Virus record (IMG/VR): IMGVR_UViG_2737471832_000007 | From: a virus | Lineage: Duplodnaviria > Heunggongvirae > Uroviricota > Caudoviricetes | Direction: 5' to 3' (one strand) | DNA length: 13,484 nucleotides | In this document: positions 1 to 13,484 of the stretch, one piece after another | Layout: each line of letters starts with the position of its first letter | How positions within the stretch are numbered: position 1 is the first letter of the stretch | Program-made: the position numbers and the translations under genes | The notes under the pieces: generated by a model | Told to the model about the DNA's origin: nothing | The model's input: only the letters and a program-made list of their open reading frames with translations | The model's database searches: none

Positions 1-18
1 CGGAAGTCGCTGTCGTTT

Positions 19-813
19 TCAAAATCGGTGGAGCTGCATGACAAAGTCATCGGGCATTATCTGAACATAAAACACTATCAATAAGTTGGAGTCATTACCG
101 CTGTGTTTAACATGTTTTTTGATATATGATTTATTTTTTAATGCCCAAGAAACCGAATGCGTATATATGCTATCAAAACAATGTGATACATCTAACATCC
201 ACATCACCGAGAATCTTTTCTCAAGCTCAATAAACATCTTACTTTGAAATAGTTTATATATCCTGTTGAAACCGCCATAACTAAAATAAGAGGATGAATA
301 TTTCCTCATTAACTCATCCTTTGTTGTTTCGATATCTTCCCCTTTATATTTTTCCAAAGCATTATTTTCATATAAAAAGAAAGAGTTAGCGACCTTACGT
401 GGGTAGCGAATAGAAAAATTACTTTTTAAAGTATTTAATGTGATAACGGATGAGTATGTTTTATAAAATTCCGAATAATTAATTTGAGATCTTGGGTGAA
501 TTAAAGAAAGATGTCTTTGGCTAAAGGCATCTTTTACTATACAATAGCCAAATGGGGAGCTTTGTTTCTTCTTTTCTCGGTGGCGATCTGCGACACTAAT
601 AGAAGAGTCTAAATTAGGGTTAACTATTTTTTTTAAGAAAGAAGAAACCGGAGTAAAATGTAACAAATCATTACAAACTCTATCATATTCTGTTAAGTTT
701 ATATATAAGCCATCATTTGAAAAAATAATTGGACAATCACCGGGCAGTGTATCACATAGTAAAGCCCTGAGATAATCTTTCTTATCAAGTTTAATGTTTT
801 TCTTTATAACCAT
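19..813 (-). CDS. RT-like protein 2: RT fingers and motif A only; possibly a truncated or frameshifted second reverse transcriptase
   Basis: ATG at 813 overlaps the 3' end of the upstream RT gene by 10 nt. Residues 91-107 CIVKDAFSQRHLSLIHP resemble RT domain 1; residues 206-216 MLDVSHCFDSI (coords 166-198) match RT motif A. No motif B or C before the TGA at 19-21. AT-rich. Confidence 0.5.
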   Translation of the reverse strand: MVIKKNIKLDKKDYLRALLCDTLPGDCPIIFSNDGLYINLTEYDRVCNDLLHFTPVSSFLKKIVNPNLDSSISVADRHREKKKQSSPFGYCIVKDAFSQRHLSLIHPRSQINYSEFYKTYSSVITLNTLKSNFSIRYPRKVANSFFLYENNALEKYKGEDIETTKDELMRKYSSSYFSYGGFNRIYKLFQSKMFIELEKRFSVMWMLDVSHCFDSIYTHSVSWALKNKSYIKKHVKHSGNDSNLLIVFYVQIMPDDFVMQLHRF

Positions 814-2081
814 ATTTTTGTAATCTCAGTATAGCGCTTAAAGTTATACTTTCTATATACTCTATCCACAAAGCCTTTTCTAAAACTATTTCTTAGCAGT
901 TCTTTTTTTTGCTTCAAATTAAAAGGTTTTTTTGCAACACTATTCAAACGCCCAGTATTAGATTGCACACAATATAGCAAAAAGTCATCTAATTTTTTTA
1001 GGGATATGGAGTCAACATCTAACTTCGCATTACTGTAATAAATACCTGTACTTATCTTGCTTTTTTCTAAAGAACTTAACGATTTTATTTTGCGATTTAA
1101 ATCCCTGTTACTAGTCAAAAAAGAAATCCTGTCTAGCAATAGTTTAAAATCACCATTAATATGATAAGAGTAGAAAGACCTAGCTATTCTTGTTTTAATT
1201 TTCTTCAGGCGAGATTTAGATAAATTAACAACAACCTTTCTGTAACAGCTATTAATCTCACCATCTTTGCTCAAAGGTGTGTCTATTATAGAAAACGAGT
1301 ACCCTAGAAAGTCAAATTCATGAAGCAATTTATCCTGTTTATTTAAACCCTTACTTCTCTTTGGTATGCATGGAGATATTTTTAATTTATTTTTATTTAA
1401 AGCCAATCCCTTTGGTAATACATCTTGTATAAATTCCATAAAGGACGCTTCACATTCACAACCACTTGAAACGATTACCATATCATCTACAAATCTTGAA
1501 TAATAAAATACTTCTGGATGCCTATGAATACTATTATCAAATTGTGCCAAGTACAATTCTGATAACATAGGACTAATTTCTAACCCTCTAGGTAATCCTT
1601 TCGAAGAGTGAAGCCTTTCACACGATTTAAGATACCATTCTAGCAAATTTTTTGTATGTCTAGACAGTCGTGTTTCGTTATGTAAGAGCTGAAAAAGCTG
1701 CGGTAAATCAATTGATTCAAAGAAAGACTTTATATCCAAACGATATATTTTGAATGGAGTACCTTCTTCCAAATAAATTTTAAGCTCACTAATTATTGTA
1801 TTTCGTTGTTTGGGACGAAGCGATTCAAGGCATTTTAAATTTGCATTGCAATGTCTAAGTATTATTTTTTCCTTCAAACATGAAGCAGTGTAAACGCAGC
1901 GTCCCTTAATATTTAGTTTCTTTACACTCACACCAGAGCGAAAATTCTCATTAGCAATTAAAACGGCATCACTAATTAATGATTCTAACTCAGCAACATT
2001 ATTTTTTTTAAAATAATAAGCCTTCTCACTTTCACTTAAGTTTCGTTTAAGTGCTGCTGAAGTAAACGGCTGACGGTTCAT
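804..2081 (-). CDS. Reverse transcriptase (defence-associated UG/Abi/DRT-like), 425 aa
   Basis: ATG at 2081 with GAGGG Shine-Dalgarno. Motif A LDIKSFFESI (coords 1710-1739), motif B GLPRGLEISPMLSELYL, motif C FVDD (coords 1482-1493), FLGY motif at residues 258-261, plus a ~165-aa C-terminal extension. No retron VTG motif and no maturase domain. Confidence 0.8.
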   Translation of the reverse strand: MNRQPFTSAALKRNLSESEKAYYFKKNNVAELESLISDAVLIANENFRSGVSVKKLNIKGRCVYTASCLKEKIILRHCNANLKCLESLRPKQRNTIISELKIYLEEGTPFKIYRLDIKSFFESIDLPQLFQLLHNETRLSRHTKNLLEWYLKSCERLHSSKGLPRGLEISPMLSELYLAQFDNSIHRHPEVFYYSRFVDDMVIVSSGCECEASFMEFIQDVLPKGLALNKNKLKISPCIPKRSKGLNKQDKLLHEFDFLGYSFSIIDTPLSKDGEINSCYRKVVVNLSKSRLKKIKTRIARSFYSYHINGDFKLLLDRISFLTSNRDLNRKIKSLSSLEKSKISTGIYYSNAKLDVDSISLKKLDDFLLYCVQSNTGRLNSVAKKPFNLKQKKELLRNSFRKGFVDRVYRKYNFKRYTEITKIWL

Positions 2082-2129
2082 AATACCCTCATTAAACTAT
2101 CCTCTGTACTTTTTATAGCTCTTTCCATC

Positions 2130-2428
2130 ACTTCCCGCAATCGTATCTCCACAACAGCGACCGCTTTATATAGTAATTTTCATAACTTCGATTACAGCTC
2201 AAAACATGCGGTAACCGTGCCATAGTTATACCATTCAACGCCCTTACGCGGGCAGCCCCGCACGCCTGCCCGCTTCGCTTAACAGACTGGTTTTCATGCA
2301 TGCCATAAATCGTCTCAGATACCACCACACAAAGGTTTTCGCCTCAAAAAGGGTGCATAAGACTCATGCATTTTCATGCGCCATAGACATGCACTCATAC
2401 GCTCTCAGGCCAGCCAGGGAAAAGGTGT
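2130..2428 (-). ncRNA. Candidate structured noncoding leader or template RNA upstream of the RT gene (hypothetical)
   Basis: About 350 nt with no convincing ORF between the delta terminator and the RT start. Contains a perfect 8-bp GC stem (2248-2255 pairing 2266-2273), a CATGC-rich motif cluster and an imperfect ~19-bp direct repeat (2291-2309 and 2371-2389). Confidence 0.25.
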
Positions 2429-2455
2429 TAAAAATCCCGGTACTCGACCGGGATT
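2429..2455 (-). terminator. Intrinsic terminator of the late operon
   Basis: Stem ATCCCGG/CCGGGAT (2434-2440 pairing 2448-2454) with a 7-nt loop, followed on the minus strand by TTTT; sits ~20 nt after the delta stop. A T7 run at 2465-2471 on the plus strand may give bidirectional function. Confidence 0.5.
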
Positions 2456-2475
2456 ACGTGGGCGTTTTTTTCTAA

Positions 2476-2748
2476 TCAGACAGGAATCTGCTGACGGCTT
2501 GACAGTTTTGACGCGGAGCCATAGCGATTGAGCGTTTGCTGTTGTTTTACCGGGGGTTGTGATTTGTCTGGTTCCTGTTCATTGCGCCGGGGTTTCATGA
2601 TTATCTTATCCACACTCTCCAGTGCCGTAAATGTGCAGGAACATTCCAGATTCTGGCACTGATACCACGAGCGTTTAACTGACGGAGCTTCATAGGCTGC
2701 TGTTCTGGCGTGTGCAACTGTACCGCATTCCGGACATTTAAGTGCCAT
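2476..2748 (-). CDS. delta: Ogr/Delta-family zinc-finger late-gene transcriptional activator
   Basis: Exact C-x2-C-x22-C-x4-C spacing (CPEC...CQNLEC), the Ogr/Delta finger. ATG at 2748 with GGAG upstream; the ORF-track start at 2757 is a GTG extension. About 90 aa, single domain. Confidence 0.8.
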   Translation of the reverse strand: MALKCPECGTVAHARTAAYEAPSVKRSWYQCQNLECSCTFTALESVDKIIMKPRRNEQEPDKSQPPVKQQQTLNRYGSASKLSSRQQIPV

Positions 2749-2753
2749 TAATA

Positions 2754-3305
2754 TCACTCCTGTATATCGTTAATGTCATTCAGGCGTTGCTGAAAACGCA
2801 GATGTTGTGCCGGGGTGTAAGAACCCTGGCAATCACGAATCATCCCGGGGTCAGGCATCAAACCGGATTCATCCAGGATCTCACGATAATCCCCAGCAAT
2901 TTCAGGCGGTGTTATTGCCAGCTGGCGAACCAGAGCACTGCGTAATATACGGGACGCAACGTCAACCCCTCCGCGCCCCTTCAGGAACGGAGCCAGTGCA
3001 GATGTCAGGGCTGCCCCATTCGCCTGCATAAAATTGCTGAGAGCGGCTTCTGTGCAGGCCTCCATCAGTAAATGCTGCGAGTAAATGCATTCGCGCGCAG
3101 CACAGTTAATTTGCCATTTCAGCACATCCAGACGTTCCCGCAGTAATTCGAGCTGTCGGGCATAATCTGCTGGTTTTTCTGTGGCAGCGAGGAGAGATGT
3201 TATCTGTTGTTCAACGGCTTTTCGGCTCTCATTATGTCCGGCCCACAGAATGCGGGCATTCCGAAAACTGGTAAGTGCCTGGTCAGGCGTGCCTCGGGCC
3301 GTCAT
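2754..3305 (-). CDS. psu: Polarity suppression protein Psu homologue
   Basis: 183 aa. Segments LDVLKWQINCAARECI, FMQANGAALTSALAPFL and YTPAQHLRF resemble P4 Psu as recalled. Strong AAGGAG Shine-Dalgarno; ATGA overlap with the upstream ORF. Confidence 0.75.
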   Translation of the reverse strand: MTARGTPDQALTSFRNARILWAGHNESRKAVEQQITSLLAATEKPADYARQLELLRERLDVLKWQINCAARECIYSQHLLMEACTEAALSNFMQANGAALTSALAPFLKGRGGVDVASRILRSALVRQLAITPPEIAGDYREILDESGLMPDPGMIRDCQGSYTPAQHLRFQQRLNDINDIQE

Positions 3306-3619
3306 ACTGCTTTCTCCTTCTCAGCAAGTTCCTGACGAACCTTAATTTTATGCATAGCTGCCGGAGAGAGTTGATTACTGAAATCCAGACGCGCCGCATA
3401 ATCCGGGGCAACTCCCGCCAGTTTAAACACCGGGTCCTGCTCAGGCATCGCATCGTTAGCCAGAGCCGGTCTGGTGATATGTTTATGAATAAAGTCTTTC
3501 AGCACTGTGTCCGGGTCATTAACTGAATTCACCACACCCACAACGGCACTGGCTTCCCGGCCCATTGTGGATTTAAGCAGGCTCAGCGTCTGAATAAGCG
3601 CTTTTCCATGCGACTGCAT
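3302..3619 (-). CDS. Late-operon protein, unknown function (possibly the C-terminal part of a Sid-like protein)
   Basis: 105 aa; ATG at 3619 preceded by AGGAGG; stop overlaps the psu start (ATGA). Same reading frame as ORF 3629-4045, separated by one TAG and three codons. Confidence 0.6.
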   Translation of the reverse strand: MQSHGKALIQTLSLLKSTMGREASAVVGVVNSVNDPDTVLKDFIHKHITRPALANDAMPEQDPVFKLAGVAPDYAARLDFSNQLSPAAMHKIKVRQELAEKEKAV

Positions 3620-3628
3620 AAAATCCTC

Positions 3629-4045
3629 CTAGATTTGTTTTGCGCGAATATCCACAAGAATGTTATGCGCGTGGATATACTTTCCGGCTAATTCTGCAGC
3701 TTTCTGCGGCAAAAGTGCATTTTCGCTTTCCTGAGCCGCCAGCAGCTCATCAAAATCCTCAAGCGTTTCTCGTCCCAGCGCAATTTCCGTGCGCAGTTTT
3801 TTCATTTCCTTTGAGACCACGCCCTGACTTTCACGAAACAGCGTGCGCCACTCCTCATTCAGTGTGTTCGTCGTGGCTTCCATTTCAGCGCGACGCTGGC
3901 GGATTGTCGCAATATTATCCGCTGCCGCTTTCTGCTGACGACGTGCTTCAAGCCATGCGTTTCTGGCTGTGTTCATGGTTTCCAGTGCCCGCTGCGTTAC
4001 AGCCGGAAAAGTGGAAAGGTTGTTATTTACTGCGGTATTGTTCAT
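3629..4045 (-). CDS. First gene of the Delta-activated late operon; putative Sid-like protein
   Basis: 138 aa, helical/coiled-coil-like composition; ATG at 4045 with AGGAG 5 nt upstream; sits just downstream of two TGT-N12-ACA dyads. Position is analogous to P4 sid; identity not confirmed. Confidence 0.55.
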   Translation of the reverse strand: MNNTAVNNNLSTFPAVTQRALETMNTARNAWLEARRQQKAAADNIATIRQRRAEMEATTNTLNEEWRTLFRESQGVVSKEMKKLRTEIALGRETLEDFDELLAAQESENALLPQKAAELAGKYIHAHNILVDIRAKQI

Positions 4046-4079
4046 GACTTCTCCTGTCGGGTTGGTTCGTTACGTCAAT

Positions 4080-4135
4080 TGTGTCGTGGCTGACACAAGC
4101 ACACTATCGGTGTTCAGTGTGTGGTGGCTGGCACA
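4080..4135 (-). promoter_or_regulatory. Late promoter with two Ogr/Delta-type activator sites (TGT-N12-ACA)
   Basis: TGTgtcgtggctgacACA at 4080-4097 and TGTgtggtggctggcACA at 4118-4135, centres 38 bp apart, upstream of the ATG at 4045. Confidence 0.5.
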
Positions 4136-4223
4136 ACGGGCGCTTGCGGTTATTCAGACGTGGCTATGAAAGCCAGCCAGATAAAAATGCCCTCTGTTTC
4201 AGTCTGCTTTATGTCCCTGATGC

Positions 4224-4411
4224 GGTGGAACAGGTGAAACATGTGTTACAGCTTTGTTTTATAAGACATTTATATACACTGCACCGGTGAAACATCGCGG
4301 GTAACAAGGTGGAACAGCGGATTGGCTGGCGTTACATCTGTTCCACCTCACTATTTCAGAAGGTGGAACAGGTTCAGCCCTGTAAAATACGGTTGTTCCA
4401 CCTGTTTCACC
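4224..4411. repeat. Iteron cluster, crr/ori-like replication region
   Basis: Eight copies of GGTG(G/A)AACA: direct at 4224, 4233, 4286, 4308 and 4362; inverted (TGTT(C/T)CACC) at 4339, 4394 and 4403. Lies immediately downstream of the alpha gene; resembles the P4 TGTTCACC type-I iterons as recalled. Confidence 0.6.
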
Positions 4412-4445
4412 TGTTACCCTTAATAAATAAGACTCACGCAAAGCC

Positions 4446-7118
4446 TTAACCCGGCACCTCGCTGTTGAAGACATAGAGCCTGCGGGGATTCATCTCTGGC
4501 GGGCGAATGGTTGTCTGGAGTTTGCCATCAGTGGAGGGCAGCAGGTATCCACGATCTGCGCACAGACGCGCCACCTTGCGCGGGTCAAATCCCCTGCAGA
4601 TTTCTTTCCAGCCGGACGGCATGACATAGAACGTAGTGACAGCTTCCGTGCCCTGCGCGGTACTGCCTTTCTCCACCCTGCGCCAGCCCACCATATTGCC
4701 GGGGCGGTTGCGCTCGTCATACCAGTCTGCAAAGCGGCTGTACTGATTCGCGGTGAAGAAACTGCGAACCTGCTCCAGTGCGGCGATATCTTCCTGATTG
4801 GCGGTGTGCCCGCGATCTTTCAGCCATGCGTTCAGGCAGACGCGGGTTGCCCGCAGTGCTTCACCCTCAGGCCAGCCGGTGATACCCAGACGGGTTGCCA
4901 GTTCACCTGCCATCGCCACCAGAGCAAAGCGGTTCACAGCCCGGCCCACCTGATTGCCTGCATCTTTCGGAGTCAGGGCGGCAGCATATTCCTTCATCAG
5001 CGATTTTGCCTGTGCCGTTAGTCCGTTAAGATCAGCGGTCAGTGCTTTCAGCCACTCCCGGAACGGCGAACCGTAGTAGCAGGACGTGGCCCATTCAAGA
5101 TGCTCTGCCAGAGCCTTGCCGCTGTCGAAGCCGTGCAGCTCCTCAAAAACGCCAAACTTCCCGGAATCGCTGGGGATCTGGATCATCCTGACTTCCATCC
5201 CGGCAAAAGTACGCTCACCGGCCTTTGCCGCATGTTCGGTCAGAGACAACTCGCCAGTTGAAAAGAACAACAGGCGCCACTGCTTACGGGTACGCAGCTC
5301 ACCGTCCGTACCGGCACGGCCCTTGCCCTGACCGTTTGCCAGCATGTAGGCGATATTGCCTGCCTCGCGTCCGTCAACTTCCCGGATCTCATCAAGCATC
5401 ATGGCGGCATCGTTGCGGCGGCTGGCGCATCCCTCCAGCGCGTTGCCGGTGGCCCGCCATGTCTGCCAGTAGTCAGGCCCGCCGCAGACGGAGGTTGCCG
5501 CTTTCATGGTGGTGGTCTTACCGTCTGTCGATTCCCCTTTGAGGTGGTAGCCGCCGCCGTCCATACCAACCAGCCGTAACAGTGGTGCAGCAAAGGCCAG
5601 GCTGACAGCAAATGCCACGCGGGAGTTGCCGGTACAGTAGCGGGATACATGCTCCCGCCATTCCTCTGTTGTGCCCGACACGCGGAAATCACGCCCCTGC
5701 ACGGAAGTGGTCTGGAGAATGACACCCTCTGCACCTTCACCGCTGACCTCATCCTGCAGGACGTAAACCTGACCATGCCAGCCAGTACGACTGACGCAGG
5801 TCACGCGGCGTTCCGGTTTACACAGTGAGATATATTCCATCAGGCGTGCGCGTGCCTCACCGGTGGTGCTGATATAAGACAGCCCGTTAACCAGCAGTAC
5901 CCGGCGCAGTTCCTCACCACTGCCGCTCAGCATTTCCATCGGCATCGCCCAGCGGCGACACTCACCCCACGTATCTTCCCATTCCAGCAGTCGTCCGAAG
6001 TTACCGCCATCGGCATCGCAGGTGATTGCCGTCACGCGCAGCGGGCTGCATATTTTGACGTTCTGGATCTCCGTCTCACCGTTGCGCTGTACCTGCTTTT
6101 CATACCAGAGATATTCCTGGGTAAGACGGAACCCGTGCGGCAGTTGCGTGCGGCCTTCCCCGCACAGTACCAGACCGTTGCGAAAGGCTTCACGGGCACG
6201 GGTAATACCGTGCTCCCGATGAAAGTCATTCCAGTCAGCCTTAATCTCTCCTGGTGGCAGCGTCATCCAGCCGCCAACAGCTTTTGCCGCCCGTTCAGCA
6301 AAGGCTCTGCCGGGATTCTCACCTCCGTCCTGAAAATCGTTATCACCGGCGATGATAATTTTTACCTCAGGCCAGCGTGCCCGCAGCGACTGCGCCACAT
6401 TGGGCAGGTTGCCCGCAGATATGGCAGCCACTACGCATCCGGCAGTGAGCTGACTTACCGTCAGCGCCGTAGCGTAACCTTCGGTAATCACCACCTGTAC
6501 CGGTGGTTCAGACGGTAACGGGCTGAGCGACACAAACGCGCCTTTCATCGTGCTGCCGGGCAGTATGCTTTTTTCACCCGTCGGGGCGATAAGCTGTGCA
6601 CCAGTCACGGCTCCGGTGTTGGTCGTGAGTGGTAACAGCAGGGAACCGGCAGGAAAATCCTTACCGCTGATATGCTGCACGCTTCCGGTCAGAGAGGCCG
6701 GGTATCCGGCGAACCCTTTTCCTGTCAGATAGGCGCTTTCTCCCGTGTGGCTCTCTTTCATCAGCGCCGCCACGGTAAGACCCATGTCGCGTTTAGGGGC
6801 TTTTTGTCTGGCAGGCTTAACAGGCAGTTCCTGCACATCCGGCACATTAAGCACCTGCGCCACCTCCTGCGCAGCCTTTCTGATGCTGTAACCGGTTACG
6901 AGCTTAACCAGATCCAGACCGTCACCATTGCCACACTGGCTGCAGATCCACGTCCCGCGCCCGTCAAGGTCATCAAGGCGAAAACGATCCTTGCCCCCAC
7001 ATTTCGGGCAGGGACCGTGCCTGCCGTTTTCAGGTACATCAATACGCAGCATCTGGAGAATAACGGGCCATTTCCCCCGTGCGGCGGCTGAAATCTGCGT
7101 AACCGTCTGTATTGTCAT
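4446..7118 (-). CDS. alpha: Alpha-type DNA primase-helicase (zinc-binding N-terminus, primase, D5-like helicase)
   Basis: 890 aa. N-terminal CPKCGG...CSQCG zinc motif, GKT Walker-A-like motif, and overall resemblance to P4 alpha. ATG at 7118 in an ATGA overlap with the upstream ORF. Confidence 0.85.
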   Translation of the reverse strand: MTIQTVTQISAAARGKWPVILQMLRIDVPENGRHGPCPKCGGKDRFRLDDLDGRGTWICSQCGNGDGLDLVKLVTGYSIRKAAQEVAQVLNVPDVQELPVKPARQKAPKRDMGLTVAALMKESHTGESAYLTGKGFAGYPASLTGSVQHISGKDFPAGSLLLPLTTNTGAVTGAQLIAPTGEKSILPGSTMKGAFVSLSPLPSEPPVQVVITEGYATALTVSQLTAGCVVAAISAGNLPNVAQSLRARWPEVKIIIAGDNDFQDGGENPGRAFAERAAKAVGGWMTLPPGEIKADWNDFHREHGITRAREAFRNGLVLCGEGRTQLPHGFRLTQEYLWYEKQVQRNGETEIQNVKICSPLRVTAITCDADGGNFGRLLEWEDTWGECRRWAMPMEMLSGSGEELRRVLLVNGLSYISTTGEARARLMEYISLCKPERRVTCVSRTGWHGQVYVLQDEVSGEGAEGVILQTTSVQGRDFRVSGTTEEWREHVSRYCTGNSRVAFAVSLAFAAPLLRLVGMDGGGYHLKGESTDGKTTTMKAATSVCGGPDYWQTWRATGNALEGCASRRNDAAMMLDEIREVDGREAGNIAYMLANGQGKGRAGTDGELRTRKQWRLLFFSTGELSLTEHAAKAGERTFAGMEVRMIQIPSDSGKFGVFEELHGFDSGKALAEHLEWATSCYYGSPFREWLKALTADLNGLTAQAKSLMKEYAAALTPKDAGNQVGRAVNRFALVAMAGELATRLGITGWPEGEALRATRVCLNAWLKDRGHTANQEDIAALEQVRSFFTANQYSRFADWYDERNRPGNMVGWRRVEKGSTAQGTEAVTTFYVMPSGWKEICRGFDPRKVARLCADRGYLLPSTDGKLQTTIRPPEMNPRRLYVFNSEVPG

Positions 7119-7498
7119 ACTTCCCCCTGATACAACGTCACACCGGTACTGCAGAAGTCATCAAAGGCCGCCGGAAGCGTGCGGTACATCTCCGCCATCA
7201 CTTCACAGCCGCGCGCGGTCAGTACCGGCGGCGCGGTCAGCAGTGACGGCTCCAGCATGTCAGTCAGCAGTGCCAGCGCGGCAGCGGCGCCCTGTGCTTC
7301 GCCGTACTCGTTAATCAGTACGCACTCGATATGCAGCGCAATGGCCATTTCAATACGCTCCACCGTCAGGCTGTGCGGACCATACTGATCACTGCCAGTT
7401 TCGTTCAGCATTTTCTGCCGCCATGCTGAAGCAATAGCCCGCCGGTAAAGCGCGGTGGTCATTTCTGCCGGGAAAATGGAAACCTGCGGCTGGTTCAT
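7115..7498 (-). CDS. Early-operon hypothetical protein
   Basis: 127 aa; ATGA overlaps at both ends (coupled to the upstream ORF and to alpha). Confidence 0.55.
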   Translation of the reverse strand: MNQPQVSIFPAEMTTALYRRAIASAWRQKMLNETGSDQYGPHSLTVERIEMAIALHIECVLINEYGEAQGAAAALALLTDMLEPSLLTAPPVLTARGCEVMAEMYRTLPAAFDDFCSTGVTLYQGEV

Positions 7499-7779
7499 CT
7501 GGCACCTCCTTCAATCAGTGCGCAGCTGTGTGCAATATCCGTCAAATCTGCCAGCAGGTACTCCATCAGCGCGGCGACACCATGCGCACAGCCAGTGTCC
7601 AGTGCTCCGGCCTGAGACGGGTATTCAGAAAAGAGAAGCTGGAGCATGTCGCAGGCATTTCTTGCGCGGGTCAGCTTTCCGAAACTGTCCTCTGACAACC
7701 CATAGGCAAAAACACCGGTATTGTGTTTTTCAGGCAAAGTGTGGCCCTGAGCACCGTTGTGCCCGTTTGAAATATTCAT
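7495..7779 (-). CDS. Early-operon small protein (possibly epsilon-like, by position and size)
   Basis: 94 aa; ATG at 7779 with GGAG upstream. Assignment is positional only. Confidence 0.5.
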   Translation of the reverse strand: MNISNGHNGAQGHTLPEKHNTGVFAYGLSEDSFGKLTRARNACDMLQLLFSEYPSQAGALDTGCAHGVAALMEYLLADLTDIAHSCALIEGGAR

Positions 7780-7810
7780 CGTGGATTACTCCGTTTTCAG
7801 CGGTATTGTG

Positions 7811-8170
7811 TCAGAGAAACTTTGAATAGTGACCGTCATCAGGCTCAGCAGAACGCCATATGCTACGCTCCCGCCAGCGGATAAATAGCACAGACGGATG
7901 CAGTGTCAGCGGGCCGGAACCACTACCGCCTGCAGGAGCTGGTGCAGGCTTAAAGAGCGGTACATCAAACAGGCGCGTATATCGCTGTTCAAACCATGCC
8001 AGAGGGCAGGAAGAAAGCTGGTTGTCGCTGTCATGACGTATCAGCACTTCACAGCTGAATTCAGGATTAACCAGCGCCACAGAGGGCGAGGCTTCTATTA
8101 ATCGGATAATCGTGACCGTCCAGCCACGTTCATGCTGCCAGCGTTCGCCGGGATGCGGATAATTACGCAT
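7811..8170 (-). CDS. Early-operon hypothetical protein
   Basis: ATG at 8170 preceded by GGAGG (MRNYPHPG...). The ORF-track start at 8200 is a non-ATG extension. Confidence 0.55.
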   Translation of the reverse strand: MRNYPHPGERWQHERGWTVTIIRLIEASPSVALVNPEFSCEVLIRHDSDNQLSSCPLAWFEQRYTRLFDVPLFKPAPAPAGGSGSGPLTLHPSVLFIRWRERSIWRSAEPDDGHYSKFL

Positions 8171-8339
8171 GTTCACCTCCGCAGGGAATGCGCCCGGCAA
8201 AGCTCAGTACATAGTCCGGGGCAAGTCTGCGCCGCGCTGACCGCTCGTTATCTGCGGTGATCCTTAACATCACAGGACGGGCATTGCGTTGACTGCGGTT
8301 GATCGCCGCAAATAACCAGGTACACTTCTGTTTAGCCAT
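8163..8339 (-). CDS. Small first ORF of the early operon (58 aa), unknown function
   Basis: ATG at 8339 with AAGAGG upstream; TAA at 8163-8165 overlaps the next gene's ATG (ATGCGTAA). Below the ORF-track size cutoff. Confidence 0.4.
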   Translation of the reverse strand: MAKQKCTWLFAAINRSQRNARPVMLRITADNERSARRRLAPDYVLSFAGRIPCGGEHA

Positions 8340-8367
8340 CTTCGTTACCTCTTATAACGGTTGGTTA

Positions 8368-8402
8368 AATGCCCGATTTGTGTTCCCGCACAATCGGGCA
8401 TT
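8368..8402 (-). promoter_or_regulatory. Long stem-loop in the early-operon leader
   Basis: AATGCCCGATT (8368-8378) pairs perfectly with AATCGGGCATT (8392-8402), with additional inner pairing; lies between the divergent promoter region and the first early ORF. Confidence 0.35.
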
Positions 8403-8428
8403 GCTTTTACAAGCGAACTATACTTACA

Positions 8429-8474
8429 ATGGTAATTACCATGTAGTCATCATATTCTAGGGTAATTACCATGT
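8429..8474. promoter_or_regulatory. Two palindromic operator sites in the divergent promoter region
   Basis: Perfect 14-bp palindrome ATGGTAATTACCAT at 8429-8442; second copy GGTAATTACCATGT at 8461-8474 overlaps the RHH start codon. Spacing is 30 bp. Confidence 0.5.
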
Positions 8475-8644
8475 CAACACCACAAGAGAAACGTTCTCCA
8501 CCATTCCAAATGCGTCTTACCGACGATTTTAGGTTGCAACTCGAAAACGAAATGCGCAAAGATGGAGATAGCGCGTTGGCAACTTGGATTAAAAGAATTT
8601 TACGCAAAGAACTCCAATCACGCGGGATTGACCCTAAAGGCTAA
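8471..8644 (+). CDS. Arc/MetJ-type ribbon-helix-helix DNA-binding protein (57 aa)
   Basis: FQMRLTDDFRLQLENEMRKDGDSALATWIKRIL matches the Arc-like RHH pattern. ATG at 8471 with AGGGT upstream, TAA at 8642-8644. Not in the ORF track because it is under 60 aa. Confidence 0.55.
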   Translation: MSTPQEKRSPPFQMRLTDDFRLQLENEMRKDGDSALATWIKRILRKELQSRGIDPKG

Positions 8645-8676
8645 TCAGTTAAATATTACTAACTATCAATTAAGGC

Positions 8677-8967
8677 TTAGGGAGTAGGTGATAATCTATT
8701 CCCTTTATTAATTGCTCTTGCCTTATTTCTCATCCCCTCAAACTGTTGACCTGAGTTTTCTTCAAACCCATCTCGCCACTTATAATAATCAGCAGCGCGC
8801 CATCGTGACATCCGACCTATTTTTATAGGTTTTGGAAAGCGATTCAGAGAAATCAATCGATAAATCCATTTATCACTTAATAAACAATCGGAAGTAATAA
8901 ACTTCATATCGATCAGAGAATCCATTGAAGGTCGTTGCAAAGTAGTATTATCATGTTTAGATAACAT
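8677..8967 (-). CDS. AlpA-family phage regulatory protein / Vis-like DNA-binding protein
   Basis: WIYRLISLNRFPKPIKIGRMSRWRAADYYKW matches the AlpA HTH and FPKPIK signature. ATG at 8967 with GGAG upstream; an internal start at 8925 or 8907 is possible. AT-rich. Confidence 0.7.
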   Translation of the reverse strand: MLSKHDNTTLQRPSMDSLIDMKFITSDCLLSDKWIYRLISLNRFPKPIKIGRMSRWRAADYYKWRDGFEENSGQQFEGMRNKARAINKGNRLSPTP

Positions 8968-9092
8968 TCATCATTCTCCGTTTATCTAAGTCTATTGGCT
9001 TCAACACGGAAAATTAAAACATAGGTTATAAATGAGAAAAATGTGACTAATGAAAAAAATTCAAAATCATTAGCCACAACAATTGTTAATAT

Positions 9093-9917
9093 TTAGTTAA
9101 ACTTAATGTTTTTCATGCAACTACGTAGCAAACTAACAACAGTATCATAGCTCAAAGGCGGTTCTCCGGTCTTAGGCCAGAACTCACTGGCATGTTGAAA
9201 AAGATAATCAGCTATCGCTGCTGGACTCTCTCTTCTTAGCCTCATATCACGATGATAGAGCGAAATAATAGCCATGAGTATTTCAGCTCGAGGAACAGCA
9301 TGTTTTTGTTTTTGCGCCTCAGATTGTGATTTATATTTATTGGCGTTTTTTATCCGCTTTTGTTCGCATAAGACTATATCAATGAATTTTTGAATCTGTA
9401 CCTTTGTAATCCACAAAACCTCAAAAAGATAATAATTTTCTTTTTCATCATAATTTACATAAAGAATTACCTTACAATTTATATTAGGCGTACCCGCCAG
9501 TAGAAAATGAATAGGCCAGGAATCCGGTTGCCCCTCATGCTTAACTAACAGATCTTTATATTCATAATCAACAGCCCATAAACCGGATATGAAGCATCGA
9601 ATAAAACCATTTTTATCAATTAAATTATCTTCATCAGGGATTCTTATAGAACTTAAGTCTGACAACATAATATTGCCATTTCTATCTCGTGGTAAATATT
9701 TCAGATTAGATAAGAACTCATCTATTTGACCATCAATCTTCAAACCACATGAAACATCATACTCATCATCATGGAATTCCATGCATAGCTCTACATCTCG
9801 TTCTCTGGCAAACCAGAGTATATCCTTTTCACTACAACCAATTTTTTCTGAAGCTTCATCCAACTGGTAGTAATCTCTGAGCAGAGAATCAGTATTATTA
9901 ATTTTTAAAATATTCAT
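9093..9917 (-). CDS. Unknown 274-aa protein translationally coupled to the integrase
   Basis: ATG at 9917 overlaps the int stop (ATGA). AT-rich; possible N-terminal HTH-like stretch (EKIGCSEKDILWFARE). No recognisable family. Confidence 0.6.
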   Translation of the reverse strand: MNILKINNTDSLLRDYYQLDEASEKIGCSEKDILWFARERDVELCMEFHDDEYDVSCGLKIDGQIDEFLSNLKYLPRDRNGNIMLSDLSSIRIPDEDNLIDKNGFIRCFISGLWAVDYEYKDLLVKHEGQPDSWPIHFLLAGTPNINCKVILYVNYDEKENYYLFEVLWITKVQIQKFIDIVLCEQKRIKNANKYKSQSEAQKQKHAVPRAEILMAIISLYHRDMRLRRESPAAIADYLFQHASEFWPKTGEPPLSYDTVVSLLRSCMKNIKFN

Positions 9918-11104
9918 TTATGAGTACCAATTTGCTCAGATAAATAATTAGCATACCATTGCATCATTTCTCTTCTCCCTTCGAGATATTGGGCATGGTT
10001 ATAAATTCCACGAATAGAGTTTTTGTCCGAATGAGCAAGCTGGGTTTCAATCCAAGCGCTGTTAAATCCTTTCTCATGTAGGATTGTACTCATCGTATGC
10101 CTGAAACCATGCCCCGTAACACGCCCTGCATATCCAATACGTTTAAACACCTGATTAATGCTTGCTTCACTCATAAATTTGCTGGGATCGTTGCGTCCAG
10201 GGAACATCAGCGGGTAGTTCCCAGTTAGTTCTTTCAAACTTTTGAGATGGGATAATGCTTGTTTTGACAACGGGACAATATGGCTCCTACGCATTTTCAT
10301 ACGTTCTTTTGGGATCTCCCACACCGCATTATCAAAATCCACCTCTCGCCACTCACCTGCTCGTAGTTCTCCAGTTCGTAGACCTGTCAGGATAAGTAAA
10401 TGCGCCCCCAACAATACAATTGGACTTCCTGAATAAGAATTAAGGGCATTAAAGAACTCCGGTAGTTCGTTGGCTTTGAGGAATGGATAGTGGACTGCTT
10501 CATGTCCTTGCATCGCACTGGCAAGATCCGGTGCCGGATTGTAGATTGCCCTACCCGTTACGATGGCATAGCGAAAAACTTCACCGCATCGCTGACGGAC
10601 TTTCTTCGCTTTCTCCATAGCGCCTCGAGCTTCTATCAACCTCAGAACTTCAAGCAGTTCAAGGGGCTGAATATCAGCTATAGGTCTGTGCCCAATATGC
10701 GGGAAAATGTCTTTCTCGAATGCCTCAATGATGTCGGAAGCATAGCCCTCAGACCATTTGGGTGATTTCATTTTGTGCCACTCTAACGCCACTTCTCTGA
10801 ATGGGTTAAGTGTCTCACTCGCTGCATTTAAAGCCTGCTTTTTGGCTTTTTTGACTTCGCCGGGATCTTCACCTGCTGCGAGTAGTTTCTTCGCGTCTTC
10901 TCGTTTTTGTCTGGCATCAGCAAGTGTGACTGTTGGATAAACACCAAAGGACAATCGTTTCTCTTTACCAGCAAAACGGTATTTCATACGCCAGTAACGC
11001 GAGCCATTAGGTTCGACCTGAAGGTATAGGCCACCTCCATCAAACAGCTTGTAGCTCTTCTCTTTTCCTTTCGCAGCTTCAACCTTGCGGGCATTCAGCA
11101 TCAT
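9914..11104 (-). CDS. int: P4-type tyrosine integrase
   Basis: N-terminal arm-binding signature (KLFDGGGLYLQVEPNGSRYWRMKYRFAGKEKRLSFGVYP); catalytic HGFRHT and GIYNHAQY motifs. Likely start is the ATG at 11104 (MMLNARK...); the ORF-track start at 11173 is a TTG extension. Confidence 0.9.
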   Translation of the reverse strand: MMLNARKVEAAKGKEKSYKLFDGGGLYLQVEPNGSRYWRMKYRFAGKEKRLSFGVYPTVTLADARQKREDAKKLLAAGEDPGEVKKAKKQALNAASETLNPFREVALEWHKMKSPKWSEGYASDIIEAFEKDIFPHIGHRPIADIQPLELLEVLRLIEARGAMEKAKKVRQRCGEVFRYAIVTGRAIYNPAPDLASAMQGHEAVHYPFLKANELPEFFNALNSYSGSPIVLLGAHLLILTGLRTGELRAGEWREVDFDNAVWEIPKERMKMRRSHIVPLSKQALSHLKSLKELTGNYPLMFPGRNDPSKFMSEASINQVFKRIGYAGRVTGHGFRHTMSTILHEKGFNSAWIETQLAHSDKNSIRGIYNHAQYLEGRREMMQWYANYLSEQIGTHK

Positions 11105-11180
11105 TGGGGGCACATTTCCTAGATCGAACAGAACATGCCCCTGATTGTGCCCCCAACCGCGTGTTGATTTCAAGAGACAA

Positions 11181-11254
11181 GGGTTGACCTCAAACGTATG
11201 AAAACAACGTAATATATATGTTTTTAAATGATTTTGTTGATGTGGGTTGACTTG
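11181..11254. repeat. Direct repeats GGGTTGAC(C/T)T between int and the att core (candidate Int arm-type sites)
   Basis: GGGTTGACCT at 11181-11190 and GGGTTGACTT at 11244-11253. Confidence 0.3.
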
Positions 11255-11268
11255 GGAAAACTAGGTGA

Positions 11269-11314
11269 TGGTGCCGATAATAGGAGTCGAACCTACGACC
11301 TTCGCATTACGAAT
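11269..11314 (-). tRNA. Partial tRNA-Thr(CGU): 3'-terminal 46 nt only (att core, not a functional tRNA)
   Basis: Reverse complement reads ATTCGTAATGCGAAGGTCGTAGGTTCGACTCCTATTATCGGCACCA: anticodon loop with CGT, T-arm, acceptor 3' strand and CCA. The 5' D-arm and acceptor half are absent upstream. Confidence 0.7.
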
Positions 11315-11618
11315 TATAAGAATCCGCTTCTAATTCAAAGCATTACCCCATCAACACTGCGCTCACAAGTCCCACCACATCAAAACATGTAAAGCCTTGC
11401 AAGCCATTGCTAGGCCTTATGTGTCTCAGTTTTGTCCCACTACGACCCGCATAACCAATAAGAAGATTGCAGTGATGTCAAACGACACAGCAGCCTTCTT
11501 TTCCTTCATACTTTCCCCACCCAGCATGCATACCTTCTACCATAACTGTAGTGAATGTCTGTTATGAGCGAGGAGCGGAAGTTGGAATGCATACTTAAAT
11601 CGAGCAATTTTGAGTTAT

Positions 11619-11626
11619 GGGGGGGG
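11619..11626. repeat. Homopolymeric G8 tract upstream of the 384-aa gene
   Basis: Eight consecutive G at 11619-11626, about 30 bp upstream of a TATGAT -10-like hexamer (11655-11660). Confidence 0.6.
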
Positions 11627-11707
11627 CTGGTCAACCTACTGAATTGTTTTTGCCTATGATAACGGTCACAATCAACCTCTAAGTGTGCTGATTTGAAAGT
11701 GATTTCC

Positions 11708-12847
11708 ATGAAGATGACCAAGGCAGATTTTGGTGTAACTATTGATGATACTTTAATAACTGATTTTCGAGATGTGGTTAATGAAGGGGAGTTTGCTTAC
11801 AGCTACTTCATAAACAGAAATGGTAAAAACCAGTTCAGCCCTATCTGTTCGTGCATGGATTGGATAAGCGTTTCTGTTCGCAATCTGATGAACTTCCCTG
11901 AGCTGTCGGAAGATATTGATGTCAAGGCCATGCAGGTTTACTCCCTTATATCATCTATTGATATTGCTGTGGAGGCGTTGCAGCAGCTTCACCGCATCAT
12001 TGAGAGTGATGATAAGTTAGCGAGGTGGCCTTTCAAGAAATCAACGAATGTCTTTAAGAATAAAACGCCCTATCTTTCACATGAGGATGATGACGCATAC
12101 TTTAAGAGTATTCGAGCTATCTTTGGTGCTCACCCTACAAATCTTAAAAATAGTGATGGTGAGCGACTGTTTGCAAGCTGGCCTCATTTTCATGCTTTCA
12201 ATGAAAATGATTTCACTATAAGCCTTTACAACAACACGTCAGGGAAAGATGATGTTATTTTCGGCATTAAATTCGATGAGCTAATTACATATATTGAAGA
12301 TAGGTATAAATATCTAACAAGCCTAAAGGGTTCCGTAATAGCAATCCGTATAAAACATTACAGCACCCTATCCAAACAGATTATACCGTCTACTGATAAC
12401 ATTCATGCTGAGTTAAAGTTGCTTCTTTCAGAAGTTGCGGTGCGAGGTGATAACGATTATTACCGAATGGAAGTGGAAGAGTTAATAAAGTTGTTCGAGG
12501 GGAATGTTAAAGAGGCACATCTCAAGGATGAAGCTGACGTATTTTTAAGTAAACTACATCCAATTGCAGTAGAGATTAGATATAATCTTCAGGAAATGAA
12601 TATTGAGGATTTAGCAACTAAGCATGGCGTGTTGATTTCAACACTTCCGAAAAATGCCCTGCATTACGTTCTTCAGAAAATGTTTACTTGGCTCCACTCT
12701 GATAGATATGACCCAATGGGTGGCTTTTACTTGGACAAGTTAAATGAATATTCAGGCGGGCGATACAATTTTTGTTCTGAGGATGATGACAGTACAACTC
12801 TATTGAAGCTCCGGATGATGTTGCATTGGTATCATCAACAAAAATAG
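11708..12847 (+). CDS. Orphan 379/384-aa protein of unknown function (possible Abi/HEPN-like; unconfirmed)
   Basis: Long AT-rich ORF ending TAG at 12845-12847. ATG at 11708; the ORF-track start at 11693 is TTG. Contains an R-x5-H stretch (RAIFGAH). No family recognised. Confidence 0.6.
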   Translation: MKMTKADFGVTIDDTLITDFRDVVNEGEFAYSYFINRNGKNQFSPICSCMDWISVSVRNLMNFPELSEDIDVKAMQVYSLISSIDIAVEALQQLHRIIESDDKLARWPFKKSTNVFKNKTPYLSHEDDDAYFKSIRAIFGAHPTNLKNSDGERLFASWPHFHAFNENDFTISLYNNTSGKDDVIFGIKFDELITYIEDRYKYLTSLKGSVIAIRIKHYSTLSKQIIPSTDNIHAELKLLLSEVAVRGDNDYYRMEVEELIKLFEGNVKEAHLKDEADVFLSKLHPIAVEIRYNLQEMNIEDLATKHGVLISTLPKNALHYVLQKMFTWLHSDRYDPMGGFYLDKLNEYSGGRYNFCSEDDDSTTLLKLRMMLHWYHQQK

Positions 12848-13144
12848 GCTTAGCCACGAAAACAAGCAATACAGTTGGAAGTTCGTGTGACCTATGCGCT
12901 AGGTATTCTGAGACGACAGTGTGACCTGCTCCCTGTTGATTAACATAGGCTGACACTAGCAACGTCCTCTACTGGCACATAGCAGCCCCAGAGACAGTGG
13001 TGTAAAGTCATGGAGGGTCGGTGGGAGGATATTCAGTTTCATTCATGCCGAAATACGGTAAAATCTATAATAGATGGAAATCATTCAATACTCGCACTAA
13101 AGTCCACCATCCAGCCGCAGCAAGTTCTTGCATACGACGTGTCT

Positions 13145-13172
13145 GCGGGTTCAACTCCCGCCAGCTCCACCA
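13145..13172 (+). other. tmRNA (ssrA) 3'-end-like fragment; possible second att core
   Basis: GCGGGTTCAACTCCCGCCAGCTCCACCA matches the 3' terminal T-arm and acceptor of enterobacterial tmRNA as recalled. No tmRNA 5' domain or tag reading frame upstream. Confidence 0.45.
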
Positions 13173-13302
13173 ATCATGATTGGACGGTGTAAGGACAACA
13201 CCAATAAAAACAGGAAGTTAGCAGTCTCAGCAGGACACCAACCAGACGGTGAGCAGACAAAAAAGGATACGCAAAGGAGCCGCGGCTCCCAAGTGACATG
13301 AA

Positions 13303-13325
13303 AGCCCGCATCTGCGGGCTTTTTC
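13303..13325 (+). terminator. Intrinsic terminator
   Basis: GCCCGC (13304-13309), loop ATCT, GCGGGC (13314-13319), followed by TTTTT. Confidence 0.55.
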
Positions 13326-13484
13326 GTTTCATCTGCAAAAATGTCTATACATCAGCTGCCACAAACGGAACAACAGCCTTTATTGATGTAAGCGTCGTCT
13401 CAGCACCGTCTGGCAGATCCTGAAATTCCTGAGAGAATAGTGGACACCAAATATGGTGGACGCTATCCATGAAATCATTAACCG

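Follow-up and report, generated by a model that had tools for sequence, protein, structure and literature searches.

Organization of the Locus

The viral DNA analyzed here, referred to throughout as the window (13,484 nucleotides; IMG/VR record IMGVR_UViG_2737471832_000007), consists largely of a P4-like satellite with two genes of a DRT3 reverse transcriptase (RT) system at its variable end (Table 1). Positions 100–11314 align with NZ_CP036177.1 in a single ungapped blastn alignment of 11,215 bp at 99.95% identity (six SNPs), and the annotation of NZ_CP036177.1 provides the satellite genes: an ogr/delta-like gene, psu, a sid-like gene, a TOPRIM/DUF927 primase, an Icd-like gene, and an integrase. 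In NZ_CP036177.1, the satellite is integrated at tRNA-Thr beside proA, and the integrase end of the satellite closes in a partial tRNA-Thr att repeat. All features of a P4-like satellite that were looked for (integrase, primase, psu, sid, delta/ogr, and the tRNA-derived att repeat) are present, the sid-like gene carrying an amber codon. The drt3a–drt3b pair lies just past the ogr/delta-like, psu, and sid-like genes, at the opposite end from the integrase. A defence hotspot in P4-like satellites, which Rousset et al. reportedly described in 2022, has a position matching that of the DRT3 genes here.

Table 1. Features of the window, with coordinates, strand, and the evidence on which each assignment rests.
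Feature	Coordinates	Strand	Evidence
P4-like satellite, DRT3 at the variable end	100..11314		blastn to NZ_CP036177.1
drt3a, intact, 425 aa, class 2 RT (UG3)	804..2081	-	PADLOC, Pfam, DNA identity to annotated loci
drt3b' (codons 1–238 of 672; UG8-type class 1 RT; fingers and motif A only)	100..813	-	Identity to NZ_CP036177.1, PADLOC
Chimeric C-terminal tail: 26 IS1-derived codons and TGA (19–21), readthrough from the drt3b frame	19..99	-	Translated IS1 end is GNDSNLLIVFYVQIMPDDFVMQLHRF followed by the stop
Terminal 99 bp of IS1, the end beside the transposase stop; inverted repeat GGTAATGACTCCAACTTATTGATAG on the - strand from 99	1..99		100% identity
3' end of the IS1 transposase gene (insB / InsAB'): last 27 codons and stop (82–84), the 5' part beyond the window edge	1..84	+	Identical to the annotated CDS in IS1 copy L004
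'Reopened frame', ATG at 48–50, MTLSCSSTDFENDSDF...; ORF antisense to insB, wholly within IS1	1..50	-	Full IS1 copy

The sid-like gene (3302..4045, - strand) is annotated as a 'septation initiation protein' (WP_001066218.1) and is intact in NZ_CP036177.1. At window position 3630, a C-to-T change on the + strand turns its codon 139 from TGG into the amber codon TAG, which splits the 247-aa gene into ORFs of 138 and 105 aa and constitutes a second inactivating lesion in the satellite.

Between the ogr/delta-like gene and drt3a lies a 394-nt gap (2082–2475), in which the mechanical ORF list places a single ORF of 66 aa (2128..2328) and the GC content reaches 0.55 (at 2201–2300). About 820 further E. 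coli genomes have in common with the window only the stretch 2228–2400. Presumably, conserved satellite DNA gives way to AT-rich cargo within this gap, which would also contain the drt3 promoter.

Past position 11314, the window enters different DNA, which replaces the rest of the tRNA and proA; no complete tRNA was found within the window. This DNA (11315–13389) contains a 384-aa hypothetical ORF at 11693..12847 (+ strand) and is found in 33 E. coli genomes; in 5CRE51, where one locus was inspected, it adjoins another integrase, near the RnlA/RnlB toxin–antitoxin genes. The arrangement suggests that another island is stacked at this tRNA site. Similarity to other genomes ceases at 13389, and the final ~95 nt (13390–13484, starting GTAAGCG...) form the terminus of an IS66-family element that occurs in multiple copies in 1780 E. 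coli genomes.

The Two Reverse Transcriptase Genes

The first RT gene, drt3a, overlaps the start of drt3b by 10 nt. Its product matches the PADLOC Drt3a profile from positions 1 to 414 of 417 (E = 6e-131) and Pfam RVT_1 (E = 1.3e-16), and its DNA is identical to loci annotated as drt3a (WP_001471072.1); this DRT3 component is present in the window at full length.

The second RT gene is represented by an ORF of 264 aa, placed by the mechanical ORF list at 19..813 on the - strand and ending in a TGA at 19–21. It matches the PADLOC Drt3b profile (E = 2e-77), the match being limited to profile positions 2–218 of 651, and motif A (LDVSHCFDSIY) occupies residues 207–217, with motifs B and C absent after it. 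The authentic Drt3b part of this ORF comprises residues 1–238 and ends 21 aa past the motif A block, while residues 239–264 and the stop are IS1 DNA translated in the drt3b frame. The original prediction, made from the letters alone, had recognized an RT-like ORF of 264 aa that stops before any motif B or C, which the ORF list and PADLOC bear out. It had also put the stop 42 aa past motif A.

Intact versions of the locus are readily found. A megablast search with window positions 100–2400 identified 15 complete E. coli genomes, at 99.9–100% identity, in which the two genes are annotated as drt3a and drt3b. In three 100%-identical loci that were inspected, drt3b is a 2019-nt CDS encoding 672 aa with motifs B and C, and RefSeq names it 'antiviral reverse transcriptase Drt3b' (WP_048217707.1). 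The PADLOC Drt3b profiles are likewise long, between 604 and 651 positions, of which the window ORF matches the first third alone, and the solved Drt3b chains measure 650 aa, or 775 aa as a SUMO fusion, with an alignment that reaches the C-terminal tyrosine. A full-length Drt3b, with YVDD, alphaRep, and the C-terminal priming tyrosine, is absent from the window, where this DRT3 component is limited to residues 1–238 of 672.

The point at which the window departs from the intact gene is sharp. Compared base by base with NZ_CP036177.1, the window has 0 mismatches from position 2400 down to position 100 and 77 mismatches in its last 99 nt. At the protein level, the 264-aa product and intact Drt3b have a common N-terminal prefix of exactly 238 residues, after which intact Drt3b continues as NQFGQELDTLMQR... 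/ NQFGQELDTLMQRSNNNETNGIPIGSEFSRVF..., a sequence unrelated to the frame that reopens at the window edge. The DNA of the intact allele, which continues past the equivalent of window position 100 without IS1, reads AATCAATTTGG.

The region 3' of intact drt3b contains ACACAC 235 nt past the stop codon, and its position is that of the published DRT3 ncRNA. A 354-nt segment of this region (locus L001 7607–7960, outside the window) has a folding z of -5.95 relative to shuffles. An Rfam scan of the window and one intact locus returned no family at gathering score, the DRT3 ncRNA region being without an Rfam family. The window does not reach this region. A tRNA-end-like sequence, TTCGACTCCTATTATCGCACCA, is located ~400 nt past the intact drt3b stop and may be the second att repeat of the satellite.

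An IS1 End at the Window Edge

Window positions 1–99 match IS1 copies on many plasmids at 100% identity along their full 99 nt, and a megablast search with positions 1–130 found IS1 matches in 4962 of 5426 E. coli genomes. The top IS1 copies in that search have chance extensions into the flank, and the boundary of the element was placed by other comparisons, namely the base-by-base match to the intact allele and the comparison of two IS1 copies, L004 and L007. These two copies lie in unrelated contexts (one beside sopA, one beside an integrase) and end at the same base, the first G of GGTAATGACTCCAACTTATTGATAG; an IS1 so delimited is 768 bp long and has an imperfect inverted partner of GGTAATGACTCCAACTTATTGATAG at its far end. 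In the window, IS1 similarity begins at position 99, which is the first base of the inverted repeat (GGTAATGAC...). Read in + frame 1, positions 1–84 encode RKSLSFSKSVELHDKVIGHYLNIKHYQ followed by a stop, which is exactly how the annotated IS1 transposase of L004 ends. The base composition also changes at the junction, with a GC content of ~0.29 in drt3b and 0.43 in the last 100 bases.

As for the frame with the ATG at 48–50, its description as open to position 1 was correct. In a complete IS1, this frame is a 96-aa ORF ending inside the element; it is open at position 1 because the contig ends there. The suggestion that it might be a third gene or a continuation of the RT does not hold, the frame being an ORF antisense to the transposase within IS1. 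Since both ends of the window lie ~95–99 nt inside multi-copy IS elements, the window has the look of a contig from short reads that broke at repeats. Most likely, it ends 99 nt into IS1 because such a contig broke at this multi-copy repeat.

Interruption of drt3b by IS1

Taken as a whole, the comparisons make it almost certain that the truncated gene is drt3b of a known DRT3 system, carried on a P4-like satellite and interrupted by IS1 right after codon 238. The junction, the identity of both of its flanks, and the length of the intact gene are matters of direct observation. Drt3b meets the IS1 end at window positions 100/99, and translation that starts at drt3b continues for 26 codons into IS1, where it terminates at a TGA that occurs by chance; the frame opening at 48–50 runs antisense to the transposase gene of IS1. 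The early option of a pseudogenised second RT is right in its outcome, with IS1 as the cause.

By default, IS1 moves by simple transposition, and the event was most likely of this kind, a simple insertion into the AT-rich drt3b. The rest of drt3b and the ncRNA would then be expected ~0.8 kb further on, past IS1. A simple insertion would read, in order, the IS1 left end (...GGCAGCATCACC; ...AGTAAGTTGGCAGCATCACC), ~9 bp of sequence AAACACAGC, and the remaining drt3b (AATCAATTTGGACAAG...; AATCAATTTGGACAAGAATTAG), where AAACACAGC would be the expected 9-bp target-site duplication of window positions 108–100.

Alternative Explanations

Within the IS1 explanation, the insertion may have been associated with a deletion or rearrangement, by which the 3' two-thirds of drt3b and the ncRNA were lost or moved; we consider this possible, if rather unlikely. 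A precedent exists in strain KE58, where IS1 at the drt3 locus probably marks a large rearrangement (phosphotransferase and outer-membrane genes lie beyond it, and no satellite), and pattern scans of genome and metagenome contig collections found no instance of the second junction predicted for a simple insertion (IS1 left end, 0–20 nt, rest of drt3b). Scans of the same collections, however, found no instance of the window's own drt3b/IS1 junction either, so that the source assembly is evidently missing from them. Against a rearrangement stand two points: IS1 transposes simply by default, and the satellite elsewhere in the window is collinear with NZ_CP036177.1. Very improbable, by comparison, is an artefact of assembly, in which an IS1 end was mis-joined to an intact drt3b, or an insertion present in part of the population only. 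The junction is admittedly unique: it occurs in 0 of 5426 complete E. coli genomes when a match to at least 80% of window 1–400 is required, the exact 264-aa chimeric product has no record in the gene-position index, and both contig ends fall in repeats. Yet the switch coincides exactly with the outermost base of the IS1 inverted repeat, as in a product of transposition and not as expected of a random mis-join, and 99 nt of contiguous IS1 are joined directly to unique drt3b sequence.

The remaining explanations do without IS1. A frameshift mutation, a programmed ribosomal frameshift, or a sequencing error, with the RT going on in the frame opening at 48–50, was proposed at the outset, and the one feature in its favor is the overlapping open frame at the window edge. 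Alignment to intact homologues, which might have located the position of a frameshift, revealed no indel as far as position 100 and then an abrupt switch to IS1 at 100/99, so that frameshift, programmed frameshift, and sequencing error are excluded; the DNA beyond is 100% IS1, unrelated to drt3b in any frame, and the reopened ORF is internal to the element. A programmed ribosomal frameshift, in particular, calls for RT homology in another frame 3' of the stop, where the DNA is instead IS1. Equally negligible in probability is a partner RT that is short by nature and consists of fingers only, with a third gene after it; the length of the ORF is all that speaks for it. Had such a partner been natural, homologous loci should consistently encode a protein of about 264 aa, whereas the three 100%-identical loci inspected give a Drt3b of 672 aa with motifs B and C, and the PADLOC profiles and solved chains are likewise far longer. 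Comparison with the intact allele refutes the natural short partner just as it refutes the frameshift, the programmed frameshift, and the sequencing error.

Consequences for DRT3 Function

The consequences of an IS1 interruption after codon 238 can be considered in light of the published mechanism of DRT3. In this system, DRT3a, together with an ncRNA that provides an ACACAC template, produces poly(dTdG), while DRT3b forms a hexamer that produces poly(dCdA) with no nucleic-acid template, priming from Y666 and using E22 and R241 as nucleotide gates (PMC13174585). The two strands anneal to dsDNA, which is restrained by RecBCD and released by phage Gam, and which is lethal to cells with compromised RecBCD (PMC13174585). 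Both RT active sites are needed for defence, as are Y666, R241, and the trimer interface mediated by alphaRep; the ncRNA gene lies 3' of drt3b (PMC13174585).

Residues of EcoDRT3b were mapped onto this allele via the solved Drt3b chain 26cz_A (a SUMO fusion, with an offset of 108) and 9z6y. Truncation leaves the counterparts of E22 (D26 in this allele), R71 (R100), D182 (D208), and F187 (F213) in the product and removes those of the gate residue R241 (R268), of YVDD at 276–279 (YVDD at 303–306), and of the priming tyrosine Y666 (Y672). The 238-residue fragment also has nothing of the alphaRep domain or of the C-terminal tail. Judging from the published mutants of a homologue that aligns with this allele in part only (phmmer E = 1.3e-78), we infer that the DRT3 system would be non-functional in this strain. 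The ncRNA region, at best, is parted from drt3a by IS1.

The practical consequence concerns annotation. The gene is properly recorded as drt3b interrupted by IS1, i.e., a pseudogene; labels such as a novel short RT, a gene with a frameshift, or a DRT3 variant of three genes would be wrong, and the strain does not belong in a tally of functional DRT3 systems. More generally, where a contig ends in an IS, an ORF that runs into the element can mimic a frameshift or a reopened frame, which is a common trap.

Comparison with Known Systems

A second disruption of this DRT3 locus is found in KE58 (NZ_CP141075.1; locus L009 2788–4552). As in the window, IS1 truncates a gene of a DRT3 locus, here one that is 99.9% identical. 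In KE58, however, the gene hit is drt3a, which is 5'-truncated and abutted by IS1 at the equivalent of window position 1855, drt3b is intact, and the upstream satellite has been replaced beyond IS1 by genes for an undecaprenyl-phosphate glucose phosphotransferase and an outer-membrane protein. The two cases are independent events, and the disruption in KE58 probably came with a large rearrangement. Because two independent IS1 events occur among the roughly two dozen known carriers of the allele, to which the sid amber can be added, and because DRT3 dsDNA is lethal when RecBCD is compromised (PMC13174585), it is conceivable that IS1 disruption of this locus is recurrent and selected, with strains shedding a costly abortive-infection system via IS1. 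We regard this idea as doubtful and, on balance, improbable.

The components of the locus, i.e., the DRT3 system, IS1, and the P4-like satellite, are all already known. The part of IS1 in the window agrees with the 768-bp element at the terminal inverted repeat and at the transposase C-terminus and stop; the difference is one of extent, with 99 of the 768 bp held in the window and the second end and target-site duplication beyond it. With respect to the defence hotspot of P4-like satellites, there is no structural difference, and this copy adds the IS1 in the cargo and the amber codon in the sid-like gene. It is one more case of an IS inactivating satellite-borne defence cargo, an ordinary gene disruption.

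The closest comparison is with EcoDRT3 (PMC13174585), with which the window has the same gene order, drt3a followed by an overlapping drt3b, both strong PADLOC matches. The intact allele of drt3b also aligns with the solved Drt3b structures 9z6y and 26cz through to the C-terminal tyrosine. Unlike in EcoDRT3, drt3b of the window breaks off after codon 238 of 672, where IS1 begins, and the ncRNA region falls outside the window. The locus is a disrupted copy of DRT3 and not a variant architecture.

Follow-up and report, generated by a model that had tools for sequence, protein, structure and literature searches.

A DRT3 anti-phage operon of a P4-like satellite, very probably cut off by IS1 within its second reverse transcriptase gene

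The two tandem reverse transcriptase (RT) genes of this viral DNA are very probably a copy of DRT3, a known anti-phage system, in which the second gene has been cut off by an IS1 element. The copy is carried by a P4-like satellite integrated at a tRNA-Thr gene, in the psu-int hotspot of that satellite (Table 1; the window denotes the whole stretch of 13,484 nucleotides that was analysed). DRT3 was identified in 2020 and has been the subject of several studies (Gao et al. 2020; Mestre et al. 2022; Wang et al. 2026, PMC13174585, on EcoDRT3, PDB 26cz), with Deng et al. 2026 also dealing with DRT3, as cited in PMC13314766. The system found here is thus an already known one, for which the mechanism and structures were published in 2026 (PMC13174585; PDB 9z6y, 9z6z and 26cz, the first two of which carry chains named Drt3a and Drt3b).

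At the DNA level, positions 100-2500 of the window were 100% identical to RefSeq-annotated drt3a/drt3b loci in twelve or more complete E. coli genomes, and positions 100-11314 were colinear, with 99.95% identity, with the P4-like satellite that E. coli WCHEC025970 carries at tRNA-Thr (locus L001), where RefSeq (PGAP) names the genes drt3a and drt3b and the whole drt3a-drt3b-ncRNA unit spans about 10300-14250. The layout is that of DRT3, with drt3a directly followed on the same strand by an overlapping drt3b and both proteins matching the curated Drt3a and Drt3b families. The overlap of the drt3a stop with the start of the second ORF, which an earlier note on this DNA had pointed out from the sequence alone, is 10 nt long (window 804-813, ATGGTTATAA) and is the same in the annotated DRT3 loci. 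Intact relatives, which are 100% identical to the window over the shared DNA, go on to carry a downstream ncRNA region with an ACACAC sequence.

Table 1. Features of the RT module and the neighbouring satellite genes, in window coordinates
Feature	Position	Strand	Evidence
Right end of IS1: last transposase codons and terminal inverted repeat (...GTTGGAGTCATTACC)	1-99	+	
264-aa ORF: drt3b stub with IS1-derived tail	19-813	-	ORF list, protein comparison
Chimeric tail: 26 codons (GNDSNLLIVFYVQIMPDDFVMQLHRF) and stop, antisense of the IS1 end	19-99	-	
5' fragment of drt3b (UG8), codons 1-238 of 672	100-813	-	Identity to WP_048217707.1
drt3a, intact, 425 aa, UG3, class 2 RT	804-2081	-	NCBIfam, PADLOC, PDB
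Cargo-specific region upstream of drt3a, presumed promoter region	2082-2246	-	Conservation edge at 2247
Conserved satellite segment between delta and cargo	2247-2475	-	Present in satellites without DRT3
delta, Ogr/Delta zinc-finger activator	2476-2748	-	Pfam Ogr_Delta 7.5e-16; RefSeq colinear locus
psu, polarity suppression protein	2754-3305	-	Pfam Psu 1e-44; colinear locus annotation
sid-like gene with premature stop W139*, not part of DRT3	3302-4045	-	Comparison with L001

The first of the two genes is complete. Its product was assigned to Drt3a by the NCBIfam equivalog NF041747 (361.6 bits against a cutoff of 200, with profile positions 1-412 of 412 covered), by the PADLOC Drt3a profile (6e-131) and by an end-to-end alignment with PDB 9z6y_A ('Drt3a reverse transcriptase protein'; 4.9e-56), with Pfam RVT_1 also found at 1.3e-16; the RT signal of both ORFs is far above chance in Pfam (RVT_1) and PADLOC. 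The protein is identical to WP_001471072.1 and to the drt3a product of WCHEC025970, and exactly the same protein was found in 1,380 blocks of public assemblies. The RT motifs that had been read earlier from this ORF were all located, with motif A (LDIKSFFESI) at residues 115-124, GLPRGLEISPMLSELYL at 162-178, motif C (FVDD) at 197-200 and FLGY at 258-261; the aspartate of motif A and the xVDD of motif C are both present, and LDIKSFF (residues 115-121) and FVDD aligned with LDIHSFY and YVDD of 9z6y_A. Compared to EcoDRT3a, the window protein is longer (425 aa against 398 aa) and has FVDD in place of YVDD as motif C, a Phe for Tyr exchange that is shared by the 92.7%-identical allele of strain C21, and FVDD also occurs in intact, widespread alleles. 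The second-best family for Drt3a in PADLOC was RT_UG17 (1.8e-29), in keeping with the class 2 assignment of Drt3a beside DRT10 in the literature. Drt3a scored about 100 bits with DRT10 (UG17) against 435 bits with the Drt3a family, and the present module differs from DRT10 in having no SLATT effector and a second RT as the partner.

The second ORF, which the earlier note had taken for the second gene of a candidate antiphage system, is an incomplete gene. Its product is identical to WP_048217707.1 over the first 238 residues and diverges thereafter, so that only residues 1-238 of the 672 of a full-length Drt3b are present, fused in frame to IS1 antisense codons (239-264) at a junction that coincides with a codon boundary (residue 238 at window 100-102). 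The stub matched the PADLOC Drt3b profile at 2.2e-77 over profile positions 2-218 of 651 only, and NCBIfam NF041748 over positions 1-209 of 647 only, with 234.9 bits, which is below the cutoff of 350; the intact relative reached 613 bits against the same cutoff and aligned end to end with PDB 9z6y_H (a chain named Drt3b; 9.5e-113) and with 26cz (1.3e-78). The RT-like segments that had been noticed in this ORF lie at residues 92-107 (IVKDAFSQRHLSLIHP) and 206-216 (MLDVSHCFDSI) of the stub.

Residues of Drt3b were mapped by alignment to PDB 26cz and 9z6y, with residue roles taken from PMC13174585. The acidic residue of the dA gate is kept in the stub (D26, equivalent to E22 of EcoDRT3b in an ungapped alignment to 26cz with an offset of 4), the E22D variant of this gate being common and partly active (PMC13174585), and the motif A aspartate is kept as well (D208 in MLDVSHCF, aligned with D182 of 26cz). 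In the intact allele the match to DRT3 extends from D26 and motif A to the Arg gate (R268, equivalent to R241 of EcoDRT3b), YVDD (303-306) and the C-terminal tyrosine (Y672, at the ...KESY end). These last three, comprising the Arg dC gate, the YVDD motif and the priming Tyr, all lie beyond codon 238 and are lacking from the stub, as is the alpha-Rep oligomerisation domain.

At its full 672 aa, Drt3b is an AbiK/DRT4-like class 1 RT, and the earlier remark that neither ORF was large enough for an AbiK-type enzyme was an artefact of the truncation of drt3b. Both the stub and intact Drt3b share the RT core with the class 1 UG/Abi RTs (AbiK, DRT4/UG15 and Abi-P2), which are protein-primed, template-independent enzymes. 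Matches of Drt3b to this group were found in PADLOC (Drt4, 3.6e-11; AbiK, 2.6e-05) and in the PDB (7r08, 5.9e-21; UG15, 3e-15; AbiK, 1.6e-11), with scores far below those for Drt3b itself. AbiK, DRT4 and Abi-P2 are single-RT systems with random or other products, whereas Drt3b is here paired with a class 2 RT.

It is scarcely credible that the two genes form a distinct, undescribed two-RT UG/Abi system that merely resembles DRT3, as the earlier note had allowed. Identity of the window allele to the 9z6y proteins is modest (about 36% for Drt3a and about 37% for Drt3b), Drt3b is more distant still from EcoDRT3b (268 bits with 26cz against 381 bits with 9z6y) and motif C of Drt3a is FVDD, not YVDD, but Drt3a and its intact partner Drt3b both score well above the curated equivalog cutoffs given above, both align end to end with PDB chains of the same names, the downstream ncRNA region of the relatives holds an invariant ACACAC template, and PGAP applies the names drt3a and drt3b. 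Identity is settled by the solved structures together with the curated equivalog models, and the idea of a distinct system is effectively refuted by family, PDB and annotation evidence, with both proteins squarely in curated families and the DNA fully identical to annotated loci. The DRT type 3 (UG3 plus UG8) architecture, which had been named as a resemblance, was borne out by the proposed profile-HMM search, which placed the proteins in the Drt3a and Drt3b families and not among retron or group II intron RTs.

A retron or group II intron origin was considered separately and rejected, with TIGR04416 reaching 71.7 bits (cutoff 300) and the retron St85 RT 50.7 (cutoff 235). A search of the whole window against Rfam at gathering thresholds gave no hits, and so no group II intron or retron RNA.

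The window starts within IS1. Its first 99 nt matched the 3' end of a CDS annotated as IS1 family transposase (hit H23, locus L005), and their terminal repeat agrees with the inverted repeat of IS1. Copies of this end were found at 72,288 places in 4,999 of the 5,426 E. coli genomes (median about 10 per genome). Homology to intact DRT3 loci begins exactly at base 100, and drt3b sequence meets IS1 precisely at the final nucleotide of the terminal repeat (...CATTACC followed by GCTGTG...), which marks a genuine transposition junction and not a random chimera. The 9-mer at window 100-108 (GCTGTGTTT) is the expected duplicated target of an IS1 insertion.

An assembly or contig-end artefact at a repeat, with DRT3 intact and functional in the real genome, is an unlikely source of this junction. 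The IS1 part is no longer than 99 nt and lies right at the border of the window, a picture that a short-read contig end would also give, and the junction could in principle stem from a subpopulation or a mis-join. The public loci that were read with an identical Drt3a mostly (9 of 10) have an intact 672-aa Drt3b, and the junction is unreplicated among the public sequences searched: it was absent from the 5,426 complete E. coli genomes, none of which covers positions 1-2500 contiguously, a 39-nt IS1/drt3b junction probe had no match in IMG/VR or in GTDB representative genomes, and the chimeric 264-aa protein had no exact match in the protein-exact index. Against an artefact, however, stand the coincidence of the switch, to the base, with the end of the IS1 repeat, the fact that assemblers enter a repeat only if reads span the junction, and the abundance of IS1 in E. 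coli. A true IS1 insertion in drt3b was retained as the preferred reading.

In published DRT3 the ncRNA sits downstream of drt3b (PMC13174585). In the intact relatives of the window the drt3b stop is followed by a conserved structured region of about 250 nt, which is closed by a long stem and contains an invariant GCTTACACACCTGATG; the distance from the stop to the ACACAC sequence is 234 nt in 9 of the 10 loci that were read and 233 nt in the remaining one, L012, which is frameshifted. The WCHEC025970 satellite has the same order, with an intact drt3b and then the conserved structured ncRNA region with its ACACAC template. The window differs from DRT3 on both counts, with drt3b ended by IS1 and an ACACAC-template ncRNA absent downstream of it: positions 10100-12000 of L001, which hold the rest of drt3b and the ncRNA region, matched the window only in a 25-nt att repeat. 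The family identity, the point of truncation, the junction with IS1 and this lack, within the window, of the ncRNA and the end of drt3b were all directly observed. The missing 3' part and ncRNA may persist 0.8 kb away, beyond IS1 and outside the window, and the ncRNA gene would at best be split from the window operon by IS1. An ncRNA in the upstream leader, with which the earlier note had proposed to clone the module, was rejected, as the published ncRNA lies on the other side of the operon and neither promoters nor terminators scored beyond the level of shuffled sequence in the region upstream of drt3a, where no promoter was confidently identified.

According to the published work on intact DRT3, Drt3a copies the ACACAC template of the ncRNA into poly(dT-dG), and a Drt3b hexamer primed on the C-terminal tyrosine makes poly(dC-dA) without a nucleic-acid template, by means of a Glu/Asp gate and the Arg gate. 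The two strands anneal to dsDNA that is normally removed by RecBCD, and upon inhibition of RecBCD by a phage (by lambda Gam) the dsDNA accumulates and leads to abortive infection; the poly(dTdG)/poly(dCdA) dsDNA and the Gam/RecBCD-dependent abortive infection are experimental phenotypes (PMC13174585). Defence by EcoDRT3 depends on the active sites of both RTs and on the ACACAC template of the ncRNA, and also on Y666, E22/R241 and the trimer interface (PMC13174585), and all three DRT3 components were essential in Gao 2020, according to the review PMC13314766. In the window, IS1 has very probably inserted after drt3b codon 238, Drt3a is intact, and Drt3b has lost the Arg gate, YVDD, the alpha-Rep oligomerisation domain and the priming tyrosine. 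The window DRT3 is most likely non-functional, probably a defence pseudogene, because it lacks the YVDD active site and the priming tyrosine of Drt3b as well as the ncRNA template, each of which was needed for defence in the published work. We infer this loss of defence from mutant phenotypes published for a homologous system, EcoDRT3, to which the window proteins are, by HMMER scores, less closely related than to the 9z6y system.

That the remnant still functions, with Drt3a alone or the 264-aa Drt3b-IS1 fusion acting in defence or regulation and the ncRNA possibly supplied from beyond the insertion, is very unlikely. The drt3a gene is fully intact and identical to a widespread allele, and in vitro Drt3a and the ncRNA make poly(dTdG) without Drt3b when given only dGTP and dTTP, but with all four dNTPs little Drt3a product is made unless Drt3b protein is present (PMC13174585). 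Moreover, defence in vivo required both active sites, the ncRNA is outside the window and separated from the operon, and the stub has neither the motif C catalytic aspartates nor the oligomerisation domain. Loss of function remains the preferred reading of the copy.

According to published data, strains mutated in recB, recC or recD are unable to maintain DRT3, and the system kills cells that express a Gam-type RecBCD inhibitor. The IS1 knock-out of drt3b might conceivably have been a selected escape from DRT3 self-toxicity and not random decay, though we regard this as doubtful; insertional inactivation of the poly(dC-dA) polymerase would be favoured in a host lineage in which RecBCD is weakened or a resident prophage releases some Gam-like protein. 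In a weaker variant of this idea, Drt3a and the ncRNA alone would keep some role after the loss of Drt3b.

The surroundings of the RT genes are those of a satellite. Pfam matches identified psu, delta, an alpha primase (DUF927, Toprim and primase Zn-ribbon) and AlpA, sid and an integrase are also present, and in the colinear RefSeq locus the integrase adjoins tRNA-Thr and the att repeat lies beyond the ncRNA. The module sits between psu/delta, on the cos-proximal side, and att/int, and the earlier observations that it directly follows delta/psu and is AT-rich were both confirmed, with a GC content of 0.317 in the cargo (100-2246) against 0.554 in the satellite core (2247-8300). The psu-int defence hotspot of P4-like satellites has been described as directly adjacent to cos (Rousset et al. 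2022, PMC9122126), and the window resembles it in having AT-rich cargo directly after psu/delta beside a cos-proximal segment, along with the core genes and an integrase at a tRNA. Curated families and satellite genes agree in supporting the earlier view of defence-type RTs in the hotspot of a P4-like satellite. Satellites of this type that carry other cargo (H24 and H25, without DRT3) matched the window only from 2247 upward, with 98.8% identity in the conserved segment between delta and the cargo, which is where Rousset et al. put the cos-proximal edge of the hotspot. The cos site itself was not located, as a P2/P4 cos 19-mer gave no match with up to 3 mismatches.

Two other AT-rich ORFs are present in the window (274 aa and 384 aa), and these had no matches in Pfam, NCBIfam, PADLOC or PHROGs.

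The premature stop of the sid-like gene is due to a single base at window 3630, which is T here and C in L001 (TGG to TAG). In a survey of P4-like satellites, <1% of pseudogenes resembled defence genes and transposable elements were infrequent (preprint 10.64898/2026.02.27.708500). The window copy differs from this picture in having both an IS1-disrupted defence gene and a sid nonsense mutation, and the satellite is one of the uncommon decaying copies.

The finding has little discovery value, given that DRT3 has been known since 2020, RefSeq already names the genes and Drt3a is widespread. It does offer two corrections for the reading of such loci: where a short second RT appears in a scan, IS termini should be checked before a new architecture is called, and the place to look for the DRT3 ncRNA is beyond the end of drt3b, not ahead of drt3a. 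The rarity of defence pseudogenes in P4-like satellites in the recent survey makes this the sole unusual point of the window copy, and a small ecological point follows the same lines, namely that a defence system appears to have been inactivated in place within a P4-like satellite with a broken sid. The dependence of DRT3 on RecBCD provides a testable reason why the system may be counter-selected.

The two tandem ORFs, which overlap by 10 nt (ATGGTTATAA), were both found to match DRT3, the anti-phage system of Drt3a (UG3), Drt3b (UG8) and an ncRNA, as the earlier note had thought plausible. The 425-aa protein matched PADLOC Drt3a at 6e-131 (next family RT_UG17, only 1.8e-29), scored 361.6 bits across the whole NCBIfam equivalog profile NF041747 (curated cutoff 200 bits) and aligned end to end with PDB 9z6y chain A, 'Drt3a reverse transcriptase protein' (4.9e-56); by these comparisons it is assigned as Drt3a, a full family member. 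The 264-aa protein matched PADLOC Drt3b at 2.2e-77 over profile positions 2-218 of 651 only, with an NCBIfam Drt3b score (234.9 bits) under the cutoff of 350. A retron or group II intron origin was rejected, both NCBIfam model sets falling far under their cutoffs, and an Rfam search of the window found no RNA family. The earlier description of the locus stood as regards its ORFs, its motifs, all located in the two proteins, its AT-richness (G+C 31.7%, against 55.4% in the adjoining satellite core) and its position directly after delta/psu (Pfam Psu 1e-44 and Ogr/Delta 7.5e-16 in adjoining genes); the truncation of the second gene had been overlooked.

Features of the locus: ORFs in window nucleotides, motifs in residues of the window proteins, and Drt3b functional residues in EcoDRT3b and window-allele numbering
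Feature	Position	Strand	Role or basis	State in window
425-aa ORF (drt3a)	804-2081	-	ORF reading, family profiles	
264-aa ORF (truncated drt3b + IS1 antisense tail)	19-813	-	ORF reading, family profiles	
384-aa ORF	11693-12847	+	in island past 11314	
Drt3a LDIKSFFESI	aa 115-124			
Drt3a GLPRGLEISPMLSELYL	aa 162-178			
Drt3a FVDD	aa 197-200			
Drt3a FLGY	aa 258-261			
264-aa protein IVKDAFSQRHLSLIHP	aa 92-107			
264-aa protein MLDVSHCFDSI	aa 206-216			
EcoDRT3b E22	D26 in this allele		dA gate	kept
EcoDRT3b D182	D208 in this allele		motif A	kept
EcoDRT3b R241	R268 in this allele		dC gate	lost
EcoDRT3b Y276-D279	303-306 in this allele		YVDD	lost
EcoDRT3b 323-621			alpha-Rep oligomerisation domain	lost
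EcoDRT3b Y666	Y672, final residue in this allele		priming Tyr	lost

When window 1-2500 was compared by megablast with 5,426 complete E. coli genomes, the DRT3 module was found in 21 (12 of the matches listed being 100.0% identical), all matches beginning at base 100 and carrying the RefSeq labels drt3a, drt3b and ogr/Delta. Bases 1-99 matched 72,288 places in 4,999 of the genomes and, in match H23, aligned with the 3' terminus of a gene annotated as an IS1 family transposase; the window thus starts inside IS1. The junction reads ...GTTGGAGTCATTACC on the left, which we take to be the IS1 terminal repeat, and GCTGTGTTTAAC... on the right, where drt3b continues. Window 100-11314 is colinear with 12001-23215 of L001, the tRNA-Thr satellite locus of E. 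coli WCHEC025970 (NZ_CP036177.1; 99.95% identity, 6 mismatches), in which the drt3b product is 672 aa. The Drt3a proteins are identical, and window Drt3b equals that of L001 over exactly 238 residues and then continues into the IS1 antisense strand for 26 codons, where it meets a stop, the junction lying on a codon boundary (residue 238, window 100-102). The 99 bases of repeat at the window edge also resemble a short-read contig end, and no second copy of the junction was found in complete E. coli genomes, the exact-protein index, IMG/VR or GTDB representatives; an artefact, whether contig end or chimera, is nonetheless very improbable, as drt3b gives way to IS1 precisely at the end of the element, a position that favours real transposition over a chimera. 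This transposition may be a simple IS1 insertion, with the remaining drt3b and ncRNA ~0.8 kb further on, or may instead be an IS-mediated deletion.

The intact allele aligns full-length with PDB Drt3b chains (9z6y_H, 9.5e-113; 26cz, EcoDRT3b, 1.3e-78), and residue roles were taken from Wang et al. 2026 (PMC13174585), where E22D is described as frequent among homologues and partially active. Neither the 3' part of drt3b nor the downstream ncRNA region had a match anywhere in the window. In DRT3 the ncRNA gene follows drt3b (PMC13174585), and ~250 nt 3' of the drt3b stop is conserved in all three alleles L001, L002 and L003 (DNA identity to the window 100%, 89.6% and 78.6%), with an invariant GCTTACACACCTGATG. 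This region folds into a structure closed by a stem of 12-13 bp (GUGGUCAGUUUC with GAGAAACUGACCAC); covariation among three sequences being thin, the fold is taken as no more than added support for the published ncRNA. ACACAC lies 234 nt past the stop in 9 of 10 loci read, and at 233 nt in L012, a public copy with frameshifted drt3b. A 25-nt direct repeat (24/25 identical; L001 10280-10303 and window 11268-11292) marks the two att ends in the intact relative; the ncRNA, lying past the drt3b stop but short of the distal att site, is thereby placed within the satellite.

In intact DRT3, Drt3a with the ncRNA synthesises poly(dT-dG) off the ACACAC template, and Drt3b, a hexamer primed on its own C-terminal tyrosine, synthesises poly(dC-dA) with no nucleic-acid template, using an acidic and an arginine gate (PMC13174585). 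The products anneal to dsDNA normally held in check by RecBCD; the RecBCD inhibitor lambda Gam causes growth arrest in DRT3 cells, and recBCD knock-outs cannot maintain the system (PMC13174585). Defence is abolished by active-site mutants of either RT, ncRNA template mutants, Y666F, E22 or R241 mutants and trimer-interface mutants (PMC13174585), and all three components are essential (Gao et al. 2020, per review PMC13314766). As the window allele is without four required elements at once, its DRT3, judged by the homologous system studied, is most likely dead.

Three defining features of DRT3, namely full-length Drt3b, its catalytic and priming residues, and the ncRNA, are missing from the window, so that the module is classed as disrupted DRT3, neither an intact member nor a new type; it is a disrupted copy of an already known system, and the suggestion of a possibly distinct UG/Abi system was not upheld. 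The proteins of this allele are ~36-37% identical to those of the 9z6y DRT3, and its Drt3a has FVDD in contrast to the YVDD of the DRT3 systems studied; this is an ordinary DRT3 lineage, though a divergent one. In public assemblies, 1,380 blocks list the exact Drt3a protein, with an intact 672-aa Drt3b at 9 of the 10 places read among them. In L012 (GCA_014105175.1, JABXTN010000001.1), of the same allele, a 1-bp drt3b frameshift near codon 442 (~6594) may reflect either an error in sequencing or a second inactivation that arose independently.

Further along the window come a primase of the alpha type (DUF927, Toprim, primase zinc ribbon), a regulator resembling AlpA, and an integrase. The DRT3 is located in the psu-int hotspot, adjacent to cos, that is described for P4-like satellites (Rousset et al. 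2022, PMC9122126). Between integrase and regulator, a 274-aa ORF (9093-9917, - strand) in a second AT-rich stretch (~33% GC), which the relative shares under the label 'hypothetical protein', had no match in Pfam, NCBIfam, PADLOC or PHROGs; the satellite may have here another slot for accessory genes or cargo. Past the integrase lies only the 3' 46 nt of tRNA-Thr (att repeat, 11268-11314), and ARAGORN found no tRNA. Colinearity with WCHEC025970 stops at 11314 and a different island occupies 11315-13484. Its 384-aa ORF had no match in the same four collections; in strain MS 85-1 a homologue has an RnlA/RnlB toxin-antitoxin pair ~1 kb away. These observations suggest a second island in tandem at this tRNA, which may likewise be involved in defence. 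In none of the ten listed genomes sharing this ORF region does the match (query 33-2190 of window 11200-13484) take in the last ~95 bases (13390-13484), which may mark a further rearrangement or a repeat boundary at this edge of the window.

In P4-like satellites, <1% of pseudogenes are reported to resemble defence genes and transposable elements to be infrequent (2026 preprint, 10.64898/2026.02.27.708500), so an IS1-broken defence gene is somewhat unusual. In a different P4-like satellite, L005 (NZ_CM132215.1, 1887-3795), a same-orientation IS1 abuts the end of a hotspot cargo gene, which encodes a 398-aa hypothetical protein and adjoins ogr/Delta; the distal end of the hotspot may therefore be a recurrent target of IS1. 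The sid-like gene of the window (3302-4045, - strand; 247 aa in the relative) carries a premature stop, W139* (TGG to TAG at base 3630), dividing it into ORFs 3629-4045 and 3302-3619, and together with IS1 in drt3b this suggests that the whole satellite copy is decaying. It is improbable that the IS1 insertion was itself selected on account of the toxicity of DRT3 in cells with compromised RecBCD.

Follow-up and report, generated by a model that had tools for sequence, protein, structure and literature searches.

Gene content of the satellite

The window, by which we mean the whole stretch of 13,484 nucleotides that was analysed, contains an E. coli P4-like satellite, which sits at the tRNA-Thr (thrW) site with proA on one side and the pao genes on the other. 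Identity of the window to E. coli DETEC-E223 and WCHEC025970 is 99.6-99.9% over a shared span running from window position 100 to about 11314-11569. All main satellite genes lie on the minus strand, and read from right to left their order begins with int, the gene under study, here named X, and an AlpA-family gene. The int gene (9914-11173, minus strand) encodes a P4-type tyrosine integrase with Arm-DNA-bind_3, Phage_int_M and Phage_integrase domains; its longest ORF starts from a TTG at 11173, and the RefSeq start is at 11104. Gene X (9093-9917, minus strand) starts with an ATG and encodes 274 amino acids. It is followed by a gene for a 96-aa AlpA-family regulator or excisionase-like protein (8677-8967, minus strand), which gives weak matches to Pfam Phage_AlpA and phrog_66, aligns with K-12 AlpA and EcCIMP1 AlpA, and is the conserved downstream partner of X. 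Further along lie a divergent Arc-like ORF of 57 aa (8471-8644, plus strand), an icd-like gene (start codon at 8339) with three small genes on the minus strand, a primase of the TOPRIM/DUF927 type and not P4 alpha (Pox_D5) (4446-7118, minus strand), and the satellite genes sid, psu and delta (minus strand). The element joins this P4 hijack module (sid-psu-delta) to a PICI-like early region. At the opposite end from X lies the cargo hotspot, occupied by a DRT3 defence system (19-2081, with drt3a at 804-2081 and drt3b cut by the left window end), a location in line with that published for the P4 hotspot (PMC13586616, PMC8628076).

The first 99 bases of the window are the end of an IS1 element, 99% identical to the IS1A copy in locus L006 (6821-6919). 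This insertion truncates drt3b: the remaining ORF (19-813; 264 aa) corresponds only to positions 1-209 of a Drt3b profile that has 647, and Drt3b in relatives measures 672 aa. Because of this truncation, the DRT3 system of the satellite is probably inactivated. To the right of int (11269-13484), only a partial tRNA-Thr/att copy is present, and ARAGORN finds no tRNA. The match to WCHEC025970 stops at 11314, and beyond about 11570 the window differs from DETEC-E223, which carries Avs2 there; the sequence beyond this point was found in only 33 genomes, annotated as 'hypothetical protein'. The partial att copy, together with the differing right-hand sequence, suggests tandem or variable islands at thrW. 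For the 384-aa plus-strand ORF in this part (11693-12847), which lies outside the finding on X, no family was found. In a search of the whole window (1-13484), neither the P4 CI/C4 and isrK immunity RNA families nor any other Rfam family reached its gathering threshold.

The start of the early region contains the palindrome ATGGTAATTACCAT in two perfect copies (8429-8444 and 8459-8474). The palindromes flank a minus-strand sigma-70 promoter (11/12; 8477-8449) directed towards the icd-like/primase operon, and the pair also overlaps the start of the divergent Arc-like ORF. The 8429-8477 region looks like a satellite immunity switch. In L115 and L117, which have other integration modules, a YlcI/YnfO-family gene replaces the small plus-strand Arc-like gene. 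Between the promoter and the icd-like start codon there is a perfect 11-nt inverted repeat, AATGCCCGATT / AATCGGGCATT, with its arms 13 nt apart (8368-8402), which would form a hairpin in the early-operon leader.

The presence of X as a single 274-aa ORF was confirmed. It is annotated in RefSeq as hypothetical protein WP_001471076.1, occurs in 66 of 5,426 complete E. coli genomes, in one copy each and always with the integrase adjacent, and has a dN/dS of 0.11-0.16, similar to int and alpA. These observations establish that X is a real gene under purifying selection. On the minus strand, the int/X junction reads ...CATAAATGAATATT, so that the ATG of X (9917-9915) and the TGA of int (9916-9914) share the four nucleotides ATGA (9914-9917). 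The sequence-only reading, made before any database search, had pointed out this overlap, and the same junction recurs in most fis-site homologs and in other alleles, although it is not universal in the family, since gaps of 1-184 nt occur too. From the overlap we infer that X is translationally coupled to int. Two further remarks of that reading also held: the composition of X is atypical compared to int (GC content 34.4% versus 45.8%, and 50-59% for the satellite core), and X has no recognisable family, as searches against Pfam, PADLOC, PHROGs and NCBIfam yielded no match, PADLOC returning 0 families at E<=1. PDB sequence profiles gave noise only, and a tblastn search of the 'phages' collection found no match to X.

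Just 3' of the X stop codon lies an inverted repeat (9042-9078, minus strand), which on the plus strand reads TGTGACTAATGA-13 nt-TCATTAGCCACA and is followed on the minus (transcribed) strand by a T-run (9030-9041). The RNA hairpin has a folding energy of -10 kcal/mol (z -3.7), and conservation of the repeat arms extends from E. coli to Pantoea. At this position each of the alleles examined carries a repeat of its own, inverted or direct, and the arms share a G-N-N-TAA core. The repeat may be a terminator of the int-X transcript, a protein-binding site, or both, and the transcript may end at this hairpin ahead of a separately controlled alpA. No convincing sigma-70 promoter was found in the X-alpA intergenic region.

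Occurrence and allele exchange of gene X

In more than 20 independent contexts, an X homolog of 230-326 aa directly follows a tyrosine integrase and precedes an AlpA-family gene. These contexts span tRNA-Thr, tRNA-Arg and fis sites, in Enterobacterales and Laribacter, and the int-X-alpA order was present in every context read, from E. coli, Shigella, Citrobacter, Pantoea, Laribacter and metagenomic Enterobacterales. In readable contexts, the gene after X encodes an AlpA-family or small HTH protein of 61-99 aa, and beyond it lies the replication module of the satellite, whose primase is of either the DUF927 or the D5_N/Pox_D5 type. Only 44 X clusters, mostly of 250-326 aa, were retrieved when 1.84 billion representative proteins were searched with a profile. 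When the clusters of ten representatives were looked up, all named members were hypothetical proteins from Enterobacterales, and one further named cluster came from Laribacter; the X-family searches returned members from these two groups only.

The integrase clade of X is found in 84 genomes, 66 with the window allele and 13 with two other alleles. Counting this integrase clade alone, the X superfamily is present in about 1.5% of complete E. coli genomes. Relatives in which int is 89-93% identical in DNA carry a 262-265-aa protein in the X slot, and these proteins are full-length, distant X homologs (25-31% identical). The satellite core itself is present in 334 genomes at 98-99% identity, also joined to other integration modules. 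On the same core, the tRNA-Arg module carries an X-family member (hhalign 99.4%), and the tRNA-Leu module has an unrelated 212-aa protein in the X slot, which was found only with that different integrase module. The 98-99% identity of the core extends from the primase to the icd-like gene. Integration modules of at least three kinds (tRNA-Thr, tRNA-Leu and tRNA-Arg) are attached to this core, as L115, L116 and L117 (E. coli ESY001, MY732 and AMSCJX03) show, with the junction in the regulatory region around window position 8365-8400. This is clear integration-module swapping.

For the fis-site islands, IMG/VR was scanned for the fis att repeat, which gave 25 fis-site integrases, 14 of them followed by a member of the X superfamily. 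All but one of these 14 members overlap int by 4 nt (ATGA) or 1 nt, and alpA lies 14-100 nt further on. Homology between the thrW-type and fis-type profiles extends along their whole length (239 columns, hhalign 99.7%, E 2.5e-25). At another seven fis-site integrases, the gene that follows and overlaps int is an ORF of 242-290 aa which goes unrecognised by the X profile. One of these, of 290 aa, was scanned against Pfam and is DUF6387 (L049, 2395-3267), and three sequenced relatives (280-284 aa; L066, L078 and L088) closely resemble the L049 protein; in all four loci the gene overlaps int by 1 or 4 nt. Among the loci found with the fis att pattern in IMG/VR, none was Vibrio-like: where the fis gene could be read, its product was always close to the Fis of E. 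coli (95-98 of 98 residues), and the remaining loci had a GC content of 0.45-0.52. Based on the profile alignments, P4-like and fis-site satellites appear to have one X superfamily in common, a link that is new here.

Among satellites with the same integrase clade and AlpA-like gene, two (L007 5946-6950; L019 8786-9790) carry a P2-family major capsid gene (Phage_cap_P2). They also have a 288-aa capsid neighbour, an Ash or Icd-like gene, a DUF927 primase and Ogr/Delta, and are without sid and psu. These elements may be capsid-encoding relatives of P4-like satellites.

The divergence of X is very different from that of its neighbours. Between allele types of the thrW integrase clade, amino acid identity is 91-97% for int and 75-100% for the AlpA-like protein versus 22-34% for X, and between L006 and L007 these values are 97%, 100% and 58%, respectively. 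DNA similarity to L006 and L007 ends 30-40 nt before the int stop codon (window 9946-9954) and resumes at 8922, inside alpA. The swapped cassette (8923-9945, minus strand) thus runs from the last 30-40 nt of int through X and the intergenic region into the first 45 nt of alpA. It has no DNA similarity to relatives in which int is about 91-92% identical (nucleotide) and the alpA core 78%, and Int differs between allele types only in its last 8-10 residues. Within one allele lineage, the comparison of E. coli with Pantoea gives dN values of 0.30 (X), 0.32 (int) and 0.30 (alpA). Because X diverges at the rate of its neighbours within a lineage, yet shares only 22-34% identity between alleles, the alignments point to replacement of the X cassette by ancient alleles through recombination and not to continuous fast evolution. 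To judge from these comparisons, X alleles are exchanged independently of int and alpA, and the existence of ancient X alleles with breakpoints at the 3' end of int and the 5' end of alpA is likewise new here.

The sequence-only reading had suggested that X might occupy a second cargo or defence position, and had proposed comparing the slot across related satellites, with the same gene in all relatives speaking against cargo. Gene identity at this position is largely constant, the slot holding the same superfamily or a similar-sized protein, and the variability that does exist takes the form of deep, swapped alleles. A second cargo position is thereby disfavoured, also in view of the lack of a PADLOC match. 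Since one superfamily occupies the slot in all thrW-type relatives and the DRT3 hotspot is at the other end, X is best regarded, as far as sequence comparison goes, as a conserved part of the satellite integration module and not a variable cargo slot.

The X protein and its possible function

Sensitive profile searches and structure prediction, which had been proposed at the outset, resulted in a superfamily of hypothetical proteins and an AF2 model with a weak winged-helix-like N-terminus and no catalytic motif. The model was built from 16 sequences and has a mean pLDDT of 82. It predicts a weakly supported winged-helix-like domain at about residues 15-61, a variable alpha/beta centre that is confidently predicted (about 62-171), a long helix (172-192), a basic linker, YKSQSEAQKQKHAVPR, that is conserved but of low confidence (190-205), and a conserved C-terminal helical bundle (207-270). 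Mean identity across the family is 35% for the C-terminal domain, 28% for the N-terminal domain and 15% for the centre, and the centre has no conserved candidate catalytic residues across the family. X shows no effector, nuclease, NTPase or transmembrane signature, and neither its sequence nor its fold resembles a characterised repressor or other protein in PHROGs, PDB or BFVD. The protein is acidic, with a net charge of -8 and a pI of 5.4; the N-terminal domain (residues 1-62) has a net charge of -9, and the family mean for the centre is -8. This acidity argues against a classical operator-binding repressor and favours protein-protein interactions.

The reading that we favour, tentatively and at somewhat less than an even chance, is that X is an accessory or control factor of excision and integration associated with Int and AlpA, of the type of the integrase-overlapping gene iolg. 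In the satellite PICMI115 of Vibrio chagasii, iolg lies between int and alpA with an ATGA overlap with int, is expressed constitutively together with int, and its deletion abolished helper-induced excision, which was restored by int and iolg together and not by iolg alone (PMC10803314). A role of X in excision would be supported by the int-X-alpA synteny, the recurring ATGA or 1-nt junction and this deletion result, and the absence of catalytic residues and of a PADLOC match, the dN/dS of 0.11-0.16 and the conserved ends of the protein fit such a factor. X would be made together with Int from the int transcript, its start being coupled to the int stop, and would act as a protein-binding accessory or control factor in Int/AlpA-mediated excision and integration. 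Its conserved N- and C-terminal domains would contact conserved partners, which could be Int, AlpA or DNA close to alpA, and each allele would owe a different specificity to its variable acidic centre. Co-translation with Int, the excision role (from PICMI115 iolg) and the partners are inferred, and the excision step draws on one experiment in a different satellite, in which a polar effect on int is possible, since complementation used int and iolg together. The suggestion made from the sequence alone that X could be a recombination directionality or regulatory factor survives in part: the positional analogy to iolg (PMC10803314) favours a regulatory role, and X is not a homolog of AlpA or Xis.

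An unlikely alternative, though the most likely of the rivals, is that X is a Stl-like sensor or specificity element that holds alpA or excision off until a helper-phage product engages its centre, different alleles answering different helpers or giving hetero-immunity between satellites that share an att site. The allele pattern resembles that of immunity or specificity determinants, X being far more divergent than int and alpA between modules yet evolving at the rate of its neighbours within one lineage, and the swapped cassette takes in the X-alpA intergenic region, with its allele-specific inverted repeat, and the 5' end of alpA. In addition, X adjoins int, as stl does, and its predicted N-terminal fold is helix-turn-helix-like. 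However, that putative HTH domain is itself acidic, as is the whole protein, which is unusual for an operator-binding repressor, X is co-directional with the genes it would have to repress, and the 9042-9078 repeat is equally well explained as an intrinsic terminator. The satellite also has a separate candidate immunity switch at 8429-8477, with the Arc-like ORF, palindromes and a strong promoter, and deletion of iolg in PICMI115 abolished excision instead of derepressing it (PMC10803314).

A bolder version of the accessory-factor reading, which we consider quite improbable, is that X is a new specificity adaptor of Gram-negative satellites, whose ends dock to the Int/AlpA machinery while the acidic centre reads a helper-phage product. 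If so, the swapped allele would decide which helper licenses excision, and X would be the functional counterpart of Stl for P4-like satellites and GN-PICIs.

Less probable again is a role for X as a sequence-specific transcription factor or an RDF, of the excisionase/MerR winged-helix type, that binds the att arms or the alpA promoter directly. The N-terminal domain is acidic, the window X protein has no Pfam HTH match, and HTH_17 matched only 3 of 32 X relatives, with E-values of 0.023 or weaker (up to 1). Furthermore, att and int are constant while X alleles change, and hhalign of the X family profile against the AlpA profile gave a probability of 0.4%. The possibility that X is a duplicated or extended AlpA was rejected on the same hhalign result, and membership of the AlpA/Xis/excisionase RDF family was rejected since there is no Phage_AlpA profile match and the size and charge do not fit.

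The least probable reading makes X a single-gene accessory for anti-phage defence or interference, carried along in the integration zone as a small cargo. Satellites are known to act as reservoirs for defence genes (PMC9122126, PMC13586616) and the X segment is AT-rich (34% GC), flanked by recombination breakpoints and extremely diverse in its alleles, but the slot is always held by the same superfamily, minimal-sized islands included, X is tightly linked to int with a coupled start, the known P4 hotspot lies elsewhere and is filled by DRT3, and neither a PADLOC match, nor an effector, nuclease, NTPase or transmembrane signature, nor conserved catalytic residues were found.

Gram-negative satellites are usually drawn with int and alpA as the only genes of their integration zone, and a third int-coupled gene has been reported once before, in Vibrio PICMIs, as needed for excision and of unknown nature. 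E. coli P4-like satellites and enterobacterial fis-site islands appear to carry one large unannotated superfamily in this int-overlapping slot. X would provide a tractable E. coli/P2 system for control of excision by Int, AlpA and a third factor, and for helper specificity set by the allele. The data also give DUF6387 a defined genomic role, as an int-overlapping gene in fis-site islands.

Comparison with known systems

At the tRNA-Thr site used by the window satellite, the PICI EcCIMP1 is without an X homolog, a small ORF being all that separates its int from alpA. YfjH of K-12 CP4-57, between intA and alpA, was considered as a counterpart and rejected, being encoded on the opposite strand and unrelated to X. 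Recombination directionality factors are proteins of about 60-100 aa and basic. X resembles the RDFs AlpA, Vis, Xis and TorI in its location in the integration zone beside a P4-type integrase and in its predicted winged-helix-like N-terminus, but differs in being 274 aa long and acidic, without profile similarity (hhalign 0.4%), and a genuine AlpA-family gene lies immediately downstream of it.

Like Stl of the SaPIs and PICIs, X is int-adjacent and highly divergent between otherwise similar islands, and both are modular in domain logic, with conserved ends and a variable centre. Unlike Stl, X is acidic and co-directional with alpA and the downstream operon instead of divergent, and its positional analogue iolg is needed for excision, whereas Stl represses excision. 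The PHROGs, PDB and BFVD searches turned up no characterised repressor with a sequence or fold like that of X.

The X slot also has something in common with the P4 gop-beta-cII hotspot, as both consist of AT-rich DNA between recombination breakpoints in a P4-like satellite (PMC9122126). However, the P4 hotspot is situated between psu/delta and the att-int end, where the window satellite has DRT3 (19-2081), and its contents are unrelated between elements, while the X slot holds one superfamily or a similar-sized protein. DUF6387 (PF19924) shares with X the int-overlapping slot in fis-site islands, with a 4-nt overlap and 280-290 aa, but it was missed by both X-family HMMs in the search of fis-island ORFs.

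The closest likeness is to the iolg/icg genes of PICMIs. These comprise 13 families of unknown function, with starts that share 1, 4 or 13 nt with the int stop, most often as ATGA (PMC10803314). X, too, is flanked by int and alpA and shares their strand, its start forms an ATGA overlap with the end of int (9914-9917), and it is without an annotated domain. In both cases many highly diverse families occupy the slot, and the islands are small, helper-dependent and primase-encoding. X therefore belongs to the iolg class by position, its likeness to PICMI115 IOLG being a positional one. A member of the X superfamily, Dda3937_01589, is four locus-tag numbers away from Dda3937_01593, which is listed in a PICMI-like element of Dickeya dadantii 3937 (PMC10803314), and because of this proximity Dda3937_01589 is probably part of that element. 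The two systems differ in their hosts, X residing in an E. coli P4-like satellite (sid-psu-delta, DUF927 primase) at tRNA-Thr and the PICMIs at the fis site of Vibrio. For X, the comparisons reveal a superfamily link across att sites and the swapping of alleles, neither of which has been described for the iolg of PICMIs (PMC10803314).

Follow-up and report, generated by a model that had tools for sequence, protein, structure and literature searches.

A 46-nt tRNA-Thr fragment beside a P4-family integrase as a probable junction of two integrative elements at thrW

A P4-type element that integrates at a tRNA gene normally has its integrase gene (int) directly behind the intact tRNA. In the DNA analyzed here (IMG/VR virus record IMGVR_UViG_2737471832_000007, 13,484 nt, all of which we call the window), such an int is preceded by only the 3′ part of a tRNA-Thr gene. 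Is this fragment a damaged tRNA, the attachment site of the P4-type element itself, or the border of a second element? A preliminary description, made from the letters of the window, took the fragment to be the att core of the P4-type element and proposed that the sequence to its right was either another element inserted at the same tRNA or a rearranged junction. Our analysis indicates that the fragment is very probably the internal junction of a tandem array in which two independent integrative elements occupy thrW.

The tRNA-Thr fragment upstream of the integrase

The plus-strand letters at positions 11269 to 11314 of the window are TGGTGCCGATAATAGGAGTCGAACCTACGACCTTCGCATTACGAAT. Their reverse complement is the exact 3′-terminal 46 nt of the 76-nt E. 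coli thrW gene for tRNA-Thr(CGU), taken from a complete E. coli chromosome (L004:15235-15310) and called there by both ARAGORN and RefSeq. The match breaks exactly at 46 nt, where the next upstream base is A in the window versus C in thrW. Allowing up to 3 mismatches, the motif still occurs only once in the window, against a chance expectation of none.

A functional tRNA-Thr is a cloverleaf of ~76 nt with an acceptor stem, a D arm, and an anticodon arm; the fragment holds the 3′ 46 nt only. ARAGORN found 0 tRNA genes in the whole window, and Rfam, searched on the window at E ≤ 1, gave no tRNA match. As the preliminary description had said, the 5′ portion of the tRNA is missing. The fragment with its flanks did not fold better than shuffled sequences (z = 0.26).

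The features on the int side of this junction are as follows.

9914-11104, minus strand: P4-family tyrosine integrase, 396 aa from the ATG at 11104 (Pfam and homology to P4 Int)
11105-11268, minus strand: P arm of the satellite, the int upstream region, with two GGGTTGAC direct repeats and weak promoter-like sites
11269-11314, minus strand: 46-nt 3′ thrW fragment, read here as a hybrid att junction (exact thrW match; identical to the SfI “attP core”)

The fragment and the integrase ORF (9914-11173) both lie on the minus strand, with the fragment upstream of int and 164 nt from its ATG. The observation that only the 3′ 46 nt of a tRNA-Thr is present, with int downstream in the same orientation, was therefore accurate. 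Upstream of the ATG the ORF stays open as far as a TTG at 11173, and RefSeq starts identical genes at the ATG equivalent to 11104. The Pfam domains Arm-DNA-bind_3 (PF13356), Phage_int_M (PF22022), and Phage_integrase (PF00589) all scored above cut-off, and the protein is 43% identical to P4 Int over 409 aa (E = 3e-103). The core of P4 targets leuX. In the P4 genome (NC_001609), int is preceded at a distance of 152 nt by a 20-nt attP core, and arm repeats lie in the interval. The arrangement in the window is alike: core and int share an orientation, the core lies upstream at ~150-165 nt, and the spacer holds short repeats (the GGGTTGAC copies at 11181-11188 and 11244-11251).

The satellite and its DRT3 cargo

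All satellite genes lie leftward of the fragment on the minus strand, in the order int, a 274-aa ORF, an AlpA-like HTH gene, an icd-like region, a gene for a DUF5375 protein (so annotated in the RefSeq copies of the satellite), primase, Sid-like, Psu, Ogr/Delta, drt3a, and drt3b. From the left end of the window, the features are as follows.

1-99, no strand: IS1 terminal sequence interrupting drt3b; in reverse complement it agrees with one end of the IS1A annotated in L001, the genome with a more divergent satellite
100-9917, minus strand: P4-like satellite body (Pfam, PADLOC, PHROGs, tblastn with P4 proteins, and RefSeq annotation of 99.9-100% identical copies)
100-813, minus strand: truncated Drt3b (PADLOC)
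804-2081, minus strand: Drt3a (PADLOC)
2476-2757, minus strand: Ogr/Delta (Pfam Ogr_Delta, 58.2 bits)
2754-3305, minus strand: Psu (Pfam Psu, 152.7 bits)
3302-4045, minus strand: Sid-like gene, 247 aa, with an in-frame stop (PHROG 6165 match of the intact homologue in L003)
4446-7118, minus strand: primase with Zn-ribbon, Toprim, and DUF927 domains (Pfam Zn_Ribbon_Prim, Toprim_3, and DUF927)
8677-8967, minus strand: AlpA-like HTH, weak (Pfam AlpA, 20.6 bits versus a cut-off of 21)
9093-9917, minus strand: 274-aa ORF beside the satellite int, with no Pfam, PHROG, or PADLOC match

The published core set of P4-like satellites comprises int, psu, delta, sid, alpA, epsilon, and alpha (PMC8628076), and both psu with delta and an alpha-type primase were found in the window. 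The satellite Psu is 30% identical to P4 Psu (tblastn), and the primase is 38% identical to P4 alpha over the first 311 aa of alpha only. PHROG 6165, matched by the intact Sid-like homologue, is described as “polarity suppression Psu-like”, the product name that RefSeq gives to P4 sid. In tblastn searches of the satellite at 1e-3, P4 Sid gave no match, nor did P4 epsilon and ORF88. A P2/P4-type cos (GGCGAGGCGGGGAAAGCAC, ≤3 mismatches) was found neither in the window nor in the full-length satellite of WCHEC025970 (L006); a divergent cos is possible.

The element resembles P4 in its integration at a tRNA 3′ end and in the presence of Psu and Delta genes, a putative Sid-like gene, and a primase. 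It differs from P4 in gene order: here all genes are co-oriented and att lies between the defense hotspot and int rather than between alpha and int. It also differs in that the helicase part of the primase is DUF927, the cargo is DRT3, and the P4 cos was not found. The likeness to P4-like satellites with defense hotspots (PMC8628076; PMC13586616) is close. These too are small int/psu/delta/sid/alpha elements with an anti-phage system, and in the circular map DRT3 occupies the variable region between int and psu/delta. There is no essential difference, and the window copy is a partly inactivated instance of this type.

Similarity to intact satellites begins at window position 100. The Drt3b ORF covers profile positions 2-218 of 651, and because the IS1 in drt3b leaves only this N-terminal third, the DRT3 system of the window copy is probably inactive. 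In the Sid-like gene, a SNP at 3630 changes a W codon to a stop at 3629-3631; the intact copy in XJW9B277 differs from the window at just 4 of 11,215 nt, and this SNP is among them. The window copy of the satellite is decaying, as the IS1 in drt3b and the nonsense codon in the Sid-like gene attest.

Some minor features of the satellite may be recorded here. A weak Rfam match to the SymR antitoxin RNA lies at 8334-8405 on the plus strand (31.6 bits against a gathering score of 61, E = 0.01), flanked by the AlpA-like gene and the icd/cI-like region, and is probably due to chance or to a hairpin; a match to the P4 cI-region ORF lies near it, at 8184-8321 on the minus strand. In the more divergent variant, L001, about ten tandem 9-nt units (GGAAGCATG/GGAAGCACG) are found in the distal arm at 8946-9053, between the far att repeat and drt3b.

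The prophage end and the nested att cores

To the right of the int-side arm, the sequence has a different origin. Many E. coli genomes have, without the integrase, a region that shares 99.5% identity with positions 11269 to 13329, and the similarity breaks exactly at the fragment. The features that bear on the junction are the following.

11269-11292, minus strand: nested ~24-nt satellite core, in tRNA sense GTTCGACTCCTATTATCGGCACCA (repeated at the far end of the satellite, outside the window)
11293-11314, minus strand: 22 nt of tRNA sequence belonging to the prophage core only and absent from the far junction of the satellite (junction alignment)
11315-11439, no strand: attP arm of SfI-type phages, forming the phage side of the prophage attR (identity to free phages and to ETEC4073)
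11708-12847, plus strand: gene for a 379-aa hypothetical protein, attR-proximal cargo of the prophage (RefSeq WP_000784327.1; same position in L001 and L002)

Shigella phage SfI has exactly these 46 nt immediately behind xis-int, under the annotation “attP core” (L011:2501-2546). The free Shigella phages SfI, SfII, SfIV, and SfV all carry the identical 46 nt in a region annotated as attP, and the 125 nt contiguous with the core in the window (11315-11439) are 95-97% identical to their attP arm. In alignment, SfI attP proved to be two halves joined: the int-side arm found beside thrW at the attL of ETEC4073 (L002), and the arm in the right flank of the window. The attR of ETEC4073, which holds the prophage only, has an arm identical to 11315-11439. 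This agrees with the report of a 46-bp att site at thrW for SfI, SfIV, and SfV (PMC3851460). The published P22 attP site ATGCGAAGGTCGTAGGTTCGACT (quoted in bioRxiv 10.1101/2020.10.05.325894) also lies inside the 46-nt segment, where it takes in the nucleotides at 11293-11314 and reaches 8 nt into the satellite core.

The ORF of the 379-aa gene is open from 11693 (384 aa), and the protein had no Pfam, PHROG, or PADLOC match. In both L001 and L002 this gene is followed by a type II restriction-modification (R-M) system and lambdoid tail genes. The 384/379-aa ORF and the 274-aa ORF flank the junction, both in cargo positions beside att sites. The right end of the window is an IS end 2.2 kb from the fragment, and the window includes the last ~2 kb of the prophage. 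From the homologous genomes, we infer that the source genome carries the prophage body and an intact thrW.

Several observations concern the outer part of this flank. Positions 13145 to 13329 (plus strand) consist of the last 28 nt of ssrA (tmRNA) and ~155 nt of ssrA-downstream sequence, ending in a terminator-like hairpin, and are 91-94% identical to the ssrA locus of many E. coli. They resemble an ssrA-type att remnant in the attR-proximal cargo of the prophage, in the orientation opposite to the thrW fragment. Similarity to most relatives stops right after this segment, which may mark a module boundary. From ~13388 to 13484 the sequence is 100% identical to an IS3-family transposase/IS66-associated annotation on E. 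coli plasmids. The window looks like a short-read contig with a repeat at each end (IS1 at the left, an IS end at the right).

One possibility for the missing 5′ part of the tRNA is decay: beside a normally integrated satellite, a deletion, IS activity, or an inversion would have removed the first 30 nt of thrW. The window copy does carry IS sequence at both ends (IS1 at 1-99, an IS end at ~13388-13484). However, the point of the break is the exact edge of the 46-nt SfI attP core, and 125 nt of SfI attP arm follow. The rearranged junction that the preliminary description had offered as its alternative is very unlikely given this coincidence with an annotated core.

Another possibility is that the fragment is the satellite's own attP in a free form (excised, plasmid, or packaged), with the right flank as the other end of the satellite. 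P4, too, has its attP core ~150 nt in front of int and no complete tRNA there. Yet the true far end of the satellite is known: it consists of drt3b, a P′ arm beginning aataacttaac, and yagP′, and it is unrelated to the right flank of the window, which is an SfI-type attP arm followed by prophage cargo. In addition, we searched for a joined satellite attP (P arm, core, P′ arm) as an in silico proxy for excised circles, and found none in IMG/VR, in JGI metagenome contigs, or in complete E. coli genomes including their plasmids. This explanation is almost certainly wrong.

Two candidates were rejected. Three IMG/VR contigs with the int-side arm were considered as free satellite forms; all are provirus predictions that span the same tandem junction. 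Phage phi458 (OP434518), a 99.9% match to the right flank, was considered as attP evidence, and the other side of its core (L010 449-537) is the host yagP′ flank. This “complete phage genome” was evidently delimited from a prophage and carries attR plus host DNA.

The near-identical copies of the satellite give its own boundaries. In XJW9B277 (L003), a direct repeat lies 12,890 nt away (18 nt exact, or 24 nt with 1 indel), and the same ~24-nt repeat occurs in WCHEC025970 (L006), where the satellite occupies the canonical site. In both copies the element is bounded by direct repeats, the 24-nt repeat adjoins yagP′, and this far junction keeps only TGGTGC(C)GATAATAGGAGTCGAAC, 24 nt of which 18 are exact. 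In the more divergent satellite L001 the far repeat is 17 nt.

Because the attP of the free phages takes in the full 46 nt and the far repeat of the satellite only ~24 nt, we read the 46 nt as a shared junction. On these alignments, the whole segment appears to be the attR core of the neighboring prophage, and its terminal ~24 nt appear to double as the attL core of the satellite. The claim that the 46 nt are the att core of the P4-type element thus holds for the terminal ~24 nt, which serve the satellite, and fails for the full length, which is the core of the prophage. Each element would be bounded by its own pair of core copies. The satellite Int is unrelated to the SfI-type Int apart from a 60-aa catalytic motif, and two unrelated tyrosine integrases thus appear to use overlapping, nested targets in the 3′ half of thrW.

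The far att repeat itself is polymorphic (L003 6279-6303, L006 1781-1797, L001 8846-8862). WCHEC025970, XJW9B277, and PRO_A-1462 lack the second C of TGGTGCC, which H22, MLI105, TF5, and GPEC60-12-649 have. The 1-nt deletion could be an attP variant or a mutation after integration. As a marker for the order of events it was discarded, since it is polymorphic in both genomic contexts and hence uninformative.

Tandem occupancy and order of arrival at thrW

The closest complete genome is NZ_CM136166, which is 99.5% identical to the window across the junction. Its order is proA, thrW, an SfI-type int, a 46.6-kb lambdoid prophage, the 379-aa gene, the 46-nt fragment, the P4-type int, DRT3, the ~24-nt repeat, yagP′, and paoD. 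Intact thrW lies 46.6 kb from the fragment, and the prophage Int beside it is 99% identical to SfI Int. Genomes such as this, in which an SfI-type prophage separates intact thrW from the fragment, support the earlier suggestion of a tandem island at the same tRNA. Further copies of the core, which the preliminary description had advised looking for, were found in related genomes, and in the window no intact tRNA adjoins the fragment.

Both states of single occupancy exist as natural genomes. ETEC4073 (L002) has the prophage without the satellite. There the 46 nt abut host yagP′/paoD; past them come the 379-aa gene, the type II R-M system, a GIY-YIG gene, and a lambdoid prophage, which ends ~23.8 kb further with its integrase beside intact thrW and proA. 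In WCHEC025970 (L006) the satellite directly follows intact thrW and differs from the window at 6 of 11,215 aligned positions. In XJW9B277 (L003), where the context is tandem, the difference is 4 SNPs in 11,215 nt. Near-identical satellites are therefore found in both canonical and tandem contexts.

To count the junctions we used 446-nt queries at 80% coverage, which required both sides to match, against 5,426 complete E. coli genomes. The int-side arm of the satellite was joined to intact thrW and proA in 51 of them. In these genomes int directly follows the intact tRNA, the normal arrangement that the preliminary description had stated for P4-type elements. The same arm was joined to the 46-nt fragment and the SfI-type arm in 17 genomes, which are phylogenetically non-independent. 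The reverse order (thrW, satellite, 24 nt, SfI-type prophage) was seen in 0/5,426, with one distal-arm variant queried. The recurrence of the same junction in 17 genomes and three IMG/VR contigs, together with an intact thrW further along in the comparator genome, further argues against a rearrangement.

These data point with high confidence to the following array, in tRNA orientation: thrW, an SfI/P22-type prophage, the 46 nt, a P4-family int with its ~12.9-kb DRT3 satellite, the ~24-nt repeat, and yagP′/paoD.

How could such an array have formed? Most likely, we infer, the satellite came first and the phage second. The satellite would have entered thrW in canonical mode, rebuilding the tRNA from its own core. 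An SfI-like phage would then have integrated into the rebuilt thrW of the resident satellite, moving the intact tRNA ~46 kb away and leaving a 46-nt copy beside the satellite int. In a satellite carrier, only intact thrW would be open to the phage, because the far repeat of the satellite is without most of the 46-nt core. This order is favored because of the 17:0 asymmetry between the two arrangements and because SfI has been shown to integrate in tandem at the attL (intact thrW) of a resident SfX (PMC3306764).

The same structure could also have the reverse history, with the prophage resident first and the satellite integrating into the attR copy of the prophage rather than into intact thrW. 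Integration there would yield the same sequence, since the 46-nt attR holds the whole 24-nt satellite core and keeps its native downstream flank. Prophage-only genomes with a 99.5% identical attR region are common, and satellites only 4 SNPs apart over 11.2 kb (the window and XJW9B277) have different right-hand neighbors. However, both intact thrW and the attR copy would be open to a satellite that arrives in a lysogen, and insertion into the intact thrW at the prophage attL should then also be seen. With one distal-arm variant queried, the resulting order was found in none of the 5,426 genomes, against 17 cases of the other. The experimental precedent also has the newcomer using the intact tRNA (PMC3306764). 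Arrival of the prophage first is possible, though we consider it unlikely.

In such an array, each element would still be separately excisable. SfI-type Int/Xis would recombine thrW/attL with the 46-nt attR and restore thrW followed by the satellite int. Similarly, recombination between 11269-11292 and the far repeat, by the P4-type Int and an AlpA/Vis-like factor, would restore the prophage-only attR.

A more speculative reading is that the ~24-nt core nested in the 46 nt acts as a one-way stacking site, at which a phage enters only on the tRNA side of a resident satellite, the crossover region of the phage being absent from the far repeat of the satellite. We regard this as doubtful. If it were true, the 17:0 asymmetry would be a mechanistic rule that records the order of arrival, and the arrangement could tie P4-like satellites physically to lambdoid prophages that are not their helpers, for instance by co-excision or lateral packaging.

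The closest known parallel is the SfI/SfX tandem at thrW in Shigella flexneri (PMC3306764), where two elements are likewise arranged head-to-tail, with proA/thrW on one side, the downstream host gene on the other, and a copy of att at the border between them. In contrast to SfI and SfX, which share a core, the second element here is a P4-like satellite with an unrelated integrase and a nested core of ~24 nt. The prophage end is like SfI, SfII, SfIV, and SfV, with P22-type integration at thrW (PMC3851460; NC_027339), in its identical 46 nt and its 125-nt arm (95-97%). It is unlike them in that the arm-side cargo is the 379-aa gene, with the R-M system next in relatives, rather than gtrA/gtrB/gtr(type), and in that the other side of the core in the window is a satellite rather than host DNA. 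Our literature search on P4-like satellites at thrW found nothing.

The arrangement is an ordinary one, and its parts were already known: tandem thrW occupancy (PMC3306764), the 46-bp core (PMC3851460), defense-carrying P4-like satellites (PMC8628076, PMC13586616), and the int-att geometry of P4 (NC_001609). No new biological principle emerges from it. As a case, it illustrates how two unrelated integrases can share one tRNA 3′ half and how the order of elements in a tandem array can hint at the order of their acquisition. In annotation, the 46 nt should be labeled as a shared att junction (prophage attR plus satellite attL), and neither as the att core of the satellite nor as a damaged tRNA; the boundaries of the satellite are the ~24-nt repeats. 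One point is usefully corrected: the 46 nt are part of the att site of the prophage, and the ~24-nt core of the satellite is nested inside.

Follow-up and report, generated by a model that had tools for sequence, protein, structure and literature searches.

Layout of the locus

The window, that is, the whole stretch of 13,484 nucleotides that was analysed (IMG/VR virus record IMGVR_UViG_2737471832_000007), holds towards its right end a single AT-rich gene, hereafter the orphan gene, with a 3' piece of the tRNA-Thr gene thrW on one side and a 3' piece of the tmRNA gene ssrA on the other. The features of this region are the following.

9914..11173, minus strand: tyrosine integrase of a neighbouring P4-like satellite; near-identical loci are annotated as integrase, and it is not part of the orphan gene's own element
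11269..11314, minus strand: exact last 46 nt of E. coli K-12 tRNA-Thr thrW; distal att core of the resident prophage, re-used by the satellite
11315..11579, no strand: att-proximal arm of the thrW prophage family, common to genomes without the orphan gene
11580..11707, plus strand: cassette-specific upstream region, presumed promoter and 5'UTR, found only where the orphan gene is present
11708..12847, plus strand: orphan coding sequence for the 379-aa protein WP_000784327.1, with the RefSeq start at ATG 11708
12848..13080, no strand: downstream spacer, colinear with phage phi458; its part from 12958 on is homologous to DNA lying 3' of pinE in related prophages
13081..13148, minus strand: remnant of the phage DNA-invertase gene pin, 3' end (last 21 codons and stop)
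13145..13172, plus strand: exact last 28 nt of E. coli K-12 ssrA (tmRNA), the start of a transplanted ssrA-downstream segment; it overlaps the pin remnant by 4 nt
13173..13329, plus strand: native-type sequence from downstream of ssrA (about 157 nt), matching the ssrA loci in thousands of E. coli genomes at 90-94% identity
13388..13484, no strand: end of an IS66-family element, which truncates the segment in this strain; the 100% matches are to the annotated tnpA side of IS66-like elements

In the list of open reading frames the orphan gene was called from an upstream TTG, at 11693..12847 on the plus strand, which gives 384 aa; in other E. coli genomes RefSeq labels WP_000784327.1 as 'hypothetical protein'. 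The coding sequence has a GC content of 38.5%, a deviant composition when compared with the 46% of the window, the 55% of the satellite core, the 44-47% of the flanks and the 52% of the ssrA patch. A consensus scan revealed no convincing sigma-70 site at 11580..11707 and no clear promoter or terminator upstream or downstream of the gene.

Both the coordinates and the exact matches to K-12 agree with the initial annotation as far as the arrangement is concerned, namely an AT-rich gene between a thrW 3' piece and an ssrA 3' piece, and, judged from the sequence, neither match is due to chance. ARAGORN detected neither a complete tRNA nor a complete tmRNA in the window, and in an Rfam search of the window the tmRNA was seen only as the 17-nt T-arm of the ssrA piece, at 16 bits.

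The thrW piece falls at precisely the point at which, in other strains, elements integrated in thrW meet the chromosome. In ETEC4073 this core borders the native thrW downstream flank and the yagP' pseudogene, while the orphan gene, a type II restriction-modification pair, a GIY-YIG gene and prophage tail genes lie to its right; the core is thus a distal att repeat, and the orphan gene lies just inside the prophage. Sequence comparison identifies the DNA beyond 11314, to the right, as the distal end (attR) of a phi458-type lambdoid prophage in thrW.

To the left of the core, a P4-like satellite is found in the window as well as in 50EVAW and PRO_A-1462. Its gene order is int, a 274-aa ORF, an AlpA-type HTH gene, icd, a TOPRIM-DUF927 primase gene, sid, psu, ogr/delta, drt3a and drt3b, and in this window it carries an IS1-disrupted DRT3. 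The 50EVAW satellite has a 24-nt partial thrW core on the left, by the native flank, and the full core on the right, which indicates tandem integration into the prophage att core. The satellite entered the same thrW core in tandem at a later time, and its integrase is therefore now found to the left of the core. In 5CRE51 another integrase island is found in the satellite's place.

The cargo slot and the ssrA-derived segment

A tblastn search of phage genomes gave one match, Escherichia phage phi458 (OP434518.1), whose Orf54 is 99.7% identical to the orphan protein. Phage phi458 is a lambdoid phage of avian pathogenic E. coli and is reported as spontaneously induced (PMC9701743); the available part of that paper has no word on either the orphan ORF or the att site. 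Window positions 11268-13151 are colinear with phi458 44314-42431 at 99.84% identity (99.8% for the DNA of the gene). In phi458 the thrW core is followed by the att arm, Orf54, a truncated pin invertase gene and the tail-fibre genes. The same order of core, gene, pin and tail genes was also observed in five E. coli prophages. From 12958 on, the downstream spacer is 84.5% identical to the sequence just 3' of pinE in USMARC-49610, and the pin remnant translates to ADTSYARTCCGWMVDFSASIE*, identical to the C-terminal end of phi458 Orf53.

In other E. coli genomes the same place holds other genes. Among the partial matches listed, positions 11320-11579 were covered at 98.8-99.2% identity and were then followed by different cargo, which can be a SMEK-domain gene, an S1 peptidase gene together with BRO, HTH/ImmA and GIY-YIG genes, a DUF6602 gene, or two other hypothetical genes (MSB1_9I). 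A shared att arm followed by differing cargo implies that the orphan gene occupies a variable slot, which extends from att to the pin/tail-fibre module. Three features of a moron slot are present: a position between the att core and a structural module, unrelated cargo in sister prophages, and deviant GC content. Beside the slot, in various strains, lie RnlAB, a type II restriction-modification system or an AAA ATPase gene. The literature searched on the accession, phi458 and thrW hotspots gave no description of this thrW slot, and the E. coli defence-island paper mentions neither thrW nor ssrA.

This arrangement resembles the P2/P4 hotspots (Rousset et al. 2022, PMC9122126), in that one low-GC gene lies between att and conserved late genes, the cargo is swapped in sister prophages, restriction-modification genes, RnlAB and the satellite DRT3 are found alongside, and a 72%-identical homologue of the orphan protein is encoded in a P2-like remnant, where ogr and a truncated gpD flank it. 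It differs from them in its host element, which here is a thrW-integrating lambdoid phage of the phi458 type.

The ssrA piece has another origin than the DNA next to it. Identity to phi458 ends at 13148, inside the last pin codons, and ssrA identity begins at 13145, with GCGG as the overlap; the ssrA 28-mer is absent from phi458. In AST81 the real ssrA and the same flank are followed by the restriction endonuclease WP_000110239.1 and a Dcm methyltransferase, a pair also found behind the ssrA block in ETEC4073, MSB1_9I and PRO_A-1462; elsewhere RnlAB or an AAA ATPase gene follows the ssrA flank, and in this window the IS66 end. In MSB1_9I the ssrA patch is present and other genes replace the orphan gene. 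Taken together, the phi458 gene without ssrA, the AST81 locus and the MSB1_9I patch without the gene indicate that the ssrA piece is the edge of a separately acquired segment. This segment is a copy of chromosomal DNA that lies downstream of ssrA, and its junction falls within the phage pin gene, at the 4-nt overlap. A large chromosomal inversion between thrW and ssrA was considered as the source of the ssrA piece and was dropped, since only about 185 nt of ssrA-locus DNA and variable cargo lie inside an otherwise colinear prophage end. We regard the anatomy of the whole locus as read here, with a prophage end, a tandem satellite and an ssrA segment, as very probably correct.

These results bear on the proposal, made in the initial annotation, that the two fragments bound the gene as a small cargo islet or remnant island. 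Both fragments are indeed genuine 3' ends of integration-target genes, and they surround one low-GC gene. However, they derive from different genes and face outward, thrW on the minus and ssrA on the plus strand, so they do not form a direct repeat of one att core; between 11315 and 13144 there is no integrase ORF, since the adjacent integrase lies across the core, in the satellite; and 11315-11579 is the prophage's own att arm. The presence or absence of the block in related strains, which the initial annotation had suggested as a check, showed that the gene and the ssrA piece do not come and go as a unit, given that in phi458 the orphan gene lies next to pin with no ssrA piece, and that in MSB1_9I the ssrA patch is accompanied by genes other than the orphan gene. 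The length of the ssrA match is fixed by an illegitimate-looking junction within pin. The stretch between the two fragments has none of the properties that define an att-bounded island, and an autonomous element of this kind is highly improbable. What stands of the idea of att-junction cargo is that the orphan gene is a rare accessory gene in a slot that holds defence genes elsewhere; what falls is that it forms an islet of its own.

The same att cores are used in K-12 by the islands CP4-6 (at thrW) and CP4-57 (at ssrA), and the thrW piece of the window is a bona fide distal att repeat. In contrast to those islands, the orphan gene is prophage cargo and the ssrA piece belongs to a transplanted chromosomal segment. 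With the phi458-type prophage end as the setting, a single thrW core carries in layers a prophage, a satellite, an ssrA-downstream segment and IS elements, each with defence cargo, which bears on how hotspots are mapped.

The protein family and the HEPN proposal

Of 5,426 complete E. coli genomes, 42 carry the orphan gene, with identities of 99.5-99.9%. Among about 5.8 billion proteins the search gave 146 matches, all of them unnamed and without Pfam domains, and 663 clusters at 50% identity were recovered (E<=1e-3) when 1.84 billion representatives were searched with a profile. Of 185,579 species genomes, 78 contain a member of the family, as do 6 viral contigs; the hosts are mostly marine and enteric Gammaproteobacteria, with others in Campylobacterota, Bacillota, Spirochaetota (Sphaerochaeta) and Mollicutes, and full-length homologues extend down to about 25-30% identity across several phyla. 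The initial annotation had put forward two findings that would speak against its reading, homology to a housekeeping or metabolic protein and membership of the core genome; we obtained neither, as no housekeeping homology was detected and the gene, carried by 0.8% of the E. coli genomes, is not core.

In the family alignment 24 columns are invariant, and CSCMDW, SLISSID..E..QLHR, DD.YFK.IRA.FGAHP and FASWP stand out as the strongest motifs. The invariant polar cluster consists of D51, H95, D128, R136 and H142, together with S157-W158-P159, R246, Q295, Y320 and K324. The AlphaFold2 model (pLDDT 92) has four N-terminal helices, which form a four-helix bundle within the first 150 residues, followed by a sheet of three strands (153-187) and by a helical C-terminal domain. 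Rare members are fused to an uncharacterised N-terminal P0112 N-domain or to a C-terminal DUF6577.

Searches of Pfam, NCBIfam, PHROGs and PADLOC gave no match for the protein, its distant homologues or the 50 members of the alignment, and the domain searches returned only noise (YHS, Peptidase_M32, DfrI). For the orphan protein, PADLOC-DB v2.0.0 gave zero families at E<=1, and Foldseek against the PDB gave nothing below E 0.2. A PDB profile-search match to the haemagglutinin fusion peptide was rejected as a chance match through a shared 'GLFGA'-like string. The lack of annotation anywhere, the AT-rich composition and the lack of an obvious promoter are what one would expect of a spurious or decaying ORF without function; such a reading is, however, contradicted by the conservation, that is, by the distant full-length homologues and the invariant columns, and also by the confidence of the AlphaFold2 model, and it can for practical purposes be discarded.

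Across 77 loci with a homologue there is no conserved neighbour or partner gene, which indicates a stand-alone gene that works alone or with host or phage factors. The adjacent mobile-element markers include Ogr, TraN, resolvase and RadC, and the adjacent defence genes include LmuA (three times), Avs1a (three times) and defence-type reverse transcriptases or RT-associated MBL proteins (two to three). One homologue lies in the variable region of an SXT-like ICE, between an Endonuclease_1 gene and traN; another is found in Klebsiella aerogenes, in an islet shared with resolvase, AAA_13 and Mrr genes; and a Photobacterium homologue adjoins Card1 and PNP_UDP genes. A DUF6037 gene upstream of the homologue in Proteus and the Endonuclease_1 gene upstream in ICEs were considered as partners and rejected, both being local only.

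The initial annotation had also pointed to an R-x5-H stretch compatible with a HEPN-type motif. In the corresponding explanation, the protein would be a HEPN-type RNase acting as an abortive-infection toxin, with R136-x5-H142 as a metal-independent RNase site that cleaves RNA on infection. The stretch is real: it reads R136-A-I-F-G-A-H142 (ATG numbering), lies within IRAxFGAHP, the strongest motif of the family, and its R, G, A and H are invariant among 50 diverse homologues. The four-helix bundle of the model is a further point in favour, and HEPN domains are common among stand-alone defence proteins (PMC13092281). The orphan protein is also similar to the stand-alone HEPN nucleases (DS-29, DS-38, the C-terminal domain of AbiA and HEPN toxins) in being helical, in having R-x5-H and in being encoded by a mobile single gene.

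However, the context of the motif is atypical. The residue that follows the Arg is A, S or C, and the motif closes a short helix (128-141), after which comes Pro143. Canonical HEPN proteins, as Anantharaman et al. reportedly described them in 2013, have a polar residue (N, D, H or Q) after the Arg, and their last core helix begins with the motif. The beta-sheet insert and the large C-terminal helical domain of the orphan protein are likewise without counterpart in the HEPN nucleases. None of the 50 members had a match to a HEPN-clan Pfam family, even at E<=10. When the family profile was aligned by hhalign with four HEPN defence proteins drawn from the DefensePredictor supplement, the probability was at most 1.4% and the motif was never aligned, although with single-sequence templates this is a weak test. 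The HHblits and Foldseek screens of DefensePredictor itself left WP_000784327.1 without a link to known defence proteins, HEPN ones included (PMC13092281). With no domain, profile or fold match, the HEPN proposal has the motif as its sole basis, and we consider it very unlikely. The R-x5-H observation thus holds as the most conserved motif of the family, and no sequence or fold test favours its assignment to HEPN.

Predicted role in defence

The protein itself has appeared in a published prediction. In Table S5 of DeWeirdt, Mahoney and Laub (Science 2026; PMC13092281), WP_000784327.1 is a single-gene unit listed as 'Predicted novel defense gene', with a mean DefensePredictor log-odds of 8.17 (range 6.38-9.21), the cutoff being 4. 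It was outside the 94 units that were cloned and phage-challenged in that work (PMC13092281), so it shares with the uncharacterised genes of that set its place in the table and differs from the cloned units in having no DS number, phenotype or domain assignment. By our own count from Table S6, 21 of the 39 challenged units with log-odds of 6-10.1 protected against phage (PMC13092281).

Since DefensePredictor lists the exact protein as a predicted novel defence gene, defence is our best guess, and we consider the orphan gene to be, on balance, probably an anti-phage defence gene. Several observations were counted against it. The protein has no match in PADLOC-DB v2, Pfam, NCBIfam or PHROGs, and the gene shows no clear promoter or terminator. 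About 46% of the similarly scored DefensePredictor units gave no protection, and a recognisable defence gene is directly adjacent in a minority of the homologues, many of the neighbours being ordinary genes.

Some of these observations feed the explanation that competes with defence, an accessory role in the prophage or other mobile element, such as counter-defence, lysogenic conversion, host regulation, and maintenance or addiction. The gene is carried by temperate phages, P2-like remnants and ICEs, many of its neighbours have no defence function, comparably scored predictions often gave no protection, and the fusions to the P0112 N-domain and DUF6577 offer no defence clue. Nevertheless, defence-type cargo dominates both the slot and its surroundings, and the machine-learning log-odds of 8.2 is well over the cutoff. 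The gene is also solitary and patchy across phyla, and a patchy cross-phylum spread of a solitary gene is typical of defence genes. Furthermore, a protein of about 380 aa with a conserved polar cluster is unlike the typical anti-defence proteins, which are small. Taking both sides into consideration, we find an accessory role other than defence plausible but less likely.

The product of the orphan gene is predicted to be a stand-alone cytoplasmic protein, in which a helical bundle at the N-terminus is followed by a small beta-sheet insert and by a helical domain at the C-terminus. In a lysogen it would most likely act as a single-protein anti-phage factor, by superinfection exclusion or by abortive infection, and the conserved Arg/His/Asp cluster could be the catalytic or ligand-binding site of the effector, possibly a nucleolytic one. 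Any specific chemistry for this protein is, at best, quite unlikely to be the right one.

We also put forward, tentatively, a broader possibility, in which the orphan protein would be the first member of a new single-protein immunity family, with a fold that is not in the PDB and a new catalytic centre. That centre may be formed by the invariant Asp/His/Asp/Arg/His residues and the Ser-Trp-Pro motif, and phages, satellites and ICEs may have distributed the family over hosts that range from Enterobacteria to Bacillota. If the gene proves protective, it would be a novel immunity protein that acts alone and has a previously unseen fold, and such effectors have repeatedly given new biochemistry; if it does not, it is an ordinary prophage gene. 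The matter is easily testable, because this is a single 1.1-kb E. coli gene on a culturable phage, phi458. The defence role as a computational prediction is already published; the anatomy of the locus, the description of the family and the negative HEPN tests are new.

As a separate observation, the proteins that were validated in the DefensePredictor study include a SMEK protein, DS-27, and the protein DS-18, with the working id '6602' (PMC13092281). The SMEK- and DUF6602-domain genes that fill the same slot in other genomes encode proteins that differ from DS-27 and DS-18.

Defence genes of the P4-like satellite

The satellite that lies to the left of the thrW core (the 3' end of tRNA-Thr thrW, which serves as the distal att of the prophage) carries a defence system, one gene of which is interrupted.

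1-99: terminal part of an IS1 copy, which interrupts drt3b
804-2081 and 2100-11173: complete P4-like satellite with a DRT type 3 system (drt3a/drt3b)

The two DRT type 3 genes are placed at the psu/ogr-distal end of the satellite, and this position agrees with the hotspot for defence genes that Rousset et al. 2022 (PMC9122126) reported in P4-like satellites. Taking the intact copy in E. coli strain 50EVAW as the reference, ORF 19..813 covers no more than the N-terminal third of Drt3b (672 aa), because the IS1 copy interrupts the gene; in the source strain, the DRT3 system of this satellite probably does not function.

Further candidate elements in and beside the satellite

8334-8405 (+): sub-threshold match to the SymR antitoxin RNA
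9093-9917 (-): 274-aa ORF, GC 34%, between the AlpA-like HTH gene and the integrase of the satellite
11237-11257 and 11363-11383: 21-nt inverted repeat, 81% complementary, with arms that flank the thrW core

The 274-aa ORF had no match in Pfam, PADLOC, NCBIfam or PHROGs, and in strain 50EVAW the corresponding position is occupied by IS1; the ORF is a candidate for a second cargo gene. The SymR-like match (Rfam, 31.6 bits against a gathering score of 61, E 0.01) falls in the icd/immunity region of the satellite, which may thus encode a regulatory RNA with a defined structure. As for the inverted repeat, one arm is within satellite DNA and the other within prophage DNA, and the two could be related candidate integrase-binding sites, or the match could be due to chance.

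Cargo at other loci

5CRE51 (L113), 3470-8875: a different thrW-type integrase island at the thrW core
Proteus mirabilis (L010-L014), 7430-7996: DUF6037 gene upstream of the homologue of the orphan gene, with a 4-nt gap

The 5CRE51 island, possibly another defence cassette, holds genes for an HsdM-like methyltransferase and an ORC/CDC6-family AAA ATPase together with a hypothetical gene. The pairing of the DUF6037 gene with the orphan-gene homologue was not seen outside the Proteus loci, where it looks like a two-gene operon.

The ssrA flank and the sequence that follows it

13145-13329: last 28 nt of ssrA with its native downstream flank, copied into thrW prophages
13388-13484: end of an IS66-family element

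The ssrA copy joins the 3' end of pin, the phage DNA-invertase gene, through a GCGG overlap, and the transfer resembles either the capture of chromosomal flank when an ssrA element excised aberrantly or an integration at a secondary site. In relatives (L002, L023 and L114), the copied flank is followed by a type II REase and a Dcm methyltransferase, the genes that also follow the native ssrA flank in strain AST81 (L022). In the window, the IS66 end, which matches at 100% identity the tnpA side of IS66-like elements that many plasmids carry, stands in place of the cargo found 3' of the ssrA flank in other strains.

Follow-up and report, generated by a model that had tools for sequence, protein, structure and literature searches.

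A copy of the ssrA 3′ end inside a thrW-type lambdoid prophage: a probable orphaned half of a phage attachment site

Introduction

The question raised by this locus is why the last nucleotides of the Escherichia coli tmRNA gene, ssrA, stand by themselves in a stretch of viral DNA, and whether they mark a place at which a mobile element integrated. The DNA is a record from IMG/VR (IMGVR_UViG_2737471832_000007) of 13,484 nucleotides, and it is this whole stretch that is referred to here as the window. An initial annotation, made from the sequence of the window, had pointed to a 28-mer resembling the tmRNA 3′ end without the rest of ssrA, had described it as a sequence of the type that integrases targeting ssrA employ as an att core, and had taken its position within 2 kb of a tRNA-Thr core as a sign of successive integration or decay events, or of a junction of islands with different site specificities.

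A tmRNA Gene End without a tmRNA Gene

The sequence GCGGGTTCAACTCCCGCCAGCTCCACCA, at positions 13145–13172 on the plus strand, occurs once in the window and is identical, at 28 of 28 positions, to the last 28 nucleotides of the annotated ssrA gene of E. coli Ecol_732 (tmRNA at 5666–6028 of locus L004, with the corresponding core at 6001–6028). When the window was shuffled 200 times with its dinucleotides preserved, none of the shuffles contained a match to the 28-mer, with up to 3 mismatches allowed. The 28-mer genuinely reproduces the terminal part of the E. coli tmRNA gene, and its description as an att core of the ssrA type is borne out as well: in the record of phage LLS this sequence is labelled “tmRNA pseudogene / attP”, the ssrA prophage of Ecol_732 has copies at both of its ends, and alignment to ssrA and to the attP sites of ssrA phages matched the 28-mer to both the Ecol_732 gene end and the LLS attP.

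The remainder of the gene was looked for in several ways. Multiple alignment with ssrA revealed no likeness to the left of 13145, ARAGORN found no tRNA or tmRNA gene in the window, and an Rfam scan of the window returned nothing at gathering score, while a sensitive scan matched tmRNA itself over a 17-nt fragment only (16.3 bits against a cut-off of 47). The 28-mer has no complete tRNA-like domain with a tag reading frame that either ARAGORN or RF00023 would recognize as a tmRNA gene. The fragment could in principle encode a tRNA-like 3′ piece of a functional RNA, such as a two-piece (permuted) tmRNA, and the sensitive scan did yield a weak match to the permuted-tmRNA model at 13145–13282 (19.7 bits against a gathering score of 47, E = 0.28). 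Such a role has virtually no chance of being real, given a score so far under 47, the silence of ARAGORN, a fold across the left edge of the core with a z-score of 0.07, and the many copies elsewhere that carry deletions in the T-arm and the acceptor strand. An intact or permuted tmRNA or tRNA gene at this position is ruled out, since ARAGORN and Rfam were negative or far below threshold; the alignment agrees, and the description of a gene end without its gene stands.

The Element Boundary at thrW

The tRNA-Thr core is equally real. It is an exact (46/46) copy of the 3′ end of thrW at 11269–11314 on the minus strand, it is the attP of phage phi458, and in E. coli strains 5CRE51 and 50EVAW the same 46-mer separates a prophage from an island. 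To its left in the window lies a P4-like satellite (100–11314) that encodes a TOPRIM/DUF927 primase, Psu, Ogr/Delta, DUF5375, an Icd-like protein, and a thrW-targeting tyrosine integrase (9914..11104, minus strand; taken from the ORF list, annotated beside intact thrW in strain WCHEC025970, with coordinates transferred from locus L003). In most E. coli this satellite adjoins intact thrW next to proA, and homology to those copies stops at 11314; in the window its integrase-side att consists only of the 46-nt thrW fragment. The att-distal end of the satellite carries the reverse-transcriptase defence genes DRT3a and DRT3b, and its tandem partner in the window is a lambdoid prophage, not one of the P2 type. 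In 5CRE51 this internal thrW core is occupied by another island, which has HsdM, an ORC/CDC6 ATPase and a related integrase.

What lies to the right of the thrW core can be read from close relatives. Strain 5CRE51 matches 11232–13389 at 99.4% identity, 50EVAW matches in part, and phi458, a spontaneously induced, particle-forming phage (PMC9701743) whose description makes no mention of att sites, carries 11315–13151 at 99.8% and then diverges. The DNA next to the thrW attP (11315..11707, plus strand, 99.8% identical to phi458) is of b-region type, and 11391–11583 within it is homologous to lambda 27319–27505, with lambda, HK629 and HK630 at 83.7%. Both complete genomes, 5CRE51 and 50EVAW, have proA and intact thrW first, then integrase, a complete prophage, tail fibres, invertase, cargo and the ssrA-like segment; one moron gene and the thrW 46-mer come next, ahead of a second island that bears an integrase and the far chromosomal flank. 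This order identifies the thrW 46-mer as the internal att of a tandem array of prophage and satellite. Judged from sequence comparison, then, the true element junction in the window is the thrW 46-mer, with the prophage on the right, the satellite on the left, and both of them specific for thrW. The prophage context of the window is read from the 5CRE51 and phi458 segments, which are 99.4–99.8% identical to it, because the source genome lies outside the set of complete genomes. The ssrA 28-mer lies 1.8 kb inside the thrW-integrated prophage.

These contexts bear directly on the idea that the 28-mer is itself a live boundary, that is, a displaced attR or attL of an element integrated here at ssrA specificity, so that ssrA-specific and thrW-specific islands would abut. 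A perfect ssrA 3′ end would be expected of such a site, and the DNA to its right does follow the attR at the true ssrA locus in K-12, Sakai and Ecol_732. However, the homologous segment in 5CRE51 and 50EVAW sits within one prophage that is ended by copies of thrW, at the locus running from proA and thrW to paoD; no ssrA-type integrase is found nearby in either strain; the unit also occurs inside prophages at prfC and proL; and the DNA to the left of the core is carried by phi458. A live boundary is largely refuted by these observations already, and we regard it as highly improbable. Successive integration at this spot, as first proposed, is contradicted by the same arrangement, since the segment is internal to a single complete thrW prophage and phi458 carries the phage side up to the joint. 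The proposal of a junction between islands of different site specificities fares better in part: exchange between elements of the two specificities did take place, but the 28-mer is not a junction, as the thrW-bounded prophages of 5CRE51 and 50EVAW make clear. The suggested search for a second copy and an associated integrase found one copy of the 28-mer in the window and no ssrA-type integrase near the segment in 5CRE51 or 50EVAW.

The 28-mer resembles the displaced tDNA fragments and tandem arrays recognized by the Islander approach (PMC4383910) in being the 3′ part of a tDNA, such as attP sites carry and islands leave at their ends; the thrW 46-mer of the window, for its part, is a textbook case of an att internal to a tandem array. 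Unlike those fragments, the ssrA 28-mer bounds no island, has neither an ssrA gene nor an ssrA-type integrase with it, and lies inside an element that uses another tDNA. The Islander signature of an island with its integrase between an intact tDNA and a fragment in matching orientation was not found for it in 5CRE51 or 50EVAW, where the native ssrA locus is elsewhere in the chromosome and the fragment is at the proA-thrW locus.

An inversion or recombination between thrW and ssrA through the orphan block was also considered, prompted by the RnlAB cargo that the ssrA-adjacent prophage of Ecol_732 and the thrW prophage of 5CRE51 have in common. It is ruled out by the far end of the Ecol_732 prophage, which has its own integrase, a 33-nt ssrA copy and a normal glaH-gab flank, and by the normal proA-thrW and paoD flanks in 5CRE51 and 50EVAW.

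The Cargo-Side Arm and Its Counterparts in ssrA-Integrating Phages

Homology to the ssrA locus does not end with the 28-mer. It runs on for about 160 nt to the right, a stretch (13173–13334, plus strand) that the initial annotation had overlooked and that we call the right arm. With 13040–13340 as the query, thousands of E. coli genomes gave a match at their native ssrA that begins exactly at 13145 and reaches about 13330; in K-12 and Sakai it sits past the end of CP4-57 or Sp17. A right arm following ssrA or an attR was matched in 5,418 of 5,426 complete E. coli genomes. The possibility that the right arm is a conserved enterobacterial flank of ssrA was rejected, with 0 matches among species-representative genomes. 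Within the arm, an intrinsic terminator with its T-run lies at 13303–13326 (fold z = −3.7), and all copies of the arm diverge directly past this terminator, into a variable cargo slot. The arm also contains a GGAGCCGCGGCTCC palindrome in addition to the strong terminator (13173–13334 in the window, about 5990–6180 in L048, 7001–7169 in L006), and in most strains it would serve as the 3′ trailer and terminator of the ssrA transcript. Sub-threshold Rfam matches to isrK and RsmY in the arm are weak and probably reflect the terminator only.

The phages that integrate at ssrA provide the clearest comparison. Phage LLS (PQ299149), which was isolated on K-12 and on which a literature search found no paper, has the order xis, int and gene 31, then a 39-nt “tmRNA pseudogene”/attP, then the right arm, then cargo, the invertase Fin and tail fibres. 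In Ecol_732, the ssrA prophage is bordered at one end by ssrA and the right arm; its other end comprises int, an AAA ATPase, Dam and a 33-nt copy of ssrA, with a second right arm ahead of glaH. Citrobacter phage phiNP begins with right-arm sequence. The layouts of LLS and of the Ecol_732 prophage identify 13145–13334 as the core and cargo-side arm of an ssrA-type lambdoid attP. The core is identical to the ssrA 3′ end at all 28 positions, and the arm is homologous to that of known ssrA phages (13173–13324 is 90.6% identical to the LLS attP arm, and 13145–13389 is 98.8% identical to Ecol_732). As in the attP of LLS, of the Ecol_732 prophage, of Sp17-type prophages and of phiNP, an ssrA block is followed by the same arm of about 160 nt and then by variable cargo, invertase and tail fibres.

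The differences from these phages are all on the other side. Unlike them, the window has no cognate integrase, no excisionase and no integrase-side arm next to the core; on the left it has the terminator element of the b region, then a moron gene and a thrW-type attP. Neither the integrase-side arm nor an adjacent cognate integrase or excisionase was found in the window, where the integrase nearest to the 28-mer is the thrW-type one of the satellite, 2 kb off, and the left flank of LLS is unrelated to that of the window. The length of ssrA identity differs too, being 28 nt in the window compared with 39 nt, with mismatches, in LLS and 33 nt in the Ecol_732 attR. Because the integrase-side arm and the integrase are absent, the unit of the window falls outside the family of ssrA-phage attP sites proper, and taken together with the account given below it would, in all probability, derive from such a site and work like one.

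Since the right arm is found past ssrA or attR in nearly all E. coli, the source of the block could have been a chromosomal or island attR junction instead of a phage attP. In that case aberrant excision or recombination would have copied 13145–13334, either out of the chromosome, as the ssrA end with its flank, or out of the attR junction of an island. The 5,418 genomes mentioned above are in keeping with such a capture, as are the second right arm past the attR of the Ecol_732 prophage and a number of orphan cores with a ΔT or with ΔC and ΔT, which resemble the attR fragments of islands. Against it stand the LLS attP, which consists of core and right arm, and phiNP, which starts with the right arm; the contiguity of the arm with phage cargo, invertase and tail-fibre modules (K-12 being without tail-fibre genes); and the presence of the arm past ssrA in 0 representative genomes of other species. 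We consider a captured host or junction sequence unlikely, and it is in any case not mutually exclusive with an origin from a phage attP.

The Left Arm and the Joint

The DNA to the left of the core tells a different part of the history. Positions 13058–13148 (plus strand) are a conserved lambdoid b-region element, the left arm, which ends in a hairpin of the form CCGCAG...CTGCGG (13115–13148, plus strand) with the ssrA core directly after it in the window. Homologs of the left arm are found in lambda (24162–24256, between ea31 and ea47), in HK97 (directly after sib and before tfa), and in phiP27, mEp460 and phi458. The possibility that the left arm is the integrase-side arm of an ssrA attP is ruled out, since it is present without an ssrA core in lambda, HK97, phiP27 and phi458. 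A copy that is 78% identical lies between ecpE and ykgJ in strain 50EVAW (L002, 226–312); it is intergenic and outside any annotated prophage.

In HK97 and phi458 the hairpin is followed by TTTCATTT or a TTTTAT T-run, with similar sequences in other phages, whereas in the window the T-run has been replaced by the GTTCAAC of the ssrA core. The hairpin folds well in the phages (z = −2.7 in HK97, −15.1 kcal/mol in phi458), and the joint of the window folds no better than its shuffles (z = 0.07), so that the GC-rich hairpin plus T-run of an intrinsic terminator is not found at the left-arm hairpin of the window. Homology to the phages that carry the left arm extends 4–12 nt into what would otherwise be called the core, and in the multiple alignment the joint lies within a 9-nt microhomology, GCGG(G/T)TTCA, which corresponds in position to the T-stem and T-loop of the tmRNA gene. 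The first 9 nt of the core, GCGGGTTCA, are common to the window, 5CRE51, 50EVAW and ssrA; CREC-591 and many contigs read GCGGTTTCAAC at the joint and are HK97-like at the single differing base, and CREC-591 and many other copies carry GCGGTTTCA, as HK97 does. Phage phi458 has the left arm of the window and then runs through TTTTATATAA into a truncated invertase, without an ssrA core. The alignment, read with the HK97 and ssrA sequences, indicates that the orphan block was fused to the b-region element at this 9-nt microhomology. The combination of left arm, core and right arm occurs in 0 of the isolated phages in the collection searched, and an exact-pattern scan for the joint in species-representative genomes was empty.

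Overall, the origin that we favour with considerable confidence is that 13145–13334 is the orphaned half of an attP from an ssrA-integrating lambda-like phage, now inside a mosaic prophage of the thrW type. The observed identities and contexts, the observed position of the joint and the observed drift of the core (described below) are the ground on which this account is built. The orphan half would consist of the core, identical to ssrA, together with the arm that faces cargo and tail fibres, and its integrase side would have been replaced when the core was joined, within GCGG(G/T)TTCA, to the 3′ half of a terminator-type hairpin. Past the hairpin element would come the moron gene and the thrW-type attP, giving a mosaic lambdoid prophage that integrates at thrW and leaving the fossil ssrA core 1.8 kb inside the att-distal end of the prophage. 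The thrW copy at the prophage end would later have been used by the P4-like satellite, which would yield the tandem seen in the window. Two routes to the joint can be envisioned: illegitimate recombination at the microhomology, or integrase-mediated insertion of an ssrA-type phage, with the terminator serving as its secondary site and homologous exchange coming afterwards. Mosaic joints in the b region of lambdoid phages and secondary att sites of lambda-type integrases are established phage genetics, and the joint of the window is like those mosaic joints in having a short sequence common to a linker or terminator and an att core, in the moron-rich region between attP and tail fibres. The 28-mer is a case of ordinary lambdoid phage mosaicism.

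Variable Slots on Either Side

The unit is flanked by two slots of changing content. The moron gene of the window (11708..12847, plus strand) corresponds to Orf54 of phi458 and is annotated as a CDS in both 5CRE51 and phi458; it encodes 379 aa from its ATG or 384 aa from a TTG at 11693, and the 384-aa ORF had 0 matches in Pfam, PADLOC and PHROG. Elsewhere the same slot, between the thrW attP and the left arm, holds DinI, a different 314-aa gene or two other genes, or is empty, and the distance separating the thrW core from the joint varies between 391 and 3,132 bp in related prophages.

Past the right-arm terminator, the cargo slot holds RnlAB in 5CRE51 and Ecol_732, a SRAP pseudogene with an AAA ATPase in 50EVAW and CREC-591, a type II restriction-modification system in PSJ-23 and the ypjA autotransporter in K-12 (the slots compared are L001 16600–18900, L002 23000–26300, L049 22500–25200, L006 7175–11755 and L028 9273–11475). 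Genes for DUF4236 and DUF2971 proteins are also among its contents. The slot is a hotspot; an invertase gene or remnant comes next in most strains, and tail-fibre genes are present in all but K-12. In the window the slot is cut off about 55 nt past the terminator by the terminal repeat (GTAAGCG...) of an IS66-family element, whose end occupies 13389..13484 on the plus strand; many genomes have IS66-like ends, accompanied by tnpA, that match it at 98%. At 13389, where IS66 starts, homology to 5CRE51 and Ecol_732 ends, and the window itself finishes within this element, 300 nt beyond the core. The IS66 end is not part of the att relic; it bounds it.

Distribution and Decay of the Orphan Units

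A unit covering at least 80% of 13040–13340 is present in 414 of 5,426 complete E. coli genomes. Complete prophages that enclose it lie at thrW (50EVAW and 5CRE51), between yjjG and prfC (CREC-591) and at proL (23CRST004, in which the core has decayed and the right arm is internally deleted). We took 30 viral contigs from IMG/VR in which only the flanks were fixed and the core was left free. The core was altered, by substitutions or by deletions of 1–5 nt, in 19 of these, and column diversity over the 30 contigs was 0.154 in the core, 0.103 in the left arm and 0.138 in the right arm. The unit is a relic and not an island junction, because it is found inside prophages at thrW, prfC and proL, because its core drifts as its flanks do, and because 19 of the 30 cores are altered. 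From this pattern of variation we infer that the relic is not kept by selection.

Some of the changes recur. Single-base deletions of the type CAGC-CCACCA and ACT-CCGCC are present in the orphan cores of L031, L042, L043 and L047, and the same deletions are typical of the attR fragments of P4-family ssrA islands (K-12, L076, L078 and L083; also L028 at 9090–9130 and L006 at about 6990–7010). The ΔT deletion in attR fragments of ssrA islands has been noted before (PMC4383910). The deleted orphan cores may be footprints of past island traffic, or may indicate a different origin for those copies.

An Apparently Occupied Orphan Core

One contig suggests that a relic of this kind may still be used. 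In the IMG/VR draft contig L022, the left arm is present together with an orphan core that carries the orphan-specific T, and about 185 bp further along lies a P4-family integrase in which all three Pfam domains are present. Psu, Ogr/Delta, Ash and DUF5375 come after it, a gene set that identifies a P4-like satellite. The integrase of this satellite is 39% identical to that of the window's satellite, and 421 complete genomes have the same integrase region adjoining their native ssrA, where the match begins at GCGG. The unoccupied counterpart is found in PSJ-23, at the thrW locus, whose left side is 100% identical to that of L022 over 2,268 nt and then continues into the right arm and the restriction-modification cargo; the two diverge exactly after CCA. 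A breakpoint at the core end together with an unoccupied allele, the combination expected of a secondary attB, was seen for this one L022 junction only, on a draft contig that ends inside the satellite and so displays a single junction. A second contig from the same genome was searched for and none was found. Two further candidates for occupied orphan cores, H176 and H178, were rejected as ordinary tandem arrays at the true ssrA locus.

The comparison suggests that in L022 an ssrA-targeting satellite inserted site-specifically into the orphan core, and points to residual attB activity; on this one case, the orphan relic is probably still recognizable by ssrA-specific integrases. If secondary-site use is what occurred, the far junction of the L022 satellite would probably have a core copy of the TTCAAACTCCGCCAGC-CCACCA type.

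It is a further step to suppose that the orphan core is maintained inside the prophage as a secondary attB, a docking site for ssrA-specific satellites and phages. The L022 arrangement of left arm, orphan core and P4-family integrase with satellite genes is what such a site would produce, as are the 421 genomes with the same integrase region beside native ssrA and the parting of PSJ-23 from L022 exactly after CCA over a common left side of 2,268 nt; in addition, the neighbouring thrW 46-mer has been used in just this way in the window. However, of the 28 exact-core orphan sites 1 is occupied and the other 27 are empty, all 16 orphan-core copies from metagenomes are unoccupied, and the lone junction, on its draft contig, was not found in metagenomes or complete genomes. 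The core also drifts at least as fast as its flanks, contrary to upkeep by selection. Maintenance as a docking site is, on balance, rather unlikely, if slightly less so than the capture of host DNA considered above.

A further reading is that fossil t(m)RNA att cores at the att-distal ends of lambdoid prophages act as working landing pads for satellites. The end of the window's prophage would then offer two such sites, of which the thrW 46-mer has been filled by the satellite carrying DRT3 and the ssrA 28-mer is empty in the window and apparently filled in L022 by an ssrA-specific P4-like satellite; the ΔT and ΔC cores that match island attR fragments would be footprints of repeated traffic. 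We put this forward as speculation, with perhaps a little more in its favour than a maintained docking site. The arrangement would be like that of helper-embedded PICIs, in that the L022 satellite sits within a prophage remnant and not at its chromosomal target. Helper-embedded PICIs target prophage late genes through a dedicated integrase clade (PMC10111431). Unlike them, L022 has a standard ssrA-specific P4-family integrase that apparently used a fossil of its normal target, and the prophage that hosts it is not a helper of the P2 type.

Implications

A perfect 3′ fragment of a tDNA need not mark the boundary of an island. Island-finding methods based on pairing tDNAs with their fragments could place boundaries wrongly where a fragment like the one described here is carried within a prophage of another specificity, as it is in about 8% of complete E. 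coli genomes. The joint of the window also provides an example, at the level of single bases, of lambdoid phages swapping integration modules at a short common sequence. If fossil cores do act as landing pads, the scars left in prophages would widen the range of integration sites open to satellites and defence islands and would place these beside phages. Should the single occupied case be confirmed, relics of this kind would stay competent for integration, adding docking sites for satellites and carriers of defence genes beside prophages.
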